The notes: generated from the letters alone by a model not told the origin. Counted from the first letter of the stretch, positions 1 to 64,000 are shown. The stretch is DNA of 64,000 nt from Gemmatimonadota bacterium (GCA_031401495.1 JANNRQ010000021.1:99-64098), one strand, 5' to 3'. A program made the numbers and translations.

Positions 1-200
1 GTATGATTCGCATGTATAGTATGCATGTAGAGCGTCAGTGGCAAGGCGCGCCGTTTCGCGAGCGACGGGCAGTGGGGGCCATGATCGCTTGGGACGCGGG
101 TGGAACGGCGGACGTTGGCGGTCCGATGATTCCACGGAGCGAAACAGCCGTCTGGTCCCAGCGCGCGTGTGTCGCCGGCCTACCCCCGCTATCCTTCGCC

Positions 201-2579
201 ATGACGCGCATCGCCCTCATTGCAGTCACATTCGCTACGCTCAGTGCAGGTCTGGTTGCGCCGTTGGGCGCACAGCAGGTTGGTGGACCGTCGGCGACGC
301 CGACCGCGGCGTCGATATCGACGCCGATCACGTACCATGGCCGCACAGGCCAGACCGACGTCCGCATACCAAAGGTGACGATTTCTCCTTCCATCGATGG
401 TCGCTTGAGCGACGCGGTGTGGGCCGAGGCGTCGATCCTCACCGGTTTCTCGCAATTCTCACCGGTGGACCGGCAGCCTGCTGCGGACAGTACCGAAGTG
501 CTGGTGATGTACACGGACCACGCGATGTACTTCGGCGTTCGGGCGTTCGAGCCGCACGGTGCGGTGACGGCGAACATTCCGGACCGCGACCGGATTAGCA
601 GCAACGACCACATCGAGCTGTACCTGGACACGTTCAATGACCGCCGCCGCGCGCTGGTGTTCGCGGTCACGGCACTCGGCATCCAGAGCGACGGAACCTT
701 CGCGGAAGGATCGCACCCCGATCGCAATCCGGATTTCCTCTTCGAGTCCAAGGGGCGTGTGACGGACTACGGATACGAAATCGAAATCCGCATCCCGTTC
801 AAGAACATCCGGTACCAGCAAGCGCCGACGCAGCAGTGGGGCATCCAGGTGGTCCGGCGCGTCATGCATTCGGGCCACGAGCAGACGTGGACGCAAGCAG
901 AGCGCGGCGCGCCGTCGTTCCTGGACCAAAGTGGCAAGTTGTTGGACCTCACTAACCTCAAGCGCGGCCTGGTGATGGACGTCAATCCGGTGATGACGCA
1001 GAGCACCACGGGTAAGGCCCTGAGCCCGACGGACCCGACGTGGCGCTACAAGGCGCAGTACGCGGAGTTCGGTGGCAACGTGCGCTGGGGCGTGACGCCC
1101 AACGTGTCGCTCAACGCAACGGTGAACCCGGACTTTTCGCAGGTGGAAGCCGACGTGGGGCAGACGATCTATGATCCGCGAGCGGCCATCTCGTTTCCGG
1201 AAAAGCGGCCGTTCTTCCTGGAGTCGAGCGAGAACTTCTCGGTGCCCAACTCGCTCATCTACACGCGGCGCATCGTGTCGCCACAGGGCGCCCTGAAGCT
1301 GGCCGGCAAGGCGGGCGGGTGGAACGTGGGCGTGCTGTCGGCGAAGGATGACGCGGGCGCCGTTTCGTCCACCGCGGCCGACCCGATGTACAACATCGTT
1401 CGGCTACGTCGCGATGTCGGCCCCGGCTCCACCGCCGGCCTCGTCTACACCGACAAGGTGCAGGGCAGCAACTACAATCGTGTGTTCGGGCTCGATTCTC
1501 GTCAGCGCATCGGTTCGCGGTACGTGCTGAGCAGCCAGCTCGCTGCCAGCTTCAACCGCAATGCGCTCGGGACGGCCGAAGGCCGGCCGTTATTCGATTT
1601 CACGTTCCAACGCACCGGGCGCGCCAACGGCTTCACGGCCATTCTCGAGGGCGTGCACCCTGAGTTCGTGGCGTCCAGCGGATTCATCTCGCGGTCGGGC
1701 GTGGCGCGGGCGGTGTTCCAGCCGCGGTGGACCTGGTTCCCCAAGAACCGCAAGATCGAGACGATCACCTTCTCGCCGATCTCGGACAACACGTGGGAGT
1801 GGGACCGCTTCGTGAAGGGCACCGAGCCGAACGACATCAAGATGAACACCAGCACCACCGCGCAATGGAAGGGTGGTTGGTCCACGACGTTCTATACGTG
1901 GACAGAGACGTTCAAGTATCCGCCGTCGCTGTACGCCGGCTACTTCGTGGAGCGGTATTCCGGCGGGGTCGTGCAGGACACCGTGCCCTTCGTCGGCACC
2001 GATCGCTTGACCAACATCGGCACCATGCTGCGGCTGGGTACGCCGCAGTTCAAGAAGTTCTCTGGCGCAGTGGAGCTTATCGGCGGCCAGGACGACAACT
2101 TCGACGAGTGGTCGTCCGCGTTGATCGCATACACGACGGTCGAAGCGGACTGGCGTCCGACGGACAAGATCCGCGTGAACGGCCGGTATCTCGAGCAGCG
2201 CGTGCATCGCAAGACAGACGGGTCGCTGGTGCGTTTGCGTTCCATTCCGCGGCTCAAGGTGGAGTATCAGGTGGCGCGCCCGATCTTCGTCCGCATCGTC
2301 ACGCAGTACGACGGTTTGGTTGTTGACAGCCTGCGCGATGATTCCCGCAGCAACTTTCCGATCCTGATCCAGACGGCGTCCGGCTACCGCCGCGCAACGG
2401 CGATCAACCGGGGCGGCCTTCGCGCCGACTGGCTGTTCTCGTATCAACCGAACCCGGGCACGGTGTTCTTCATGGGCTATGGCGCGACCGTCGCCAGTGA
2501 CGAGTTCAAGCCCACGGACCTCCAGCGCACGGCGGACGGCTTCTTCCTGAAGCTGAGTTACGTGTTCCGGGCCAGGTAG
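201..2579 (+). CDS. Secreted DUF5916 / carbohydrate-binding family 9-like protein
   Basis: Long ORF 3..2579. The ATG at 201 gives the signal peptide MTRIALIAVTFATLSAGLVAPLGAQQ. The N-terminal region (IDGRLSDAVWAEA..FSQFSPVD...YTDHAMYFGVRAFE...DHIELYLDTFNDRR) resembles CBM9-like/DUF5916 proteins. The C-terminus is strand-like and aromatic (FFLKLSYVFRAR). Confidence 0.7.
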   Translation: MTRIALIAVTFATLSAGLVAPLGAQQVGGPSATPTAASISTPITYHGRTGQTDVRIPKVTISPSIDGRLSDAVWAEASILTGFSQFSPVDRQPAADSTEVLVMYTDHAMYFGVRAFEPHGAVTANIPDRDRISSNDHIELYLDTFNDRRRALVFAVTALGIQSDGTFAEGSHPDRNPDFLFESKGRVTDYGYEIEIRIPFKNIRYQQAPTQQWGIQVVRRVMHSGHEQTWTQAERGAPSFLDQSGKLLDLTNLKRGLVMDVNPVMTQSTTGKALSPTDPTWRYKAQYAEFGGNVRWGVTPNVSLNATVNPDFSQVEADVGQTIYDPRAAISFPEKRPFFLESSENFSVPNSLIYTRRIVSPQGALKLAGKAGGWNVGVLSAKDDAGAVSSTAADPMYNIVRLRRDVGPGSTAGLVYTDKVQGSNYNRVFGLDSRQRIGSRYVLSSQLAASFNRNALGTAEGRPLFDFTFQRTGRANGFTAILEGVHPEFVASSGFISRSGVARAVFQPRWTWFPKNRKIETITFSPISDNTWEWDRFVKGTEPNDIKMNTSTTAQWKGGWSTTFYTWTETFKYPPSLYAGYFVERYSGGVVQDTVPFVGTDRLTNIGTMLRLGTPQFKKFSGAVELIGGQDDNFDEWSSALIAYTTVEADWRPTDKIRVNGRYLEQRVHRKTDGSLVRLRSIPRLKVEYQVARPIFVRIVTQYDGLVVDSLRDDSRSNFPILIQTASGYRRATAINRGGLRADWLFSYQPNPGTVFFMGYGATVASDEFKPTDLQRTADGFFLKLSYVFRAR

Positions 2580-2671
2580 CGGCGCGATTGTGGTACGGCG
2601 CGAAGGCTTTCGGTGCTGGGCCCGCCGAGAGTATATTTTAATGTATCGGCGTCAGACTACAGGGAGACGCC

Positions 2672-2923
2672 GTGCCGATGACCGTCAGGTTGTCCAAGCA
2701 TTTCTACGAGCGCTTGGGCGATCAAGCCACCAACGAGCTTGTGGACTGGTTCAACGCCGTGGACGCGACCTACAAGGCTGAACTCAGGGAGCACATAGAC
2801 ATGCTTGCGGAGCGCTTTGACGCGAAACTCGACAAGCGTCTGGCGGAGCTGCGCGCGGATGTGATCAAGTGGATGTTCCTCTTCTGGGCCGGCACAACGC
2901 TCGCGGGATTGTTGTCGCGCTGA
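2672..2923 (+). CDS. Small coiled-coil protein with C-terminal membrane anchor (DUF1640-like), hypothetical
   Basis: 83-aa ORF with AGGGAG upstream. Possible starts are GTG 2672 or ATG 2678. A charged helical region is followed by the hydrophobic tail IKWMFLFWAGTTLAGLL. An AT-rich putative promoter patch lies at 2630-2650. Confidence 0.5.
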   Translation: MPMTVRLSKHFYERLGDQATNELVDWFNAVDATYKAELREHIDMLAERFDAKLDKRLAELRADVIKWMFLFWAGTTLAGLLSR

Positions 2924-2934
2924 AACGCGCCGGG

Positions 2935-4242
2935 TTAGCGGGGGAGCCGCAGCGACAAGATCTTCGGCGCGGTGCGCGCGGCGCCGGGAGTGGGCGCGCC
3001 GTCGTCCCCGTGTTTCTCCCATTGGCTGTTGGCCACGTAGAGAAACTCGTCGCCGTTCAGCGCGCCGATGGTTGGCTCGTCGGCAATGGCGGAGTTCTGG
3101 TCCAGCACGGTGGCGCTGATGATGCGTGTCCCGGCTGCGTCTAGCGCGAAGCGCACCACGCGCGCTGGTGCAACGCCGTTCTGGATGGCAATGATGGCAC
3201 CGCGGTGCAAGACGATGCCGTCGAGGCCGATGGGCACGATGCCCGCCGCTGCGCCAACCCACGACACGGCGCGCGTGGCCAGATCAACACGAAGCAGGCC
3301 GTGGGAGTAGTCGGCGAGGTAGACGGAGCGGCCGTCCGGATGCGGCGCAATGCCCTGTGGCGATCGCATCAGCGGACTGACGATGCGGATGAGCGAGTCG
3401 TCGGCCGCGCGCAGCCAGTACAGCGCCGGATCGCGCGAGTCGCTGAAGAGAACGTCGCGGCCCGAAAGTGCGACGTCACCAAGGACGTGCTGGCCGATGG
3501 GCAGATCTACGCGCTTCACGATGGCGCCGTCGCTCAGGCGGATGCCGAGCAGCGCAGCGATCGCAGAGTCCGCGGGCTGATAGCCGGCCGTCTGCGGCAC
3601 ACCGGACGTCGTTGCCCACAACATGCCGCGCAACGCGTCATGCCGTACGGCGAAGATCGCGCCGACGTTCGGCGCGCGTCGTGGCAGAATCTCGCGAACA
3701 GAACCATCGCGCTTCACTTCGGCGATGGTCCCGTGGCGGAGGCTCGTGACGTACAGCGTGCCGGATACGGGATCAACGTCGGTTCCTTCGGGCCAGAACG
3801 TCGAGTCTGCGAGCGTCGCGCGTACCGCGCTGTTGGCCCTCGGCGCGCGGTTGGCGTCGAAGCGGCGTGCGAAGGCCTCAAACTCGCTCGCCGGCAGCGT
3901 GCGGCTGATACTCGTATCAGCGCGGAGATCTCGGCCGATACCCGGTGCGAGGTAGTCGTTGAGCCGGGCACGAAGGGCGATCGTATCGCGCGCGCGCGCG
4001 GCGAGTACCGCGCTGGCCCAGACGTACGCCGGTTGCACGGGCCACGCCGTGGCAGCGCGGTCCATTTCGAGGCGCGCATCTTCCAGCCGCTGGTCTCGCA
4101 GGAGGCGATTGGCGCGACTGTAGGCGGCGCGCGCAACGCTGGCGGAATCGACGGCGGGGATGCCGGTCATCTCCTGCGCGTCGAGTCGCGCGAGCGCGAT
4201 GAGCAGTGGCAGCGCGGCCACGAAGAAGCGGCGGGAGATCAT
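2935..4242 (-). CDS. Secreted protein with helical/TPR-like N-terminus and beta-propeller-like C-terminus (SGL/NHL-like), hypothetical
   Basis: ORF 2935..4272. The internal ATG at 4242 gives the signal peptide MISRRFFVAALPLLIALARLDAQ. The C-terminal half has repeated propeller-like strands (LYVTS, LWATTSG, VLFSDS, VYLADY, FLYVANSQW). Confidence 0.6.
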   Translation of the reverse strand: MISRRFFVAALPLLIALARLDAQEMTGIPAVDSASVARAAYSRANRLLRDQRLEDARLEMDRAATAWPVQPAYVWASAVLAARARDTIALRARLNDYLAPGIGRDLRADTSISRTLPASEFEAFARRFDANRAPRANSAVRATLADSTFWPEGTDVDPVSGTLYVTSLRHGTIAEVKRDGSVREILPRRAPNVGAIFAVRHDALRGMLWATTSGVPQTAGYQPADSAIAALLGIRLSDGAIVKRVDLPIGQHVLGDVALSGRDVLFSDSRDPALYWLRAADDSLIRIVSPLMRSPQGIAPHPDGRSVYLADYSHGLLRVDLATRAVSWVGAAAGIVPIGLDGIVLHRGAIIAIQNGVAPARVVRFALDAAGTRIISATVLDQNSAIADEPTIGALNGDEFLYVANSQWEKHGDDGAPTPGAARTAPKILSLRLPR

Positions 4243-4315
4243 GCGTGGTGAGCGAATCGGCGCGCAGGGCACTTGAAGACAACCAGTCGATCGATGCTCG
4301 GCGTCACCAGTCGGC

Positions 4316-4852
4316 TCAGTCGGATGTGAACGGCGCTTTGACTTTCAAGGACACGGCCGACGTGCCCCAATGCAAACGCAGGGTGGCGTCGTCGCGGAGG
4401 ACTGCTGGGAAATAGATCGCAAAGCTCTCCATGTGCGACAGCGATTCCGGCGTCACGTCGATGCGCAGCGCATCGGATGGCGCGCCCGGATACGGCTTGT
4501 GGAAGACGCGCGCAGCCTTACTGAAGATCACGGTCCACGCGGCCTTCTCACGCGGAACGAGCCACAGTGAGTACTCTCCTGCGGCCAGCGGCTTGCCCTC
4601 GATGGTGATGTCGTGGCTGACGGAGATCCGCGTGGCGGTATCAGCGCCCGGATGCCAGACGCTGTCCCACGGCACGAGTTGTCCCCACAGGACGCGTCCG
4701 CGCGCCACGGGCCGGCCGTACTCGATCGAGATCGTCGTGAGAGCGACGTTCTGCGTTATCGAACTGCGCTGGCTGAACGGGTAGCCCTGGGCCGACGCGG
4801 GTCCGGCCAGGCACGTCGCGGCGATTGTCGCAGTCACTGTGAAGCGCATCAT
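4316..4852 (-). CDS. DUF2911 domain-containing secreted protein
   Basis: Signal peptide present. The motif pattern TISIEYGRPVARGRVLWGQLVPWDSVWHPGADTATRISV..ITIEGKPLAAGEYSLWLVP is typical of the DUF2911 family. Confidence 0.8.
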   Translation of the reverse strand: MMRFTVTATIAATCLAGPASAQGYPFSQRSSITQNVALTTISIEYGRPVARGRVLWGQLVPWDSVWHPGADTATRISVSHDITIEGKPLAAGEYSLWLVPREKAAWTVIFSKAARVFHKPYPGAPSDALRIDVTPESLSHMESFAIYFPAVLRDDATLRLHWGTSAVSLKVKAPFTSD

Positions 4853-4959
4853 GCCTCCAATCTATCGCACGGTTTTCCGGCGACTGGTAGCCGAGCTGAA
4901 ACTGGAAGGTGCGCTGTCTGCGTATGTGACGCAGAAGGCGCCAACCCCATGAGGTTACC

Positions 4960-5409
4960 ATGCGCACCACTGCACGTACCGCAGCTGCACTCCTGCTCGT
5001 GATCGCCGCCGCACAGGCGGGCGCACAAACAACGGACGATCGCGATGGTGTCCGTCGGGCTGTTCTCGATTACGTCGAGGGCTTTTACGAGGGCGACACG
5101 GCCAAGTTGGTGCGAAGCATCCGGCCCGAGGTTCACAAGTACGGCTTCTGGATTCCGCGTGATTCGTCGAAGTACGCGGGTGAAGCGATGCCGTGGCCTG
5201 AGTTCCTGACCTACGCCAACCGCGTGAAGGCCAACAAGCGCTTTGCCTCGGCGACCGCGCAAAAGGAAATCACGGTGCTGGACGTGCTGGACCAGACCGC
5301 GTCGGCCAAGCTGGTCGCCTTTTGGGGCGTGGACTACTTGCTGCTCGCCAAGTACAACGGACGCTGGATGATCACCAACGTCCTCTGGCAGACGCCGCCG
5401 AAGAAATAG
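4960..5409 (+). CDS. NTF2-like (putative lumazine-binding / SnoaL-like) secreted protein
   Basis: Signal peptide MRTTARTAAALLLVIAAAQAGAQ, followed by GVRRAVLDYVEGFYEGD and a C-terminal GRWMITNVLW, which is the NTF2-fold family pattern. Confidence 0.7.
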   Translation: MRTTARTAAALLLVIAAAQAGAQTTDDRDGVRRAVLDYVEGFYEGDTAKLVRSIRPEVHKYGFWIPRDSSKYAGEAMPWPEFLTYANRVKANKRFASATAQKEITVLDVLDQTASAKLVAFWGVDYLLLAKYNGRWMITNVLWQTPPKK

Positions 5410-5477
5410 TCCTGCGGGTCAGGGCACTCGCGCGACGCGCGGGATCTTCTGGTCCCCCGTGGCGTGACGCGTGGCGC

Positions 5478-6038
5478 CTAATGTTTTCCCGCAAAATTCG
5501 CGGCCGCCGCCATCGCACGCTGACGTGCGCGCTCTTCGCGTTCCCGGGTCAGGTGCGGCACGAGGCCGACCATGCGCTGAATGAGCATCAGTTGCGCGCG
5601 GTGGTGCATCTCGTGCTCCTTGATGGAGAGCATCTGCTCGAACCGCGTTCTGGGATTCTGCCCGGTGGCGTCGGAGAACGTCTCGTTGAGCCAGGACGCG
5701 TCCAGCGACCCCAGCCACTTTCCGACGCGATCGCCCTCGTTCTTGAGCAGCGACAGAATCTGCGACTTGTTCAGCTCTTGCCGTTCTTTCTCGGCGCGCT
5801 TGGCGAAGATCGCAGGGAAGTCATAGCCCTTGAGCGTGGCCAGGCGCTTCGCGCCATGCATGTCCTCGTACGTCATGGGCGCCCACGCGATGTGCTTGAG
5901 CAACCCGGCCACGGACCGCCAGCCGGCGACCGGCGCGAAACTGTACTTGTCCTCAGGAATCTCTTCCGCGATCACGATGGTGTTCTTGCGGACGGTGTGA
6001 AACGAGGCTTCCAGCTCGCGGGCGCCGTAGTTCGTCAT
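5478..6038 (-). CDS. DinB family protein
   Basis: Helical-bundle family pattern with conserved His residues (LLKHIAWAP ... HEMHHRAQLMLIQRMVG). Confidence 0.8.
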   Translation of the reverse strand: MTNYGARELEASFHTVRKNTIVIAEEIPEDKYSFAPVAGWRSVAGLLKHIAWAPMTYEDMHGAKRLATLKGYDFPAIFAKRAEKERQELNKSQILSLLKNEGDRVGKWLGSLDASWLNETFSDATGQNPRTRFEQMLSIKEHEMHHRAQLMLIQRMVGLVPHLTREREERARQRAMAAAANFAGKH

Positions 6039-6122
6039 ACCTCAACATCTCCGGTGGGGAATCGTCACCGGAATCTACTCGTGCGCTCAGACGAGCCCTG
6101 CTTCGATCACTAGTTTGCTTGC

Positions 6123-7199
6123 GTGCTTGATCACGAGAGGATCATCGCGCGCCGTCTCGCAGGTCAGCGCCTGGTGGGCAAGGGCCTCAAGCGCGGTGCC
6201 GATGTTGTGCGCGAGCAGTGCGCGGTGCAATCGCAGGACTACGCCGGCGCCAAGTGGGCTGTGGCCATGCGCTCCGCGGGCCTCACCGACGCGGACATCG
6301 AGGCCGAGTTCACCGCCGGCGCCATTCTGCGAACCCACGTAATGCGTCCGACGTGGCACTTCGTTGCGCCCGAGGACCTGCGCTGGATGCTCAAGCTCAC
6401 GGGCCCGCGCGTGAACCAAATCATGGGTCACTACGGCACCCAGCTCGGCCTTTCCGACGCCGTCTATCGCCGCAGCAACGCGCTGATGGAGAGGGTGCTT
6501 GCCGGCGGACGCTTCCTCACCCGTAACGAGATCGCGGCCGAATTGAAGCGCGCCGGGATCACGGTTGTCAACGGCATGGCGATGGCGCGGTTCATGATGC
6601 GCGCTGAGACGGATGCGGTGGTGACAAGCGGCCCGCGGCGCGGCAAACAGTTCACGTATGCGCTCATGGAGGAACGCGTGCCCCGCGCGCCGGTGAAGTC
6701 ACGCGACGAGGCACTCGGCGAGATCACTCGGCGCTATTTCGGGACACGCAGCCCCGCGACAGTGCACGACTGCGCGTGGTGGAGCGGCCTGACAATCGCG
6801 GATGTGAAGCGTGGAATCCAGATCGCAGGCAAAGCGTTGGCGCGGGTGATGATTGGTGATCGAGAGTACTGGTCTACGCCATCGAGGCCGGCGAAGGCTG
6901 TCGCGTCGGTGCGGTTGCTGCCCAACTATGACGAGTACTTCATCGGGTACAAGGACCGGAGCGCGATCGGGCATCGCATTGGCAGCGTGAAGATGGTGAC
7001 CGGAGGCAACGCGCTCATCGCTCACGTTGTATGTGTTGGCGGCGAGCTTGTTGGGGGGTGGAAGCGCACGGACGACGCGACGTTGACAGTGGACCTGGTT
7101 GCCGCGCTGACGGCAACCGAACGCAGGCGCCTCGATGCGGAAGTGCGGAGGTTCAGCGCTTTCCTCGGTCGCCCGGTATCAGTCAGGATGAAGCGTTGA
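6123..7199 (+). CDS. Winged-helix DNA-binding domain protein (YcaQ-like DNA glycosylase family, DUF1006)
   Basis: GTG start. The N-terminus RIIARRLAGQRL.., then VQSQDYAGAKWAVAMR, RTHVMRPTWHFVAPEDLRW and NYDEYFIGYKDR, matches the YcaQ/HTH_42 family. Confidence 0.8.
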   Translation: MLDHERIIARRLAGQRLVGKGLKRGADVVREQCAVQSQDYAGAKWAVAMRSAGLTDADIEAEFTAGAILRTHVMRPTWHFVAPEDLRWMLKLTGPRVNQIMGHYGTQLGLSDAVYRRSNALMERVLAGGRFLTRNEIAAELKRAGITVVNGMAMARFMMRAETDAVVTSGPRRGKQFTYALMEERVPRAPVKSRDEALGEITRRYFGTRSPATVHDCAWWSGLTIADVKRGIQIAGKALARVMIGDREYWSTPSRPAKAVASVRLLPNYDEYFIGYKDRSAIGHRIGSVKMVTGGNALIAHVVCVGGELVGGWKRTDDATLTVDLVAALTATERRRLDAEVRRFSAFLGRPVSVRMKR

Positions 7200-7284
7200 C
7201 AACCGCGCACATTGCGTGGTGTGCGCGCCTAGGTTTGTCACAAGGGAACCACACGGGAATCCGGCCCCCTGAGGAGGAGTAGGC

Positions 7285-8103
7285 ATGAAGCAGAACGCAT
7301 CGGTGTTGCTGGCAGTCGCCGTCCTCATCGCAGCGCTCAGTTCGGGCGCCGGTTCGGCGTCGGCTCAAGTCGCAGCGTTCCCGGTGCCGAGCGGGAAGGA
7401 CAGCGCCGCAGTGGCGGCCGTATTCGCTCGCCACATGAGGGCGGCGACTGTCGCCGGTCGACCGGACACAAGCCGGTTTATGCACACAAAGCAGCTCATG
7501 GAGGTGCAGGGCTCGCCGCCCGCCGAGATGGAACTCTTCATTATCCGGGGAGCGCCGGGCACGAAGAATACTGCGCGCGTTCGGTCCGTCATGAACATGC
7601 CGATGATGGGCATGATGGAGACCGTTGTGAACCGCAGCATTGGTTGGGTCATGTCGCCGGGACAGACGCCAACTCTGCTGGAACCATCGCAGATCGACGG
7701 GGAAATGATGGGCGCCAGCCCGAATCCGTTGGCCAACCTTCCCAGCGGCAAGCTCACCATGGCGGGCAAGGAGACCATCGACGGGCGCGAGATGCAAGGC
7801 GTCCGCATGACGGACACGCTTGGCACCGACGCCATCATGTTTTTTGACACGAAGACCGGCCTCGCGTCCGCCGTTCGCACGGGCGCGATGCGCGGCATGA
7901 CTCAGGACACGTCGATCGTGATGCTCATGGGCGACTACAAGCCGTTCAACGGCGCGCTCATGCCCACGACGATGACGGTCCGTCAGGGTCCCATGCAGTC
8001 GATGACGATGCGTGTGGTGCAGATGGAATCCACGCCGTTCGACACGATGATGTTCGTGCCGCCGCCGGCCGTAGTGGAGATGCTCAAACTCAAGAAACCC
8101 TGA
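7285..8103 (+). CDS. Methionine-rich secreted protein, hypothetical
   Basis: GAGGAGG sits upstream of the ATG. Signal peptide MKQNASVLLAVAVLIAALSSGAGSASAQ. Met content is very high, with clusters such as MNMPMMGMMET and MQSMTMRVVQME. Confidence 0.6.
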   Translation: MKQNASVLLAVAVLIAALSSGAGSASAQVAAFPVPSGKDSAAVAAVFARHMRAATVAGRPDTSRFMHTKQLMEVQGSPPAEMELFIIRGAPGTKNTARVRSVMNMPMMGMMETVVNRSIGWVMSPGQTPTLLEPSQIDGEMMGASPNPLANLPSGKLTMAGKETIDGREMQGVRMTDTLGTDAIMFFDTKTGLASAVRTGAMRGMTQDTSIVMLMGDYKPFNGALMPTTMTVRQGPMQSMTMRVVQMESTPFDTMMFVPPPAVVEMLKLKKP

Positions 8104-8122
8104 TCACCCTTCGGAGGTCGCC

Positions 8123-8692
8123 ATGCCCGAAATGATGCCGTTCTCATCGCTGCTGTGGCCGATTCTGCTGTCGACGGTGTTTGTGTTCATCGCCAGTTCG
8201 CTGGCGCACATGGTGCTGCCGTGGCACAAGAGCGACTATCCGCCGCTGCCGGACGAGGAGGGGTTCCGGAAGACGGTGGGCCCGATGAACATTCCGCCCG
8301 GCGACTACTTTGTGCCGCGGCCGCCCAGCCGCAAGGAAATGCAGTCACCGGAGTTCATGGCCAAGGTGAATCAGGGACCGCGCGTGATCATGACCGTGCT
8401 GCCCAATGGCATGCAGGGTCTGGCTCCGATGCTTGGCGCGTGGTTTGTCTACTGCCTCGTGACAAACTTCCTGGCGGGACATGTGGCACAAGCGGCGCTC
8501 GCTCCTGGGGCGCCGAAGAATCTCGTGGCGCACACGGTCGGGCTCACTGCGTTTGCGGGCTATGTGCTCGCGCTGTGGCAGGGCAAGGTCTGGTTTGGGC
8601 GATCGTGGAGCTACACGATCAAGGCCACGGTGGACGGACTGATCTACGCCGTGATCACAGCCGCCACGTTCGTCTGGCTCTGGCCGAAGTAG
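8123..8692 (+). CDS. Integral membrane protein, hypothetical
   Basis: GGAGG upstream. At least four hydrophobic segments. It lies 19 nt downstream of the Met-rich protein gene, so the two are a likely operon. Confidence 0.6.
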   Translation: MPEMMPFSSLLWPILLSTVFVFIASSLAHMVLPWHKSDYPPLPDEEGFRKTVGPMNIPPGDYFVPRPPSRKEMQSPEFMAKVNQGPRVIMTVLPNGMQGLAPMLGAWFVYCLVTNFLAGHVAQAALAPGAPKNLVAHTVGLTAFAGYVLALWQGKVWFGRSWSYTIKATVDGLIYAVITAATFVWLWPK

Positions 8693-8740
8693 CTGCTCGC
8701 CAGTCGTTCTGGCTACGGCTTGCGCGAAGAGGCCGGTGTG

Positions 8741-8923
8741 TTCTCCGGCGAACCGTGACCAATACTGGCAAGGAGAGCGCTTGCCAGTTTTGGCACGGCC
8801 TCGCCTTCGCTCACACCGGCCTCTCCGCGCCCCAGTAGTCGACCCGTTCAGCGAACAAGTGCGCTTCCGTGGGTCAGAGCCGGCCGAACGGTCACGCGGT
8901 GTTCGCGGCCTGGATCACACTGA
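8741..8923. repeat. Composite intergenic repeat copy 1 (hairpin module A in reverse orientation plus module B)
   Basis: Module B (8852-8923) matches 10026-10097 with 4 mismatches in 72 nt by my manual alignment, in direct orientation. Module A (8741-8833) is roughly 80 percent identical to the reverse complement of 10098-10197. It contains the internal hairpin CCAATACTGGCAAGG..CTTGCCAGTTTTGG. Confidence 0.8.
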
Positions 8924-9085
8924 GATCGATCTCTATCCTCTCCGCGAAACTACGAACTGAGATCGCGCCCCTCGAGAACGCGTCCGACGTCAACACGTAG
9001 GCCATGGTGGGGTGCGAGTCTTCTCTGTTTTCGTTGCTTTCGTGTCGACCCGCCCGCTCTCCCTTGCCGATACGCAGCCTGCTGA

Positions 9086-9919
9086 TCACGGGCGCTCGCC
9101 AAACGGCTCCGGTTCGGATCGCCCTCGGGTCCACAGCAGGATCACACCGCAGCCGGCCCCAATCGAGCGATACTGACTCGGCACTTGCGCAACGGTGTAG
9201 ATCTCGATGGCCTCCATTCCTGTCACCGACCAAGTGTCCAGGTCGGGGGGCTTGTTACGCGTATCCGGCCTCAATGGCCCGCCGGATCCTTCATCCGGTT
9301 GCCAAATAAGCGTCCCGTCCATCCAGATCGCCATGTAACAGACAAGCTCCCTTCCGCCGGAGAGACCGCGGCCAAGGGTAGCCCGCCCGCCCCGCCTGGC
9401 GGCGGCCATCTTTCGCCCCAGCTCACTGCGAATCCGCACTCTGCCATCCCGGGACTCGATCGCGCTGGACAAAGTGGTATGTTCGAGCTTCCTCAGCATG
9501 CTGTCCGTGATGAATGAGCCGAAGCCCTCTTTCTTCCGTTCATCGAAGCCGGGCGGCCACATCCGCGGCCGAGCGCGAGCGACCACATTGACGGAATCCA
9601 ATTGCTGCGCCAGGCGCTGCATGGTCACATCGAACTGAAGCGGATCGGGACCGACGACGCGGAGTGGCCGGGCGACGGGGTGATACCCCGCCTTCCGGAA
9701 GCGGAGGGTATGGGCGCCAACCGGGATGCTCAGCACGTACTGCCCCGCCGCGTTGCTGAGGGTGACAATGTTCAGGCCCTCAACGTGCACCTCCACGAGT
9801 GCGAGGAGGGTACCCTGAGCGCTATCGAGTACCGTCCCGTGAATGCGGGACTGGGCGATCGCCTCCGCTGGCGACAGGGCCAAGACCACGATGGCGGCAC
9901 ACGACCAGATTTTCCTCAT
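9086..9919 (-). CDS. Carboxypeptidase-regulatory-like domain plus TonB-plug-like domain protein (no barrel)
   Basis: The ATG at 9919 gives the signal peptide MRKIWSCAAIVVLALSPAEAIAQ. SRIHGTVLDSAQGTLLALVEVHVEG..AAGQYVLSIPVGAHTLRFRKAGY is a CarboxypepD_reg pattern. The C-terminal MEAIEIYTVAQVPSQYRSIGAGCGVILLWTRG resembles the end of a plug domain. Confidence 0.7.
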   Translation of the reverse strand: MRKIWSCAAIVVLALSPAEAIAQSRIHGTVLDSAQGTLLALVEVHVEGLNIVTLSNAAGQYVLSIPVGAHTLRFRKAGYHPVARPLRVVGPDPLQFDVTMQRLAQQLDSVNVVARARPRMWPPGFDERKKEGFGSFITDSMLRKLEHTTLSSAIESRDGRVRIRSELGRKMAAARRGGRATLGRGLSGGRELVCYMAIWMDGTLIWQPDEGSGGPLRPDTRNKPPDLDTWSVTGMEAIEIYTVAQVPSQYRSIGAGCGVILLWTRGRSEPEPFGERP

Positions 9920-10025
9920 CGAGGCGCCCTCCCACCCGGAAACGGCAGCGAATCGCCTACAGCGCCGCACCACCGTACACTATCTCAGATCAAGGCTGCG
10001 CGGCTTCCAGCTTCAGCGCAACCGT

Positions 10026-10197
10026 CGAACAAGTGCACTTCCGTGGGCCAGAGCCGGCCGAACGGTCACGCCGTGTTCGCGGCCTTGATCACACTGAAGC
10101 GCGAGCGGAGAGGGCGGTGGGGTGCCCGCAGGCGAGGCCGTGCCAATCCTGACAAGTGGGGTCCTTGGCAGGATTGGTCACGGTTCGCCGGAGGGCA
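10026..10197. repeat. Composite intergenic repeat copy 2 (module B followed by hairpin module A)
   Basis: See copy 1. The internal hairpin here is CCAATCCTGACAAG..CCTTGGCAGGATTGG. Several stem positions differ from copy 1 but remain largely paired. Confidence 0.8.
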
Positions 10198-10214
10198 CAC
10201 CACTGCCCACTCCG

Positions 10215-12509
<2,295 letters not shown>

Positions 12510-12703
12510 TTCTGGTGTCCTCCGGAGTGCACCTACGATGAGACGAAACGGGTGCCAATGCGAGAGGAGCCGAAGGGAGGAGTCGTTTCAGGGGTGTATT
12601 ATGTCTAACATTCGTATGGCAAGGCGTGGGTTGTATCCCGACGGAGTAGAACACCCGGGGCGACTCACGGATATCGACGTTCATCAATTCATCACGGAAT
12701 GAC

Positions 12704-13624
12704 ATGCAACCGATACATCACGCCGTCGCGATTCTCACACACGCTGCGCTCAGTGCAGGCATGACCAGCGCGCTTCCGGCCCAGGAGCGCATGGAGCATC
12801 CGGCGGGACACACGATGCCCCCGGTCGCGTCGGCCAAGGCACTCCAGCAGATCAAGGACGTTCAGAAGGCGACGGAGGCGCTGGCGACAATCGACGGCGC
12901 GCGGTTCGGCGGATTCATGCCGGTGTTCGGGTGGCTGCCCACGATGGGCACGCACTGGGTCAGCGCTCCGCGGATGTTGACGGGGCGGGCCGCCAAGCTC
13001 TCCGAGCCGTCGCAGCTGATGTTCAGCCCAATGAACGGCAAGCCGACGCTGGTGGGCGCCGCGTTTGCGCACTATACGGCCCTCGCCGATTCCACGCGCC
13101 CGGAAACGTTCGATGGCAACCCACCGTGGCACGACCATCAGGACTTGGCGCCGGCGGGCACCAATCTCGTGATGCTGCACGTGTGGTTCGTCCCGTCACC
13201 CGATGGGCCGTTCGCCGGCCACAATCCGTTCCTGCCGTTCTGGGGCGCCGGACTGACGCCGCCCGACGAGCACCGGATGCACGAAGACGCGTTCAACCTC
13301 AAGGTCCGTCGCGCCGCGCTCGCACTCGGCGAGGTCGTCGACACGGCCGGAGTGTTTCCGTTCCTCAGCCGACGTCCGGCGGTACAAGCCAAACTCAGCG
13401 CCGAGCGCGCCAAGGTGCGCGCGCTGGTGCCACTTGTGGAGGCCGCCACCAAGGCCAAGGACGAGACCAAATTCGACGCGCTCATGGTTGAATTGGGTGG
13501 CCACTGGGACACGATGCGCGCGGCGTATTTCGCGGCGGTTGCCCGGCCCGATGCGAAGGACCGGATGCAAAGGCTCGTGGACGACATGCTGCGGGTCGGC
13601 GGTGGATCCGGCGGACATCACTAA
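12704..13624 (+). CDS. Hypothetical secreted protein
   Basis: 306-aa ORF with a hydrophobic N-terminus. Coding-like third-position GC bias. I recognise no family. Confidence 0.55.
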   Translation: MQPIHHAVAILTHAALSAGMTSALPAQERMEHPAGHTMPPVASAKALQQIKDVQKATEALATIDGARFGGFMPVFGWLPTMGTHWVSAPRMLTGRAAKLSEPSQLMFSPMNGKPTLVGAAFAHYTALADSTRPETFDGNPPWHDHQDLAPAGTNLVMLHVWFVPSPDGPFAGHNPFLPFWGAGLTPPDEHRMHEDAFNLKVRRAALALGEVVDTAGVFPFLSRRPAVQAKLSAERAKVRALVPLVEAATKAKDETKFDALMVELGGHWDTMRAAYFAAVARPDAKDRMQRLVDDMLRVGGGSGGHH

Positions 13625-13686
13625 CCCGCCAAGAAGACGCTATCGAAGGATTCCCGGAGTCTGGCCGCCGTGGAAATAAGTGCGGA

Positions 13687-14199
13687 TCAGGACTGCTGAG
13701 CCGCCGCTACGATGTCCTTGATGCGGCCCAAGCCGGCCGCGGCGCGCCAGCCCACGAGTTGACCGGTGTGATAGGCGAAGTGCCCCGCGAGCATATGCGG
13801 GAGGAAGTCCGCTGAGGTCGGGTAGACGATGCGGCCGGGCACGAACGGGTTTGGCTGCTGTGCCAGCGTTGCCACGTCCACCGAGAGCGCCGCGTCGGCC
13901 AAGTCCGTGTACACCTCGCGGCACTTGGCCACGAGTTCGGCCATCGGCGGATAGTCGTCTGGAATCAAGGACGGCGTGGTTCCCGGAGCGAACTTCGCAC
14001 GCCAGTCCTTGGGGCAGATCGGGGGGCGTCCGCACAGCTTGCGGCCAAAGTCTCCGGTGATGCACAGGTGGCCAATGATCCAGCCAGCCGTTTTGGAGCC
14101 GGGCATCGGGAGCAGCGTGCGATGGGAGTCGTTCAGCCCGACGGCCGCCTCGTTGAATACCAAGAGGAAGAAACGGCACTGTGTCACGTTTGCTTTCAT
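13687..14199 (-). CDS. DinB family protein
   Basis: The ATG at 14199 overlaps the upstream gene's stop (ATGA). The motifs GWIIGHLCITGD ... HMLAGHFAYHTGQL follow the DinB_2 pattern. The longer ORF (to 14496) would overlap the upstream gene. Confidence 0.75.
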   Translation of the reverse strand: MKANVTQCRFFLLVFNEAAVGLNDSHRTLLPMPGSKTAGWIIGHLCITGDFGRKLCGRPPICPKDWRAKFAPGTTPSLIPDDYPPMAELVAKCREVYTDLADAALSVDVATLAQQPNPFVPGRIVYPTSADFLPHMLAGHFAYHTGQLVGWRAAAGLGRIKDIVAAAQQS

Positions 14200-15611
14200 G
14201 GAGTCGACCTGGCTGGAACTGCGTCGGTGAGGAGGGCGAGCGCGCTCTGAAGATTCTGTGAGCCGATACGCGCGCCGGGAAAGTGACCCATTCGGACGAC
14301 GACCATTTCGCGCGATGGAATAACGACGGTCTCCTGGCCGCCCGCGCCGCGAAAGGCGAACGCATCCTTTGGCGCCCTCCAAAGGCCGCGCGGGTTCACC
14401 CACACCATCGCGCCGTAGGTGCTGTCCTTCCACGCGGGCGCCGGCGTCGACACGAACTTGGTCCAGCCCTCGGGCAGCAGCCGCGTGCCTTGCCAAACGC
14501 CGTCCGCCAGGAAGAGCATGCCGAGGCGCGCCCAGTTGCGTCCCGTGCCGTAGTCAAATCCGTTGAGCAGGAAGCCGCCGTACGGGTCGGTCTCCAGAAC
14601 CTGGCGCCGGATGCCGAGCTTGTCGAACATCGCGCGCTGCGGCCACGTGAGGTACTCCTCGCCGCGGGCGCGGACCGTCTGTTGGATGATGAGATTGAGC
14701 GCGAGCGGATCGCTGTTGCGGTAGCGTCCGAACGTGTTGGGCTCGAACTGCAACAGTCGCGTGACGGCGAACTCGAAGCTGTTGATCGCGCCGGCGTAGC
14801 AGAGGTCGTGGTCGTGAAATCCGGGCAGATCCTCCGGGCTGCCGCGGCTGAAGCGGATGCCGCTGGACATACGCATCAGGTCCACGATCCGGATCTTGGC
14901 GCGCGGATCTCCAGGCGCTTTGCGCCATTCGGCGATCGGGGCAGGGTCGTCCATCCTGAACGCACCCTGATGCGCCAGCACGCCGATCAACGCCCCGGTG
15001 ATGCTCTTTCCCATGGACCAGCTCTCGAGCTGCATGTCCTTGTTGGCGCCGTTGGCGTAGCGTTCCGCGATGATGCGTCCGCGGTGCACGACCACAAACG
15101 CCGCGGTTAGTCCGGCCGGATTTGCGAACGCCGAGTCAACGGCCTGACGCACCTTGGCGGTGTCGATGTCCGACGGGAGCGGCGTCGTGGGCAGGACGTC
15201 GCCCATGGGCCACGGCATCCGGGACGCGTCGCCGAGTGTCGTCGCGACGCGCGTGGGCGTGAAGTACACAGAGTCCTTGCCGGGCTGATGGATGACGCAG
15301 CCCTGGTCGCCGTAGAGCTTGGCTTCGCGCGTGATGCGGTTGGCCAACGTGAGCCGCACCATCCTGCGCGAGCGGTCGACGTCGAAGGCAGTGATCGAGT
15401 CGAGTTTGGCGCCGAGGAAATACGCCGCCACGTTTCGCCGCGCTTCGGCGGGATCGCGCCCCGAGACGAATACCGCGGAGCAAAGAACCTTCGCGGTGGC
15501 CGCGACGCGCCAGCTGTCGGGGTTGTCAGGAGGGAATCCAGGTTGCGCCACCGCGCTGGCTGGCGCCAATACCGCCGCACACAGTGCGGCCCGAACGATG
15601 CACGAAGACAT
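14196..15611 (-). CDS. Beta-lactamase-related serine hydrolase
   Basis: The ATG at 15611 gives the signal peptide MSSCIVRAALCAAVLAPASAVAQ. The SxxK motif (SMGKSITG) and overall length fit class C beta-lactamase/esterase-like proteins. Confidence 0.85.
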   Translation of the reverse strand: MSSCIVRAALCAAVLAPASAVAQPGFPPDNPDSWRVAATAKVLCSAVFVSGRDPAEARRNVAAYFLGAKLDSITAFDVDRSRRMVRLTLANRITREAKLYGDQGCVIHQPGKDSVYFTPTRVATTLGDASRMPWPMGDVLPTTPLPSDIDTAKVRQAVDSAFANPAGLTAAFVVVHRGRIIAERYANGANKDMQLESWSMGKSITGALIGVLAHQGAFRMDDPAPIAEWRKAPGDPRAKIRIVDLMRMSSGIRFSRGSPEDLPGFHDHDLCYAGAINSFEFAVTRLLQFEPNTFGRYRNSDPLALNLIIQQTVRARGEEYLTWPQRAMFDKLGIRRQVLETDPYGGFLLNGFDYGTGRNWARLGMLFLADGVWQGTRLLPEGWTKFVSTPAPAWKDSTYGAMVWVNPRGLWRAPKDAFAFRGAGGQETVVIPSREMVVVRMGHFPGARIGSQNLQSALALLTDAVPARSTP

Positions 15612-15655
15612 GCGCTGAAGATGTCCCGGCGTAGGCGATTCCGCTGCCAGGCCCG

Positions 15656-15895
15656 CTATTGGGCTGTCGTTGGGCCGGCGGTTGAGATGTTCATCGCTTT
15701 CATGACGGGGCAAACTCGCGTGCGGCCGGTCTTCAGGAAGAAGGGGACCCCAACCACGACCACGACGAGGACGTAGATGGGCATCAGCCGCGCGATGGCG
15801 AAGTGGTAGACCAAGAGGCCGACGCAGGCGATCCCCAGCAGGATCCGGATTCGACTATCAAGGACGCCGACGTTCTGATGTTCAGCCATGGTCAT
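15656..15895 (-). CDS. DUF2892 (YgaP-like) small membrane protein
   Basis: MTMAEHQNVGVLDSRIRILLGIACVGLL..GVPFFLKTGRTRVCPVMKAM is the typical DUF2892 pattern with the C-terminal CP motif. Confidence 0.7.
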   Translation of the reverse strand: MTMAEHQNVGVLDSRIRILLGIACVGLLVYHFAIARLMPIYVLVVVVVGVPFFLKTGRTRVCPVMKAMNISTAGPTTAQ

Positions 15896-15926
15896 TCTCC
15901 ATGAGTTGAGGTACGCAGCGGCCAGT

Positions 15927-16388
15927 TCAGCGCCCGCCGTAGCCCCGGGCCAGCATTGTGGCGGCAGAGATGATGCAGACGAGCAGCAGGAGCTGAATGT
16001 CGGAGATTCGCGCGATGCGTCGCGCCGCACCGTGGAGCGCTTCGGGTGCCGGCAGGGCGCCGGTTGCCGCAGCGCGGCGCCAGCGGATGAGCGTCACCAT
16101 CGGCCAGATCTCGAGCGCGAACACGAGCGCGAAAAGTCCGATCTTCGCGTAGAAGACGTGGTTGCTCCAGTAGTACGACGACGATTTCTCGAGGCTGCCG
16201 AAGGCGCGCCACAGTCCGGTCGCCAGCAGGACCCCCGCCGACACGCCCCACCAGTTGTCCGCGGCGAATCCTCGCTTGAGCGCGGCTGTATCGCGAACGT
16301 CATTCAGGGCACGAGCACGGGCGAAGACCGACCCGAGCGCGATTCCCATGCCCAGGAGATGAAGCACTGCGAGAACGATGCGGAGCAT
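15927..16388 (-). CDS. DUF2214 family membrane protein
   Basis: Four hydrophobic helices. LRIVLAVLHLLGMGIALGSVF and WSNHVFYAKIGLFALVFALEIWP are DUF2214-like. Confidence 0.65.
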   Translation of the reverse strand: MLRIVLAVLHLLGMGIALGSVFARARALNDVRDTAALKRGFAADNWWGVSAGVLLATGLWRAFGSLEKSSSYYWSNHVFYAKIGLFALVFALEIWPMVTLIRWRRAAATGALPAPEALHGAARRIARISDIQLLLLVCIISAATMLARGYGGR

Positions 16389-16438
16389 GGGGGACCTTAA
16401 GTCTTGATCTCGCGTTTGGCTATTGGCGACCGCCGGCC

Positions 16439-16690
16439 TCAGCCTCGGTTTGCGTCACCCGCAGGAGCGTCGGATTTCTCGAGCGTGTACTGCAACGCGC
16501 CGGACGGGCAGCGCCGAACTTGCTCGGCCACTTGATCGGCGGGCGCAGCGTCAGCACGCACCCAGTCGCTGCGGCTTACGTCGAACACCGCGCGCAATCC
16601 GCGGATGCAAACACCTGAGTGAGCGCACACGTTCGGGTCGAACGTGACCGTGATTTCCGGTGTCTCGTAGGTCTGCAGACGCTTGGTCAT
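16439..16690 (-). CDS. Divergent 4Fe-4S mono-cluster (DUF1271-like) protein
   Basis: 83 aa. The motifs ITVTFDPNVCAHSGVCIRG ... RCPSGALQY follow the (4Fe-4S)-binding small-protein pattern. Confidence 0.7.
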   Translation of the reverse strand: MTKRLQTYETPEITVTFDPNVCAHSGVCIRGLRAVFDVSRSDWVRADAAPADQVAEQVRRCPSGALQYTLEKSDAPAGDANRG

Positions 16691-16715
16691 GAATCCAACG
16701 CTAGTCGACTGTCAT

Positions 16716-16775
16716 CCGGGTGCGTAGCACCCGGCCGAGAACGTTGATCGGGCGGCCGAAGGCCGCCCGCCGAGA
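16716..16775. repeat. Twin GC-rich hairpins, each followed by GCCGAGAAC (REP-like or terminator-like)
   Basis: CCGGGTGC-gta-GCACCCGG (16716-16734) and GGGCGGCC-gaa-GGCCGCCC (16750-16768) are both perfect 8-bp stems. GCCGAGA occurs at 16734 and 16769, exactly 35 nt (5 x 7) apart. The element lies between two co-directional minus-strand genes. Confidence 0.7.
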
Positions 16776-16785
16776 ACATTTCTAC

Positions 16786-19470
16786 CTACGGAACCGGTTT
16801 CGGTGCCGGCTTGGCGTTCTTCACGTACGTGTCCATCCACGCGATCCAACGCGCCCACTGATCCAGGTCGGACGCGTACGCCGCCACGCTGTGATCCTCG
16901 TACGGATACATGTACAGCGCGGCCGTCTTGCCCAGTCCCTGGAGCGCCATCATCATGCGTTGCGAACTGATGATCGCCGTGCCGCTGTTCTGGTCTTCCC
17001 AGTTGTGATACAGCAGCAACGCACCTGAGATCTTGTCGGCGCGGAAGAACGGCGACATGTCGAGGTACGTGTCCTGCGCATCGTAGAAGCTGCGCCGCTC
17101 GCTCTGGAAGCCGAATGGCGTGAGGGACCGGTTGTACATGCCGTCGCCAGCGATGCCGGCCTTGAAGTACGGCACCAGCGTCATCGCGTTGACGGTGCTG
17201 AACGCGCCGTAGCTGTGGCCGCCGATGCCCAGCTGGGTACGATCCACCCAGCCGCTGTCGACGATCGCGTCCACCACCGCGTCGAGGTTCTCGCGCAGGT
17301 CGCGCGTGTAGTTGTCGTTCATCCTGCCTGAGTCGCCCCAAATCGGGATGTCCGGCTCGATGAGCGCGTAGCCAGCCGTGACCCACAGTTTGGTGGACGA
17401 CGCTGGGCGCGCCGACGGAACCTCGGGGAAGCGGTTGATGTTGGTGTTGAAGCGCGAGCGGTCATAGCCGTCCTGTGAGGTGTACTCGCGCGGGTAGAAC
17501 CACAGCACGGCCGGCACTTTCTGTCCCTGGCGCCAGCCCTTTGGCAGGGTCACGTCCGTCCAGAACGCGTAGCCATCGCGCGGCCTGGTGACGCGGAAGC
17601 GTTTGGACGGCGCCGTGGAGACTTCGGGCCCGACGTCCACGTTGTTGGTGATCTTCTTCGCGGAGTTCGCCGCGACGTCACGAAGCCACACGTCGGGAAG
17701 CGTGGTCGCGCTCTCGCGCGTGACGAGATACTGCGAGAGATCATCGTCCAGCGACGTGACGAAAGACTCGAAGACGTCCGCCGGGCTGTCGAGCACGCGC
17801 GTCCGCCTTGCCGTCTCGATGTCGATCTTGTCCACCCACGGGCGCGGCGCCTGCGAACTCCAGGATGCGCCCGGCGCGCGGGTGCCCGTCACAGCGACTT
17901 GGGTGCCGTTGTTGCTGACGACGACGAACGTGCGACCGGCCGGAAGCGTGCGCGTAACGAGTGCGCCACCGAGCGCGGTTGTGTCGGTGTTCTGCGCGGC
18001 ACCACCACCCAACCCGCCGCCGCCTCCTCCTCCACCACCGCCGAATCCGCCGCCACCGCGGCTGAGTGTGACGCGACGACCGAGGTTGAAGCGTTTGCTG
18101 TCAGCGAGACGAACCGCGAAGACAGCACCGCTGTCGGACGCGAACAGCATCTTGGCGTCGGAACTGAACATGGTGGTGCCGAGCTGCGGGCCGCCTTCGT
18201 AGACCAGCTTCGTGTCATTCGGGCCGAACGGCGGGAGCCAACTCATCAGACGCACACTGCTCGGCGTGCGGCGCTGATTGGCACCCTGCGGGCCACCGCG
18301 TCCAGCGGGCGCGCCGCTGCGATTGGCGCCAGCGTTGTTTGCCGAGAAGACGGACTCGGTGTAGAGCAGGCCCGGACCTACCGGGTTCCACTCGACGTTT
18401 CGCTTGCCGGTATCACTGGCCGTCGGACCGCCGCCGCCGAACGTTGGCGCGTCGTCAGTGCCGCCGCCGCCTTCACGCAGCGGCGTGGACGCGATCGTCG
18501 CGACGACTTTGCCGCTCCGGTCCCACAGTTCGCGCCTGGACCCAAACGCACTGGCCGGCACGTTGTACGAGAACGGCTCCACCATGTACGTGACGGTGAA
18601 GTACGATCCGTCGGCGTTGACGTCCACGGAACGGATCATGTGCGGCTCGCCGATCTTGGTCACGGCGCGCGTCTTCACGTCGATGAGGGCTAGCTGGCCC
18701 GTGGTGTAGTACTTGAGGATGTCCACGTCGTGGCGGTCCAGCAGTAGGCTGTTGTGGACGCGCTGCGGCCGCGCGGTGCCGTTGCTGAAGCGAACAGTTG
18801 GGCCGTTCTCGACATTGTTGGGGCCGTGTGTCGGCGCCGCGGCCGCGCGACCGTCCGGCGGCAGCACGACGACGACACTCTTGCCGTCGGCGGTGTACTC
18901 CAGGTCCGTCACGAGCACCGGCAGCAACTGACCGCGCGTCAGCTGTGTCGACTTTCCGCTCGCGACGTCTGCGACGTACACATGCGTCGCGGCGTCAAAG
19001 TTTGCGAGATAGGCGATGGACTTGCCGTCGGGCGACCACGTTTCCCCCGTGATGCTCTGGACGTTGGCCGGCGTCTCGATGGTCTTCGTAGCGCCGGTTT
19101 TCGGATTCACGAGCACGAGGCCGCGCGCGTTGTTCACGGTGAGGGAGCGGGCGCGATGGGCCTTCGTATCCACTTCGAGCCCCGCGAGGTAGACGTGCTC
19201 CTTGCCGCGGAGTGCGATATCGCCGCGCGTCGGGCCTGTTGTCCGCAGGAACCACGACCGATCCGGGCTCGGCGCGCTGAACGAGATGTCCACACGCGGC
19301 GCCATGATGATGCGCTCGAGGTTGGCCGGCGGCTTTACATAGGTCTCCGCCTTCAGGATCTGAGCTGCATCCCAGCTGGAGGAACCCGGAGGCGTACCCT
19401 GCTGAGCGACGACGGGGGCGGACACTGCTGCAAGCGTGAGGGCGGCAGCAAGGACACGGCGGACGTTCAT
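16786..19470 (-). CDS. S9 family prolyl-oligopeptidase-like serine peptidase with N-terminal propeller and a poly-Gly insert
   Basis: The ATG at 19470 gives the signal peptide MNVRRVLAAALTLAAVSAPVVAQQ. TolB-like propeller repeats are present (WSPDGKSIAY). The nucleophile elbow is GGHSYGAF. A low-complexity insert GGGGFGGGGGGGGGGLGGG is encoded around 17990-18070. Confidence 0.85.
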   Translation of the reverse strand: MNVRRVLAAALTLAAVSAPVVAQQGTPPGSSSWDAAQILKAETYVKPPANLERIIMAPRVDISFSAPSPDRSWFLRTTGPTRGDIALRGKEHVYLAGLEVDTKAHRARSLTVNNARGLVLVNPKTGATKTIETPANVQSITGETWSPDGKSIAYLANFDAATHVYVADVASGKSTQLTRGQLLPVLVTDLEYTADGKSVVVVLPPDGRAAAAPTHGPNNVENGPTVRFSNGTARPQRVHNSLLLDRHDVDILKYYTTGQLALIDVKTRAVTKIGEPHMIRSVDVNADGSYFTVTYMVEPFSYNVPASAFGSRRELWDRSGKVVATIASTPLREGGGGTDDAPTFGGGGPTASDTGKRNVEWNPVGPGLLYTESVFSANNAGANRSGAPAGRGGPQGANQRRTPSSVRLMSWLPPFGPNDTKLVYEGGPQLGTTMFSSDAKMLFASDSGAVFAVRLADSKRFNLGRRVTLSRGGGGFGGGGGGGGGGLGGGAAQNTDTTALGGALVTRTLPAGRTFVVVSNNGTQVAVTGTRAPGASWSSQAPRPWVDKIDIETARRTRVLDSPADVFESFVTSLDDDLSQYLVTRESATTLPDVWLRDVAANSAKKITNNVDVGPEVSTAPSKRFRVTRPRDGYAFWTDVTLPKGWRQGQKVPAVLWFYPREYTSQDGYDRSRFNTNINRFPEVPSARPASSTKLWVTAGYALIEPDIPIWGDSGRMNDNYTRDLRENLDAVVDAIVDSGWVDRTQLGIGGHSYGAFSTVNAMTLVPYFKAGIAGDGMYNRSLTPFGFQSERRSFYDAQDTYLDMSPFFRADKISGALLLYHNWEDQNSGTAIISSQRMMMALQGLGKTAALYMYPYEDHSVAAYASDLDQWARWIAWMDTYVKNAKPAPKPVP

Positions 19471-19580
19471 TGCGGAGCTCCGGTGAATTGGGCTGGGGCG
19501 CCATCGGCACCCACTACTAGAGAATGGGCCTCGGAGTGCCATACGCACCAGCGTAACGGGTCGCTGGGGCGGCGATACAT

Positions 19581-20078
19581 CTACATGCTGCCAGGAGCCG
19601 GCACAGTCTCCCCCACAAAGACTCTGAAATCGGTTGCCGCGGGCGTGTGGCCGAGCTGTCGGAGGAGGAGCGTCACCTGGCCACGATGGTAAGTGGAGTG
19701 GTTGAGGAGGTGCTGGAAGAGGTCAGCGAGTCGGTACTTCTCGCCTCGCACGTCCAGCACCGCGTTCAGTCGGTCGTCCGTGAGTTCGGACAGAAACGCG
19801 TTGCGCTGCCGCTCAACGGCGCGCCACGCCGCAACGAGACTGCCCACATCGGGGAAGGCCGCTGGCGGCGGATCATCCATGGTTGACCCGTCGACCCAGA
19901 ACTGTAACCAGCGCTTTTCGCCCCACATGATGTGGATCAGGGTGCCGCGGAGCGAGCCGAAGCTCGCGCCAAGATCGCGGTCGAAATCACTGTGCGACAC
20001 AGGCGCTGCCGCGGCAAGCACCCTGTGGTTCGCCCAGTCACTGTATGCGAAGAATCTGCGGACATCAGCCGTGTTCAC
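19581..20078 (-). CDS. DinB family protein
   Basis: FFAYSDWANHRVL ... LIHIMWGEKRW ... LLNHSTYHRGQV is the canonical DinB pattern. Confidence 0.8.
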   Translation of the reverse strand: MNTADVRRFFAYSDWANHRVLAAAAPVSHSDFDRDLGASFGSLRGTLIHIMWGEKRWLQFWVDGSTMDDPPPAAFPDVGSLVAAWRAVERQRNAFLSELTDDRLNAVLDVRGEKYRLADLFQHLLNHSTYHRGQVTLLLRQLGHTPAATDFRVFVGETVPAPGSM

Positions 20079-20096
20079 GAGGTTGTCCTGATTTGC

Positions 20097-21047
20097 TCAG
20101 CGTGAAGAGGCCCAGCGGGATCGTTCCGACCAACCGCGCACTGGAGCGAGGTCCATGCGCGTGAGCACGCCGTGGGTGAAATCGCTTCCGCGGGCGCCCA
20201 CCGCGTAAAGCGTCTGTAGGCCCGGGCCCCCGAACGCGACATTGGATACCGAGACCTGGCCGGCGTTGTAGCGTCGGACGACTTGGCCATCGCGATCCAG
20301 GACGTAGATGCGGCCGACCCGGTGATAGGCGATGTACAGATTCCCGCCGCGATCGAACGTCATGCCGTCCAGCGTCTGTTGGTCCTTCTCGGTCGGCTTC
20401 AAGTGCTCGGCGATCACGGCGAAGACCTCGACGGCGCCGAGTCGCCCGGGAGCGCGAATGGCATAGCGCAGCACTCGACCGGAGACACTCTCGTTCACGT
20501 AAAGCCAGGCGCCCGACGGGTCAACCGCGATGCCATTGGGCCAAGCCAGTCGTCGTGCAACCGTGGTTACGACCCCAGCGCGATCCACATAGTGCACCGT
20601 TCCGCGCGCGGATCCGATCTGCGAATCTCTCGGGTCCGTGAAATACACTCCGCCAGAGTCGTCGAGTGTCAGATCGTTGGGCGCGATGAGCGCCGATCCG
20701 TCGCTCATAGTGAGTGGCGCAAGCCGTTTGCCGTCGCGGCCAAACCGCAGCACGGCATGTTCGGCGCCGTCCGCAACGAGGTGTGTGCCGTCGGCCAGAA
20801 TACGGTGGCCGTTCGGCTGGGCGGAGCGGGCCCACTCGGTCAGACGGCCGTCGAGCGTGAAGCGATGGATCACGCCGGCCACGAGGTCGGTGAGATATCC
20901 CACGGAATCCGACTCGAAAACGACGCCCTCGCCGAACGACGCGAACTCTGCCACTGGCACCGGAATGACGGCCGACTCCGATGGCAACGACGCCGGCGTG
21001 TTGCACGCAGATGCCCAGACAATGAAGAGGAGAGGGAGCCGTCGCAT
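20097..21047 (-). CDS. SMP-30/gluconolactonase/LRE-like beta-propeller protein
   Basis: Signal or lipoprotein-like N-terminus (LFIVWASAC). It carries the repeats GVVFESDS, GGVYFTDP, PNGIAVDPSG.WLYVNE and GNLYIAY, typical of the SGL family. Confidence 0.75.
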   Translation of the reverse strand: MRRLPLLFIVWASACNTPASLPSESAVIPVPVAEFASFGEGVVFESDSVGYLTDLVAGVIHRFTLDGRLTEWARSAQPNGHRILADGTHLVADGAEHAVLRFGRDGKRLAPLTMSDGSALIAPNDLTLDDSGGVYFTDPRDSQIGSARGTVHYVDRAGVVTTVARRLAWPNGIAVDPSGAWLYVNESVSGRVLRYAIRAPGRLGAVEVFAVIAEHLKPTEKDQQTLDGMTFDRGGNLYIAYHRVGRIYVLDRDGQVVRRYNAGQVSVSNVAFGGPGLQTLYAVGARGSDFTHGVLTRMDLAPVRGWSERSRWASSR

Positions 21048-21086
21048 CGATGCTCAGAGTGAAGACGTTCGTTTTCGCTCGGCTGT

Positions 21087-21620
21087 TCAGCGACCGGGCG
21101 CGCTGGACGCCGGCGAGGTTGGCGCCATCTCCTGGTTTACCGCCAGCGTGAGTTGCCAACTGCCGTCGCGTTGTTCCCACGTGTGCAGATACCGGTCGTG
21201 CTCCACGCGAGATGGCTGGCCGAGCGGCGTGTAGTAGGCGCGCGCCTCACCGAGTTCGAGGATCACGGCGCCGCAGTCGCGTACGTCGCTCAGCGCATAG
21301 TTGATGGAGTCGAATCGCACGGTGCGGAACAGATCGCGATTGAGGGCCGCCAGCGCCTCCCGGCCGCGAATTGGCTTGGAGCTGCCGTTCCAGATCTGAA
21401 CGCTGTCGGCCAGCACCGAAACCGTGAGAGCGACGTCCCGCGTGCGTTTACCAAATTCATGCTGGGCGAGTTGTCGTTCTATGTTCGAACGCAGCGTTTC
21501 GGACGCGGCAACGCACGTCGCGGCGGCCGCCGGCGTCGAGCTTGTCGACCGGTCTCCGGGGCCGCACGCGGCAGTACTGTACAAGACAGCCAGAATCAGG
21601 CTTCGATCCCGACCTGCCAC
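21087..21620 (-). CDS. NTF2-like (DUF4440/SnoaL-like) putative lipoprotein
   Basis: The ORF extends to 21677, but that would overlap the upstream gene by 58 nt. A GTG at 21620 shares one nucleotide with the upstream TAG stop and gives (M)AGRDRSLILAVLYSTAAC. The C-terminus DRYLHTWEQRDGSWQL is NTF2-like. Confidence 0.55.
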   Translation of the reverse strand: MAGRDRSLILAVLYSTAACGPGDRSTSSTPAAAATCVAASETLRSNIERQLAQHEFGKRTRDVALTVSVLADSVQIWNGSSKPIRGREALAALNRDLFRTVRFDSINYALSDVRDCGAVILELGEARAYYTPLGQPSRVEHDRYLHTWEQRDGSWQLTLAVNQEMAPTSPASSAPGR

Positions 21621-22243
21621 TAAGGTTTTACCCCCTCCGCAACACGCCAAGGTGCGCGCAGGTCGACAGCTCCCCACTTGATGCGCAGAACGCCGCTCAG
21701 AGTGGACTCGGCGCCGCTGGCTCGAGCGTCCGGAATCAGAAATATGCTGAGCGACTCCTCGGGTTCGGCGAGAGTGCGGGCCGAGAGTGGGATGCGACCG
21801 AGATCGTTGGCGGGTGAGTAGTCATAGGCACCCACCTGGCCGGCCGCACGATTCACGATCAGATGCCAGGCTTGCTTGGTGTATAGCGCGTAGAGAGTGT
21901 ACCGGCCGCGAGGGATTCTCAGGCCGCCCAGCTCGATTTCGAGATCGTTCTCGAGAGTCGTGGCGAGATTCGCACCCAGCCGCCAGACCGTGTCCTGCGG
22001 AATGAGTCGTCCCACCACAGTCCGTCCGCGCGCGTGCGGCTGACCATAAGTGATGGCGATGCGCGCCGGTCCCATATAGACATCCGAATCCCAGGCGTCG
22101 CCGAGCCGCCACGCCGATACGTGCACGGCTACGGTCGCAAATGAACTGGCCGCGATATTCGGGACGTGGGGAGTGGCTCCTTGGCCGTCGGCCGTACGAG
22201 CAGCGAGCGACAACACCCCGACAAGAATCGTCAGCGATCTCAT
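21620..22243 (-). CDS. DUF2911 domain-containing secreted protein (second paralog)
   Basis: The ATG at 22243 gives the signal peptide MRSLTILVGVLSLAARTADG. ITYGQPHARGRTVVGRLIPQDTVWRLGANLATTL..GGLRIPRGRYTLYALY parallels the gene at 4316..4852. Confidence 0.75.
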   Translation of the reverse strand: MRSLTILVGVLSLAARTADGQGATPHVPNIAASSFATVAVHVSAWRLGDAWDSDVYMGPARIAITYGQPHARGRTVVGRLIPQDTVWRLGANLATTLENDLEIELGGLRIPRGRYTLYALYTKQAWHLIVNRAAGQVGAYDYSPANDLGRIPLSARTLAEPEESLSIFLIPDARASGAESTLSGVLRIKWGAVDLRAPWRVAEGVKP

Positions 22244-22278
22244 GTGACTCCTCCGGTTTTCTTTGGTGGAAGCCGGAT

Positions 22279-22782
22279 TCATCGGCCGGCGGGGAGGTTG
22301 CTGTTCCACGAGGCTACGGCGAGCAACCAGCGCCCGTCGACTTTTCGCAGTTGCCAGTGAACCTTGCCGGTGTCGGCGACGGTCTTGGCTCCTTTCGGGG
22401 CGCCAGGTCCAGGAGTAATGGTGGCAACATATCGTCCGCGCATGACCGCGATCGGACCGCTCGCGACGACGGCGTCGACAGTTACGTCACCTGAAAATTT
22501 TGCGGTGGCGAGCATTGCAGTATGTATGCGCACCCAATTTGCGCGTCCGGAGTCTGCCGGCGCGTTGGGTGCGAGCCAGACATAGTCCTCGGTGACCGCT
22601 GTTGCCGCGGAATCAATGGCTCCAGCGTTTATCCAACGGTAAAATGTGGCGGTGAACGCTTCGATTTCCGGCCGCGCGACGCTGGATTCTGCTTGGCTCC
22701 GCGCCCCTTCGTCGGCTTGAGATCCAGCACCTCCACAAGCTCCGCACAGCAGCGCTGCTGGGACAATCCATGATGCACGCAT
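22279..22782 (-). CDS. NTF2-like (DUF4440-like) lipoprotein
   Basis: Lipobox in MRASWIVPAALLCGAC. The C-terminus GKVHWQLRKVDGRWLLAVASWN is typical of the NTF2 fold. Confidence 0.65.
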   Translation of the reverse strand: MRASWIVPAALLCGACGGAGSQADEGARSQAESSVARPEIEAFTATFYRWINAGAIDSAATAVTEDYVWLAPNAPADSGRANWVRIHTAMLATAKFSGDVTVDAVVASGPIAVMRGRYVATITPGPGAPKGAKTVADTGKVHWQLRKVDGRWLLAVASWNSNLPAGR

Positions 22783-22890
22783 TGCCAGTCCTCTGAAATG
22801 GTGGTGCGCAAATAGACTGCAGCGCTTCGCTATTCGATAGTCGAACGGTCACGCCGCCGAAGCCCGTCACGTTGTGATAGGTTCGTCAAC

Positions 22891-24564
22891 ATGACTCTCC
22901 GAACCGTTAGGGCCGTCGTGACCGTGCTGGCCGTTGCGTCTGCTGAGTCGCAGTCGCCAGACCGCATCTACGTGAATGCCAGAGTGTGGACTGCGGATAG
23001 CGCCCGTCCGTCCGCGCAGGCATTCGCAGTTCTCGGCGACCGATTGGTCGCAATCGGCAGCGATGCCGAAGTGCGCGCAATCGCCGGGCCCAACACCGCC
23101 GTAGTAGACCTCGGCGGCCGGCGCGTCGTGCCCGGATTCAACGATGCGCACTGGCATTTTCGTTCGTCGCGCGGCGCCGACCTCGACGGCGCCGTCAGCA
23201 TCAAGGAAATCCAGAAGCGGCTCCAGGCGTTTTCGCGCGACCTGCCCGCAGGCGCGTGGCTCATTGGACGCGGTTGGGTGCCCACGGACTTTCCGTCCAA
23301 CGTGGCGCATCGCACGTACCTCGACGGACTTTTTCCGGATCGCCCCGTGGTGCTCACGGACCGTGACGGGCATCAGGCGCTGGCCAACGCAAAGGCGCTG
23401 GCACTGGCCAACGTTACGCGCACCACCAAGGACCCCAACAACGGCCGCATCGAGCGTGACGCCGAGGGCGAGCCCACCGGATTGTTGAAGGAGGCCGCGG
23501 CCGGGCTGGTGCGTCGCCTGGTTCCATCGCCGACGCCCGACGCCGTCTTCGCTTCGCTCAAGGAAGAAATGGCCAAGGCGGCCGCTTTCGGCATCACGTC
23601 AGTGCAGAACGCATCGTCGGGCGGGCTCGGCGCCAACGAAGTCGCGGCGCTGGATAGAGCGGCATCTGAGAACGCCATGTTGGTGCGGTGGCGTGCAGCG
23701 GTACCGTTCGTCGCCAACGCGACGCGCGATCAGTTGGCGCGGTTTGTCGCGATGCGCGACAGCGCGCACGGGCCGTTGCTGTCCTTCGGAATTGCGAAGG
23801 GCATGCTGGATGGCACGGTAGACGCCAAGACCGCCGCGATGTTCGAGCCGTACGTGGGTTCCACCGATGTCGGGATCCCGATGTGGAAGCAGCCGGACCT
23901 CAATCGCGCCGTGGCGCAGTACGACAGCGCCGGCATCCAGGTGGAGCTGCATGCGATTGGCGACCGCGCGATTCGCATGGCGCTGGATGCATTCGAGCAT
24001 GCGGCGAAGCAGAACCGCACCACGGATCGCCGCCACCGCGTGGAGCACATCGAAGTGCCGTCGCTCAGGGACCTGCCGCGCTTCAGGCAACTTGGCGTGA
24101 TCGCCAGCACGCAAGCCATGTTCGCGTCGCCGGACCCAGCGACACTCGAGAACTACGCGCCGCTGCTTGGGCCAGCGCGCGCCAGCCGGTCCAACTCATT
24201 CAAACTGTTCGATGACGCCGGGGCAGTGCAGGCATTCGGCAGCGACTATCCCGTGTTCACGATGAACGTGATGTTGGGCCTGTGGTCTGCCGTTGCACGG
24301 CAGCTGCCGGATGGCACGCCGAAGGGTGGCTGGTACCCGGCCGGACGCATCAGCATCGAGGCCGCGCTGCGGCACTACACGCGCGACGCGGCGTTCGCTG
24401 AGTTTGCTGAGTCGCGCAAAGGCACGCTCACGGTTGGGAAGTACGCGGACTTCGTGGTGCTTTCGGAGGACATCGTCACCGGCCCGCCGGAAACGCTGCT
24501 GTCAGCAAGAGTGTTGCTGACCGTGATGGGCGGGCGCGAAACGTGGCGGGCGCCGGGCTTCTAG
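22891..24564 (+). CDS. Amidohydrolase family 3 (YtcJ-like metal-dependent hydrolase)
   Basis: Signal peptide present. It has the HxH metal motif (GFNDAHWHF), VELHAIGDRA, HRVEHIE and FGSDYPV, which are characteristic of Amidohydro_3. Confidence 0.85.
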   Translation: MTLRTVRAVVTVLAVASAESQSPDRIYVNARVWTADSARPSAQAFAVLGDRLVAIGSDAEVRAIAGPNTAVVDLGGRRVVPGFNDAHWHFRSSRGADLDGAVSIKEIQKRLQAFSRDLPAGAWLIGRGWVPTDFPSNVAHRTYLDGLFPDRPVVLTDRDGHQALANAKALALANVTRTTKDPNNGRIERDAEGEPTGLLKEAAAGLVRRLVPSPTPDAVFASLKEEMAKAAAFGITSVQNASSGGLGANEVAALDRAASENAMLVRWRAAVPFVANATRDQLARFVAMRDSAHGPLLSFGIAKGMLDGTVDAKTAAMFEPYVGSTDVGIPMWKQPDLNRAVAQYDSAGIQVELHAIGDRAIRMALDAFEHAAKQNRTTDRRHRVEHIEVPSLRDLPRFRQLGVIASTQAMFASPDPATLENYAPLLGPARASRSNSFKLFDDAGAVQAFGSDYPVFTMNVMLGLWSAVARQLPDGTPKGGWYPAGRISIEAALRHYTRDAAFAEFAESRKGTLTVGKYADFVVLSEDIVTGPPETLLSARVLLTVMGGRETWRAPGF

Positions 24565-24601
24565 GGTTTCGCCGGACTCGGCGGGCCGAGTGCTACCGGT
24601 C

Positions 24602-26509
24602 TTACGGTAGCGCGAATGTCATGAGTTGCGCCGGCATCGTTGGCTGACGCCCAACCCAAAACGCGACGTACTGCTTGCCGTTGATCATGTACGTCATCGG
24701 CTGACTCCCGACGGAGCCGGGCAGCGGGATGTCCGCAATGCGCTCGCCGGTCTTCTTGTCGAACACGTGCAGCGGCCCGATGCTGCCGTAGCCCTCGGCC
24801 GCGAACAGCAACGTCTTGGTGGCCATCACCATGGGGCGCGTGCGCGCGCCGGTGTTGGGGATGTTCAGCCCCGCGAGCGCCGGATGATTCTTGATGCTGG
24901 CCGGCGTGTCGCCGCCGGGCACCTGCCACACGAGGTCGCCCTGGTTCATGTCCAGCGCGGTGATGCGGTTGTACGGCGGCTTGAGGAACGGAAGACCATC
25001 AAGGTTTGGCAGGCCACCGCCACCCATGACGTAGCGCATGTCTGACCGCGCGGAATCGTTCGCGAGCCCAAAGTTGCTTGGGTTGGTGAACGAGCCGACG
25101 TACAGCATTCCGGTCTCTGGATCAAACGCACCGTGCTCCCAATTGGCGCCGCCGACTGAGCCGGGCACGCTGATCGTGCCGCGAGTGCTGTCAGGTGCGC
25201 CGATGACCGATGGGGGCGTCCACAGCTGGCCCAAGCGATATGGTTTGATCGCCTCGAGCGCCTGCGCGCGAAGCGCCGGCGTGAAGTCGATGAGGTCGTT
25301 CACCGTAACGCCCTGAAGGTCGAACGCGGGCGGCTTCGTCGGATGGGGCTGGGTCGCGGCGGTACGTTCGCCGGGCACGTCGGTCTGCGGCACCGGCTTG
25401 TCGACGATGGGCCACACGGGCTTTCCGGTGACGCGGTCGAACACGTACACCCAATTCTGTTTCGTGATCTGACCGACGGCTTCGATCCTGCGCCCGTCCA
25501 CGGTGATGTCCATTAGCACCGGCGCTGTGGGATTGTCCCGGTCCCACACGTCGTGCTTCACGATCTGGAAATGCCAGAGGCGCTTGCCGGTCTTTGCGTC
25601 GAGCGCGACGAGCGAGGACGAAAACAAGTCGTCACCCGGGCGGTGCCCGCCGTAGTAGTCGCCGGTGGCGCCCTCAACGGGGAGGTACACGATGCCGCGC
25701 CGCGCGTCCGCGCTCATCGGCGCCCACACACCCGCGTTGCCGGTGTATTCGGCCGACCCCTCGAGCCATGTGTCGTTGCCGAACTCGCCTTTCTGCGGAA
25801 TGGTGTTGAAGCGCCACTTGAGCGCGCCGGTCTTCACGTCGAACGCCATCACGCGTCCCGGCGTGTTGCGCATCGACGTCGGACGACTGCCTTCCAGCAG
25901 CGCCGGCGGAATCACGACAACGTCGCCGACGACGAGCGGCGGGGAGCTGTTGCCAATCGTGGCGCTGTCGAGGTTGATGTTGGGGACGCCGAGGTTGGCC
26001 TTGAGGTCCACGATACCGCCGGTGCCGAACGATTCGATCGGCGTGCCGGTGGCCGCGTCAAGCGCGACGAGGAAGAATCCAGGCGTGATGGTGAAGATCC
26101 GCGCTGAGCGGCTGTCGCTCCAATAGCCCACGCCGCGCCCCGCACCTTTGCGCGGCGCCATCCGGAAGCGCACGTCGGAGTCAGCGGTGTTCAAGTAGCG
26201 CCACTTCTCGGCGCCAGTCGCCGCGTCGAGCGCGATGACAGTGCGGCGCTGCCCAGTGGTGATGTACAGAACGCCGCCGATCATGAGCGGCGTGTTCTCG
26301 TTCTTGAATTCGGAGTCGCGCGTGGCGGCCGTATCCGACTTCCACGTCCACGCCATCGTTAGCGTTGCGACGTTGGCGCGACTGATCTGGTCCAGCGGCG
26401 AGTAGCGCGTCGCGGCCAGGTCACGGTGATAGTGCGGCCACTCGCCGGGCAGGTTCTGCGCGCCGACGATGACCGGTAGGGCGAAAACAAGGATGAGGCT
26501 GCGTCTCAT
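24602..26509 (-). CDS. PQQ-dependent dehydrogenase (glucose/quinate/shikimate-type propeller), secreted
   Basis: Signal peptide present. WPHYHRDLAATRYSPLDQISRANVATLTMAW is the typical N-terminus of quinoprotein dehydrogenases. Propeller W-motif repeats run throughout the protein. Confidence 0.85.
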   Translation of the reverse strand: MRRSLILVFALPVIVGAQNLPGEWPHYHRDLAATRYSPLDQISRANVATLTMAWTWKSDTAATRDSEFKNENTPLMIGGVLYITTGQRRTVIALDAATGAEKWRYLNTADSDVRFRMAPRKGAGRGVGYWSDSRSARIFTITPGFFLVALDAATGTPIESFGTGGIVDLKANLGVPNINLDSATIGNSSPPLVVGDVVVIPPALLEGSRPTSMRNTPGRVMAFDVKTGALKWRFNTIPQKGEFGNDTWLEGSAEYTGNAGVWAPMSADARRGIVYLPVEGATGDYYGGHRPGDDLFSSSLVALDAKTGKRLWHFQIVKHDVWDRDNPTAPVLMDITVDGRRIEAVGQITKQNWVYVFDRVTGKPVWPIVDKPVPQTDVPGERTAATQPHPTKPPAFDLQGVTVNDLIDFTPALRAQALEAIKPYRLGQLWTPPSVIGAPDSTRGTISVPGSVGGANWEHGAFDPETGMLYVGSFTNPSNFGLANDSARSDMRYVMGGGGLPNLDGLPFLKPPYNRITALDMNQGDLVWQVPGGDTPASIKNHPALAGLNIPNTGARTRPMVMATKTLLFAAEGYGSIGPLHVFDKKTGERIADIPLPGSVGSQPMTYMINGKQYVAFWVGRQPTMPAQLMTFALP

Positions 26510-26512
26510 AGT

Positions 26513-26582
26513 GCGGAGAGGTTACTGCGGAGAGCAGCAACACGCGAGCCGAAAGCCGGGAGCCGGGAGCCGAGAGCATATT
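26513..26582 (+). repeat. Degenerate tandem heptanucleotide array (about 10 units, core GCCGAAA GCCGGGA GCCGGGA GCCGAGA)
   Basis: Reading in 7-nt steps from 26513 gives GCGGAGA GGTTACT GCGGAGA GCAGCAA CACGCGA GCCGAAA GCCGGGA GCCGGGA GCCGAGA GCATATT. The array is intergenic and starts 4 nt from the PQQ dehydrogenase start codon. Confidence 0.8.
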
Positions 26583-26668
26583 GCAGTCATGAAAAGCAAG
26601 CAGCTAACCTGACCCGCGCATTCTCACGGTGCTTGACGAAAGGCCCATCGCACATTCTATCAAGCAGC

Positions 26669-27103
26669 ATGACACCTGCAGGCGCGCGCCGGCACCGCTC
26701 CGGCTTCACGCTAATCGAAATCCTCGTCGTCCTGATCGTCCTCGCGATCCTGGCCTCGCTCGTCGCGCCCAATATCTTCCGAAACGTCGACACTGCGCGG
26801 GACGCCACGGCGCGCACCCAGATCGAAATGCTCGGCGCTGCGCTGGATGCCTACCGGCTCGACAATGGCCGCTATCCGACCACGGACCAGGGCTTGGCAG
26901 CACTCTTTACCGCGCCGACCGCTGACCCCAAACCGGCCAACTGGCGCGGGCCGTACCTCCGCAAGCAGGTCCCGCCGGACCCTTGGGGTCGCCCCTACGT
27001 CTATCGCTTGCCGGCCACCGGCGGCAAGCCTGGCTTCGAACTGATCTCCTTCGGCGCCGACGGCCAGCCGGGCGGCACTGGCGAGAACGCGGACATTCCC
27101 TAG
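26669..27103 (+). CDS. gspG: Type II secretion system major pseudopilin GspG
   Basis: Prepilin leader and cleavage motif RRHRSG|FTLIEILVVLIVLAILASLVAPN with Glu+5. GspG-specific motifs are present: LDAYRLDNGRYPTTDQGLAAL and DPWGRPYVYR. Start taken at ATG 26669; the ORF track begins at 26633. Confidence 0.9.
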   Translation: MTPAGARRHRSGFTLIEILVVLIVLAILASLVAPNIFRNVDTARDATARTQIEMLGAALDAYRLDNGRYPTTDQGLAALFTAPTADPKPANWRGPYLRKQVPPDPWGRPYVYRLPATGGKPGFELISFGADGQPGGTGENADIP

Positions 27104-27179
27104 TCCCTGAGCGAATCGGCCCAAAAGAATGGGCCTCCTACGGGCATCGCGCCCGAGTCAGCGTCCGCGCGGTCAGTTC

Positions 27180-27614
27180 CTACTTTGCGTAGACAAGGGT
27201 CATTGTCTCCGTGCCGTCCACAAGCACAAGAGTGACCGATGCGCGCCGCCACGTGGCGGCGACCGTGGAACTATCGACCGCCGCGATGAGCCTGAGGGCG
27301 CCTCCGTCCTGCGTCCAAGTGCCGTCAACCGTATCCATATAGACGGACGCGTAACTCTGTACCGTTTCTCGGACTCCGGTCACCCAGCGGAATGTGTTGG
27401 CGGCAGATAACTCCAGCGCGCCTGAAATGATCTCGAGTTGGTAATCGACGCCGCTGGCCACTGAGAAGGGCGTCGACTTGCCGTCGACCGTCGCAAGGGT
27501 ATAGTTGCCGACGGGGGTCTTGGGCCCCGAGTCGCATGCGGCTGGCGCAATGGCCACCATGCCAACAGCTGCGAGAACGCGAAGCCGTCGCCAATGTCTC
27601 ATCGTATGCGTCAT
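27180..27614 (-). CDS. Hypothetical lipoprotein
   Basis: Lipobox in MRHWRRLRVLAAVGMVAIAPAAC. Alternative ATGs at 27614 and 27602. No family recognised. Confidence 0.55.
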   Translation of the reverse strand: MTHTMRHWRRLRVLAAVGMVAIAPAACDSGPKTPVGNYTLATVDGKSTPFSVASGVDYQLEIISGALELSAANTFRWVTGVRETVQSYASVYMDTVDGTWTQDGGALRLIAAVDSSTVAATWRRASVTLVLVDGTETMTLVYAK

Positions 27615-27932
27615 CTGATTGCTTCTCTGTTCGTACTCGCCGCGGCCGGCTGCTCGGATCCCGCAAGTCCAGTTCCGAACACCGCTGACGTCTTCACACC
27701 CGGCTTCGTGTTCAGTCCGTTCTCAACCACGATCGCCGCGGGTGGCTCGGTCAACTTCCATATCACCGGTGACGACCACAACGTCATCTTCGGCCGACTA
27801 GTCGCCGGGGCGCCGCCGGACATCATCGTCGTGAAGGACACGGTGATTGCGCGCACGTTCTCGACGCGCGGCACCTTCCCGTATGACTGCACTGTCCACC
27901 CCGGTATGACGGGAGAGATCGTCGTGAAATAG
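27594..27932 (+). CDS. Cupredoxin-fold (plastocyanin/pseudoazurin-like) copper-binding lipoprotein
   Basis: Lipobox in LFVLAAAGC. Type-1 copper ligand pattern: His in NFHITGDDHNVIF and C-x2-H-x2-M in YDCTVHPGM. Alternative ATGs at 27594 and 27606. Confidence 0.75.
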   Translation: MSHRMRHLIASLFVLAAAGCSDPASPVPNTADVFTPGFVFSPFSTTIAAGGSVNFHITGDDHNVIFGRLVAGAPPDIIVVKDTVIARTFSTRGTFPYDCTVHPGMTGEIVVK

Positions 27933-27963
27933 TGGACGCTGCGCGTGTCCATTGGGTGTGCGA

Positions 27964-29289
27964 TCAGACGGACGCGCGGGTTATCCCACGGGCGGTCGGC
28001 GTGAATCCGGGGAAGATGAAATCCAGGTTTGGATTGCCGAGGCGCCGCTGTACGATCTCGGCGAGCACGTCGCGATAGTCAATGGTGACTTTCAGGTCCT
28101 GACCGATTTCCAGCTGCTCGGGCCGCAGACCGGGCCACGTCGTGAGAACTCTCCCGCCGGTGATCTGTTTTCCCATCGCGAACATGGTCGTTGCGCGCCC
28201 GTGGTCAGTGCCGGCGCTGCCATTCTCTCGCAGGTTGCGGCCGAACTCGGAGACCACGACCAAGGTGACACCATACGGCGTTACACCCTGAATCACGTCC
28301 GCGTGGAACGCGGCCAACGCGCCCGCGAACGTCTGCATCGTCTGGAACATCGACCCAGCCAGCGGATCCTGAGCGGCGTGTGTGTCCCACCCCCCGATGT
28401 CCACCTGCGCGGCCTCGACGCCGACGTCAGCCTTGATCAGCACTGCCACCGACCGCAGGGCGCGACCAAACGACGTGTTGGGATAGACGACGCTGTTCGC
28501 CGGAACGTAGCCCACGAAGTTCACTGATCGCAGCAACCTCACGGTGTTCACGGCATCCAGCGCGGCTGCCTGCAGCTCGTCCGCTTGCGCGAGATATGCC
28601 TGCTCGATCACCGCGAGACGGGCGTCCACCGTGGAGGCCGTGCCGCCGAGGTTGAAGTTGGAGGGATCGGCGATAGGCAGGGTCTTCGGGCCACCGACCA
28701 GAGTCTTCTGAAGGCCAGCCGCAAGACCGAGGGCACGCAGCGGCGCGGTCGAACGAACCGGTGGCATACTCGCCAGATGCCGGCCGAGCCATCCTGAAAT
28801 GAGGTTGGGATCTGCGGCCTTGCCCACTTCCATGTACCGCTGCGCGTCGAAGTGAGAGCGGCTGGTGGTCGTGAGTTGCCCGGAGGCATGGACCACCAGG
28901 AGATCGCCAGCTTGATACGCGGGCATCAGCGTGCTCATCGCTTGCGGAAACGCGAAGAAGTTGTCGAGCGCGATGCCGCGGGTCGCGGCTGCTGAGTCCG
29001 GGCGCGGGATCGCAATCGTCGGCCGCGCCGTGTAGTACGCCGGATCTCCGAATGGGACGCACAACGTCATTCCGTCGGCACCGCCTCGTTGAAAGACGTA
29101 CACGATGACGTCGCGTGACGTCGCCGACTGCGCGAGCACGATCTTCGGCAGCCACGCGGGGAACGACGAGGCCACCGCGGCGCCCGAGAAGCCCGCAACC
29201 GTCCCCAGGAACTGGCGGCGCGATAGCTCCTGGAATTCGGCGCATCCACATTCGGCGCCGTGCGTGTCGTCGGATTCGTCGTTCGTCAT
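27964..29289 (-). CDS. DUF1501 domain-containing protein (sulfatase/phosphatase-like fold) with Tat signal
   Basis: The ATG at 29289 lies 1 nt after the upstream stop. Twin-arginine motif SRRQFLGTVAGFSGAAVA. GGWDTHA and EFGR..ENGS.GTDHG motifs are typical of DUF1501. Confidence 0.85.
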   Translation of the reverse strand: MTNDESDDTHGAECGCAEFQELSRRQFLGTVAGFSGAAVASSFPAWLPKIVLAQSATSRDVIVYVFQRGGADGMTLCVPFGDPAYYTARPTIAIPRPDSAAATRGIALDNFFAFPQAMSTLMPAYQAGDLLVVHASGQLTTTSRSHFDAQRYMEVGKAADPNLISGWLGRHLASMPPVRSTAPLRALGLAAGLQKTLVGGPKTLPIADPSNFNLGGTASTVDARLAVIEQAYLAQADELQAAALDAVNTVRLLRSVNFVGYVPANSVVYPNTSFGRALRSVAVLIKADVGVEAAQVDIGGWDTHAAQDPLAGSMFQTMQTFAGALAAFHADVIQGVTPYGVTLVVVSEFGRNLRENGSAGTDHGRATTMFAMGKQITGGRVLTTWPGLRPEQLEIGQDLKVTIDYRDVLAEIVQRRLGNPNLDFIFPGFTPTARGITRASV

Positions 29290-29290
29290 G

Positions 29291-30718
29291 TCAGTACCAT
29301 TGGAAGGACGAGGAACTGAAGGCGAGCGCGAGCGTTTCGCGGATCCGCGTTTCATTGAACGTCCCGCCGGCGAGATACGCCCGGAGTGCGTTCCGCGTGG
29401 GTGCGTCCAGTTCACCTCCGAACAGCCGAGCATTGATCAGATCCATGGCGGCGTCGGGCGTTCCCGCCTGCACGTATTGCGCGACACTCACCGCCATTTG
29501 GGTATCATTGGAATTCGCGACACTGCTCGCGGCGTTCCAGCGCGTCAGGATGTTTCCCGACCAGTACTCAATCAAGTCGGGGTAACCGTCCGGCGTCTCC
29601 CAGTAGAAGAGCTGCTGCCCAGCAGCCGTGACTTGCCCGTTGGCACGCCCGAGCGTAGTCACCGTGGGGGCGGTGGCGCGCAGTGTGGACGCCACAAAGT
29701 GGAAAGGCCGCTTCAGTTTCATGGACGAAGAGCCGATCCAGCCGTCGTTCAGTATCGCCCGTACCATGGCCTTGATATCGCCCTTGGTGACGCGGTACAC
29801 GGTGGCGATGGTAGCGATCTGCGCTTCCGTCGGCTCGGCGGTCAGCAACCACTTGAGCATCTTGGTCGCGATGAAACGCGCGGTATTCGGGCGCGCGAGG
29901 AGGAGGTCGATCACCATTTCGCCTTCCTTCACTCCATCAGCGCCGAGTGAGGGTGATCCCGCAGGGATCGTCATTCCCAGGACGGTCTTCTGCCCCCAGT
30001 CGTGACCCGTGGGATCAAAATTGAACTCACCACGGCCCTTGAGGGTCCATCCGGTAAGCACGCGCGCAAGCTCGGCAACATCCTGCTGCGAGTATCCACC
30101 GTCGACACCGAGCGTGTGCAGCTCCATGAGCTCGCGCGCGTAGTTCTCGTTCGGCCGCCCGACTCGGCTATTCGTCTGATCGAGGTATGCCAGCATCGCA
30201 GGACTCTTGGCGCTTGCGTTCACGAGGTCACGGAACTTTCCCAGCGCATGCTTCCGAATTACGTCGCGGTCGTCGAGCAGCTTGAGATAGCCGACTTTGG
30301 TGATCTGGATGCTGAAGTGGTCGCTCCAGAACTCGACCATGCGTTCGTAGAGCTGCCGCTTGGAAAAGGCAGCACGGTATATCGTCGCTTCCTGCAGTTG
30401 CTGAACGAGGGTACCGAACTGGACTTGGTAGATCTGAGCCCCGGTCTGCGACAGGTTGGGCCACCTGGACTCGACGAAGGCGTTCACCGCGCTGTCGTCG
30501 ATTCGCGTGTAGTTGAGCTGGCGGTTCAGATAGCCTTGGTACCCCGACCTCTGCGCCAGCGTGACCTCTTCGGCCGAGAGTCCCATGGTCGCTCGCCGTA
30601 ACAGGCGCAGCAGTGGACTTGTCCAGGTCAGTCTGGCTTTCGGTGTCTCCACCGGAACCACGACGTTGAAAGTGCGCGAGCGGCGCTGTCCGGTTACGTC
30701 GGTTCTAATCTGAGGCAT
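29291..30718 (-). CDS. DUF1800 domain-containing protein
   Basis: LLRRATMGLSAEEV, FWSDHFS, ENYARELMELHTLGVDGGY are DUF1800 hallmarks. It is paired with DUF1501 immediately downstream, the usual partner arrangement. Confidence 0.85.
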   Translation of the reverse strand: MPQIRTDVTGQRRSRTFNVVVPVETPKARLTWTSPLLRLLRRATMGLSAEEVTLAQRSGYQGYLNRQLNYTRIDDSAVNAFVESRWPNLSQTGAQIYQVQFGTLVQQLQEATIYRAAFSKRQLYERMVEFWSDHFSIQITKVGYLKLLDDRDVIRKHALGKFRDLVNASAKSPAMLAYLDQTNSRVGRPNENYARELMELHTLGVDGGYSQQDVAELARVLTGWTLKGRGEFNFDPTGHDWGQKTVLGMTIPAGSPSLGADGVKEGEMVIDLLLARPNTARFIATKMLKWLLTAEPTEAQIATIATVYRVTKGDIKAMVRAILNDGWIGSSSMKLKRPFHFVASTLRATAPTVTTLGRANGQVTAAGQQLFYWETPDGYPDLIEYWSGNILTRWNAASSVANSNDTQMAVSVAQYVQAGTPDAAMDLINARLFGGELDAPTRNALRAYLAGGTFNETRIRETLALAFSSSSFQWY

Positions 30719-30863
30719 ACCGTAATAAGGATATTGGCTCGGGGTTGGAAAGTACGCTACCGGTCAGACACGCCTTTGGGAGTGACTCAGGGCACCAACG
30801 CCTTGGTGAAGGACACGCCAAGCGGTCCTGACCCCATCGTACTGTTACAAAATCGCGACGGGT

Positions 30864-31844
30864 TCATTCCACTGCTCGCCAGGCGACGAACGTAAGGCGG
30901 CCGCCGCGCGCGATGACGGCGGTGCCTGTAGCGCGGACGGGGCTTCCCTCTACATAACCCTCGCTGACCACGCCAACCTCCCGCGACTCGAAGGCCAACA
31001 ATGGCAAGAGCGCCGGGGCGGCGCGCTCCAGAGCCTCGCGGGTCATGAGCGGCATGCGGTCCGTCAAGTCCTGAAAGTTCGCGATGCGATCGCGCCGCAG
31101 CTGCGCGCCAATGATGACGTCGGCGGCGGCCTCAGAGGTGCCAGGGAGCGAAAGGAGCAGGGCACGGCCTGCAGAGTTGATATTGACTTGTCCCGATCCA
31201 ACGACGGCGAGCTCACTACGCAGCGACTGGAACAGCTCCGGTGTCATTCCCGCCACCCAACGCAGTTCATCGACGTCGACAAAGTCCTTGTTTGACGGAA
31301 CCTCGGAAGCGCCGGCCCGCAGATAGTCCTCTCGTTCGGCACCCTCGGCGCGGCGCGCGTCATCTCGGTCGCGCCAGTCCAGGATTCGCTGGGCAAGGCG
31401 GTCGGCGACCATCGCGTCTACCCGATGCGCGGCCAGAAATCGCCGCAGTTGCCCTTCGCTCGCGCGATTCACGTTCAGCTGCGCGCCCAGATGTGTCAGA
31501 GACACTCGGTACCATTCTCCCGCGCCCACCGGGATCGAGTCGAGTTTCACCGTGGTGAGGTCGGACCATGGGTCCAGGAGAGCAATCGGGTCGCGCCAGG
31601 CGCGTTGGCCGTCGCCGTCTTGAAGGATGCGCGCCAGAATCGCGCGGGCGTGCTCGATTCCTGATTCGGCGGCGGCGCGGGCCCGTGCGTGTTCCAGTGC
31701 ATTCGCCGCCGCCAGGCGCTGGTTGCGCGACGTCGTCGAGATCTCGAGCGACAGCGCTGCGATGGCGACCATGAGCCACACTGCTGCCATCAGGGCGAAG
31801 CCACGCCGCGGCCGCCGTTGCTCGGCAACGTTGGCGCCGTTCAC
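30864..31844 (-). CDS. gspK: Type II secretion minor pseudopilin GspK-like
   Basis: The GTG at 31844 overlaps the upstream stop (GTGA). RRG|FALMAAVWLMVAIAAL lacks Glu+5, as in GspK. The helix-hairpin-helix-like segment VNINSAGRALLLSLPG.SEAAADVII is typical of GspK. Confidence 0.7.
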   Translation of the reverse strand: MNGANVAEQRRPRRGFALMAAVWLMVAIAALSLEISTTSRNQRLAAANALEHARARAAAESGIEHARAILARILQDGDGQRAWRDPIALLDPWSDLTTVKLDSIPVGAGEWYRVSLTHLGAQLNVNRASEGQLRRFLAAHRVDAMVADRLAQRILDWRDRDDARRAEGAEREDYLRAGASEVPSNKDFVDVDELRWVAGMTPELFQSLRSELAVVGSGQVNINSAGRALLLSLPGTSEAAADVIIGAQLRRDRIANFQDLTDRMPLMTREALERAAPALLPLLAFESREVGVVSEGYVEGSPVRATGTAVIARGGRLTFVAWRAVE

Positions 31845-32458
31845 CGGCTTCCCTCGATGGACGCCGTGATGGGAAACCGCCACAACGGCGGAAGTGAGTC
31901 GGGCGGCACGGCACTTACAGCAAGGCGCACTCCAGTTGGCAGTACGCTTGTTGAAACCCAGCTTTTGACCCACTGCCGCTGACCGAGCACGCCCGTCAGG
32001 AATTGTGCATCGAGCCCGGCAACGCCCGCTTCGAGTTCCATTCTTGCGCTGCGCATCCCCTCAAACTCTCGCAGTTCCGCAACCAAGCCACGCTCCGGCG
32101 ACTCGGCGGAGCGATCAACATAGAGATGCACGATCGTTCCGTTCCGGCCCACGGGCGTCACGGCGGTCGTGAAGAAGACGATGTCGTCGTCCGCGAGCGC
32201 CGTGGCGGTGCCGCGCGTTGCGCCGTCGATTCCGCGGAACACGACCTCGTCCGCCTCGATAGTGAGGCGGGCTGAGGCCAGCCATTCCGACAGCAACGCG
32301 CGTGCCGTGGAATGACGCAGGAGCCGCGACGCAGTCTTGGCCGCGGCGTCGCGCCGGTCCATGAGCGTCGTGAACGTGGCGTACCCGCCCGAGACCGCGA
32401 TTCCGGTGATTGCGAGCGCGACCACGAGCTCGAGGAGCGTCATTCCCGACCGCCTCAT
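31841..32458 (-). CDS. Prepilin-type N-terminal cleavage/methylation protein, GspJ-like minor pseudopilin
   Basis: The ATG at 32458 overlaps the upstream stop (ATGA). MRRSG|MTLLELVVALAITGIAV has Glu+5. Size and position between the I-like and K-like genes fit GspJ. Confidence 0.65.
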   Translation of the reverse strand: MRRSGMTLLELVVALAITGIAVSGGYATFTTLMDRRDAAAKTASRLLRHSTARALLSEWLASARLTIEADEVVFRGIDGATRGTATALADDDIVFFTTAVTPVGRNGTIVHLYVDRSAESPERGLVAELREFEGMRSARMELEAGVAGLDAQFLTGVLGQRQWVKSWVSTSVLPTGVRLAVSAVPPDSLPPLWRFPITASIEGSR

Positions 32459-32862
32459 TGAGAACCCGTCGCAGCCGATACGGCGGGGGGCGGGCGAAAA
32501 CGGCTTCGCGTGAGCACGTATGCACCGTCCTCCCAGCGCACGCGAACCGAGAGTACGTACAGCCACCTCTCGCCGCGCACGGGTTTGGCGGAGGCGGTCC
32601 ATTCGTAGCGCTCGAATGGCGGTGCGAAACGGCCTCGCGCCAGGGAGTCTGGCAGGATTGCGAGGTGCGTCGCGTCCGCCAACTCCAGAGCGGTCAGGCG
32701 TTCCTCCGCCAACGACCGCGCGGGTAGCAGGTTACTGACGCGATGCGAGGCGCGGAGGTCCGCGCCGAACGCCGCCAGCGCGCCAACCGAGATCATACCC
32801 ACCAACGCGACTGCGACCGCGGCCTCCAAGATGGTGAAACCACGCCTGACGGGTGCGGTCAT
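32455..32862 (-). CDS. Prepilin-type protein, GspI-like minor pseudopilin
   Basis: The ATG at 32862 gives MTAPVRRG|FTILEAAVAVALVGMISV with Glu+5. It is small (135 aa) and is the first gene of the I-J-K-like operon. Confidence 0.65.
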   Translation of the reverse strand: MTAPVRRGFTILEAAVAVALVGMISVGALAAFGADLRASHRVSNLLPARSLAEERLTALELADATHLAILPDSLARGRFAPPFERYEWTASAKPVRGERWLYVLSVRVRWEDGAYVLTRSRFRPPPAVSAATGSQ

Positions 32863-32990
32863 GACCTCGGGACTGCGTACCATGTGGACGACAATGGCCC
32901 TAAGCACCATGATTCACAAGGAGTTCCGGCGCTGGCGCCGTATGGCCTAATGGCACTGGGTCACCGGCAAGCAGTCCGGAAACGTCGTAT

Positions 32991-33000
32991 TCTATAGAAG
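32991..33000 (+). other. TCTATAGAAG motif copy 2 (TCTATAGAAGTG), intergenic
   Basis: Exact 10-mer in the divergent gspI-like / gspF intergenic region, 35 nt upstream of the gspF GTG start. Confidence 0.9.
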
Positions 33001-33034
33001 TGGTACCAGCGCCTTCCCACACAGGGCCCGATAC

Positions 33035-34234
33035 GTGCCTGCTTTTGCCTACCGCGCGATAGACCCGCAAGGGAAACGCCTCACTGGGAGCGCTGATGCC
33101 CCCACTGGGCAGGCGCTCGCGCGTTCGCTGGAGGACAGGGGTCTCGTCGTCGCCGAGATCAACGAGGAGGCTTTCGGCTCCCAGAGCGTGGCGCTCGGCG
33201 GGCCCTCAACGCGGGATCTCGTCGAGGTTACCCGCGCACTCGCGGCGCTCCTTCCCGCGGGACTTCCGCTCGCCAAGGCGCTCGTCGCGTCGCGTACTCT
33301 GACGCGCGGCGCGCTTTCGCAAACGCTTGATCTGGTCCGCCAACGTGTTGAACGCGGCGACGCGCTGGCCACCGCGCTGGCTGACCACCCCGCGGTCTTT
33401 CCGCCGATGTACGTCGGACTCGTCCGCGCTGGCGAAAAGAGCGGCGACCTGGATGGCGCCTTCACGCGACTCGCTGCCCAACTCGAACGCGACGAGGAAC
33501 TGCGATCCAAGCTGATCTCGGCCGCCATCTATCCTTCACTTCTCGCGTTGGTCGGCGGCGCGGCGGTGCTGGTGCTGCTCCTCCTGGTGATCCCGCGTTT
33601 CGGCGACCTGCTGCAGGGCTCGGGCGCCCAGATGCCGCGCACCACCGCCATTGTCCTGGCCCTCTCCGGTGCACTGCGCGAGCACTGGCCATGGTTGTTT
33701 GTGCTTGCGGGTGCCGTAGCTACCTTCGGCGTTTGGGCGGCCAACTCGGCTCAGGGCGCACGCGCGGCCGCGACATCCGCGCTCTCGTTGCCGCTCATTG
33801 GACGCATGCGACGGGAGCTGCTCGCGGCGCGCTTCGCTCGGCTCACCGCGGTCCTCCTCGCCGGTGGCGCTCCGCTTCTGGGCGCGCTGGACGACGTCAC
33901 CGACTCGCTCGGCGACCCAGTGGCGCGCGACGACGTTGCACGCATCCGTGGTCGCGTGCGCGAAGGCGCGTCTCTCAATCGCGCGATTGCCGAGGGTTCG
34001 CTCTTCCCGACGCTGTTGGCGGAGTTGGTGAGCATCGGTGAACAATCCGGCCGGCTTCAGGATTTCCTCGCCAAGGCCGCTGACGTTTTCGAGCGCCGCA
34101 CCGAACGCACTACCGCGCGGGTCGTCGCTCTGGCCGAACCCGCGATGATCGTCGCGTTCGGCGGTGTCGTGGGTTTCGTCGCGCTGGCGCTGCTCCAGGC
34201 GATCTACGGCGTGAACGCGGGGTCGTTCCGATGA
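33035..34234 (+). CDS. gspF: Type II secretion system inner-membrane platform protein GspF
   Basis: GTG start. 399 aa with a duplicated T2SSF domain architecture, three TM segments, and the family-typical N-terminus PAFAYRAIDPQGKRLTG. Confidence 0.9.
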   Translation: MPAFAYRAIDPQGKRLTGSADAPTGQALARSLEDRGLVVAEINEEAFGSQSVALGGPSTRDLVEVTRALAALLPAGLPLAKALVASRTLTRGALSQTLDLVRQRVERGDALATALADHPAVFPPMYVGLVRAGEKSGDLDGAFTRLAAQLERDEELRSKLISAAIYPSLLALVGGAAVLVLLLLVIPRFGDLLQGSGAQMPRTTAIVLALSGALREHWPWLFVLAGAVATFGVWAANSAQGARAAATSALSLPLIGRMRRELLAARFARLTAVLLAGGAPLLGALDDVTDSLGDPVARDDVARIRGRVREGASLNRAIAEGSLFPTLLAELVSIGEQSGRLQDFLAKAADVFERRTERTTARVVALAEPAMIVAFGGVVGFVALALLQAIYGVNAGSFR

Positions 34235-34650
34235 TGCGCGGCGCCACCCTCATGGAAGTGGTGGTCGTTCTGGTGCTCATCGGCATCATGGCCGCTGTGG
34301 CCACACCAGCGTTCCTCAACTCGGCGCGCGGCAACGACCTGCGCGACGGCGCCGCGGCGGTGCAGCGAATCCTCGACCGTGCGCGCGTCACCGCGCGACT
34401 GAGCGGTCATCGCGTCACGGTCACGTTGGACGCGGCCAATGCGCGCTATTGGATCGACGCTCCGGCGCTCACCGGGGCCATTGAGCTACCGGCTGGCGTG
34501 TCGCTCTGGAGCGACCGGCCGCGCGCACGTGTCACGTTCCAGCCGTCGGGGCCGGCGGGTGCGGATCAGATTGCCGTACTGGCGCACGGCAGATCGGCGA
34601 CACTGAACGTGGACCGGCTCACCGGCGAGGTGACAAACGATGCGCGTTAG
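34231..34650 (+). CDS. Prepilin-type protein, GspH-like minor pseudopilin
   Basis: The start overlaps the gspF stop (ATGA). MMRG|ATLMEVVVVLVLIGIMAAVATPAF has Glu+5. The FimT/GspH-like body is about 140 aa. Confidence 0.65.
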   Translation: MMRGATLMEVVVVLVLIGIMAAVATPAFLNSARGNDLRDGAAAVQRILDRARVTARLSGHRVTVTLDAANARYWIDAPALTGAIELPAGVSLWSDRPRARVTFQPSGPAGADQIAVLAHGRSATLNVDRLTGEVTNDAR

Positions 34651-35737
34651 CGTCGGCTTGACGCGTATCGTGCGCGTGGTGTTCGGCGGGCGCGACGTCG
34701 CAGCGACCCTTTCCGCGGCGCGTGTGCCAGCGGGCGCGTGGCTGCACGCGGTGCTGGCGCCGCCGCTGTCGCAAGTTCGGGCGATCGAGTTGCCGCGCAT
34801 GACACGGACTGACGCGCAAAACGCGGTGGCGCGCAATCCGGGCCGGTACTTCCCGGACGCGCGCGAGCCGCAGGTGGTCGCGGTCCGGCGAACGCGGTCC
34901 GGCTGGATCGCCGCCGCCACCCCCGCCGTCGTCGTCGACGCAATACACGAAGCGGCACGTGCGATGGGCTGCAACGTCGCCGTCATCGAGCCGGCCGCGG
35001 CATTGTGGGCGCGGATTGGCGGCTCGGGCGCATTCGCGGTCACGAGTGACGGCCAGACGACGTTGCTTGCTGCCCGCGGCGGCGCGCTTGAGTCGGTTCG
35101 TCGTACCCCTGAAGGCGCGCCGTGGCCGGCGGAGTTTCGGAATGCAGCTGTTCTGGACGTCGCAGCTTCCAGGCCGCTGAACCTGGCAAGCCTCGCAAGC
35201 ACGCTCGACCTCAGGCCCGATCCGGTCGCTCGATCGCGTGCTGCGCTGGTACGCCGCGTCGTTTTCTGGAGCAGCGCGGTCGCGGCCGGACTGCTGTTCG
35301 TTGCGGCATCAGCGACGCTCTGGGGCGAGCGCCAGGAGCTTGCCGCCCTGCGTGCGTACCGCGCGTCGCTACGCGCTCAGGTACAGACGGCGCTCACGCA
35401 ACGCGATACCCTCCTCACCAACAGCGAACAACTCGGCGCTGTCGCCGCGCTCCAGCGCGGGTCTGAGCGATGGTCGGCCGTTGTAGCGCGCGTCGCCGAA
35501 GCGCTCCCACGCGACGCTTCACTCACAGCTTTCCGCGCCGAGGCCGACAGCGTCTCCCTCGAGGGTGAGGCGCGCAATGCGGCCGGCGTCTTCGCGGCGA
35601 TGCGCTCGGCGCCGGGTGTGTTGGGAGTACACGCGGCCGCGCCGGTGCGGCAGGAGGGCGGAGGCTCCAGCGGCCAGCCTGTCGTCGAACGCTTCACGCT
35701 GGGCGCTCGACTGAAGCAGCCCGGAGGCGCACCATGA
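34640..35737 (+). CDS. GspL-like (PilM/PilN-type) assembly protein
   Basis: Bitopic protein: a cytoplasmic N-domain of about 200 aa, the TM segment VVFWSSAVAAGLLFVAASATLWG, then a coiled-coil and PilN-like periplasmic domain. Its position after the pseudopilin gene fits GspL. Sequence similarity is judged by architecture only. Confidence 0.55.
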   Translation: MRVSVGLTRIVRVVFGGRDVAATLSAARVPAGAWLHAVLAPPLSQVRAIELPRMTRTDAQNAVARNPGRYFPDAREPQVVAVRRTRSGWIAAATPAVVVDAIHEAARAMGCNVAVIEPAAALWARIGGSGAFAVTSDGQTTLLAARGGALESVRRTPEGAPWPAEFRNAAVLDVAASRPLNLASLASTLDLRPDPVARSRAALVRRVVFWSSAVAAGLLFVAASATLWGERQELAALRAYRASLRAQVQTALTQRDTLLTNSEQLGAVAALQRGSERWSAVVARVAEALPRDASLTAFRAEADSVSLEGEARNAAGVFAAMRSAPGVLGVHAAAPVRQEGGGSSGQPVVERFTLGARLKQPGGAP

Positions 35738-36306
35738 ACCGCGCACCGCTGTCCGTTCGCGACCGACGCGCGCTATTGATTGGCGCCATCATGGCCGCTC
35801 CGGCGTTGATCAACGCCATTGCGGTGCGGCCGTATCGCGAGGCGCTTTCCCGAACTCGCGAGGCGGTGGGCCGCGAGCGCGACCTGTTGCAGCGCGAGTT
35901 GACGCTTCTCGCGCACGCGCCGGAGTTGCCGGCCGAAATCGCCAAATCGCGGACGCAGTCACAACGCGCGCTGGCGCGGATATTTGCCGGAGACGACGTC
36001 ATCGAAGCCACGTCGGCGTTGTCGTCGTACGTGGGTAACACCCTGCGCGACGCGCGATTGAGCGTGGACCAGATGGAGTCGCGCGACGCGACCGACGCGG
36101 CCGCAGGCCTGCGCGAAGTGTCCATCGACCTGCGCGCCGAGGGCTCACTCGAGGGCGTGCTGCGTGGCTTGCGCGCGCTGGAGAGCGGCGGGCGACTGGT
36201 GCGCGTCACGCGTCTCAGTGTGGAACGCTCGGCGCCGTTCTCCGATGGCCCCGAAGCCCTGATACTGTCGGCCACCGTACGCGGCTTTGCGAGGATCAAC
36301 GAATGA
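35734..36306 (+). CDS. GspM/PilO-like assembly protein
   Basis: Start overlaps the upstream stop. A single N-terminal TM (RALLIGAIMAAPALINAIAV) is followed by a coiled coil and an alpha/beta domain. Position and architecture only. Confidence 0.5.
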   Translation: MNRAPLSVRDRRALLIGAIMAAPALINAIAVRPYREALSRTREAVGRERDLLQRELTLLAHAPELPAEIAKSRTQSQRALARIFAGDDVIEATSALSSYVGNTLRDARLSVDQMESRDATDAAAGLREVSIDLRAEGSLEGVLRGLRALESGGRLVRVTRLSVERSAPFSDGPEALILSATVRGFARINE

Positions 36307-36797
36307 TGCTGCGCCAGCTTCTCGCGACGCGCGTCGTGCAAGCGGCGCTCGGCGTTGTCGCCGCCAGCGCAACACTGGCAGCGGTGGCCGTGGGACGCGC
36401 TCTGAGCCTCGAGGAAATGCCGGTGGCGTCGCGGGAGCTCCCCTTGAGTTTCGCGACCCTCGAATCCGGCCCGCGCACGCCAGCCGAGTTGATCGAGCAA
36501 GCGGTTGCGGCCGCGCCGTTCGCGCCGAACCGCCGGCCGAACGCGTCGCGCGCGCAGTCTTCGGTTTCAGCGCCAACCATGGTCGACGACACGCAATTGC
36601 AGTTGGTGGGCACGGTGGTGGATTCCACCGCAGGCAGTTTTGTACTCATGACAGTTCCCGGGCAGGGCACGAAGGTTGTCCGGCCGGATCAGGTGGTCGG
36701 CGGCCTGCGTCTCAGGTCCATCGAGCCGGGTAGCGCAACATTCACGAGGGTCAGCGACGGCGACCGTGTAGTTCTGCGTGTGCCGAGGAGCAGATAG
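36303..36797 (+). CDS. GspC/PilP-like protein (HR-type beta domain, no PDZ)
   Basis: Start overlaps the upstream stop. An N-terminal TM is followed by the C-terminal QLQLVGTVVDSTAGSFVLMTVPGQG.KVVRPDQVVGGLRLRSIEPGSATF...VVLRVP, resembling the secretin-interacting HR/PilP fold. It lies directly upstream of the secretin gene. Confidence 0.5.
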   Translation: MMLRQLLATRVVQAALGVVAASATLAAVAVGRALSLEEMPVASRELPLSFATLESGPRTPAELIEQAVAAAPFAPNRRPNASRAQSSVSAPTMVDDTQLQLVGTVVDSTAGSFVLMTVPGQGTKVVRPDQVVGGLRLRSIEPGSATFTRVSDGDRVVLRVPRSR

Positions 36798-36800
36798 GTC

Positions 36801-38315
36801 ATGAAAACACAATGGATGCGACAGGCCGTACTGTGTTGTGCAATGTGCGTAACAGCGTTCGTACCGACGCTACTTGCTCAAGACACAACCTCAGTTCGCC
36901 GAACGCCCACGGGTGTGCTGGTCGACTTTCAGGACGTCGACATTCGCGCGGTGATCACGGCCCTGGCGGAGGCCGGCAACCTGAACGTGACGTACGGCGA
37001 CTTGCCGCAGAAGCGCATCACGATGCGGCTGCGTCAGCCGATTCCACGCGCGGACATTCTGCCTCTGCTTCGCAGTCTGGCCACATCGAACGGGCTTCGG
37101 GTCGTCGAGGAGGCTGGCGTCTTGCGCCTCGAGGTTCCCGCTCCGCCGGAATTGGCGACGCTTGGTGCGCAGCCGGCACAAGCATCGATGCCGTCAAAGC
37201 GGCTCTACGTCTATCACCTCAAGCACGCTCGCGCGGTCCGGCTGGCGCAAACCCTGCAGTCCGTCTTCGGTGCGGGCGCGATCACGACCGCGAACCTGGA
37301 CATGCGCACGCGTCCGCTCTCACAGTATTTGCGCGACCAATCCATTCGCCCGTTCTCGTTGACGGATACGCAACCCGAGCCGCCGAGGACGTTCGGCAGC
37401 CAGACCGAAATCGGTGGCAGCTTGCGCGCCGACGTCCAGATCGTGCCGGATGAGACGACCAATGCGTTGATGATTCGCGCCGCGCCCGAGGACTACGAGA
37501 TCGTGCGTCAGGCGATCGAAGTCGTGGACCAGCGGCCCCTTCAAGTGTTGATCGAAGTGCTGATCGCCGAGGTCCGGCTCTCGGAGTCAACCGACTTGGG
37601 CGTTTCGGCCAGTGCCACGAAGACTGCCGGCGGCAACGAGACCAGCGGCGAGCTCAAGGGGTCGAGCTCCGGCGATTTCGTGGCCAAGCTCACGCGCGGC
37701 GGACAGGTGGACGTCAGCGTCGCGATCTCGGCGTTGGCGTCGCGCGGCAACGTACGCATCGTGTCGCGACCGCTGTTGTTCGCACAGAACAATCTCGAGG
37801 CCAAAATCCTCGTCGGCTCGCAGCGGCCGTTCGTGCAGGTGTCGCGCTCGCTGCCGACGGACGCCGGGGTGCGCGATCAGGTGATCCAGTACCGCGATGT
37901 CGGCACCTCGCTCGCGATCATCCCGACGATCAATCCGGACGGCTACGTCACCATGCAGGTGACGCAAGAAGTCAGCTCCGCCACGAACGAGACGCAGTTC
38001 GGCGCTCCGGTGATCAGCACGCGCGAAGCGCTCACGCATCTCTTCGTGAAGGACGGGCAGACCGTCGTGTTCGGTGGGCTCGTCGATCAGCAGCGCGAGA
38101 AGTCACGCAGCGGAATTCCCGTGTTGATGAACATCCCGCTGCTGGGCTACGCGTTCAGGTCCAGCAAGTGGACCACGACCAACAACGAGCTGTACCTCTT
38201 TCTCACGCCGCACGTGGTGCAGAGTGATGAAGACCTCCAACGGCTGAAGCAGGAGATCGACAAGCGTTCTCCGGAAGCAGTGGCGCCGCCCATTGTCCCG
38301 GTGAGGAGGCCGTAG
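36801..38315 (+). CDS. gspD: Type II/III secretion system secretin (GspD family, short form)
   Basis: Signal peptide, N0/N1-like domains (VDFQDVDIRAVITALAEAGNLNV) and a secretin C-domain (RPLQVLIEVLIAEV ... IPVLMNIPLLGYAFRS...ELYLFLTPHVV). Confidence 0.9.
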   Translation: MKTQWMRQAVLCCAMCVTAFVPTLLAQDTTSVRRTPTGVLVDFQDVDIRAVITALAEAGNLNVTYGDLPQKRITMRLRQPIPRADILPLLRSLATSNGLRVVEEAGVLRLEVPAPPELATLGAQPAQASMPSKRLYVYHLKHARAVRLAQTLQSVFGAGAITTANLDMRTRPLSQYLRDQSIRPFSLTDTQPEPPRTFGSQTEIGGSLRADVQIVPDETTNALMIRAAPEDYEIVRQAIEVVDQRPLQVLIEVLIAEVRLSESTDLGVSASATKTAGGNETSGELKGSSSGDFVAKLTRGGQVDVSVAISALASRGNVRIVSRPLLFAQNNLEAKILVGSQRPFVQVSRSLPTDAGVRDQVIQYRDVGTSLAIIPTINPDGYVTMQVTQEVSSATNETQFGAPVISTREALTHLFVKDGQTVVFGGLVDQQREKSRSGIPVLMNIPLLGYAFRSSKWTTTNNELYLFLTPHVVQSDEDLQRLKQEIDKRSPEAVAPPIVPVRRP

Positions 38316-39736
38316 TGTTTGCAGCGACGGATCTCAGCGCCGCGCGGGCGCTTACGGACCGCGTGGGCGCCAGCTACCTCGAGCACTACGGGCTGATTCC
38401 CATCGAGCGCACCGACCGCATCGTGCGTGTTGGCACGTGGCTGGAGCAGCCGGATCAGCAGGCGCTGGACGACATGCGCCTGGTGTTCGGCGTCGAGATC
38501 GAGTTGCTGCGCGTCGCCGAGCCGGACGCGCGTGCGGCGATTCGCCGGCTGTACGGCGACGACGCCACCGCGCAGGGCGTGATCGACTCGTTCGGCGCCG
38601 TGCAGCCCAAGGTGGCGCGGACGCGTGCGCGGGCCATCGACGACCTGGTCCACCTCGCCAATGAGGCGCCGGTCATCAAGCTCGTGAACTTGTTGCTGGT
38701 CGAGGCGCTCACTGCGCGGGCGTCCGACGTGCACCTCGAGGTATACGTCAACGAAGTGAAGGTGCGGTACCGCGTTGACGGCGTGTTGCAGGACGCGCCG
38801 TCGCCGCCGATGCAGCTTGCGGATGCCGTCATCAGTCGGCTCAAGATCATGGCCGATCTCGACATTTCAGAGCGACGTCTGCCGCAAGATGGGCGTATTC
38901 GATTGCAGCTTCAGGATCGCGACGTGGACGTCCGCGTGTCAACGATCCCGACACTGCACGGTGAGAGTGTCGTCTTGCGCCTTCTCGACGCGCAGCGCGG
39001 CCGCCTGTCACTCGACGCGCTCGGCATGGCGCCGCCGATGCTCTCCGCGCTACGCGAAGCGTTGGCCGGTTCAAACGGCATCGTGCTCGTCACCGGGCCA
39101 ACGGGATCAGGCAAGACGACCACGCTCTACGCCGCGATCGAGATGCTGCGTACGGGGCGCGAGAAGATTCTCACGGTGGAGGACCCCGTCGAGTATGAGT
39201 TGAACGTGCCGCAGATGCCGGTGAATGAGAAAGTGGGCGTCACCTTCGCGACGGCGCTTCGCGCCCTGCTGCGGCAGGACCCGGACGTGATGATGGTGGG
39301 CGAGATCCGTGACCCGGAGACGGCGGAAGTCGCGACGCAGGCGGCGCTCACAGGCCATCTCGTGCTGTCCACGCTGCACACCAACGATGCCCCGGGCGCG
39401 ATCACACGATTGTTGGACCTGGGCGTGGCGCCGTATCTCGTCGCGAGCACCCTTCAGGCGGTCTTGGCGCAGCGTCTTGTACGGCGTACGTGCGGTTCAT
39501 GCCGAGCCAAGGGTTGCGACGCGTGCCGGAACACCGGCTATCGCGGTCGCGTCGGCGTGTACGAGCTGCTCGTCATGAACGACGCACTGCGCAAAGACCT
39601 CCTGGCCGGCGCGGATGCCGCGACGCTGCGCCGAACGATGATGGCGAGCGGCGGTCACAACCTGGCGGACGACGGCGCGCGGCTGGTCGCGGCCGGAGTG
39701 ACGACGGAGGAGGAAGTGCTCCGGGTGACGCTCTAG
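38315..39736 (+). CDS. gspE: Type II secretion ATPase GspE
   Basis: The GTG start shares 1 nt with the gspD TAG stop. It has Walker A GPTGSGKTTT, an Asp box, Walker B MVGEIRD, a His box GHLVLSTLHTNDA and the tetracysteine motif CGSC...CDAC. Confidence 0.92.
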   Translation: MFAATDLSAARALTDRVGASYLEHYGLIPIERTDRIVRVGTWLEQPDQQALDDMRLVFGVEIELLRVAEPDARAAIRRLYGDDATAQGVIDSFGAVQPKVARTRARAIDDLVHLANEAPVIKLVNLLLVEALTARASDVHLEVYVNEVKVRYRVDGVLQDAPSPPMQLADAVISRLKIMADLDISERRLPQDGRIRLQLQDRDVDVRVSTIPTLHGESVVLRLLDAQRGRLSLDALGMAPPMLSALREALAGSNGIVLVTGPTGSGKTTTLYAAIEMLRTGREKILTVEDPVEYELNVPQMPVNEKVGVTFATALRALLRQDPDVMMVGEIRDPETAEVATQAALTGHLVLSTLHTNDAPGAITRLLDLGVAPYLVASTLQAVLAQRLVRRTCGSCRAKGCDACRNTGYRGRVGVYELLVMNDALRKDLLAGADAATLRRTMMASGGHNLADDGARLVAAGVTTEEEVLRVTL

Positions 39737-40416
39737 TACCCGAGCGCCCCGTTGAGCCAGCGGACCAGTGGCAACAGCGCCCTGAACTCCTTCTGCAATG
39801 TTGCAGGCAGCTTGTTGTTGATCACCGCAGCGTCCGGAATCCGCCGGCCCGCGGTGAACGACTGGAACTTGAGCCACTTCGCGGCCGGGTGGTTCTCGTC
39901 GTAGCCGCGCGGCATGCGTTTGAGTGTCGCACCATCGCTGTCCAGCCCGCCGAACTTCTTGAGGGAGGCGACCATCTTCAGGAACGGTCTGGGCTTCTCC
40001 GCGATCAAGTCACGGATCGTGTTGAGCTGCGGTCGTGGCGGCATCCAGAGACCCGCGCCCACCAGGCACTGGCCGGGTTCGAGGTGGAAATAGAATCCCG
40101 CGCTCCCGCCCTCGGCTTCCTGTCCGACCTTGGCGTTGGATTTGCGGTGCGCGAACCAGCACGCGGCGTGCGTCTTGTACGGCGACTTGTCCTTTGAAAA
40201 GCGGATGTCTCGGTTGATGCGGAACATCGAGCGACGCGGGTCGCCGCCGATCTCGGGCGCAAACCTTCGCATCCGCGCGTCCATCTCGCCGATCAGCATA
40301 CGCATGGGCTCGCGCAGCTCGTTCTCGTAGTCGCTGCGGTGCGCTTCGAACCAGAGCTTGTTGTTGTTCCTCTTGAGTCCTTTCAGGAAAGCAAACGCGC
40401 GCTTGGTGAATGGCAT
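39733..40416 (-). CDS. DUF2461 (TIGR02453) family protein
   Basis: FLKGLKRNNNKLWFEAHRSDYE ... FRINRDIRFSKDKSPYKTH are family hallmarks. The ATG at 40416 has GGAGG 5 nt upstream; the ORF track start at 40449 lacks an SD. Its stop overlaps the gspE stop in a shared CTAG. Confidence 0.8.
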   Translation of the reverse strand: MPFTKRAFAFLKGLKRNNNKLWFEAHRSDYENELREPMRMLIGEMDARMRRFAPEIGGDPRRSMFRINRDIRFSKDKSPYKTHAACWFAHRKSNAKVGQEAEGGSAGFYFHLEPGQCLVGAGLWMPPRPQLNTIRDLIAEKPRPFLKMVASLKKFGGLDSDGATLKRMPRGYDENHPAAKWLKFQSFTAGRRIPDAAVINNKLPATLQKEFRALLPLVRWLNGALGY

Positions 40417-40461
40417 GAGAGCCTCCGTGCTTGGTGCATCGTGCTTCATAGGTGCGAGTCA

Positions 40462-40486
40462 ACGAAGCACGAAGCACGAAGCACGA
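40462..40486 (+). repeat. Tandem heptanucleotide repeat (ACGAAGC x 3.5)
   Basis: ACGAAGC ACGAAGC ACGAAGC ACGA fills most of the gap between the MATE stop (40487) and the DUF2461 gene. Complementary GTGCTT(C) copies lie at 40441-40447 and 40427-40432, the latter abutting the SD. Confidence 0.85.
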
Positions 40487-41953
40487 TCAGTGTGCCAACT
40501 CAACCTTGATCGACCGCCACCTGCCCCGACGAAACGTCCACACCGAAAGGGCGCACCGCGTCATGTGCCCGACCAGGATCGCAATCCAGATGTCCATGGC
40601 TTCCAGCGTGCCCGTCTGCTGGATGACGAACACGATCGACAGTGGGACGAAGATCTGTGAAACGATGGAGATGTAGAGTGGGCTCTTCGTATCGCCCGTG
40701 CCCTGAAGCCCGCCGGTGTACGTGAGGGCCACCGCGATGAACAGGCCCGACACGCTCAGGACGCGCAGCAATTGCACGCCAATCGCGACCACGTTCTCGT
40801 CCTGCATGCCGAAGGCAAGGAGCAACTGGCGTGGAAAGAAGAAGAATGCCAGCCCCACGACTGAGGCGGTGACGAGAGCGATGCGTGCCGCGGTGTGCAC
40901 GGCTTGATCGGCACGGTCCGGGTTCTTGGCGCCCAGGTTCTGGCCGGCCACCGCTGCGGCTGCACCCATGAGGCCAACGGAAGTCCATGTCACCAGCGAG
41001 AAGAGCTGCGTGTACGAGACCGCGAACGCAGCCTGCGCCGCGGCGCTCTGCGCCAGCGATCCGATGAACGCGAGCATGAACACGCCGCCGACGTTCATCG
41101 CGATACCCTGTATGCCCGTGGGGAGTCCGAACTGGAACAGCGACTTGATGATGCTCCAGTCTGGCGCGTAGCCCTGGCCCTTGGGGAAGCCGATGACCCA
41201 GCCGCCCCGCGTCAGTCGGTACAGCGCGAACAGCGCCAGCGATCCGGACGCGAGGCACGTGCCGATCGCAGCGCCCTTGGTGCCGAACGCGGGAATGGGG
41301 CCGAGTCCGCGAATGAAGATCACGTTGAACGTGATGTTGAGCGCGGTGAGGGCAATGCCCAGCATCATTCCCGTGCGCGCATCACCGGCGGAGCGCAGCG
41401 CGCCGCCGAGCATGAAGAAGATCATCATGCCGCTGGACCCGACGAACATGATACGAAGGAACGGCAGCGCTTCGGCTTTCACCTCAGGCGCGGCGTTCAC
41501 AAGGTCCAGCAGGTACGGCGCGAGGAAGTATCCGATTGGCGCCAGGATGAGCAGGGACATGCCCATCGCCGTTAGGAACGCCTGGTACACGACGCGGTCC
41601 ACCTTCTCGTGGTCATTGGCGCCGGTGAAGCGCGCCACCAGCACGCTCATGCCGCTGAAGATGGACGCCACGAACACGATGACGACGAGAAAGATTTGCC
41701 ACGACACGCCAATCGCCGCGTTGCCGCGGAAGCCGACGAAGTTGCCGACGAGGACGTGGTCGATCATGCCCTGGAGGCCGCCGATGACGTTCGTGAGCAT
41801 CGTGGGCCACGCGATCTTCCAGACGGCGGGCGTTAGCGGGCCTTCGACGATCGATCGGTCGTACTTCCGGCTGGGCCGCGCCGGCGTGCCTGCGGCGGGC
41901 GTGGACGAGTTGGCCGTGGTCGACGCGCTGGTGGACGGTTGATTCACGCCCAC
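40487..41953 (-). CDS. MATE family efflux transporter
   Basis: 488 aa with about 12 TM segments. The N-terminal motif WKIAWPTMLTNVIGGLQGMIDHVLVG is typical of MATE/NorM-like proteins. Confidence 0.9.
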   Translation of the reverse strand: MGVNQPSTSASTTANSSTPAAGTPARPSRKYDRSIVEGPLTPAVWKIAWPTMLTNVIGGLQGMIDHVLVGNFVGFRGNAAIGVSWQIFLVVIVFVASIFSGMSVLVARFTGANDHEKVDRVVYQAFLTAMGMSLLILAPIGYFLAPYLLDLVNAAPEVKAEALPFLRIMFVGSSGMMIFFMLGGALRSAGDARTGMMLGIALTALNITFNVIFIRGLGPIPAFGTKGAAIGTCLASGSLALFALYRLTRGGWVIGFPKGQGYAPDWSIIKSLFQFGLPTGIQGIAMNVGGVFMLAFIGSLAQSAAAQAAFAVSYTQLFSLVTWTSVGLMGAAAAVAGQNLGAKNPDRADQAVHTAARIALVTASVVGLAFFFFPRQLLLAFGMQDENVVAIGVQLLRVLSVSGLFIAVALTYTGGLQGTGDTKSPLYISIVSQIFVPLSIVFVIQQTGTLEAMDIWIAILVGHMTRCALSVWTFRRGRWRSIKVELAH

Positions 41954-41987
41954 AATCTATTGTTCAACGCGAGGTGGTGTCGCTTGG

Positions 41988-44900
41988 TTACGGCAAGATC
42001 ACCGCGGTCGGCGTATTGGTGGTTGTCGTCGTGCCATCACCGTTCTGGCCGATGCTGTTCAGGCCCCAGCAATACAACCTCAAGCCGCCCTTGATTCCGC
42101 AGCTCCGGTCCGAGCCGACCGAAATCCTCGTCAGAATCGGATCACCGGGCATGGACGCCGGGTCGAGCTTGTCCGTGTTCGTGCCGCCGGTGCCGAGCTG
42201 CCCGTTGCTGTGCGCGCCCCAGCAGTAGGGAATGCCCGAGGCGAACGTCACGCAGGTGGAGTTTCCGCCGGCAGCAGCAGACGTGGCCGTGTGCACTCCC
42301 AGGAACGGCTCCGTTGGAGAGAGCGCGTTGGCAGTGGAATTGACACCGATTTGGCCATTTGAGCCGCTACCCCAGCACTTGATCCTGCTGGCGTTCGTGA
42401 TTCCGCAGGAATGGTTGGCGCCGACTGATAGTGCGGTGAAGACAAGGCCGCCGGTGACGGCTACTGGAGCTGTCTCAGAACTCGGGGTTGCCGATCCGGT
42501 GCCCAGTTGCCCGAGTACGTTCGAGCCCCAACACCACGCGGCGCCGCCGGAATCGAGCCCGCACGAATGTGCAGTGCCGGCTCCGATGGTCGTGAACGTG
42601 TGACTGCCGGAGACGAGAGTCGGCGACAACCGTCGTGTGCCGGCGCCATCGCCGATTTGGCCGTCGGAACCAGTGCCCCAGCAGTAGCCGAGCCCCGTTG
42701 TAACGGTCACGCCGCAGGTATGCTGCGCACCGGTGCTGATCATGTTGAAGGCGAGGCTGCCCGTGACTGCGGTCGGCGACGTCAGTGTCGTCCCCGTGGC
42801 GCCACCGTGGCCGGCGGCTCCGTATGAGTCGAGTCCCCAACAGTAGGCCGCGCCGGCCGCGGTCAGTCCGCACGCGAGCTTGTTCATGGTGAGTTTGCCT
42901 ACCGTCGTGGCGAATGTCAGCCCTCCGGCGACGGCGACCGGCGACGTCTGCGTCGCTGACGACGCACTGCCGTTGCCGAGCAGGCCTTCGGCGTCAGAGC
43001 CGAAGCAGTACATCTTGCCGCCGGTGGTGACGCCGCACGTGGCTTCGGTGCTCACAGCGACTTGCTTGAACATGTCCACCGAGAATTGCACCGGGCTTCC
43101 GGTCAGGCTGCCCGATGTTGCCGTCAGCGTGTTGGCGACTTCCGTGCCGCCCATGGTCCAGTCGCTGAGCGCGGCGACGCCGCTTGCGTTGGTCGTCCTG
43201 ATGGCGCTGCCAGTGAAGCTCCCTGCGCCGCCGGTAATTGCAAACGTCACGTCTACGCCGCTCACGCCGTTGTTGTTGGCATCAACGACCTTCACGCTTG
43301 GCGGCGTTGTCACGCTGGCGGAAACGAAGGACAGCGAACTCCCCGCATTGAAGAGGATCGACGCCGGCGCGCCAGCGGTGCCCGTGGCTGAGAACGTGAC
43401 CGGTGAACCGGTGAGCCCGGTCACTGTCGCCGTCAGCGTGTTGGTTCCCGCAGTGGTGCCAAGTGTCCAGCCGCCGACGCTGGCAATACCGCTCGCGTTG
43501 GTCGCCGCTGTGGCGTTCGTGCGCGAGCCGCCGCCGATGCCTGGGGTGAACGTCACGGTCACACCGCTCTTGGGATTGTTGTGCACGTCCTTCACGATCA
43601 CCGTGGGCACGGTGGTGACGGCGCTGCCCGCAACGGCTGTCTGCCCGTTGCCGGCATTGATCGCGATCTGCGTCGCGTTGCCAGCCGTGGCGGTTGCTGT
43701 GAACGTCACGGGCGAGCCGGTCAAGCCGGTGGACGTTGCGGTGAGGGTGTGAACTCCCGCAGTCGTGCTCATCGTCCAGCTGCCGACCGTCGCGATGCCG
43801 CCGGAACTGGTCACGCCGGTGGCCTCGGTGATCTGTCCACCGCCGCTTCCGATCGCCCATGTGACCGTCGTGCCGGCGCCGACAGGGATGCCGTTGGCGT
43901 CCTTCACGATGACGCTTGGGCTGATCTGGATTGTCTCGCCGACGACTGCGGTTTCGTTGTTCCCGGCATTGACCGCCATCTGCGTCGCGGCGCCACCGTG
44001 GGCGGTAGCGGCGAACGTCACAGAGGTACCGATGGGGCCGGTCAGGATCGCCGTGAATTCATTCTGTCCGGCGGCTGGACCCAGCGTCCAATTTCCGGGG
44101 GTAGCGATGCCGCTGGCGTTCGACGTGGCGGCAAGGGCGTCAAGCGAGCCGCCGCCAGAAGTGACGGCGAACGTCACGCTAGCGCCGGGAACGGTGTTGA
44201 AATTCGCGTCATACACGGTCACGCTCGGCGCAATCGTCACCTTCGTTCCGACGACAGCAGTCTGACCGTGTCCGGCCGAGACGCGCTGCAATTGTGTCGC
44301 CGCGCCCGCCGTGATGTTGAACGTGGAGCCTGTCGTCGATGTGAGACCGGTGGCCGCGGCAGAAAGCACAAAGCCGGTCGCGGCCTTGTTGATCGAGAGG
44401 CCGCTGAACGATGCAATGCCGCTCACGGCGGCGACCGTCTTGGTTCCGCTGAGCACCGCGGTGACGCCGCTGGGATCTGTTGCGATCGCCAGCGTGATGC
44501 TGTTGGTGGCGCCTGTCACGGTGTTGCCCTGCGCGTCCTGTACCGCGACCTGAATCGACGGTGCAATGGAAGTGGCAGCCACCGAATTGCTCGCGTTGAC
44601 AGTGAACGCGAGTTTCGCTGCGGCGCCGACGCTGATATCGAACGCAGTCGTCACCGCCGTCGTCAGCCCCGTTGCCGTGGCGCTGAGCGTGTAGCCGGTC
44701 CCGGCTTTGCTGATTGCGAGGTCTGTGAACGTCGCCACCCCACTGGACGCCGCCTTTGACACTGTTCCGCCAAGCGTCGCTCCGGCGGCACCTGTGCCGC
44801 TCGTAATCGCGATCGCAATGCTGTTGCTCGCGGTCGGGATTGGATTGGAGAACGCATCCTGGACGGCGACTTGGATGCCGGGGCTGATCACGGCACCAGC

Positions 44901-45692
44901 GACGACGCCGGCGGGTTGTACGGCAATCGCCAACTTCGCGGCTGCTCCGGGTGAGACCGTGATTGCGTTTGACGTTGCACTGGTCAGGCCGGCAGCCGTT
45001 GCCGAGAGAGTGTAACCGCTGGCAGCCTTGTCAATCGTGAGGGTGCTGAACGTTGCGACGCCACTCGCGGCGGGCGCAGTCGCGGTGCCCCCAAGCGCCG
45101 CTCCCGCCGCGCCGGTGCCGCTGGTGATCGCGATCGTGACGCTGGTCGTGGCGGTTGTCACGGTGTTGGACAGTGCATCTTGAATTGTGACTTGGACGCC
45201 GGGACTGACCGCCGCGCCGGCAGCCGTGTTGGTCGGCTGCGTCGTGACAGCGAGCTTCGCTGCTGCTCCGGGCGACACTGCAAACACCGGGCTCGTCACG
45301 CTAGTGAGTCCCGTTGCGGTGACCGTCAGCTGATATCCCGCGCCCGCCTTGTCGATGCTGAGGCCGGTGAACGTCGCGACGCCGGCCGCGGCAGTCACGG
45401 TGAGCGTGCCGCTCAGTGTCGCGCCGGCCACACCGGTGCCGGTGGCGATAGCGACGCTGACCGATCCCGATGCGCTTGTAACCGTGGCGCCGGCATCATC
45501 CGTAAGCCGCAGTTGCAGCGCCATAGGCACGCCCGCCACCACATTCGCGAGTGCGGTCTCGATGGCCAGCTTCGTGGCTACGGGGTCCGGAGCGGTTGAG
45601 TCTTTTCCGCAGGTGATGCCCGTTGCAAGGGCGAACGCGATGGCCGTTGCCCGAGCCAGTCGCTGCATCGCGAGAGAGCGTCGTGTTTCCAT
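41988..45692 (-). CDS. Large surface lipoprotein: about 8 Ig-like (Big-type) domains plus a C-terminal 7-bladed RCC1-like propeller
   Basis: The lipoprotein-like N-terminus ends in GITCGKD. There are four units of about 105 aa of the type AAKLA..QP....AG....P.IQV.VQDA..N.V........I.I..GTG.AGA.L.GT......GVATF..L.I.KA..GY.L.A.A.GL, then four units of a second Ig-like type. These are followed by repeated C(W/F)G.(G/N/D)..GQ(L/I/N)G.G RCC1 blades. Confidence 0.85.
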   Translation of the reverse strand: METRRSLAMQRLARATAIAFALATGITCGKDSTAPDPVATKLAIETALANVVAGVPMALQLRLTDDAGATVTSASGSVSVAIATGTGVAGATLSGTLTVTAAAGVATFTGLSIDKAGAGYQLTVTATGLTSVTSPVFAVSPGAAAKLAVTTQPTNTAAGAAVSPGVQVTIQDALSNTVTTATTSVTIAITSGTGAAGAALGGTATAPAASGVATFSTLTIDKAASGYTLSATAAGLTSATSNAITVSPGAAAKLAIAVQPAGVVAGAVISPGIQVAVQDAFSNPIPTASNSIAIAITSGTGAAGATLGGTVSKAASSGVATFTDLAISKAGTGYTLSATATGLTTAVTTAFDISVGAAAKLAFTVNASNSVAATSIAPSIQVAVQDAQGNTVTGATNSITLAIATDPSGVTAVLSGTKTVAAVSGIASFSGLSINKAATGFVLSAAATGLTSTTGSTFNITAGAATQLQRVSAGHGQTAVVGTKVTIAPSVTVYDANFNTVPGASVTFAVTSGGGSLDALAATSNASGIATPGNWTLGPAAGQNEFTAILTGPIGTSVTFAATAHGGAATQMAVNAGNNETAVVGETIQISPSVIVKDANGIPVGAGTTVTWAIGSGGGQITEATGVTSSGGIATVGSWTMSTTAGVHTLTATSTGLTGSPVTFTATATAGNATQIAINAGNGQTAVAGSAVTTVPTVIVKDVHNNPKSGVTVTFTPGIGGGSRTNATAATNASGIASVGGWTLGTTAGTNTLTATVTGLTGSPVTFSATGTAGAPASILFNAGSSLSFVSASVTTPPSVKVVDANNNGVSGVDVTFAITGGAGSFTGSAIRTTNASGVAALSDWTMGGTEVANTLTATSGSLTGSPVQFSVDMFKQVAVSTEATCGVTTGGKMYCFGSDAEGLLGNGSASSATQTSPVAVAGGLTFATTVGKLTMNKLACGLTAAGAAYCWGLDSYGAAGHGGATGTTLTSPTAVTGSLAFNMISTGAQHTCGVTVTTGLGYCWGTGSDGQIGDGAGTRRLSPTLVSGSHTFTTIGAGTAHSCGLDSGGAAWCWGSNVLGQLGTGSATPSSETAPVAVTGGLVFTALSVGANHSCGITNASRIKCWGSGSNGQIGVNSTANALSPTEPFLGVHTATSAAAGGNSTCVTFASGIPYCWGAHSNGQLGTGGTNTDKLDPASMPGDPILTRISVGSDRSCGIKGGLRLYCWGLNSIGQNGDGTTTTTNTPTAVILP

Positions 45693-45840
45693 TTGGCGAA
45701 CCTACGGTGCGGCCTTCGAAGTGCAACCGCAGCGGTGACAGTTGAGTGGCGGCGCCGGTCCTCAGGGCACGAAGTAGCTCGTGGTCATTCTTGTTGCCCG
45801 TTGGCAGGAGTCGCGGTCTGTATTTCTTCACCAACCATCG

Positions 45841-46263
45841 TCAGCCCGCGCTTGTGGAACGGCGATGAATAAGGCCAAGGAGCGCGCCGAACACCGCGAA
45901 CTGCACCAGGGCTGAGCTCAGCTCAACCACGAACCAGGAACTCACCGAAGGCACCGCGTACTTGCCGGCCTCGCCCAGCACGATGTACGACGCGAGGAAC
46001 GCGCCGATGGTGAGTGAGAAGACGACTCCACTCTTGACGGGGCTCTCGGCGCGCCGAAACACAGGGAAGAGCCACGCGAAAATCAGTCCCTGGATCAGCA
46101 TCGCCGTGATGCCGAGCGGGACCAGCGGCTCCGGCCGCATGATGGAGATGGCGGCGTAGTGGTCCTTGTTGATGGCGAAGTGCGACGTGCCCTGCACGCC
46201 GAACGTCGAGACAACGTAGGCAAGGACGGTGGTCGCGACGGTGAGCGGTTTGCGGGATTCCAT
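45841..46263 (-). CDS. Hypothetical integral membrane protein (4 TM)
   Basis: Start taken at ATG 46263 (MESRKPLTV...). Four hydrophobic helices. Transcribed divergently from the HxlR regulator gene. Confidence 0.6.
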   Translation of the reverse strand: MESRKPLTVATTVLAYVVSTFGVQGTSHFAINKDHYAAISIMRPEPLVPLGITAMLIQGLIFAWLFPVFRRAESPVKSGVVFSLTIGAFLASYIVLGEAGKYAVPSVSSWFVVELSSALVQFAVFGALLGLIHRRSTSAG

Positions 46264-46306
46264 GGGCTTGGTTCCGGTGGGGTTGTCTCCGGCGAAGGTA
46301 CGACTA

Positions 46307-46327
46307 TAACTTGCATCATGCAAGTAA
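46307..46327. promoter_or_regulatory. Palindromic candidate operator (ACTTGCAT-c-ATGCAAGT) in the HxlR / membrane-protein divergent region
   Basis: Perfect 8+1+8 palindrome at 46309-46325, extendable with one mismatch. It is centred 15 nt upstream of the HxlR ATG. Confidence 0.55.
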
Positions 46328-46331
46328 CGGC

Positions 46332-46748
46332 ATGAAGCGGACCGAGCGCCGGTCCGACTGCCCGGTCAACTTCGCCCTCCAGATGTTCGGTGACGCGTGG
46401 AGCCTGTTGGTCATTCGCGACCTGATGTTCACCGAACGGCGCACTTACTCCGACTTCCTTGGCGCCGAGGAGGGTATGGCGACCAATATTCTGGCGGACC
46501 GCCTAGAGCGGCTCCAGCACGCGGAACTCATCAAGCGCGAAGGAGAGGGGAAGGGCGCCATGTATGGGCTCACGAAAAAGGGGCTCGATTTGCTGCCGGC
46601 CATGCTGGAGTTCGTTTCATGGTCCGCCCGCTATGACAGCGAGACCGCAGCGCCCAAGCCCTTCGTGGCTCGAATCCGGAAGGACCCCTCCGGCGTTGCC
46701 ACGGAACTGCGAAAACACCTCGTCCGCCGGTACGGCCTGGCCCGGTAG
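46332..46748 (+). CDS. HxlR family winged-helix transcriptional regulator
   Basis: CPVNFALQMFGDAWSLLVIRDLMF..RTYSDFL....GMATNILADRLERLQHAELI is the canonical HxlR pattern. Start taken at ATG 46332. Confidence 0.85.
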   Translation: MKRTERRSDCPVNFALQMFGDAWSLLVIRDLMFTERRTYSDFLGAEEGMATNILADRLERLQHAELIKREGEGKGAMYGLTKKGLDLLPAMLEFVSWSARYDSETAAPKPFVARIRKDPSGVATELRKHLVRRYGLAR

Positions 46749-46844
46749 CGGGCCAACGTTTTCCATGACACGGACATAGGCTTGTTGTTTCTCGTGGCAG
46801 TCGCCGTTTGTGTCCGTGTGCCGTTGCGTTCGGCAGTTCGTTAC

Positions 46845-46873
46845 TTGACAGCTCGCGAGTAGTCCAATAACGT
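46845..46873 (+). promoter_or_regulatory. Candidate sigma-70-type promoter of the met operon (TTGACA-17 nt-TAACGT)
   Basis: A perfect -35 hexamer at 46845-46850, a 17-nt spacer, then a -10-like TAACGT at 46868-46873. It lies about 200 nt upstream of metX. Confidence 0.45.
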
Positions 46874-46948
46874 CAGCACACAATCGAAGTGGTTCGTGGT
46901 CATTTGCCGCTATTGCCGCCACGCTAAACAAGGTGCTAAAACGCGATT

Positions 46949-46987
46949 CGCCTGGCGGCTATCCATTCGCCCAGGCGTTTTCGTTTT
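46949..46987 (+). terminator. Intrinsic terminator/attenuator hairpin in the metX leader
   Basis: CGCCTGG (46949-55) pairs with CCAGGCG (46971-77), extendable by 2-3 bp, and is followed by TTTTCGTTTT (46978-87). It lies between the candidate promoter and the metX start. Confidence 0.6.
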
Positions 46988-47074
46988 ACCGGATCGTCGT
47001 CCCCATTCCGTGGTGACGACTTGCGATCCGCATTGCACCGGCGTGTCTGCGACAACGGCCCAGCTTGGGATGCA

Positions 47075-47974
47075 ATGCCAGTCGCCATACACACAACTGA
47101 AAGCAGTCGCAGCCTGATCACTCGTCCGACCGGTGCGCCGGTGGTCGTCGTGCTCGGCGGGATTTCCGCGAGCCGAGACGCCCGCAGCTGGTGGCCGGCG
47201 ATCGTGGGACACAAGCGCGCGGTGGACACACGCGGCTTTCGCGTGGTCGGCATGGATTGGCTCGACGGCGGCGAGGGTCGCGACGGCCGTCCGTTACGCG
47301 CGATCTCGACGCACGACCAAGCCGACGCACTCGCGGCGGTGCTCGACGAGCACGAGGTCCAGTCGCTGCACGCCATTGTCGGCGCGTCGTACGGCGGCAT
47401 GGTCGCGTTGGCGTTTGCGGATCGCTATCCGACGCGTGTCGAGCACGTGGTGGCCATCAGCGCACCAGCGCGCGCGCACCCGATGTCCACCGCGCTGCGA
47501 TCGATCCAGCGCCGCATCGTGGAACTCGGGCTCGAGACCGGTCGCGGTCGCGACGCGCTTGCAATCGCCCGGGGCCTCGCAATGACGACCTACCGGTCTG
47601 CGGAGGAATTCGGAGAGCGGTTCGCCGAAAGCCGAGACCCGAGAGCCGAGCGCTGTTCGGTCGAGAACTATTTGAAGCATCACGGTGGAAAGTTCGTCGA
47701 CGTGATGTCACCGGCGCGGTTTCTCGCGCTCTCGCATTCGGCAGACGCACACAGCGTCGATCCCACCCGCATTGCGACGCGCGCGACGTTTGTCGCTGCC
47801 CGCGGCGACACGATCGTGCCTATCGCGCAAATGGACGAACTTGCGGCGCGTTGGGCTGGCACGAGCCGCCTGATCGAGCTGCCAGCGCGCACCGGTCACG
47901 ATGCTTTTCTCGCGGAACCCGAACTCATTGGTCCCGTCCTCTACGACTCACTCAACGAGCCTGCCTTCACATGA
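47075..47974 (+). CDS. metX: Homoserine O-acyltransferase (MetX-type alpha/beta hydrolase)
   Basis: Nucleophile elbow GASYGGMVALAF, C-terminal HDAFL, and length and operon context with a CGS-like gene. The ATG at 47075 is preferred over the TTG at 47021. Acetyl versus succinyl specificity cannot be read from the sequence. Confidence 0.8.
   Translation: MPVAIHTTESSRSLITRPTGAPVVVVLGGISASRDARSWWPAIVGHKRAVDTRGFRVVGMDWLDGGEGRDGRPLRAISTHDQADALAAVLDEHEVQSLHAIVGASYGGMVALAFADRYPTRVEHVVAISAPARAHPMSTALRSIQRRIVELGLETGRGRDALAIARGLAMTTYRSAEEFGERFAESRDPRAERCSVENYLKHHGGKFVDVMSPARFLALSHSADAHSVDPTRIATRATFVAARGDTIVPIAQMDELAARWAGTSRLIELPARTGHDAFLAEPELIGPVLYDSLNEPAFT
47624..47651 (+). repeat. In-frame heptanucleotide repeat inside metX (GCCGAAA GCCGAGA CCCGAGA GCCGAGC)
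   Basis: Four 7-nt units, translated as AESRDPRAE. The unit family is the same as the intergenic array at 26548-26575. Confidence 0.7.
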
Positions 47975-50352
47975 GCCACGAACTCAGCAGCATCACGCGC
48001 ACGGTGCGCGCCGGAATCGCCAAGGACCGCGAGCACGGCGCGGTCGTTCCGCCGATTCATCTCACGTCCACGTTCGCCTTCGAGTCGTTCGGCAAGCCGA
48101 GGCGGTTCGACTACACACGCAGCGGCAACCCGACGCGGACGCAATTGGCGGACGCGATCGCCGAACTCGAGCACGGTGTCGGCGCTGTGGTCACCAGCAC
48201 CGGCATGAGCGCGGTAGGACTGGTGCTGGCGCTCGCACGGCCGGGCGACGTGGTGATAGCGGCGCACGATTGCTATGGGGGAACCCAACGCTTGCTGAGG
48301 GCGTTGGCGGGGAAAGGGCAGTTCGACCTTCGGTTTGTCGATCTGACGGCAGACCCAAGACCCAAGACCCAAGACCCAAGACCCAAGTTGGACCTCAGTG
48401 GGGCGAGGATTGTGTGGATCGAAACACCCAGCAATCCGCTGCTGCGCATCACGGACATCCGGCGGATATGCGCGGCGGCGCATGAGGCCGGGGCGCTCGC
48501 GGTCGTCGACAACACCTTCCTCTCTCCGGCGCTGCAGCAACCGCTCGCACTGGGCGCGGATATCGTCGTGCACTCCACCACGAAGTATCTCAACGGACAC
48601 AGTGACGTCGTCGGCGGCGCGGTGATCGCGCGTGACCTGGCGCTGCATGAGGAGCTGGCGTGGTGGGCGAACGCGACCGGGGTCACCGGCGCGCCGTTCG
48701 ACAGTTTTCTCACGCTGCGCGGGATTCGCACGCTGTTCCCGCGCATCAAGCAACACGAAGCCAATGCGGCGGTGGTGGTCGAAGCGCTCGTGAAGCACCC
48801 GGCCGTCGCCCGCGTCTACTACCCCGGCCTCGCCTCGCACCCGGGACACGAGATCGCGCGAGAACAGCAGGCGGGCTTCGGCGCGATGCTCAGCTTTGAA
48901 CTCGCCGCAGGTCCTGCCGCCGTTGAACCGTTCACCAGCGCGCTGCGCTGCTTCACGCTCGCGGAGTCACTTGGCGGCGTCGAGAGCCTCGTCGCGCATC
49001 CGGCCACCATGACCCACGCGTCCATGAGCGTCGAAGCCCGCGCCGCCGCTGGAATATCAGAATCGCTCGTTCGTCTCTCCGTAGGTACGGAAGACGCAGC
49101 CGACCTCGTTCACGACCTGCTCGCCGCACTCGATGCCGCGCATGCCGCCGCCGTCTCGGGTCTCGGGTCTCGGGTCTTGGGTCTTGGGTCTCACGTGTCC
49201 GACGCGAAACGCCGGCAACAAACCGACGTTGTTTTGCTCGGGGTCGGCTCCATTGGTCGCGAGCTGTTGAGTCAGCTCTCGTCATTTGGCGCAGGCTTCC
49301 GTGTCTGCGGCTTGGTGGACCGGTCCGGCTACGTCTTCGACGCAAACGGTATCGCGTCGGAGCGTCTCGTTGAGTTGAGCGACATCAAGGAGCGTGGTGG
49401 CAAGCTCGCCGAGACGGCGACCGGTGTCGTCGCCAACGCGGTGCAGGCTTTGGAACACATCGGTGCCAGTGCGCTGTGGCGTCCGATTCTCGTGGATGCA
49501 ACCGCTGCCGACACCACGGACGTCCTGGACCGTGCGCTCTCGCACGGGTGGGATGTCGTGCTCGCGAACAAAGTGCCGCTCGCGGCCGGCCTTGAATCCG
49601 CGGAACGGCTGTGGCGGCGCGCGCGCTTGCACGGTCGGCGCATCCTGCACGAGGCCACGGTCGGAGCCGGCCTGCCGGTGATCGACACCCTGCGGAAACT
49701 TCAGGAGGCCGGGGACAAGATCCTATCTATAGAAGGGTGCCCCAGCGGGACCCTTGGCTTCATATTCGGAGAACTGGGTCGGGGACGCAGCTTTTCCGAC
49801 GCGATCCGGGCCGCGGTGTCTGCCGGATACACCGAACCTGATCCGCGCGCAGATCTCTCGGGGCTCGATGTGGCGCGCAAGGCGCTCATCCTCGCGCGCC
49901 TCGTCGGCTACCGTGGAGATCTGGGCAGTATCGCGGTCGAGTCGCTGGTCCCGCGCGCGCTCAGTGACATTCCACGCGACCAGTTCCTCGAGCGCGTGAG
50001 CGAGGCAGACCCGCAGTGGCGCGCGCGCGTGGAATCCGCGCGCAATCGTGGCGTGGTAATGCGCTACCGCGCGCGCGCCACAGCGACGTCCGTGTCCGTC
50101 GGGCTGGTCGAAGTTGACGAGTCCGACCCGCTGAGCACGTTGCAGGGAACGGACAACCAGTTCTCGTTCGTAACCGAGCGGTATCGCGAACAGCCTCTGG
50201 TGATACGCGGCCCCGGAGCCGGGCCAGCAGTCACGGCCGCTGGAGTCTTCAACGACCTGCTCCGGCTGGCCTCCGAACGGGGAAGCGAACCCAGGTCGCG
50301 GACGGCGAAAGCGTACCGAGCCAGACCGGCAACTGCAACCTCCACGGCCTGA
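47971..50352 (+). CDS. Fusion protein: cystathionine gamma-synthase/O-acylhomoserine sulfhydrylase-like PLP enzyme (N) plus ThrA/MetL-type homoserine dehydrogenase (C)
   Basis: The ATG overlaps the metX stop (ATGA). The N-domain has the PLP-lysine motif HSTTKYLNGHSDVVGG and C-terminal LVRLSVGTED. After a Gly/Ser/Leu linker come a Rossmann motif VVLLGVGSIGRE, EATVGAGLPVIDTL, GTLGFIFGEL and GYTEPDPRADLSGLDVARKALILARL, all typical of homoserine dehydrogenase. The first 780 nt of the 1053-aa ORF in the track is an out-of-frame overlap with metX and is not counted. Confidence 0.85.
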   Translation: MSHELSSITRTVRAGIAKDREHGAVVPPIHLTSTFAFESFGKPRRFDYTRSGNPTRTQLADAIAELEHGVGAVVTSTGMSAVGLVLALARPGDVVIAAHDCYGGTQRLLRALAGKGQFDLRFVDLTADPRPKTQDPRPKLDLSGARIVWIETPSNPLLRITDIRRICAAAHEAGALAVVDNTFLSPALQQPLALGADIVVHSTTKYLNGHSDVVGGAVIARDLALHEELAWWANATGVTGAPFDSFLTLRGIRTLFPRIKQHEANAAVVVEALVKHPAVARVYYPGLASHPGHEIAREQQAGFGAMLSFELAAGPAAVEPFTSALRCFTLAESLGGVESLVAHPATMTHASMSVEARAAAGISESLVRLSVGTEDAADLVHDLLAALDAAHAAAVSGLGSRVLGLGSHVSDAKRRQQTDVVLLGVGSIGRELLSQLSSFGAGFRVCGLVDRSGYVFDANGIASERLVELSDIKERGGKLAETATGVVANAVQALEHIGASALWRPILVDATAADTTDVLDRALSHGWDVVLANKVPLAAGLESAERLWRRARLHGRRILHEATVGAGLPVIDTLRKLQEAGDKILSIEGCPSGTLGFIFGELGRGRSFSDAIRAAVSAGYTEPDPRADLSGLDVARKALILARLVGYRGDLGSIAVESLVPRALSDIPRDQFLERVSEADPQWRARVESARNRGVVMRYRARATATSVSVGLVEVDESDPLSTLQGTDNQFSFVTERYREQPLVIRGPGAGPAVTAAGVFNDLLRLASERGSEPRSRTAKAYRARPATATSTA
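48351..48387 (+). repeat. In-frame tandem heptanucleotide repeat (AGACCCA x 5.3) inside the PLP domain
   Basis: AGACCCA AGACCCA AGACCCA AGACCCA AGACCCA AG, translated as DPRPKTQDPRPK. Confidence 0.9.
49153..49194 (+). repeat. In-frame tandem heptanucleotide repeat (GTCTCGG x3, GTCTTGG x2, GTCTCAC) in the inter-domain linker; reverse complement of the 48351 family
   Basis: Six 7-nt units, translated as VSGLGSRVLGLGSH. CTTGGGTCTTGGGTCT is the exact reverse complement of part of the 48351-48387 array. Confidence 0.9.
49726..49735 (+). other. TCTATAGAAG motif copy 3 (TCTATAGAAGGG)
   Basis: Exact 10-mer inside the homoserine dehydrogenase domain. It is read as CTA TCT ATA GAA (L-S-I-E), three consecutive A/T-ending codons expected to be rare in a high-GC genome. 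Confidence 0.9.
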
Positions 50353-50476
50353 ACGACAATCTCACGGATTTCGTGCATTCCACGGATAGTCCCGCGTAGC
50401 GGCCAGGCCTGATGCATGGCGTGTTGTTGTTGCTGGTAACAACAAAGGAAACTGTTGATCCGGCGAATCCGCGATT

Positions 50477-52615
50477 GTGGTTCGGCAGTTCGCGCGACTG
50501 CGATTAGCGCGTTGTCAGGCCACAGTCTGGGCAATCGCAACATCAAGTAGCGGTCGCCCGGTGCCCTCGGTTGCGGCTCGCAGGAGACCCCCTATCGTTG
50601 GCTCCGTGACCGCGCCAACCAGCGAGTTTCTGGCACTTCAAGCATCCGTCGCTGGGCGGTACTCCATCGAGCGCGAGCTTGGACGTGGTGGCATGGGGAT
50701 CGTCTTCCTGGCCCGCGACGTTGCGCTGAATCGGCCTGTCGCGATCAAGTTGTTGCCAGCGGCGTTCTCGCAAGAGGCGGACATGCGCGAACGGTTTGTG
50801 CGCGAAGCGCGCACTGCTGCCAGCCTCTTTCATCCGAACATCGTCCCGATTCACCTGGTCGAAGAGCGCGACGAACTGGTGTACTTCGTCATGGCGTACG
50901 TCGAAGGTGAGAGCGTCGGCGATCGCGTGCGGCGCGCCGGCCCGATGTCGGCGTCGGCGGTTCGGCGGATGCTCCAGGAGGTGTCGTGGGCGTTGGGCTA
51001 TGCGCACGAGAAGGGAGTCGTCCATCGCGACATCAAGCCCGACAACATCCTTATCGAACGCGGCGGCGGACGATCGCTCGTAACGGATTTCGGCATCGCG
51101 CGCGTCGCCGACGCGTCCGGCGGTACCAGTCGAGGTGAGCTGCTCGGCACCGTACAGTTCATGAGTCCGGAGCAGGCGACAGGTGAGACCGTGGATGGTC
51201 GCAGCGACCTCTACTCGCTTGGCATCACGGCGTTCTTCGCGCTGACCGGCCGGCTTCCGTTCGAGGCTGAGAGCCCTGTGGCGTACATCCACAAACACGT
51301 CAGCGTGCCGGCGCCGCGTGTCGCGTCCCTTGCAACCCAGACGCCGGCGAAGCTGGCCGAGGCGATCGACAAGTGTCTCGCGAAAGCACCAACGGAGCGG
51401 TTTGCGACAGGTGAGATGCTGGCGCAGGCATTGGCGGATGCCGGGGAAGTTGCGCAGGAGTTGCCACCCGAGATTCGTGTGCTTCTGCGGCGGATCCGCA
51501 CCGCAAGCGTGGTGTTCGGCATGCTGTCCGGCTCCAGCATGCTCCTGTTTTTTTGGGGGCCCGACATCATGCGTTCGCTGCAGAAGGCTGAAGCGTCGCT
51601 CATCTTCGTCGTTGTCGTCGTGCCGGTGATGTTGTTGGGACAAGGGCTTACGCGACTTCTGCGCGACGCCCGCCGCTGCGTGAAGCGCGGCTACGGAACT
51701 GCTTTCGTGAACGAGGCACTCGCTGCAGAGGCTCGCGCCATGATCGAAGAGGGTGCGCTGGAGGGTGTGGCACGAACCCAAGGCGCACCGCTGCTCGGCG
51801 CAACGCCGTGGTACCGGTACCAGTCATTGCCGGTTGCGGAAAACCCAGTGATCAAGAACGGAATCAAACGCGAGAAGACTATCGGTCAGGCGCGGATACT
51901 GGGAATCATCGCCGCGTTCCTCTTCGTGGTTGCCGCCGTCTCGCCGGGCCCGACATCCGGTTTCGTCGCGCTCGGCCTCCTGTTTCTGGGCGGAACATTG
52001 TTGTCGTTTTTCGCCGGCCCGGCCGTGGGTGAGGACTCTCCGCTTGTCGCGCTCGACTGGGGCGAGCGGCTGTTGATCGGGCGATTCGGACGACTCCTCT
52101 TTCGTGCTGCGCGCATCCGCCTCAAGGATCAGGCCGCTCCCGCCATAGCGGCCGCCGGCCAGCGCACGGAGGCTGCACTCGCAATTGCCATTGACGACCT
52201 CATTCGCGCCTTGCCGCGCGAACTGCGTTCGCGCTTTGCGAATGCCCGCGACGTCACCAAGCGACTGGAGGCCACGGCCAGCACGCTCCGTCAGCGCGAC
52301 GCCGAACTGTCGGACACGCTCGCCCGCGTGGATATGCATGCGCCGGCAGCCAGCAAAGGCGGTCACGACAAACTCCAGCGCGAACTGCAGGAGGCGCGCG
52401 CCAATGTTCGCGAGCGTTTGGCGACCGCAGTAGCGACGATCGAGACGATCCGCCTCGACCTGCTTCGCCTTCAGGCCGGCGTCGGCGGCGCCGCAGGCGC
52501 AGATCACCTCACAGCGGAGATCGAGCGTGCGCGCGAGCTCGGAGACGCCATCGATGCGGACCTCGGAGGGCGCAAAGAGGTCGACGCACTGCTCGCGCCG
52601 TCCACGACTCACTGA
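50477..52615 (+). CDS. Membrane-bound Ser/Thr protein kinase with multi-TM and coiled-coil C-terminal region
   Basis: Hanks kinase motifs: GRGGMGIVFLA, AIK, HRDIKPDNIL, DFGIA and SPEQ. Several hydrophobic segments lie after about residue 330, and the C-terminal 150 aa are helical. The true start may be the GTG at 50606, 14 aa before the kinase core. Confidence 0.85.
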   Translation: MVRQFARLRLARCQATVWAIATSSSGRPVPSVAARRRPPIVGSVTAPTSEFLALQASVAGRYSIERELGRGGMGIVFLARDVALNRPVAIKLLPAAFSQEADMRERFVREARTAASLFHPNIVPIHLVEERDELVYFVMAYVEGESVGDRVRRAGPMSASAVRRMLQEVSWALGYAHEKGVVHRDIKPDNILIERGGGRSLVTDFGIARVADASGGTSRGELLGTVQFMSPEQATGETVDGRSDLYSLGITAFFALTGRLPFEAESPVAYIHKHVSVPAPRVASLATQTPAKLAEAIDKCLAKAPTERFATGEMLAQALADAGEVAQELPPEIRVLLRRIRTASVVFGMLSGSSMLLFFWGPDIMRSLQKAEASLIFVVVVVPVMLLGQGLTRLLRDARRCVKRGYGTAFVNEALAAEARAMIEEGALEGVARTQGAPLLGATPWYRYQSLPVAENPVIKNGIKREKTIGQARILGIIAAFLFVVAAVSPGPTSGFVALGLLFLGGTLLSFFAGPAVGEDSPLVALDWGERLLIGRFGRLLFRAARIRLKDQAAPAIAAAGQRTEAALAIAIDDLIRALPRELRSRFANARDVTKRLEATASTLRQRDAELSDTLARVDMHAPAASKGGHDKLQRELQEARANVRERLATAVATIETIRLDLLRLQAGVGGAAGADHLTAEIERARELGDAIDADLGGRKEVDALLAPSTTH

Positions 52616-52701
52616 AGGGCCAATGTAACCGTCGCACTGTCGGGCTCCGCAGTCTGGTAGGCTCAAGAAAGGCCGCTCTTGACAGGTGCGCTGCTCCCGT
52701 G

Positions 52702-52732
52702 CTAGATATGCAGCATACTGCTGGATTTCTAG
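52702..52732. promoter_or_regulatory. 31-bp imperfect palindrome, candidate BlaI-family operator overlapping the promoter
   Basis: CTAGATATG CAGCA tac TGCTG GATTTCTAG. TTGACA at 52679-52684 lies 17 nt upstream. GGAG sits 6 nt before the repressor ATG at 52746. Confidence 0.5.
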
Positions 52733-52745
52733 CATCGGAGATCGA

Positions 52746-53153
52746 ATGTCAAAGACCACAGGGCAGGGCGCCAAGAAGCTGGCCAAGCTCAGCCGGCGCG
52801 AGCGGGAGTGCATAGACGTGCTGTATCAGCGGGGGCAGGCCACGGTGGCCGAAGTGCTCGAAGCGCTGGCCGATCCACCAGGCTACTCAGCCGTCCGCGC
52901 CACGCTCAACGTCCTCGTGGACAAAGGGCATGCGCAACACAGGCAAGACGGTCCGCGCTACGTCTACCTGCCCGCGATTCCGGCCGGTTCGGCGAGAAAC
53001 GCCGCTGTCGAACACCTCGTAAGGACATTCTTCGGAGGTTCCGCGGAAGAAGCCGCGGTCGCTCTCCTGGAGATGTCGGACACAAAGATCCCGCGGGAAA
53101 CCATCGACCGGCTCGCCAAGAGCATCCAGAGCGCACGCAAGGAGGGACGTTGA
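52746..53153 (+). CDS. BlaI/MecI/CopY family transcriptional repressor
   Basis: LSRRERECIDVLYQRGQATVAEVLEAL......YSAVRATLNVLVDKGH is the winged-helix penicillinase-repressor pattern. It lies directly upstream of an M56 peptidase gene. Confidence 0.85.
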   Translation: MSKTTGQGAKKLAKLSRRERECIDVLYQRGQATVAEVLEALADPPGYSAVRATLNVLVDKGHAQHRQDGPRYVYLPAIPAGSARNAAVEHLVRTFFGGSAEEAAVALLEMSDTKIPRETIDRLAKSIQSARKEGR

Positions 53154-53154
53154 G

Positions 53155-55245
53155 ATGATTGACACACTCATTCGCACGTCGGCGCTGTTCATCATCGTCG
53201 CCATCGCGTCGTACGCGCTGCGCGACCGCTCCGCGGCGATGCGGCACATGCTGTGGTCCTTCGCCATCGCGGGCGCTGTGCTGCTGCCGGCGCTCACGAA
53301 AATTGCGCCGTTCCAGTGGCGCGTCCTTCCGGCTCCGGTCGCAACGACACCTAATACCCAGGTTGAGTCGCCGGGCGCGGTTGACGACAAATCGGCGCGG
53401 AGCGTCGCCGAGAACCCAAGCGGCCGCGACCTGTCCTCGAGCGCAGCGAAGGAAGCGGCCGCCGAGCACGAGGGTCCCCTTGGTGCTGCTCCCGCTTCGC
53501 CCCCGCTCCAGCGTCTCGATCTCGCGACTGCCTTCCTGCTGCTCTGGGGCGCCGGTGCACTGATCCTGCTCACGCGTCTCGTCGCAGGGCTCGTCGCGGT
53601 TCAGCGTATCGCCAATCGTGCCACCGAAATCACCGACGACTCGTGGCGCTCGCTGACCGACCGCGCCATTCGCGCGCTCGACGTGCGCGTGCCGGTGGAA
53701 GTGCGTCGCAGCGATGAGGTCGCCATGCCGTTCGCGTGCGGCCTCACGCGCCCGATCATCGTCTTGCCGGCCAACACCGACACATGGAATGCACAGCAGC
53801 GTCAAGCGGTGCTGCTGCACGAGCTCGCTCACGTCAGTCGTGGAGATCTTGCAATGAACGCACTCTCGCACGTCATGCGCGCCGCATACTGGGTGAATCC
53901 GCTGGCGTGGCTGGCGGCCCACCGCCTGCGCGTTGAAGGAGAGAAGGCGGCTGACGATGCTGTGCTCCGCGGCGGTGCCCGTCCGTCGGAGTACGCCGAT
54001 CACCTGCTCAGCATCGTTCGCACGGTGGGCAACACCGTTCCCACCGTCGCGCTCGCCATGGCCCGTCGCTCCGACTTTGAAGGACGGCTCCTGGCGATCC
54101 TCGAACCCGGGGTGCCGCGCGATCGCATGTCGCGCGTACGTGTCTTCGCGCTCGCGGCGCTGTTCGTGGCGGCGACGCTCCCGCTCGCGGCGATGACACG
54201 CGCCGGAGCTCCGCTGCCAACGAACGCCGAAATCGAATCGGCGGTGAATGAAGTTCAGGGGTCCGCGCAGCAACCGAACACGGCGCCGCTACCCAGTCCT
54301 TCTGCCACCGTGGAGGCGCTCGCCTCGGCGGTTAGCGACGAGTCGTACAACGTTCGACTCGCCGCAGTCCAGTCACTCGGAAATCTTCAGGATCCGGCGG
54401 CCATCGCGGCGCTGGCCGAAGCGCTCAAGAAGGACACGGACGCGCGCGTCCGCGAGGCTGCGGCATGGGCGCTTGGCGAAATCGATGACAACCGCGCGGT
54501 GCCGCACCTGCTCGAGGCGCTCAAGACCGAAAGGAGCGTCAAGGTGCGCGAGAAGATCGTGAATTCCCTGCGTGAGATCGGCGATCCCAGCGCGACGTCG
54601 GGCATCGTTGCGATTCTTCGTGACGCGGCCCCCGAAGTGCGTCGCGCTGCCGTGTCCGCGCTCGCGGAGTTCGAGGACCCGGCATCGCTGGCCGCGTTGC
54701 TCACCATGATCCGCGACGATGACGTCGAAGTGCGGCGCGAAGTGGCGCAGCACATCGGAAGCATGGAAAACGCCGCAGCGTTCGACGCGCTCGTCGTGAT
54801 GACGCGTGACGCAGACGACGAGGTGCGTGCTAACGCTGTCGGGTCACTGCACCACTTCGAAGACCAACGGGTCGTGCCGGTGTACGTCGCGGCCCTCAAG
54901 GACAAGAACGTTCACGTCCGCCAACATGCAGCAGACGGTTTCGGCAACATCGAAGGCCTGAAGAATGCGCCAAGCGCGCTCATAGAGGCACTTCAGGACC
55001 CGAACCGCGATGTGCGTCGTTCCGCCGCCAGTTCACTTGGCAATATCGGCGATGAAGACGCGGTGCCGGCACTCAAGAGGTTGGTCAGCGACAACGACAC
55101 GGAGACCCGCCGCCACGCAGTCGAGGCCCTCAAGGACATCGGTGGCGCCGAAGCAATCACTGCGCTGATGGGCCTGCTCAAGGATCCGGACCCTGAAGTA
55201 CGGAAGACGGCAGCCGAGGCGCTGGGCAAACGGCGCGGCAACTAA
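53155..55245 (+). CDS. BlaR1-like M56 family membrane metalloprotease fused to a C-terminal HEAT-repeat domain
   Basis: Four N-terminal TM segments and the HEXXH motif (LLHELAHVSRGD). The C-terminal 330 aa or so consist of repeated V(R)..AA.ALG...D..A...L...L.D HEAT/PBS-lyase-type repeats in place of a penicillin-binding sensor. Confidence 0.85.
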   Translation: MIDTLIRTSALFIIVAIASYALRDRSAAMRHMLWSFAIAGAVLLPALTKIAPFQWRVLPAPVATTPNTQVESPGAVDDKSARSVAENPSGRDLSSSAAKEAAAEHEGPLGAAPASPPLQRLDLATAFLLLWGAGALILLTRLVAGLVAVQRIANRATEITDDSWRSLTDRAIRALDVRVPVEVRRSDEVAMPFACGLTRPIIVLPANTDTWNAQQRQAVLLHELAHVSRGDLAMNALSHVMRAAYWVNPLAWLAAHRLRVEGEKAADDAVLRGGARPSEYADHLLSIVRTVGNTVPTVALAMARRSDFEGRLLAILEPGVPRDRMSRVRVFALAALFVAATLPLAAMTRAGAPLPTNAEIESAVNEVQGSAQQPNTAPLPSPSATVEALASAVSDESYNVRLAAVQSLGNLQDPAAIAALAEALKKDTDARVREAAAWALGEIDDNRAVPHLLEALKTERSVKVREKIVNSLREIGDPSATSGIVAILRDAAPEVRRAAVSALAEFEDPASLAALLTMIRDDDVEVRREVAQHIGSMENAAAFDALVVMTRDADDEVRANAVGSLHHFEDQRVVPVYVAALKDKNVHVRQHAADGFGNIEGLKNAPSALIEALQDPNRDVRRSAASSLGNIGDEDAVPALKRLVSDNDTETRRHAVEALKDIGGAEAITALMGLLKDPDPEVRKTAAEALGKRRGN

Positions 55246-55928
55246 TGATGGGGCGTAGCGCGGTTGCGGCGTTGGGGGCAGTTGCTCTCACCGCCGCGCT
55301 TAGTGTGGCCTGCGCGCGTGATAGCGCGGCGCAGGTGGCGTCGGCTCGCAGTGCGGTCGCGGACGACACCGCCTCGCTGTCCAGGCTGCTCAACACTGTT
55401 CGTGGTGTGGATCCACTGTTTTGCGAGCTCACGGTCCGCGCCGTGGATCAGCACGGCTCATGGTCGAATTGGGGCCCGATGTCGGGCAGCGCACTCGAAG
55501 TGGATAGCGCGTCGGCCGCATTGGTCCGCTGGATCCAGAATGAGCACAAGGATGCGAACGTTGTTCCGCGCCTGCGTACCGCGATTCGGGACAGCGATGG
55601 CTGCGTGCGCCGCGTCGCCGGATCGTTCCTCGCTCGCGTGGAGCACGCGTCCGCCAAGGCAGCGCTGATGGATGCGCTGAACGACAACCGCGCCGAGGTC
55701 AGGGAAGTGGCCGCATTCGGACTGGGCATGGCGGAGCATCCGCCGGCGGTGGATGCGCTGATCCGTACGCTGCGCGATGACTCGCCCCGTGTTCGCGGTG
55801 CGGCCGCGTGGGCGCTTGGCGGCCTCGAGAACAAGAAGGCTGTGCCGCCGCTGATGACCCTGCTGGCGCGCGACAATGACGCCAAGGTGCGTCAGGCAGC
55901 CGCCTGGGCGATCGGCAACATCAAGTGA
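55245..55928 (+). CDS. Secreted HEAT-repeat protein
   Basis: The ATG shares 1 nt with the upstream TAA stop. Signal peptide MMGRSAVAALGAVALTAALSVACA. The C-terminal repeats EVREVAAFGLG, RVRGAAAWALG and KVRQAAAWAIG are the same type as in the upstream protein. Confidence 0.75.
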   Translation: MMGRSAVAALGAVALTAALSVACARDSAAQVASARSAVADDTASLSRLLNTVRGVDPLFCELTVRAVDQHGSWSNWGPMSGSALEVDSASAALVRWIQNEHKDANVVPRLRTAIRDSDGCVRRVAGSFLARVEHASAKAALMDALNDNRAEVREVAAFGLGMAEHPPAVDALIRTLRDDSPRVRGAAAWALGGLENKKAVPPLMTLLARDNDAKVRQAAAWAIGNIK

Positions 55929-55952
55929 CGTAGTCAGGGTGAGCCACCGCCT

Positions 55953-56027
55953 GTCATCCCGAGCCTAGCGAGGGATCTGCAGTAGTTGCCTGCAGATCCC
56001 TCAGTCGCGTCGCTCCTTCGGGATGAC
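55953..56027. repeat. REP-like long imperfect hairpin (GTCATCCCGA ... GAGGGATCTGCAG / CTGCAGATCCCTC ... TCGGGATGAC)
   Basis: The inner 13-bp perfect stem is 55970-82 paired with 55990-56002. The outer 10-bp perfect stem is 55953-62 paired with 56018-27. It lies 25 nt downstream of the HEAT gene stop. The arm sequence resembles a GTCATCCCGAGC..GCGAGGGATC-type hairpin I recall seeing in many soil-bacterial genomes. Confidence 0.75.
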
Positions 56028-56089
56028 ATTGGCACGGTCAGCGGTTGTGCCCGGAAATTCGTACTTTGGGGTGACTCATTCCCCCACCC

Positions 56090-59000
56090 ATGCGCTCAAT
56101 GCTTCGCGTCATCCCGTCGGCACTGCTCGCCCTCCCGCTTGCCCTCTCGGCTCAGGGCACCGTGGCCCAGGAGTTCGGCAAACTCCACTTCCGCTCGATC
56201 GGACCGGCCACAATGTCCGGCCGCATCTCGGACGTCGCGGTCTACGAAGCCAATCCGGCCATCTACTACGTCGGCACCGCGCACGGCGGTGTGTGGAAGA
56301 CGACGAACAACGGCGCGACGTTCGAGGCACAGTTCCAGGACATGGGCCTGATGTCCATCGGTGACGTCGCGGTCTCGCAGTCGAATCCGGACCTGGTCTG
56401 GGTCGGCACCGGCGAGTCGAACAACCGCCAGTCCGGATCGTGGGGCAGCGGCATCTACAAGTCCACGGACGGCGGCAAGACGTACGCGTTCATGGGCCTG
56501 CCGAACTCGAAGCACATCCACGACATCGTCATCCACCCCACCAACAATGACGTCGTGGTGGTCGCGGCGACGGGCGCGCTGTACGGCCCGGGCGGCGACC
56601 GCGGCGTTTACAAGACCACCGACGGCGGACGCACATGGAAGCACGTGCTCCGCGTTGACGACGAGACGGGCGCCAACGACGCGACGTACTCACTGAGCGA
56701 TCCCAACGTCATGTTCGCGACGACGTATCAGCGACGTCGCAGCGCGTGCTGCATGAACGGCGGCGGTCCCGGCAGCGGCATCTGGAAGTCGACAGACGGC
56801 GGCGAGACGTGGAACCGACTCTCCGGCAACGGTCTGCCGGCCGGCCCGCTCGGACGCATCGCGGTTGATGTGTACCGCAAGAACGGCAGCACGGTGTACG
56901 CGCTGATCGAAGGGCCTGGCGGCGCTGGTGGCCCCGGTGGCCCCGGTGGCCCCGGTGGCCCCGGTGGCGGTGGCGGGGGTGGTGGCGGAGGTGGCGCAAA
57001 CGCTGCGCCGAATGCGTTGCCCACGGGCGTCTATCGCTCGAATGACGGCGGCGCCACGTGGACCAAGACGAGCAACGTCAATCCGCGCCCGATGTACTTC
57101 AGCAAGGTCCGCATCGACCCGAACAATCCAGAGCGGATCATGGCCGGCGGCGTGGGCATGCAACTCTCAGTGGACGGCGGCAAGACGTTCGAGACGGATG
57201 CGTCGTTCGCCATTCATGACGACGTGCACGCGATCTGGATCAACCCGGCCAATTCGAACCACGTCCTGATCGGCAACGACGGCGGACTCGGCGTCTCATA
57301 CGACTTCGCCAAGCACTGGATCTTCATTCCCAACCTTCCGGTCGGGCTGTTCTATCACGTCGGCTTCGACATGGAAACGCCGTACAACATTTGCGGCGGC
57401 ATGCAGGACAACTACAACTGGTGCGGACCGAGCGCGGTGCGCATGGGTCGGGGCATCAACAACTACGACTGGTTCCAGATTCAGGGCGGCGACGGCTTCG
57501 TCGCTATTCCGGACCAGCGCGATTCGCGTTGGATCTACACGGAGTCGCAGGACGGAAACATGACGCGCCGCAACAAGGTGACCGGTGAGTCGAAGTCGAT
57601 CCGGCCCGCGGCGCAAAACGTGACCAATCACGTGGCGGGCGAGGCGTATCGCTTCCATTGGGACTCGCCGATGATCTTCTCGCCGAATGATCCGGGCGTA
57701 CTGCTGGTCGCGGCCAATCGCGTGTTCCGTTCGCGTGACCGCGGCGATTCGTGGGAAGCCATCAGCCCGGATCTCACCACGAATGAGGTGCGCGATTCCA
57801 TCGTGACGATGGGGCAGAAGAACGCGGAGCATCGCATCGCACGGAACGACGGCATCTCGCAGTGGCCGGCCATCGTTGCACTGGCGGAATCGCCGCGGCA
57901 GGGTGGCGTCTTCTATGCGGGCACCGATGACGGCACCGTCAGCGTGTCGCGCGACAACGGCAAGACGTGGACCAACATCACGAAAAACCTGCCGGGTTTC
58001 CCGGCGGGGCACGCGTTTGTGTCTGAAGTGGTACCGTCGCGCTATGCCGCCGGCACCGTGTACGTCACGGTCGAAAACCACCGGCTCAACGACTACGCGC
58101 CGTACGCTTGGGTCAGCACGGACTTCGGCGCCACGTTCCGCAGCATCACGAGCGGACTGGCCGGAGAAGTGGTGCGTACCCTGACGGAAGACACGAAGAA
58201 TCAGGATGTGCTGTACGTCGGCACCGAGACGGGCATCTTCCTCTCGCTCGATCGCGGCGCCACGTGGCGTCGCCTCAAAGGCCGCAGTTTCCCGGACGTG
58301 CGCGTTGACGAACTGACGATCCATCCGCGCGAGAACGCGCTGCTGGTCGCGTCGCACGGTCGCGCGCTATGGGTGTTGGACCATCTCGAACCGATCCAGG
58401 AGTATCGCGCCGCATCGATGGCGGCGACGTCCAAGCTCTTCACGCCCGGTCCGTCGCTCCAGTGGAAGTCGCTCGACAACCGGAACGACGAGTTCTGGGG
58501 ACACCAGACCTTCATGGGCGAGAACCCGCCGACGGAGACGGTGATCCAGATGCACATCAAGGCACCGCTCACCAACCCTGCGCTTCGCATCAGTGACGCA
58601 GCGGGCAAGGTGATTCGCGACGTCGCGATTCCGGCTGCCAAGAACATCGCTGGCATGCACACCCAATGTTGGGACCAGCGCACTGAGCCGATCACGCCGC
58701 TCGCTGGTGGCGGCGGTCCGGGCGCTGGTCCGGGCGGCGGTGGCGGCGGTGGCGGCGGTGGCGGCGGCGGTGGTGCACGCCCGATCGAGGGCTATCCGGC
58801 GCCACTCCCGGTGTCGGGCTACAAGCCACAGAACCCGTGCGCGGCTGCCGCGGGTGGCGGCGGACCGGGCGGTGGTGGCGGTGGCTTCGGTGGCGGAGGC
58901 GGAGGCAACCAGGGCCCGCTCGTCATGCCGGGCAACTACACGGTAGCACTCATGTCCGATGGCAAGGTCGTGGACACCAAGCCACTCACCATCGTCATGG

Positions 59001-59512
59001 ATCCGGCGATCACGCTGACGGGTCCGGCGCGTGCGCGTTACAACGCGTTGGTCGCGGACCTGCATGAACTCCAGCGCCGTGCCACCGAGGCGGCGCGTCC
59101 GCTTGCGGCGCTGGCGCCTGAAGTCGTGACGACGGGAGCCAAAGTGGACTCGACGTCACTTTCCGATGTGAAGGCTGAGTGGGCTGCGTTCCGCAAGGAC
59201 TTCGACGCGGTGCGCGCCAAGTTCGGCGTCGGCGGCGGTGCAGGCCCGGGCTTCGGCGGTGGCGGTGGTGGTGGCGGCGGTGGTGCAGCCGCTCAAGCTG
59301 CGGCCGCGGCCAACGCGCTCGGCCGGGTCGGCGCGCTCAAGGGCGCCATCATGGGCATTTGGGAAACGCCCAGCGATGGCACCATGAAGCAGGTGGACGC
59401 GGCGCGTGCTGCGCTCAACACTGCGCTTGGTGAAGTCGCGCCAATCGTGGCGCGTGCCAAGGCGATGAGCGCCAGGCTCCAAGCGACTGGGGTGGCGTTT
59501 AAGGTGCAGTAG
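56090..59512 (+). CDS. Secreted BNR/Asp-box repeat, sortilin-Vps10/GH74-like double-propeller protein with four poly-Gly inserts
   Basis: Signal peptide MRSMLRVIPSALLALPLALSAQG. Repeated S.DGG.TW Asp-box motifs occur (STDGGKTY, TTDGGRTW, STDGGETW, SNDGGATW, SVDGGKTF, SRDNGKTW, SLDRGATW). Low-complexity Gly runs are encoded near 56915-57000, 58700-58790, 58850-58915 and 59230-59300. Confidence 0.85.
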   Translation: MRSMLRVIPSALLALPLALSAQGTVAQEFGKLHFRSIGPATMSGRISDVAVYEANPAIYYVGTAHGGVWKTTNNGATFEAQFQDMGLMSIGDVAVSQSNPDLVWVGTGESNNRQSGSWGSGIYKSTDGGKTYAFMGLPNSKHIHDIVIHPTNNDVVVVAATGALYGPGGDRGVYKTTDGGRTWKHVLRVDDETGANDATYSLSDPNVMFATTYQRRRSACCMNGGGPGSGIWKSTDGGETWNRLSGNGLPAGPLGRIAVDVYRKNGSTVYALIEGPGGAGGPGGPGGPGGPGGGGGGGGGGGANAAPNALPTGVYRSNDGGATWTKTSNVNPRPMYFSKVRIDPNNPERIMAGGVGMQLSVDGGKTFETDASFAIHDDVHAIWINPANSNHVLIGNDGGLGVSYDFAKHWIFIPNLPVGLFYHVGFDMETPYNICGGMQDNYNWCGPSAVRMGRGINNYDWFQIQGGDGFVAIPDQRDSRWIYTESQDGNMTRRNKVTGESKSIRPAAQNVTNHVAGEAYRFHWDSPMIFSPNDPGVLLVAANRVFRSRDRGDSWEAISPDLTTNEVRDSIVTMGQKNAEHRIARNDGISQWPAIVALAESPRQGGVFYAGTDDGTVSVSRDNGKTWTNITKNLPGFPAGHAFVSEVVPSRYAAGTVYVTVENHRLNDYAPYAWVSTDFGATFRSITSGLAGEVVRTLTEDTKNQDVLYVGTETGIFLSLDRGATWRRLKGRSFPDVRVDELTIHPRENALLVASHGRALWVLDHLEPIQEYRAASMAATSKLFTPGPSLQWKSLDNRNDEFWGHQTFMGENPPTETVIQMHIKAPLTNPALRISDAAGKVIRDVAIPAAKNIAGMHTQCWDQRTEPITPLAGGGGPGAGPGGGGGGGGGGGGGGARPIEGYPAPLPVSGYKPQNPCAAAAGGGGPGGGGGGFGGGGGGNQGPLVMPGNYTVALMSDGKVVDTKPLTIVMDPAITLTGPARARYNALVADLHELQRRATEAARPLAALAPEVVTTGAKVDSTSLSDVKAEWAAFRKDFDAVRAKFGVGGGAGPGFGGGGGGGGGGAAAQAAAAANALGRVGALKGAIMGIWETPSDGTMKQVDAARAALNTALGEVAPIVARAKAMSARLQATGVAFKVQ
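56927..56995 (+). repeat. Tandem 9-nt repeat (GGTGGCCCC x4) running into a GGN tract
   Basis: GGT GGC CCC x4 followed by GGT GGC GGT GGC GGG GGT GGT GGC GGA GGT GGC. It encodes (GGP)4 followed by about 11 Gly. Confidence 0.85.
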
Positions 59513-59570
59513 GATCGGTCGCGGAAGGCGACAACGTTCGCCAACCTTTAGAACACGGATCATGTCGGAG

Positions 59571-59612
59571 GGGCCTGATCACGACAACGACTAGTTGTTG
59601 TTGGTCGGGCCC
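59571..59612. terminator. Imperfect long hairpin between convergent genes (candidate bidirectional terminator)
   Basis: GGGCCTGATCACGACAACGAC / GTTGTTGTTGGTCGGGCCC with a few mismatches or bulges. There is no clear U-tract. It overlaps the stop codon of the minus-strand gene. Confidence 0.35.
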
Positions 59613-60061
59613 TTCTGCCTGCCGGAATCGGCGGCCGGCCGCATGCGCGAGAACGGGAAGCCGTTGCAGCCCGTCCGCGGAGTCGCCCGCTTGGCCACGC
59701 TGACAGCTTCCGCGACCGCGGCACTCGGCGCGTTGTACGCACTGTAACAGTACGCCCACGTATACGGCGGCATGCCCCCCAGCGGCAGCCAGTCGATGCG
59801 CGTCCAGCGCCCCTTGTCGCCGGGGTTCGCCGAATCGTTGCGCGCGATGAGGAACTGGCCCGGAACATCCCATCGCACGATGTGATAGCGCGAGCGCGTG
59901 CCGTGGTCCCACGTGGTCGCCGAAATGGTGTACCGGCCGCGATAGTCGTCCTCGAACGCGCCGAGCATGATCGGGGGCGGAGCAGCGGGTCGGGCTCGTG
60001 GAGACGAGTGCGCGCAGGCGAGGGTCGTCAACACGATGGCGGAGGCGGAAAGCAAACGCAT
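59591..60061 (-). CDS. Hypothetical lipoprotein
   Basis: The ATG at 60061 gives MRLLSASAIVLTTLACAHS, which contains a lipobox. It lies 1 nt downstream of the preceding gene's stop. Confidence 0.55.
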   Translation of the reverse strand: MRLLSASAIVLTTLACAHSSPRARPAAPPPIMLGAFEDDYRGRYTISATTWDHGTRSRYHIVRWDVPGQFLIARNDSANPGDKGRWTRIDWLPLGGMPPYTWAYCYSAYNAPSAAVAEAVSVAKRATPRTGCNGFPFSRMRPAADSGRQKGPTNNN

Positions 60062-60062
60062 G

Positions 60063-60506
60063 TCAGCCCTGCTTGGTGAGATGCTTCTGCGCACCCACCA
60101 AGTAAGCCTCGCGCAACCAGGCTTGAAACACCGCATCCACCTCGGCGATGGACTCAATGCGAAAGTGATGCACGTGGTTGCGTGGTGAGATCGTTTCGAT
60201 CTTGCGAAATCGCGGGTGGGGAAGCCGGCGGGCGAGTACCACGTGGCCGTCGAGCCAGCGGGTTCGCGGGGTCACTTGGGCAAACGACATGCGCACCTGG
60301 AACGCGATGCGAGTTTTCTCAGGCAGCACGATCACCGGCCCGCACGCGGCAACGGCGGCCCGGACGGCGTTGTAGAGTTTTCGGATCGCAGGGTCCTTTC
60401 CCGTGAAGTGGTGGGCGAGGTCCAGGCGTGCGCACGTGTGAGTCTGATTGCGGTTGGCAAAGCGGCGCTTGCAGCGCGGGCAGGACCAGAGCGGCAGGGG
60501 CCGCAC
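60063..60506 (-). CDS. DUF5655-like protein with N-terminal CxxC...HxC zinc-ribbon-like motif
   Basis: GTG start adjacent to the upstream stop. The motifs are CPRCKRRFANRNQTHTC then IAFQVRMSFAQV.PR.RWLDGHVVL.R. The family assignment rests on my recollection of this pattern. Confidence 0.6.
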   Translation of the reverse strand: MRPLPLWSCPRCKRRFANRNQTHTCARLDLAHHFTGKDPAIRKLYNAVRAAVAACGPVIVLPEKTRIAFQVRMSFAQVTPRTRWLDGHVVLARRLPHPRFRKIETISPRNHVHHFRIESIAEVDAVFQAWLREAYLVGAQKHLTKQG

Positions 60507-61262
60507 TCAGAATCTCTTCGCGACCGACAGCACCGCGGAGTGCAGCCACGCGAACGCGAAGACCGGGTCGACGTCCGCGCCGCCCTCCACCGTGCGGTAG
60601 CCGGCGGCGAAGCGCCATCGGTCTCCTGCGTCGTACGCGAGCTTGAGCGACGCATCGATAGCGCGACCGGGACCGCCTCCGAGGGCGTCGGTGTCGACGG
60701 TGAAGCGCCACGGACCCGCCAGTCGCGCGTCGCCGGCGATGTGCAGGAGCGGGACGAATCCCACGTCAATCTTCTCCGCCGCCGTCACTCCCTGACGTAG
60801 CGCGATCTTCGCGTCGCGCACCTTGGCGGTGCCACCCACCCTCCAGGTCCAGCGTGTGCCGTGGTGGAACCGCCAGCGGTACGTCAGCCGAAAGGAGTTG
60901 AACTTGTACGTCACCGTCGTTGGGAGGCTTGGGGCGAAAGAAGCGCCGCCAAACAGGATCAGCTGATCAGGAACGCCGGTCTCCGTGACGGATAGTGGTG
61001 CCGCGAGGAGCCGCAGCTCCCGGCGGTCATCGATGCTCCAGGTTACGTAGGCACGCCAGGCGGTCCACGGTCCGCGGCCGGCAAGGTCCACGAGCGAGAA
61101 CGCGGTGGCCGACGCATTATTCGGAATGCGGACATCGTTCCGTGTCTGCCAGAGCGGGCCGCCCTCCACCTCGAGCGTGAAGCGTGGGGCCGACTGCCCA
61201 CTGGCTGCGTTCGTGGCAAGAACCGCGATCGCAGCCGCCACGAAGTGAAGTCGGGTTTTCAT
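60507..61262 (-). CDS. Outer-membrane beta-barrel-like protein
   Basis: Signal peptide MKTRLHFVAAAIAVLATNAASGQ. Alternating amphipathic strands rich in aromatic residues, with a terminal Phe (..SVAKRF). Confidence 0.65.
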   Translation of the reverse strand: MKTRLHFVAAAIAVLATNAASGQSAPRFTLEVEGGPLWQTRNDVRIPNNASATAFSLVDLAGRGPWTAWRAYVTWSIDDRRELRLLAAPLSVTETGVPDQLILFGGASFAPSLPTTVTYKFNSFRLTYRWRFHHGTRWTWRVGGTAKVRDAKIALRQGVTAAEKIDVGFVPLLHIAGDARLAGPWRFTVDTDALGGGPGRAIDASLKLAYDAGDRWRFAAGYRTVEGGADVDPVFAFAWLHSAVLSVAKRF

Positions 61263-61316
61263 TTCTGGGATCTGTCGGGCGTCGCGATTATTGCGGAATC
61301 GGATGATGGGCGGACG

Positions 61317-61715
61317 TCAGCGGGCGACGGCGTATCCGGCGGATGCTGCGACCGTGGTGAGCGCAACGCCCCACGCGAGGTCCACGAGGACGATGATCAG
61401 CGGGAAGTCCCTGATGAGTGCCAGACTCGTCAGGTCATACGTCGCGTACGCCGCGAGTCCGAAGAATGCACCGAGCGCCATCGCGCGGCCCAGTGAGCGC
61501 CGCTCGGCGGCCGGCATGACCACGAACACCACGACCGCCGTCACATACAATAGATAGAACAGGAGCGCGGGGACCCATTTGACATCCGGGCGGAGCAGGG
61601 TGCTCATGTGCTTCGCGTACAGTCCCTTCGCTACCACGCCCAGCCAGAGCAGGTCGAGTACGAACATGGTGGCGCCGGTGGCAGCGAAGACCTTGAGGAA
61701 CGTGATCGTATTCAT
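61317..61715 (-). CDS. DUF2177 family membrane protein
   Basis: The ATG at 61715 overlaps the upstream stop (ATGA). FLKVFAATGATMFVLDLLWLGVVAKGLY is typical of DUF2177. Four TM segments. Confidence 0.75.
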   Translation of the reverse strand: MNTITFLKVFAATGATMFVLDLLWLGVVAKGLYAKHMSTLLRPDVKWVPALLFYLLYVTAVVVFVVMPAAERRSLGRAMALGAFFGLAAYATYDLTSLALIRDFPLIIVLVDLAWGVALTTVAASAGYAVAR

Positions 61716-62218
61716 GCGTGGCTCCGTGCAGCGCTGAAGCGCGCCGCGATGACGGTGGTTCGATAGTTGAAAATAGCGTTCAGCTGATGACGGACGACGA
61801 GCCAGTGCACGAGACGCCCGAGTGCCCCAAACGGCAGGCGGTACTCCACATCGTCGGTCATCTCCACGCCGCCATCCACGGCGCGGAAACTGTGCCGGTG
61901 GTACCAGCGCGAGTACGGCCCTGTGAGTTGCTCGTCGGCAAAGTGCGAACCCTCCACGTACTCGGTGATCCGTGATTCCCACGCCATCGGGATTCCGAAC
62001 AGGCTCAGTCGGTAGCGGATGCGCGTGCCATTCCGCACGACTTCGTCACTTGTGGCCACGATTCGGAAACCGAGCCATGGCGGAGTGATTGTCTCCAGGT
62101 TGCGCGGATCCTTGAAGAACGCGAACACGGTTGGCAGGTCGCCGGCGAGTCGCGTGGTGCGCACGAGGCGGAATGACTGCGCATCGGTCAGCGCGGGTAG
62201 AGCGGTTGAGGCGCTCAT
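61712..62218 (-). CDS. SRPBCC (START/Bet v1-like, cyclase/dehydrase-type) family protein
   Basis: VFAFFKDPRNLETITPPWLGFRI ... GPYSRWYHRHSF follows a conserved SRPBCC subfamily pattern. The start overlaps the stop of the regulator gene. Confidence 0.8.
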   Translation of the reverse strand: MSASTALPALTDAQSFRLVRTTRLAGDLPTVFAFFKDPRNLETITPPWLGFRIVATSDEVVRNGTRIRYRLSLFGIPMAWESRITEYVEGSHFADEQLTGPYSRWYHRHSFRAVDGGVEMTDDVEYRLPFGALGRLVHWLVVRHQLNAIFNYRTTVIAARFSAARSHA

Positions 62219-63168
62219 GCGTTCGCCGTGTCGCGTGGGAGGACGCGTCGCATTTCAGCCATACTGCCGCAGACCAACAGGCCGGGTGTCGTGAGACGAT
62301 CGGCCATCCGCATCGCCGCGGCGCCTCCGACCACGATGGGGATGTGCGCGGCGAGTGCGTCGCGCACTGCGCGCAGCTCCCGAACGGTTGCGTCAGGATG
62401 ATCGGTGTGAACGATGCTGAGCGCGACGGCGCGGGCGCCGCTCGCGGTAGCAGCGGCAACGATGTCGGCCGCGGGGACGTTGACGCCGAGATAGATGATG
62501 GTCCATCCGTCGAGCGCGGCGGCTGCGGCCGCGAGGGCCGCGCCTATCGCGTGCTGCTCGCCGACGGGCGTCGCGACCAGCAGGCGCTCCGCGTCGGCCG
62601 ACTCGGGCACCGAGCGCATGGCTTCGTGAATGAGCGCGACGACAACCGCGGAAGCGAGGTGTTCGTGCGCGACCGTCAGGCGCCCTGCCTGCCATTCGGC
62701 GCCGACGCGGTGCATCAACGCCGGAACTACTTCCTCGAGGAAGGCCGGAATGCCCTGACGGGCGATCGTACGGCGCAGTTCGCGCTCGAGTGCGGAGCCG
62801 TCCAGTGCGCGCGTGTGTTCCAGCGCGACTTCGGCGGGTTCCGCGTGAGCGGAGCGATCTATAGAAGGGGCAGGGGCCGGCCGTTCGGCATCATCTTCAG
62901 CGACGAGCCGCTCGAGAGCATCGGTGGTCAGGCCGGCGACCATGCTGATGTTGCGCCCATTCTTTGTCGCCGCGGCCAGCAAGCGAAACCGGGCGATCTG
63001 CTCATTGGAATACAGGCGCTGTCCACCGGGCGAGCGCGTCGGCTCGACGGCCGAGTAGCGCCGTTCCCACACCCGAAGAACGTCGGGTGAGAGGCCGGTT
63101 CGTTCTGCGACTACCCTGATTGGGTGGCCCGAGGGCGCTGTATTCGGGTCAGAAGAGCGATTCCGCAT
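62215..63168 (-). CDS. MerR-family, cobalamin-binding CarH/LitR-type light-responsive transcriptional regulator
   Basis: N-terminal MerR HTH (IRVVAERTGLSPDVLRVWERRY). The Wx9EH motif (WQAGRLTVAHEH) of the CarH helical bundle is present. The B12-binding Rossmann has E-x-H-x-x-G (GEQHAIG), SxL-like LSI and a GG motif (VVGG). Confidence 0.85.
   Translation of the reverse strand: MRNRSSDPNTAPSGHPIRVVAERTGLSPDVLRVWERRYSAVEPTRSPGGQRLYSNEQIARFRLLAAATKNGRNISMVAGLTTDALERLVAEDDAERPAPAPSIDRSAHAEPAEVALEHTRALDGSALERELRRTIARQGIPAFLEEVVPALMHRVGAEWQAGRLTVAHEHLASAVVVALIHEAMRSVPESADAERLLVATPVGEQHAIGAALAAAAAALDGWTIIYLGVNVPAADIVAAATASGARAVALSIVHTDHPDATVRELRAVRDALAAHIPIVVGGAAAMRMADRLTTPGLLVCGSMAEMRRVLPRDTANA
62858..62867 (+). 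other. TCTATAGAAG motif copy 4 (TCTATAGAAGGG)
   Basis: Exact 10-mer inside the linker of the CarH/LitR-like gene. It is read on the minus strand as TCT ATA GAT (S-I-D). Confidence 0.9.
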
Positions 63169-63196
63169 GAAGGGAAGATGGTGCTGTGTCTAACTG

Positions 63197-63253
63197 TTGT
63201 CAAGGTATAGACATAGACAAAGGCTTGACAATCACCACATTTCAGGCCATTAT
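63197..63253. promoter_or_regulatory. Divergent promoter/operator region between the CarH/LitR-like gene and the fasciclin gene
   Basis: AT-rich 130-nt intergenic region. The inverted repeat TTGTCAAG (63197-204) / CTTGACAA (63224-231) supplies a perfect TTGACA -35 on each strand. GACATAGACAA (63210-220) fits the 11-bp nAnnTnnACAn repeat I recall for CarH operators, and the next 11-mer fits partly. A -10-like CATTAT lies at 63248-253. Confidence 0.45.
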
Positions 63254-63304
63254 TAGTCACATAGCTGGACAATCCCATAACAACAATCCTCACAGGTGAC
63301 TCAC

Positions 63305-63820
63305 ATGTCGATCTCGAGAATGGCTGCCTTTGCACTCGCTGGTGTGATGGTCGCGACCACGGTCGCGCAGGCACAGATGGACCACAGCGCGATGAAGATG
63401 GACAAGACGATCGTTGACGTTGCGGTCGAGAACGGCTCGTTCAAGACGCTCGTTACGGCGCTGAAGGCGGCCGACCTGGTTGGCGCGCTTTCCGGCAAGG
63501 GTCCGTTCACGGTGTTCGCCCCGACGGACGCGGCGTTCGCGAAGCTCCCGGCCGGAACAGTGGAAGGGTTGCTCAAGGACCCCAAGGCGCTCGCCTCGAT
63601 CCTGACGTACCACGTTGTGTCGGGCAAGGTGATGGCCGCTGACGTGATCAAGGGCAACGGTGCGACCCCGGCGACGCTGAACGGCGCGAAGCTCAGCATC
63701 ACGGTGAAGGGCGGCAAGGTGTATGTGAATGGCGCCCAGGTCACGACCGCTGACGTCGTCGGCTCGAATGGCGTGATCCACGTGATCGACGCGGTCGTCC
63801 TGCCGCCGGCAGGGAAGTAA
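63305..63820 (+). CDS. Fasciclin (FAS1) domain-containing secreted protein
   Basis: Signal peptide present. The motifs are [25 protein letters not shown] and [13 protein letters not shown]. The ATG at 63305 is preferred over the GTG at 63296. Confidence 0.85.
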
Positions 63821-64000
63821 ATGCTCATCGGCATGCTGCTCCTGACGGCGCTTGGTCTCCGCGCCGATTCCGTATTGCCGGCCGTACGGCCCGGCGTGAT
63901 CGTCGACACCGTGCGGATGTTCCCGCGCGTGAAGGGGACGAACCTCGAGGGCCGGCGCTTTTCTCTTCCGGCCGATTTCGAGGCGGAGTTCAACGTGGTG
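63821..64000 (+). CDS. Partial CDS (N-terminal 60 codons), possibly a thioredoxin-fold/redoxin-like secreted protein
   Basis: The ATG follows the fasciclin TAA stop directly and the frame stays open to the window end. The hydrophobic N-terminus MLIGMLLLTALGL is followed by GTNLEGRRFSLPADFEAEFNVV, which resembles the start of redoxin-type proteins. Weak call. Confidence 0.35.
   Translation, partial: MLIGMLLLTALGLRADSVLPAVRPGVIVDTVRMFPRVKGTNLEGRRFSLPADFEAEFNVV

Follow-up and report, generated by a model that had tools for sequence, protein, structure and literature searches.

The STRR heptamers of heterocystous cyanobacteria have the units CCCCAGT, TTGGTCA, and CAACAGT. Contingency tracts of pathogens are polymorphic in unit number between strains and lie in the 5′ coding regions or promoters of surface or restriction–modification genes, in small, low-GC genomes. 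According to portions of PMC4692102 and PMC4679880 that draw on Mrazek, Guo and Shah 2007, heptamers are the most over-represented long SSRs in large, free-living bacteria above 60% G+C, and the same portions propose polymerase slippage as their origin. Phase variation was judged unlikely for the Xanthomonas and Nostoc heptamers (PMC4692102, PMC4679880), of which the G-quadruplex (G4)-forming units are GGGNATC in Xanthomonas and GGGGA(C/T)T, of the cyanobacterial STRR type, in Nostoc (PMC4692102).

Here we describe heptamer arrays lying in frame within two met genes on a 64-kb stretch of DNA from a soil bacterium of the Gemmatimonadaceae, phylum Gemmatimonadota (the window; 64,000 nucleotides). 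They share with the published long SSRs (5–11 nt) tandem 7-nt units, enrichment of period 7, many units per genome, and a proposed slippage origin; the host here has about 64% G+C and is probably free-living. In the portions of PMC4692102 and PMC4679880 concerned, the long SSRs described, mostly intergenic, belong to Burkholderia, Xanthomonas, Actinobacteria, and Cyanobacteria, whereas three in-frame arrays occur here in housekeeping genes, are orthologous across a Gemmatimonadaceae clade, and have been homogenized without length change. Intergenic placement, which is a tendency of the class and not a requirement, does not extend to the three met arrays; two other arrays in the window are intergenic. 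The original prediction was not aware of such repeats being known from this kind of high-GC genome, a remark that the heptamer excess above 60% G+C in those same portions does not support.

With the G4-forming heptamers (PMC4692102), the met arrays have in common G3N4 units (five G3 tracts separated by 4-nt loops in each of arrays 2 and 3), inverted pairs capable of forming hairpins, and no link to surface or virulence functions. They differ in unit sequence and phylum, and the repeats of PMC4692102 occur less in ORFs than expected and favor runs of four units. At least four consecutive units with a G3 tract each are found in array 2 (minus strand) and array 3 (plus strand), and neither in array 1 nor in the intergenic arrays. 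The G3 tracts are not kept in orthologous arrays (fewer than four in L001, L002, L003, and L005; labels of this kind denote comparison loci), the arrays lie mid-gene rather than in non-coding DNA at gene ends, and the GCCGAGA, GAGTCAC, and ACGAAGC arrays of the same genomes cannot form G4. A likeness to STRR repeats proposed earlier thus holds as resemblance, in that these are heptamers with G3N4 units in the two main arrays, but not as membership, because the units here are AGACCCA, GTCTCGG, and GCCGAGA and the organism belongs to the Gemmatimonadaceae.

The TAACTGA repeats of marine Beggiatoaceae and Cyanobacteria (PMC4679880) are likewise heptamer direct repeats of 2–6 or more copies, patchy across phyla and in some cases just upstream of start codons, but that family has one fixed, AT-rich unit with stop codons, is almost wholly intergenic, and is a proposed translation regulator (PMC4679880), whereas the units of the met arrays are translated, rich in GC, and free of stops on either strand. 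Borg protein repeats, as described in part of PMC9879509, are also nucleotide tandem repeats in ORFs that add disordered, low-complexity peptide; those are archaeal, extrachromosomal, recently formed, and independent, whereas the met arrays are old and orthologous, have a 7-nt unit, and keep the frame only as whole arrays. Like the contingency loci of Haemophilus, Neisseria, and Campylobacter, the met arrays are coding SSRs with a unit that is not a multiple of three, such that a one-unit change shifts the frame. Unlike them, they show no unit-number polymorphism in two strain pairs, lie in the middle of genes for biosynthetic enzymes, and occur at high GC.

Heptamer arrays of the window

The features discussed below are as follows.

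47075..47974, plus strand: metX, homoserine O-succinyltransferase (NCBIfam NF006449, Pfam Abhydrolase_1, ortholog alignment)
47624..47651, plus strand: array 1, GCCGAAA GCCGAGA CCCGAGA GCCGAGC, imperfect (read by eye and TRF)
47974..50352, plus strand: metB-hom fusion gene (TIGR02080, PF01053, PF03447, PF00742)
48351..48387, plus strand: array 2, (AGACCCA)×5.3, perfect (direct reading; TRF, 100% matches)
49153..49192, plus strand: array 3, (GTCTCGG)3(GTCTTGG)2GTCTC (direct reading; TRF, GTCTCGG ×5.7, 93% matches)
26546..26577, no strand assigned: intergenic heptamer array, GAGCCGA ×4.6, 84% matches, of the same unit family as array 1 (TRF)
40425..40486, minus strand: intergenic pair of inverted heptamer arrays (TRF, exact-run count, RNA fold)

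The metX product scores 303.7 bits against NF006449 (cut-off 296), and alignment with five orthologs places its start at the Met at 47075; the mechanical ORF begins instead with a TTG at 47021. The metB-hom start overlaps the metX stop (ATGA). Its product scores 557 bits against TIGR02080 (cut-off 504.55) and joins a cystathionine γ-synthase domain (residues 8–388) to a homoserine dehydrogenase domain (about residues 413–768). This fusion is present throughout the Gemmatimonadaceae homologs, which derive from soil and groundwater metagenomes, and its linker is hypervariable in all of them. In the collections used, the window's own species is sampled once, its protein cluster having a single member on a single contig. 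G+C across the window is 63 to 70%.

The array translations (FAESRDPRAERC, TADPRPKTQDPRPKLDL, and AAVSGLGSRVLGLGSHV) match the reading frames of metX and metB-hom. Array 1, the weakest of the three (called by TRF at 47632–47650 as CCGAGAC ×2.7, score 31), encodes ..AESRDPRAE.. in a MetX loop of variable length (codons about 184–193 of about 299). Array 2, which reads (GGGTCTT)5 on the minus strand, is translated as DPRPKTQDPRPK in a PLP-domain surface loop (codons 126–138 of 792), and array 3 as VSGLGSRVLGLGS in the linker that joins MetB to Hom (codons 394–406). As head-to-tail 7-nt repeats of at least three perfect or near-perfect copies, arrays 2 and 3 are clear (×5.3 at 100% and ×5.7 at 93%), with array 1 weaker at ×2.7 to ×4 imperfect copies. 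All belong to one unit family, SCCRAGA or its reverse complement TCTYGGS, with a GACC/GGTC core. Direct reading, TRF, and translation therefore agree with the original prediction that the arrays are real and in frame, and its description of the last two as reverse complements about 770 nt apart is borne out by an inverted repeat with 42-nt arms, 88% complementary, at a distance of 767 nt.

In the AF2 model of MetB-Hom, residues 123–144, around array 2, are predicted to be coil with pLDDT <50 at 131–136, and residues 400–409 of the array 3 linker are likewise coil with pLDDT <50. The best PDB match, the cystathionine γ-synthase 6LD9, reads DLT-DPRSLADALAQSPK at the place of array 2, so array 2 may have grown from local DPR codons.

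Outside the met genes, the array at 26546–26577 sits 37 nt upstream of the start of a minus-strand gene (24602–26509). The pair at 40425–40486 consists of (TCGTGCT)3.6 at 40486–40462, which pairs with a degenerate (AAGCACG)3 at 40449–40425; the resulting hairpin has a predicted RNA fold of −42.5 kcal/mol (z = −5.3) and lies between two codirectional genes, just 5′ of a GGAGG Shine–Dalgarno sequence. Its perfect, intergenic arm (plus-strand unit ACGAAGC ×3.6 at 40462–40486) had gone unmentioned. Two recurrences of the unit family had been listed instead: 26513–26582 does hold the true intergenic array, but 16734/16769 is no tandem array, just two isolated copies of GCCGAGAAC on either side of a GC-rich hairpin.

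An over-representation of 7-nt tracts, as anticipated, was found in the window, its relatives, and other phyla by TRF, lag counts, and Markov shuffles. The window contains three exact period-7 runs of at least three copies, compared with 0.0 in Markov shuffles, and none at periods 5, 6, 8, or 10–13. Across 167 kb (the 64-kb window plus 103 kb from five related loci), nine regions reach at least 18 of 21 matches at lag 7, and, with two runs of N discounted, no region does so at lags 4, 5, 8, 10, 11, or 13. TRF returned 23 rows at period 7 in the window and relatives, versus 9, 5, 5, and 1 at periods 8, 10, 11, and 13; array counts in 870 kb from other phyla were 233 versus 31, 15, 17, and 17. 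Because about 118 of those 233 arrays have units other than those searched for, it is period 7, rather than one unit, that is special. By pattern scan, the unit family of the met arrays forms arrays in >120 contigs from Acidobacteriota, Planctomycetota, Verrucomicrobiota, and Gemmatimonadota. A dispersed motif was ruled out, as single copies of GAGACC, CCGAGAC, GCCGAGA, and others outside arrays are as frequent as a third-order Markov model predicts, without enrichment. Survival by virtue of a unit stop-free in all six frames is non-discriminating, being true of these units but also of 50% of all heptamers.

Classification of 227 other-phyla heptamer arrays by ORF length and GC3 gave 47 likely coding, 47 likely non-coding, and 133 ambiguous, a division too crude for a rate; several of the coding calls are wrong-frame ORFs. 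By eye, at least those in L013 (in a membrane-protein loop, AQVPSPKSQAPSPKSQ...) and L028 look truly coding.

Array sites in related loci

At all three sites, relatives with 74 to 87% amino acid identity have heptamer arrays too, in degenerate form. Independent JGI, ENA, and NCBI assemblies have heptamer arrays at these positions, which rules out an assembly artefact. The PLP-domain insert proved to be clade specific in the ortholog alignment proposed as a check on lineage specificity: the loop measures 63 to 69 nt in the window's clade and 45 nt, 18 to 24 nt shorter and with no lag-7 signal, in about 65 more distant relatives. Lag-7 scores at this site are 21/21 in the window, 17–19 in L001–L004, L127, and L128, and 12–15 in L005 and L126. 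Unit number is about five in all clade members, with loop lengths varying by 3 or 6 nt only, and the encoded peptides of the window and relatives differ widely (DPRPKTQDPRPK, VDLRPETIDHRKK, NSRPETGDWGPETG, and TDGRTQAGDRSPEP). The MetX site ranges from 45 to 90 nt across six taxa and reads (GCCGAGA)×7.6 in L003, and L134 has a different repeat, a REP-like hairpin, in frame at both MetB-Hom sites. The low-pLDDT coil, the length range in MetX, and this hairpin indicate that the sites, as modeled, are structurally permissive.

Derived variants are shared by neighboring units: TGGGGAC ×2 followed by CGGAGAC ×2 in L003, and GACCATA ×2 in L002. The arrays of L128 and L001 have a 14-nt period by TRF. 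Such sharing between adjacent units indicates that units were copied inside an array with its net length unchanged. Among relatives, four-fold sites approach saturation (about 0.50 identity), and nearly all units in all lineages retain the GACC core, with variation in the 3-nt tail. Between the window and L001, 33 of 37 positions of array 2 are identical, compared with 0.78 gene-wide, and array divergence is no faster than the gene average.

Among near-identical strains, L004 and L145 (99.9% identical) have identical arrays, and L126 and L148 (99.5%) have arrays of equal length. In the latter pair, 15 of 24 mismatches fall inside the 90-nt linker region that holds the heptamer array, a concentration that simple slippage does not explain and that could be due to gene conversion or to a mixed-strain assembly artefact.

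Proposed origin and persistence of the met arrays

We put at roughly 70% the probability that the met arrays are heptanucleotide SSRs, born by slippage, that grew at three permissive sites in one Gemmatimonadaceae clade and are kept by tolerance. We infer both slippage as the generating process and the neutrality of its products. Replication slippage would have given rise to arrays of one family at the MetX loop, the PLP-domain surface loop, and the inter-domain linker, where in-frame translation would yield short hydrophilic or Gly/Ser-rich disordered peptides, and the arrays would persist because loop and linker segments tolerate insertion. Their later evolution would consist of point substitution and unit copying within the array, with selection passing only frame-keeping outcomes; because only these survive, some lineages would hold decayed arrays and the window freshly homogenized, perfect ones. 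That arrays 2 and 3 are inverted complements, and that they have G4 potential, would be by-products of one unit family in opposite orientations.

Several observations sit less easily with this account. The retained GACC core and array decay no faster than the gene average speak against full neutrality; as a fully neutral loop should decay faster than is seen, some constraint or biased copying process is at work. No slippage event was seen directly, and taxa do not differ in unit number at the PLP site. Since heptamer SSRs in the literature are under-represented in coding DNA, it is unusual to find three in a single gene pair, and the linker mismatches between L126 and L148 cluster in the array region.

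The alternative that survives best, although we regard it as unlikely, is that the repeats were selected as peptide, lengthening a flexible loop and an inter-domain linker to the benefit of the fused enzyme, as proposed for Borg elements. The loop extension is about constant in length across the whole clade, array evolution roughly matches the gene average in rate and is not faster, the encoded peptides (Pro/charged or Gly/Ser-rich) have predicted coil structure, and tandem repeats that create disordered regions are known elsewhere, as part of PMC9879509 describes. However, the peptides at the PLP site diverge widely, most of the family lacks the extension, the unrelated REP-like element at the same sites in L134 points to tolerance rather than need, and the same heptamer family also builds intergenic arrays.

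A slightly smaller chance attaches to active maintenance of the arrays as cis-elements rather than tolerated junk. Both the 7-nt register and the GACC/GGTC core persist at orthologous coding sites despite synonymous saturation, and arrays of the family span four phyla. If the arrays are maintained, a sequence-specific process could be responsible: a single-strand nucleic acid–binding protein that reads the units in register, translation paced at the domain boundary by a G4 or hairpin, or dedicated repeat copying.

Still less probable is a functional nucleic acid structure that acts on transcription, mRNA stability, or ribosome pausing where the two domains meet. It would be either an mRNA duplex formed over a long range by arrays 2 and 3 or G-quadruplexes, (GGGUCUY)5 in the linker part of the mRNA and (GGGTCTT)5 on the template strand. 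Folds of the naked RNA (MFE and centroid) do pair the two arrays, their duplex reaches −87.9 kcal/mol (z = −8.8 versus shuffled partners), they supply two of only three canonical predicted G4 motifs in 64 kb, related G3N4 heptamers form G4 in vitro, the window's intergenic arrays form a strong predicted hairpin, and the GACC/GGTC core is conserved. The orthologs tell against it. In a covariation test of duplex energies over all 10 × 10 site combinations from ten taxa, pairing beat shuffled partners only in the window, L001, L126, L005, and L148, strongly so only in the window, and cognate pairing was no better than non-cognate in L002, L003, L004, L127, and L128. The window alone accounts for the permutation p of 0.02, with no robust covariation. 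Because the cognate partner is not consistently best, the test was rejected as evidence for conserved pairing, and functional pairing in the mRNA, as suggested earlier, is not supported, with complementarity weaker in L001, L126, L005, and L148 and absent in L002, L004, L127, and L128. Moreover, the orthologous arrays of L001, L002, L003, and L005 have no G3 tracts or not enough of them, the whole-region fold is only marginally better than shuffles (z = −1.95), and ribosomes would be expected to unwind a duplex of 770-nt span with both arms inside a translated ORF.

Least credible of all is the contingency-locus behavior originally proposed, in which gain or loss of one unit would frameshift metX or metB-hom and switch methionine biosynthesis on or off in a subpopulation: slippage is possible on arrays 2 and 3, with their 5–6 perfect or near-perfect units, unit copying has happened in relatives, and MetX site length varies among species, but the PLP site holds about five units throughout the clade with length differences of 3 or 6 nt only, every recovered homolog is in frame with no frameshifted allele seen, neither near-identical pair (L004/L145, L126/L148) shows a unit-number change, the arrays lie mid-gene in housekeeping biosynthetic enzymes rather than in surface genes at 5′ ends or promoters, the arrays of most relatives are degenerate and poor slippage substrates, and Rehm et al. 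were equally negative for heptamers beside metabolic genes.

Heptamer repeats beyond the met genes

The met arrays add a member to the known class of heptamer SSRs, and it is their coding position that is unusual. They extend a still unexplained bacterial heptamer excess to Gemmatimonadota and, by pattern scan, to Acidobacteriota, Planctomycetota, and Verrucomicrobiota. Annotators should note that a low-complexity peptide in a MAG protein, DPRPKTQ or GLGSRVS for example, can be the translation of an SSR, and heptamer tracts are potential sites of frameshift error in assemblies. The fixed orthologous positions in conserved enzymes amount to a natural experiment, in which array birth, homogenization, and decay are traceable on a known protein scaffold, and the met arrays could thereby help to separate polymerase slippage from a functional explanation.

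Heptamer arrays in metX and metB-hom

The two met genes of the window contain three arrays of 7-nt period, and direct reading, TRF and the reading frames of the genes all agree with the original prediction that these arrays lie in frame within coding sequence.

47632-47650, plus strand: array 1, in metX; TRF, CCGAGAC x 2.7, score 31
48351-48387, plus strand: array 2, in the PLP domain of metB-hom; TRF, AGACCCA x 5.3, 100% matches
49153-49192, plus strand: array 3, in the MetB-Hom linker; TRF, GTCTCGG x 5.7, 93% matches

Read by eye, array 1 extends over 47624-47651 as GCCGAAA GCCGAGA CCCGAGA GCCGAGC. Its gene encodes the homoserine O-succinyltransferase MetX (NF006449, 303.7 bits; cut-off 296), and the gene with arrays 2 and 3 encodes a fusion protein of 792 residues in which cystathionine gamma-synthase (TIGR02080, 557 bits; cut-off 504.55) is joined to homoserine dehydrogenase. 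As an inverted repeat, arrays 2 and 3 have 42-nt arms that are 88% complementary and lie 767 nt apart, confirming that the two are mutual reverse complements. The heptamer feature in the met genes is real.

Orthologous sites and unit turnover in related Gemmatimonadaceae

The relatives compared at the DNA level were five at 74-87% amino-acid identity, together with 80 further metagenome loci (L numbers denote such related or matching loci). Homologs of the fusion protein belong to Gemmatimonadaceae of soil and groundwater metagenomes, and the MetB-Hom fusion is family-wide. In the protein alignment, array 2 occupies a variable loop following the strand that ends DLT, and array 3 a hypervariable linker between the domains. 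The PLP-domain loop is 63-69 nt long in the window's clade, most of whose members score 15-21 out of 21 at lag 7, whereas in approximately 65 more distant relatives it is 45 nt long and the lag-7 signal is absent; the insert is thus specific to the lineage, as had been anticipated.

PLP-domain arrays set in register
Window: GACCCAA x 5
L001: GACCCAA GACCCAA GACCGAA GACCAAA GACCGAA
L002: GACCTTA GACCGGA GACCATA GACCATA GAAAAAA
L004: GACCCAG GACCCAA GGCCCAA GACTCAA AGCCCAA

The arrays of L003, L127 and L128 are built alike, and the insert is old and orthologous, with about five units in every member of the clade. At the linker, the units are of GGTCTCN type in the window, L001, L005 and L148 and of GAGTCAC type in L002 and L004; L003 carries an inverted pair, (TCTCGGC)3 ... 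(GCCGAGA)4, and L127 about nine CCGTCAT units. The MetX site varies from 45 to 90 nt among six taxa and in L003 consists of (GCCGAGA) x 7.6. The units of all three sites belong to one family, SCCRAGA, of which they are one-step variants.

Two further observations were made in these loci. In two relatives, an unrelated hypothetical gene carries at its extreme 5' end an array of the GGTCTYG family, likewise orthologous (L002, 17191-17223; L001, 18300-18328). In the group L157-L176, whose proteins are approximately 73% identical to that of the window, the segment between MetB and Hom measures 71-86 nt in most loci and, in eight, 77 nt, which is not divisible by 3; that of L157 holds a stop codon, and metB and hom are therefore apparently not fused there but two genes that overlap.

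At four-fold degenerate sites, identity between the window and its relatives is down to 47-52%, near saturation (for all nucleotides, 70-79%), yet the 7-nt periodicity persists in most lineages. Neighboring units share derived changes in L003 (TGGGGAC x 2, then CGGAGAC x 2) and in L002 (GACCATA x 2), and the arrays of L001 and L128 have a super-period of 14 nt. The shared changes are the direct sign of turnover and point to copying of units inside the arrays with no net change in length. By lag-7 score, the array has decayed to background in L005 and L126, and the perfect arrays of the window are best read as recently homogenized. The GACC core is retained nearly everywhere and the arrays diverge no faster than the gene average, so some constraint or copying bias is at work. 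L126 and L148 differ at 24 positions in 4683 nt (99.5% identity), and 15 of these mismatches are concentrated in the 90-nt linker region with the heptamer array (L126, 4518-4607), which is equal in length in both; the concentration could mark a hot spot of mutation or gene conversion, or come from mixed-strain assembly as an artefact.

Structure and sequence offer reasons why the sites tolerate the arrays. An AlphaFold2 model built on a 39-sequence alignment (mean pLDDT 81.7) predicts coil for residues 123-144, with pLDDT below 50 at 131-136 and again at linker residues 400-409. The best solved relative, the cystathionine gamma-synthase 6LD9, has DLT-DPRSLADALAQSPK where the window has DLTADPRPKTQDPRPKLDLSGAR, and array 2 may have grown from local Asp-Pro-Arg codons. 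In the metB-hom gene of L134, a different repeat, a REP-like hairpin (e.g. GTCATCCCGAGCGCAGCGAGGGATCTGCAG), sits in frame at the PLP-domain loop and again at the linker, translated as GVIPSAARDLQL or HSERSEESA; both places are landing pads for repeats. Similar peptides (SEARDL, HPERSEGSA and PRFARDDRS) are seen in the homologous proteins P0108 and P0079.

RNA pairing, G-quadruplexes and contingency

Complementarity between arrays 2 and 3 raised the idea that the two pair in the mRNA. Folding of the naked RNA does join them, and the duplex in the window is very stable (-87.9 kcal/mol, z = -8.8), but in a duplex comparison over ten taxa, cognate array partners were not consistently better than non-cognate ones, and L002, L004, L127 and L128 have no complementarity between the two sites. 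A role as G-quadruplexes draws on the fact that array 2 (minus strand) and array 3 (plus strand) supply two of the window's only three canonical G4 motifs; the G3 tracts are not retained in the orthologous arrays. The proposal of a contingency locus is not supported, as the PLP-domain unit number is constant across species, the homologs are all in frame, the genes are housekeeping genes with the tracts in mid-gene, and unit number is unchanged within two near-identical pairs of relatives' strains, the window's own species being represented by one sample.

Period 7 in the window and in other genomes

Two claimed recurrences of the unit outside the met genes fared differently, the first being a true intergenic array, whereas that at 16734/16769 is only two separate copies of GCCGAGAAC, one on either side of a GC-rich hairpin (GGGCGGCCGAAGGCCGCCC) at 16730-16780; this region resembles a terminator that has short direct repeats, rather than a heptamer array. 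A perfect intergenic array had been overlooked.

26546-26577: intergenic heptamer array; TRF, GAGCCGA x 4.6
40462-40486: perfect intergenic heptamer array; TRF, ACGAAGC x 3.6

On the minus strand of 40425-40486, the space separating two co-directional genes is taken up by two heptamer arrays in inverted orientation, (TCGTGCT)3.6 and (AAGCACG)3, the latter degenerate. The hairpin that they form (-42.5 kcal/mol, z = -5.3) stops immediately 5' of a GGAGG Shine-Dalgarno sequence and could be an intercistronic stabilizer or attenuator. Repeats of 9 and 3 nt (GGTGGCCCC, GGCGGCGGT) at 56915-56996, 58702-58770 and 59254-59285 encode poly-Gly and GPGG tracts within a 1140-residue secreted ORF (56090-59512), and one of them is the window's third canonical G4 motif (minus strand).

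Exact period-7 runs of at least three copies number 3 in the window versus 0.0 in Markov shuffles, and at periods 5, 6, 8 and 10-13 the window has none. Across 167 kb (the window and five related loci), at least 18 of 21 positions match in nine real regions at lag 7, and in none at lags 4, 5, 8, 10, 11 or 13 once two intergenic runs of approximately 100 N in the MAG contig L004 (3690-3797 and 8371-8478), which lag scans read as perfect periodicity, are excluded. TRF lists 23 rows at period 7 in the same DNA and 9, 5, 5 and 1 at periods 8, 10, 11 and 13.

Among 185,579 species genomes scanned, (CCRAGAC)3 matched at least 120 contigs versus approximately 2 estimated by chance; the matches listed are chiefly from Acidobacteriota, Planctomycetota, Verrucomicrobiota, Gemmatimonadales and Omnitrophota, and one genome often contributes several contigs. 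In 870 kb of matched contigs, TRF finds 233 arrays at period 7 versus 31, 15, 17 and 17 at periods 8, 10, 11 and 13. Because approximately 118 of the 233 carry many other units, and the array units show no enrichment as singletons in the window, the special feature is period 7 rather than any single unit sequence. Among the matched loci (L006-L125), some genomes hold several (CCRAGAC) arrays of at least three units (e.g. Acidobacteriota CAVZGT01, Thermoguttaceae JBKQVT01 and Vicinamibacterales DAIRFN01), and some arrays are apparently translated within genes, for example in L028 and, where membrane domains flank the array, in L013 (AQVPSPKSQAPSPKSQ...).

Mrazek et al. (2007), as relayed in PMC4692102 and PMC4679880, reported that among long SSRs the heptameric ones are the most over-represented in many bacteria, most strongly in large genomes above 60% G+C, with polymerase slippage as the proposed cause. 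In Xanthomonas and Nostoc, G3N4 heptamers adopt G4 structures in vitro and lie for the most part between genes, and phase variation through them was considered unlikely (PMC4692102). The met-gene arrays fit the class of heptameric SSRs; they extend it to a new phylum and to an in-frame position in coding sequence, and show arrays that persist at orthologous sites and are homogenized.
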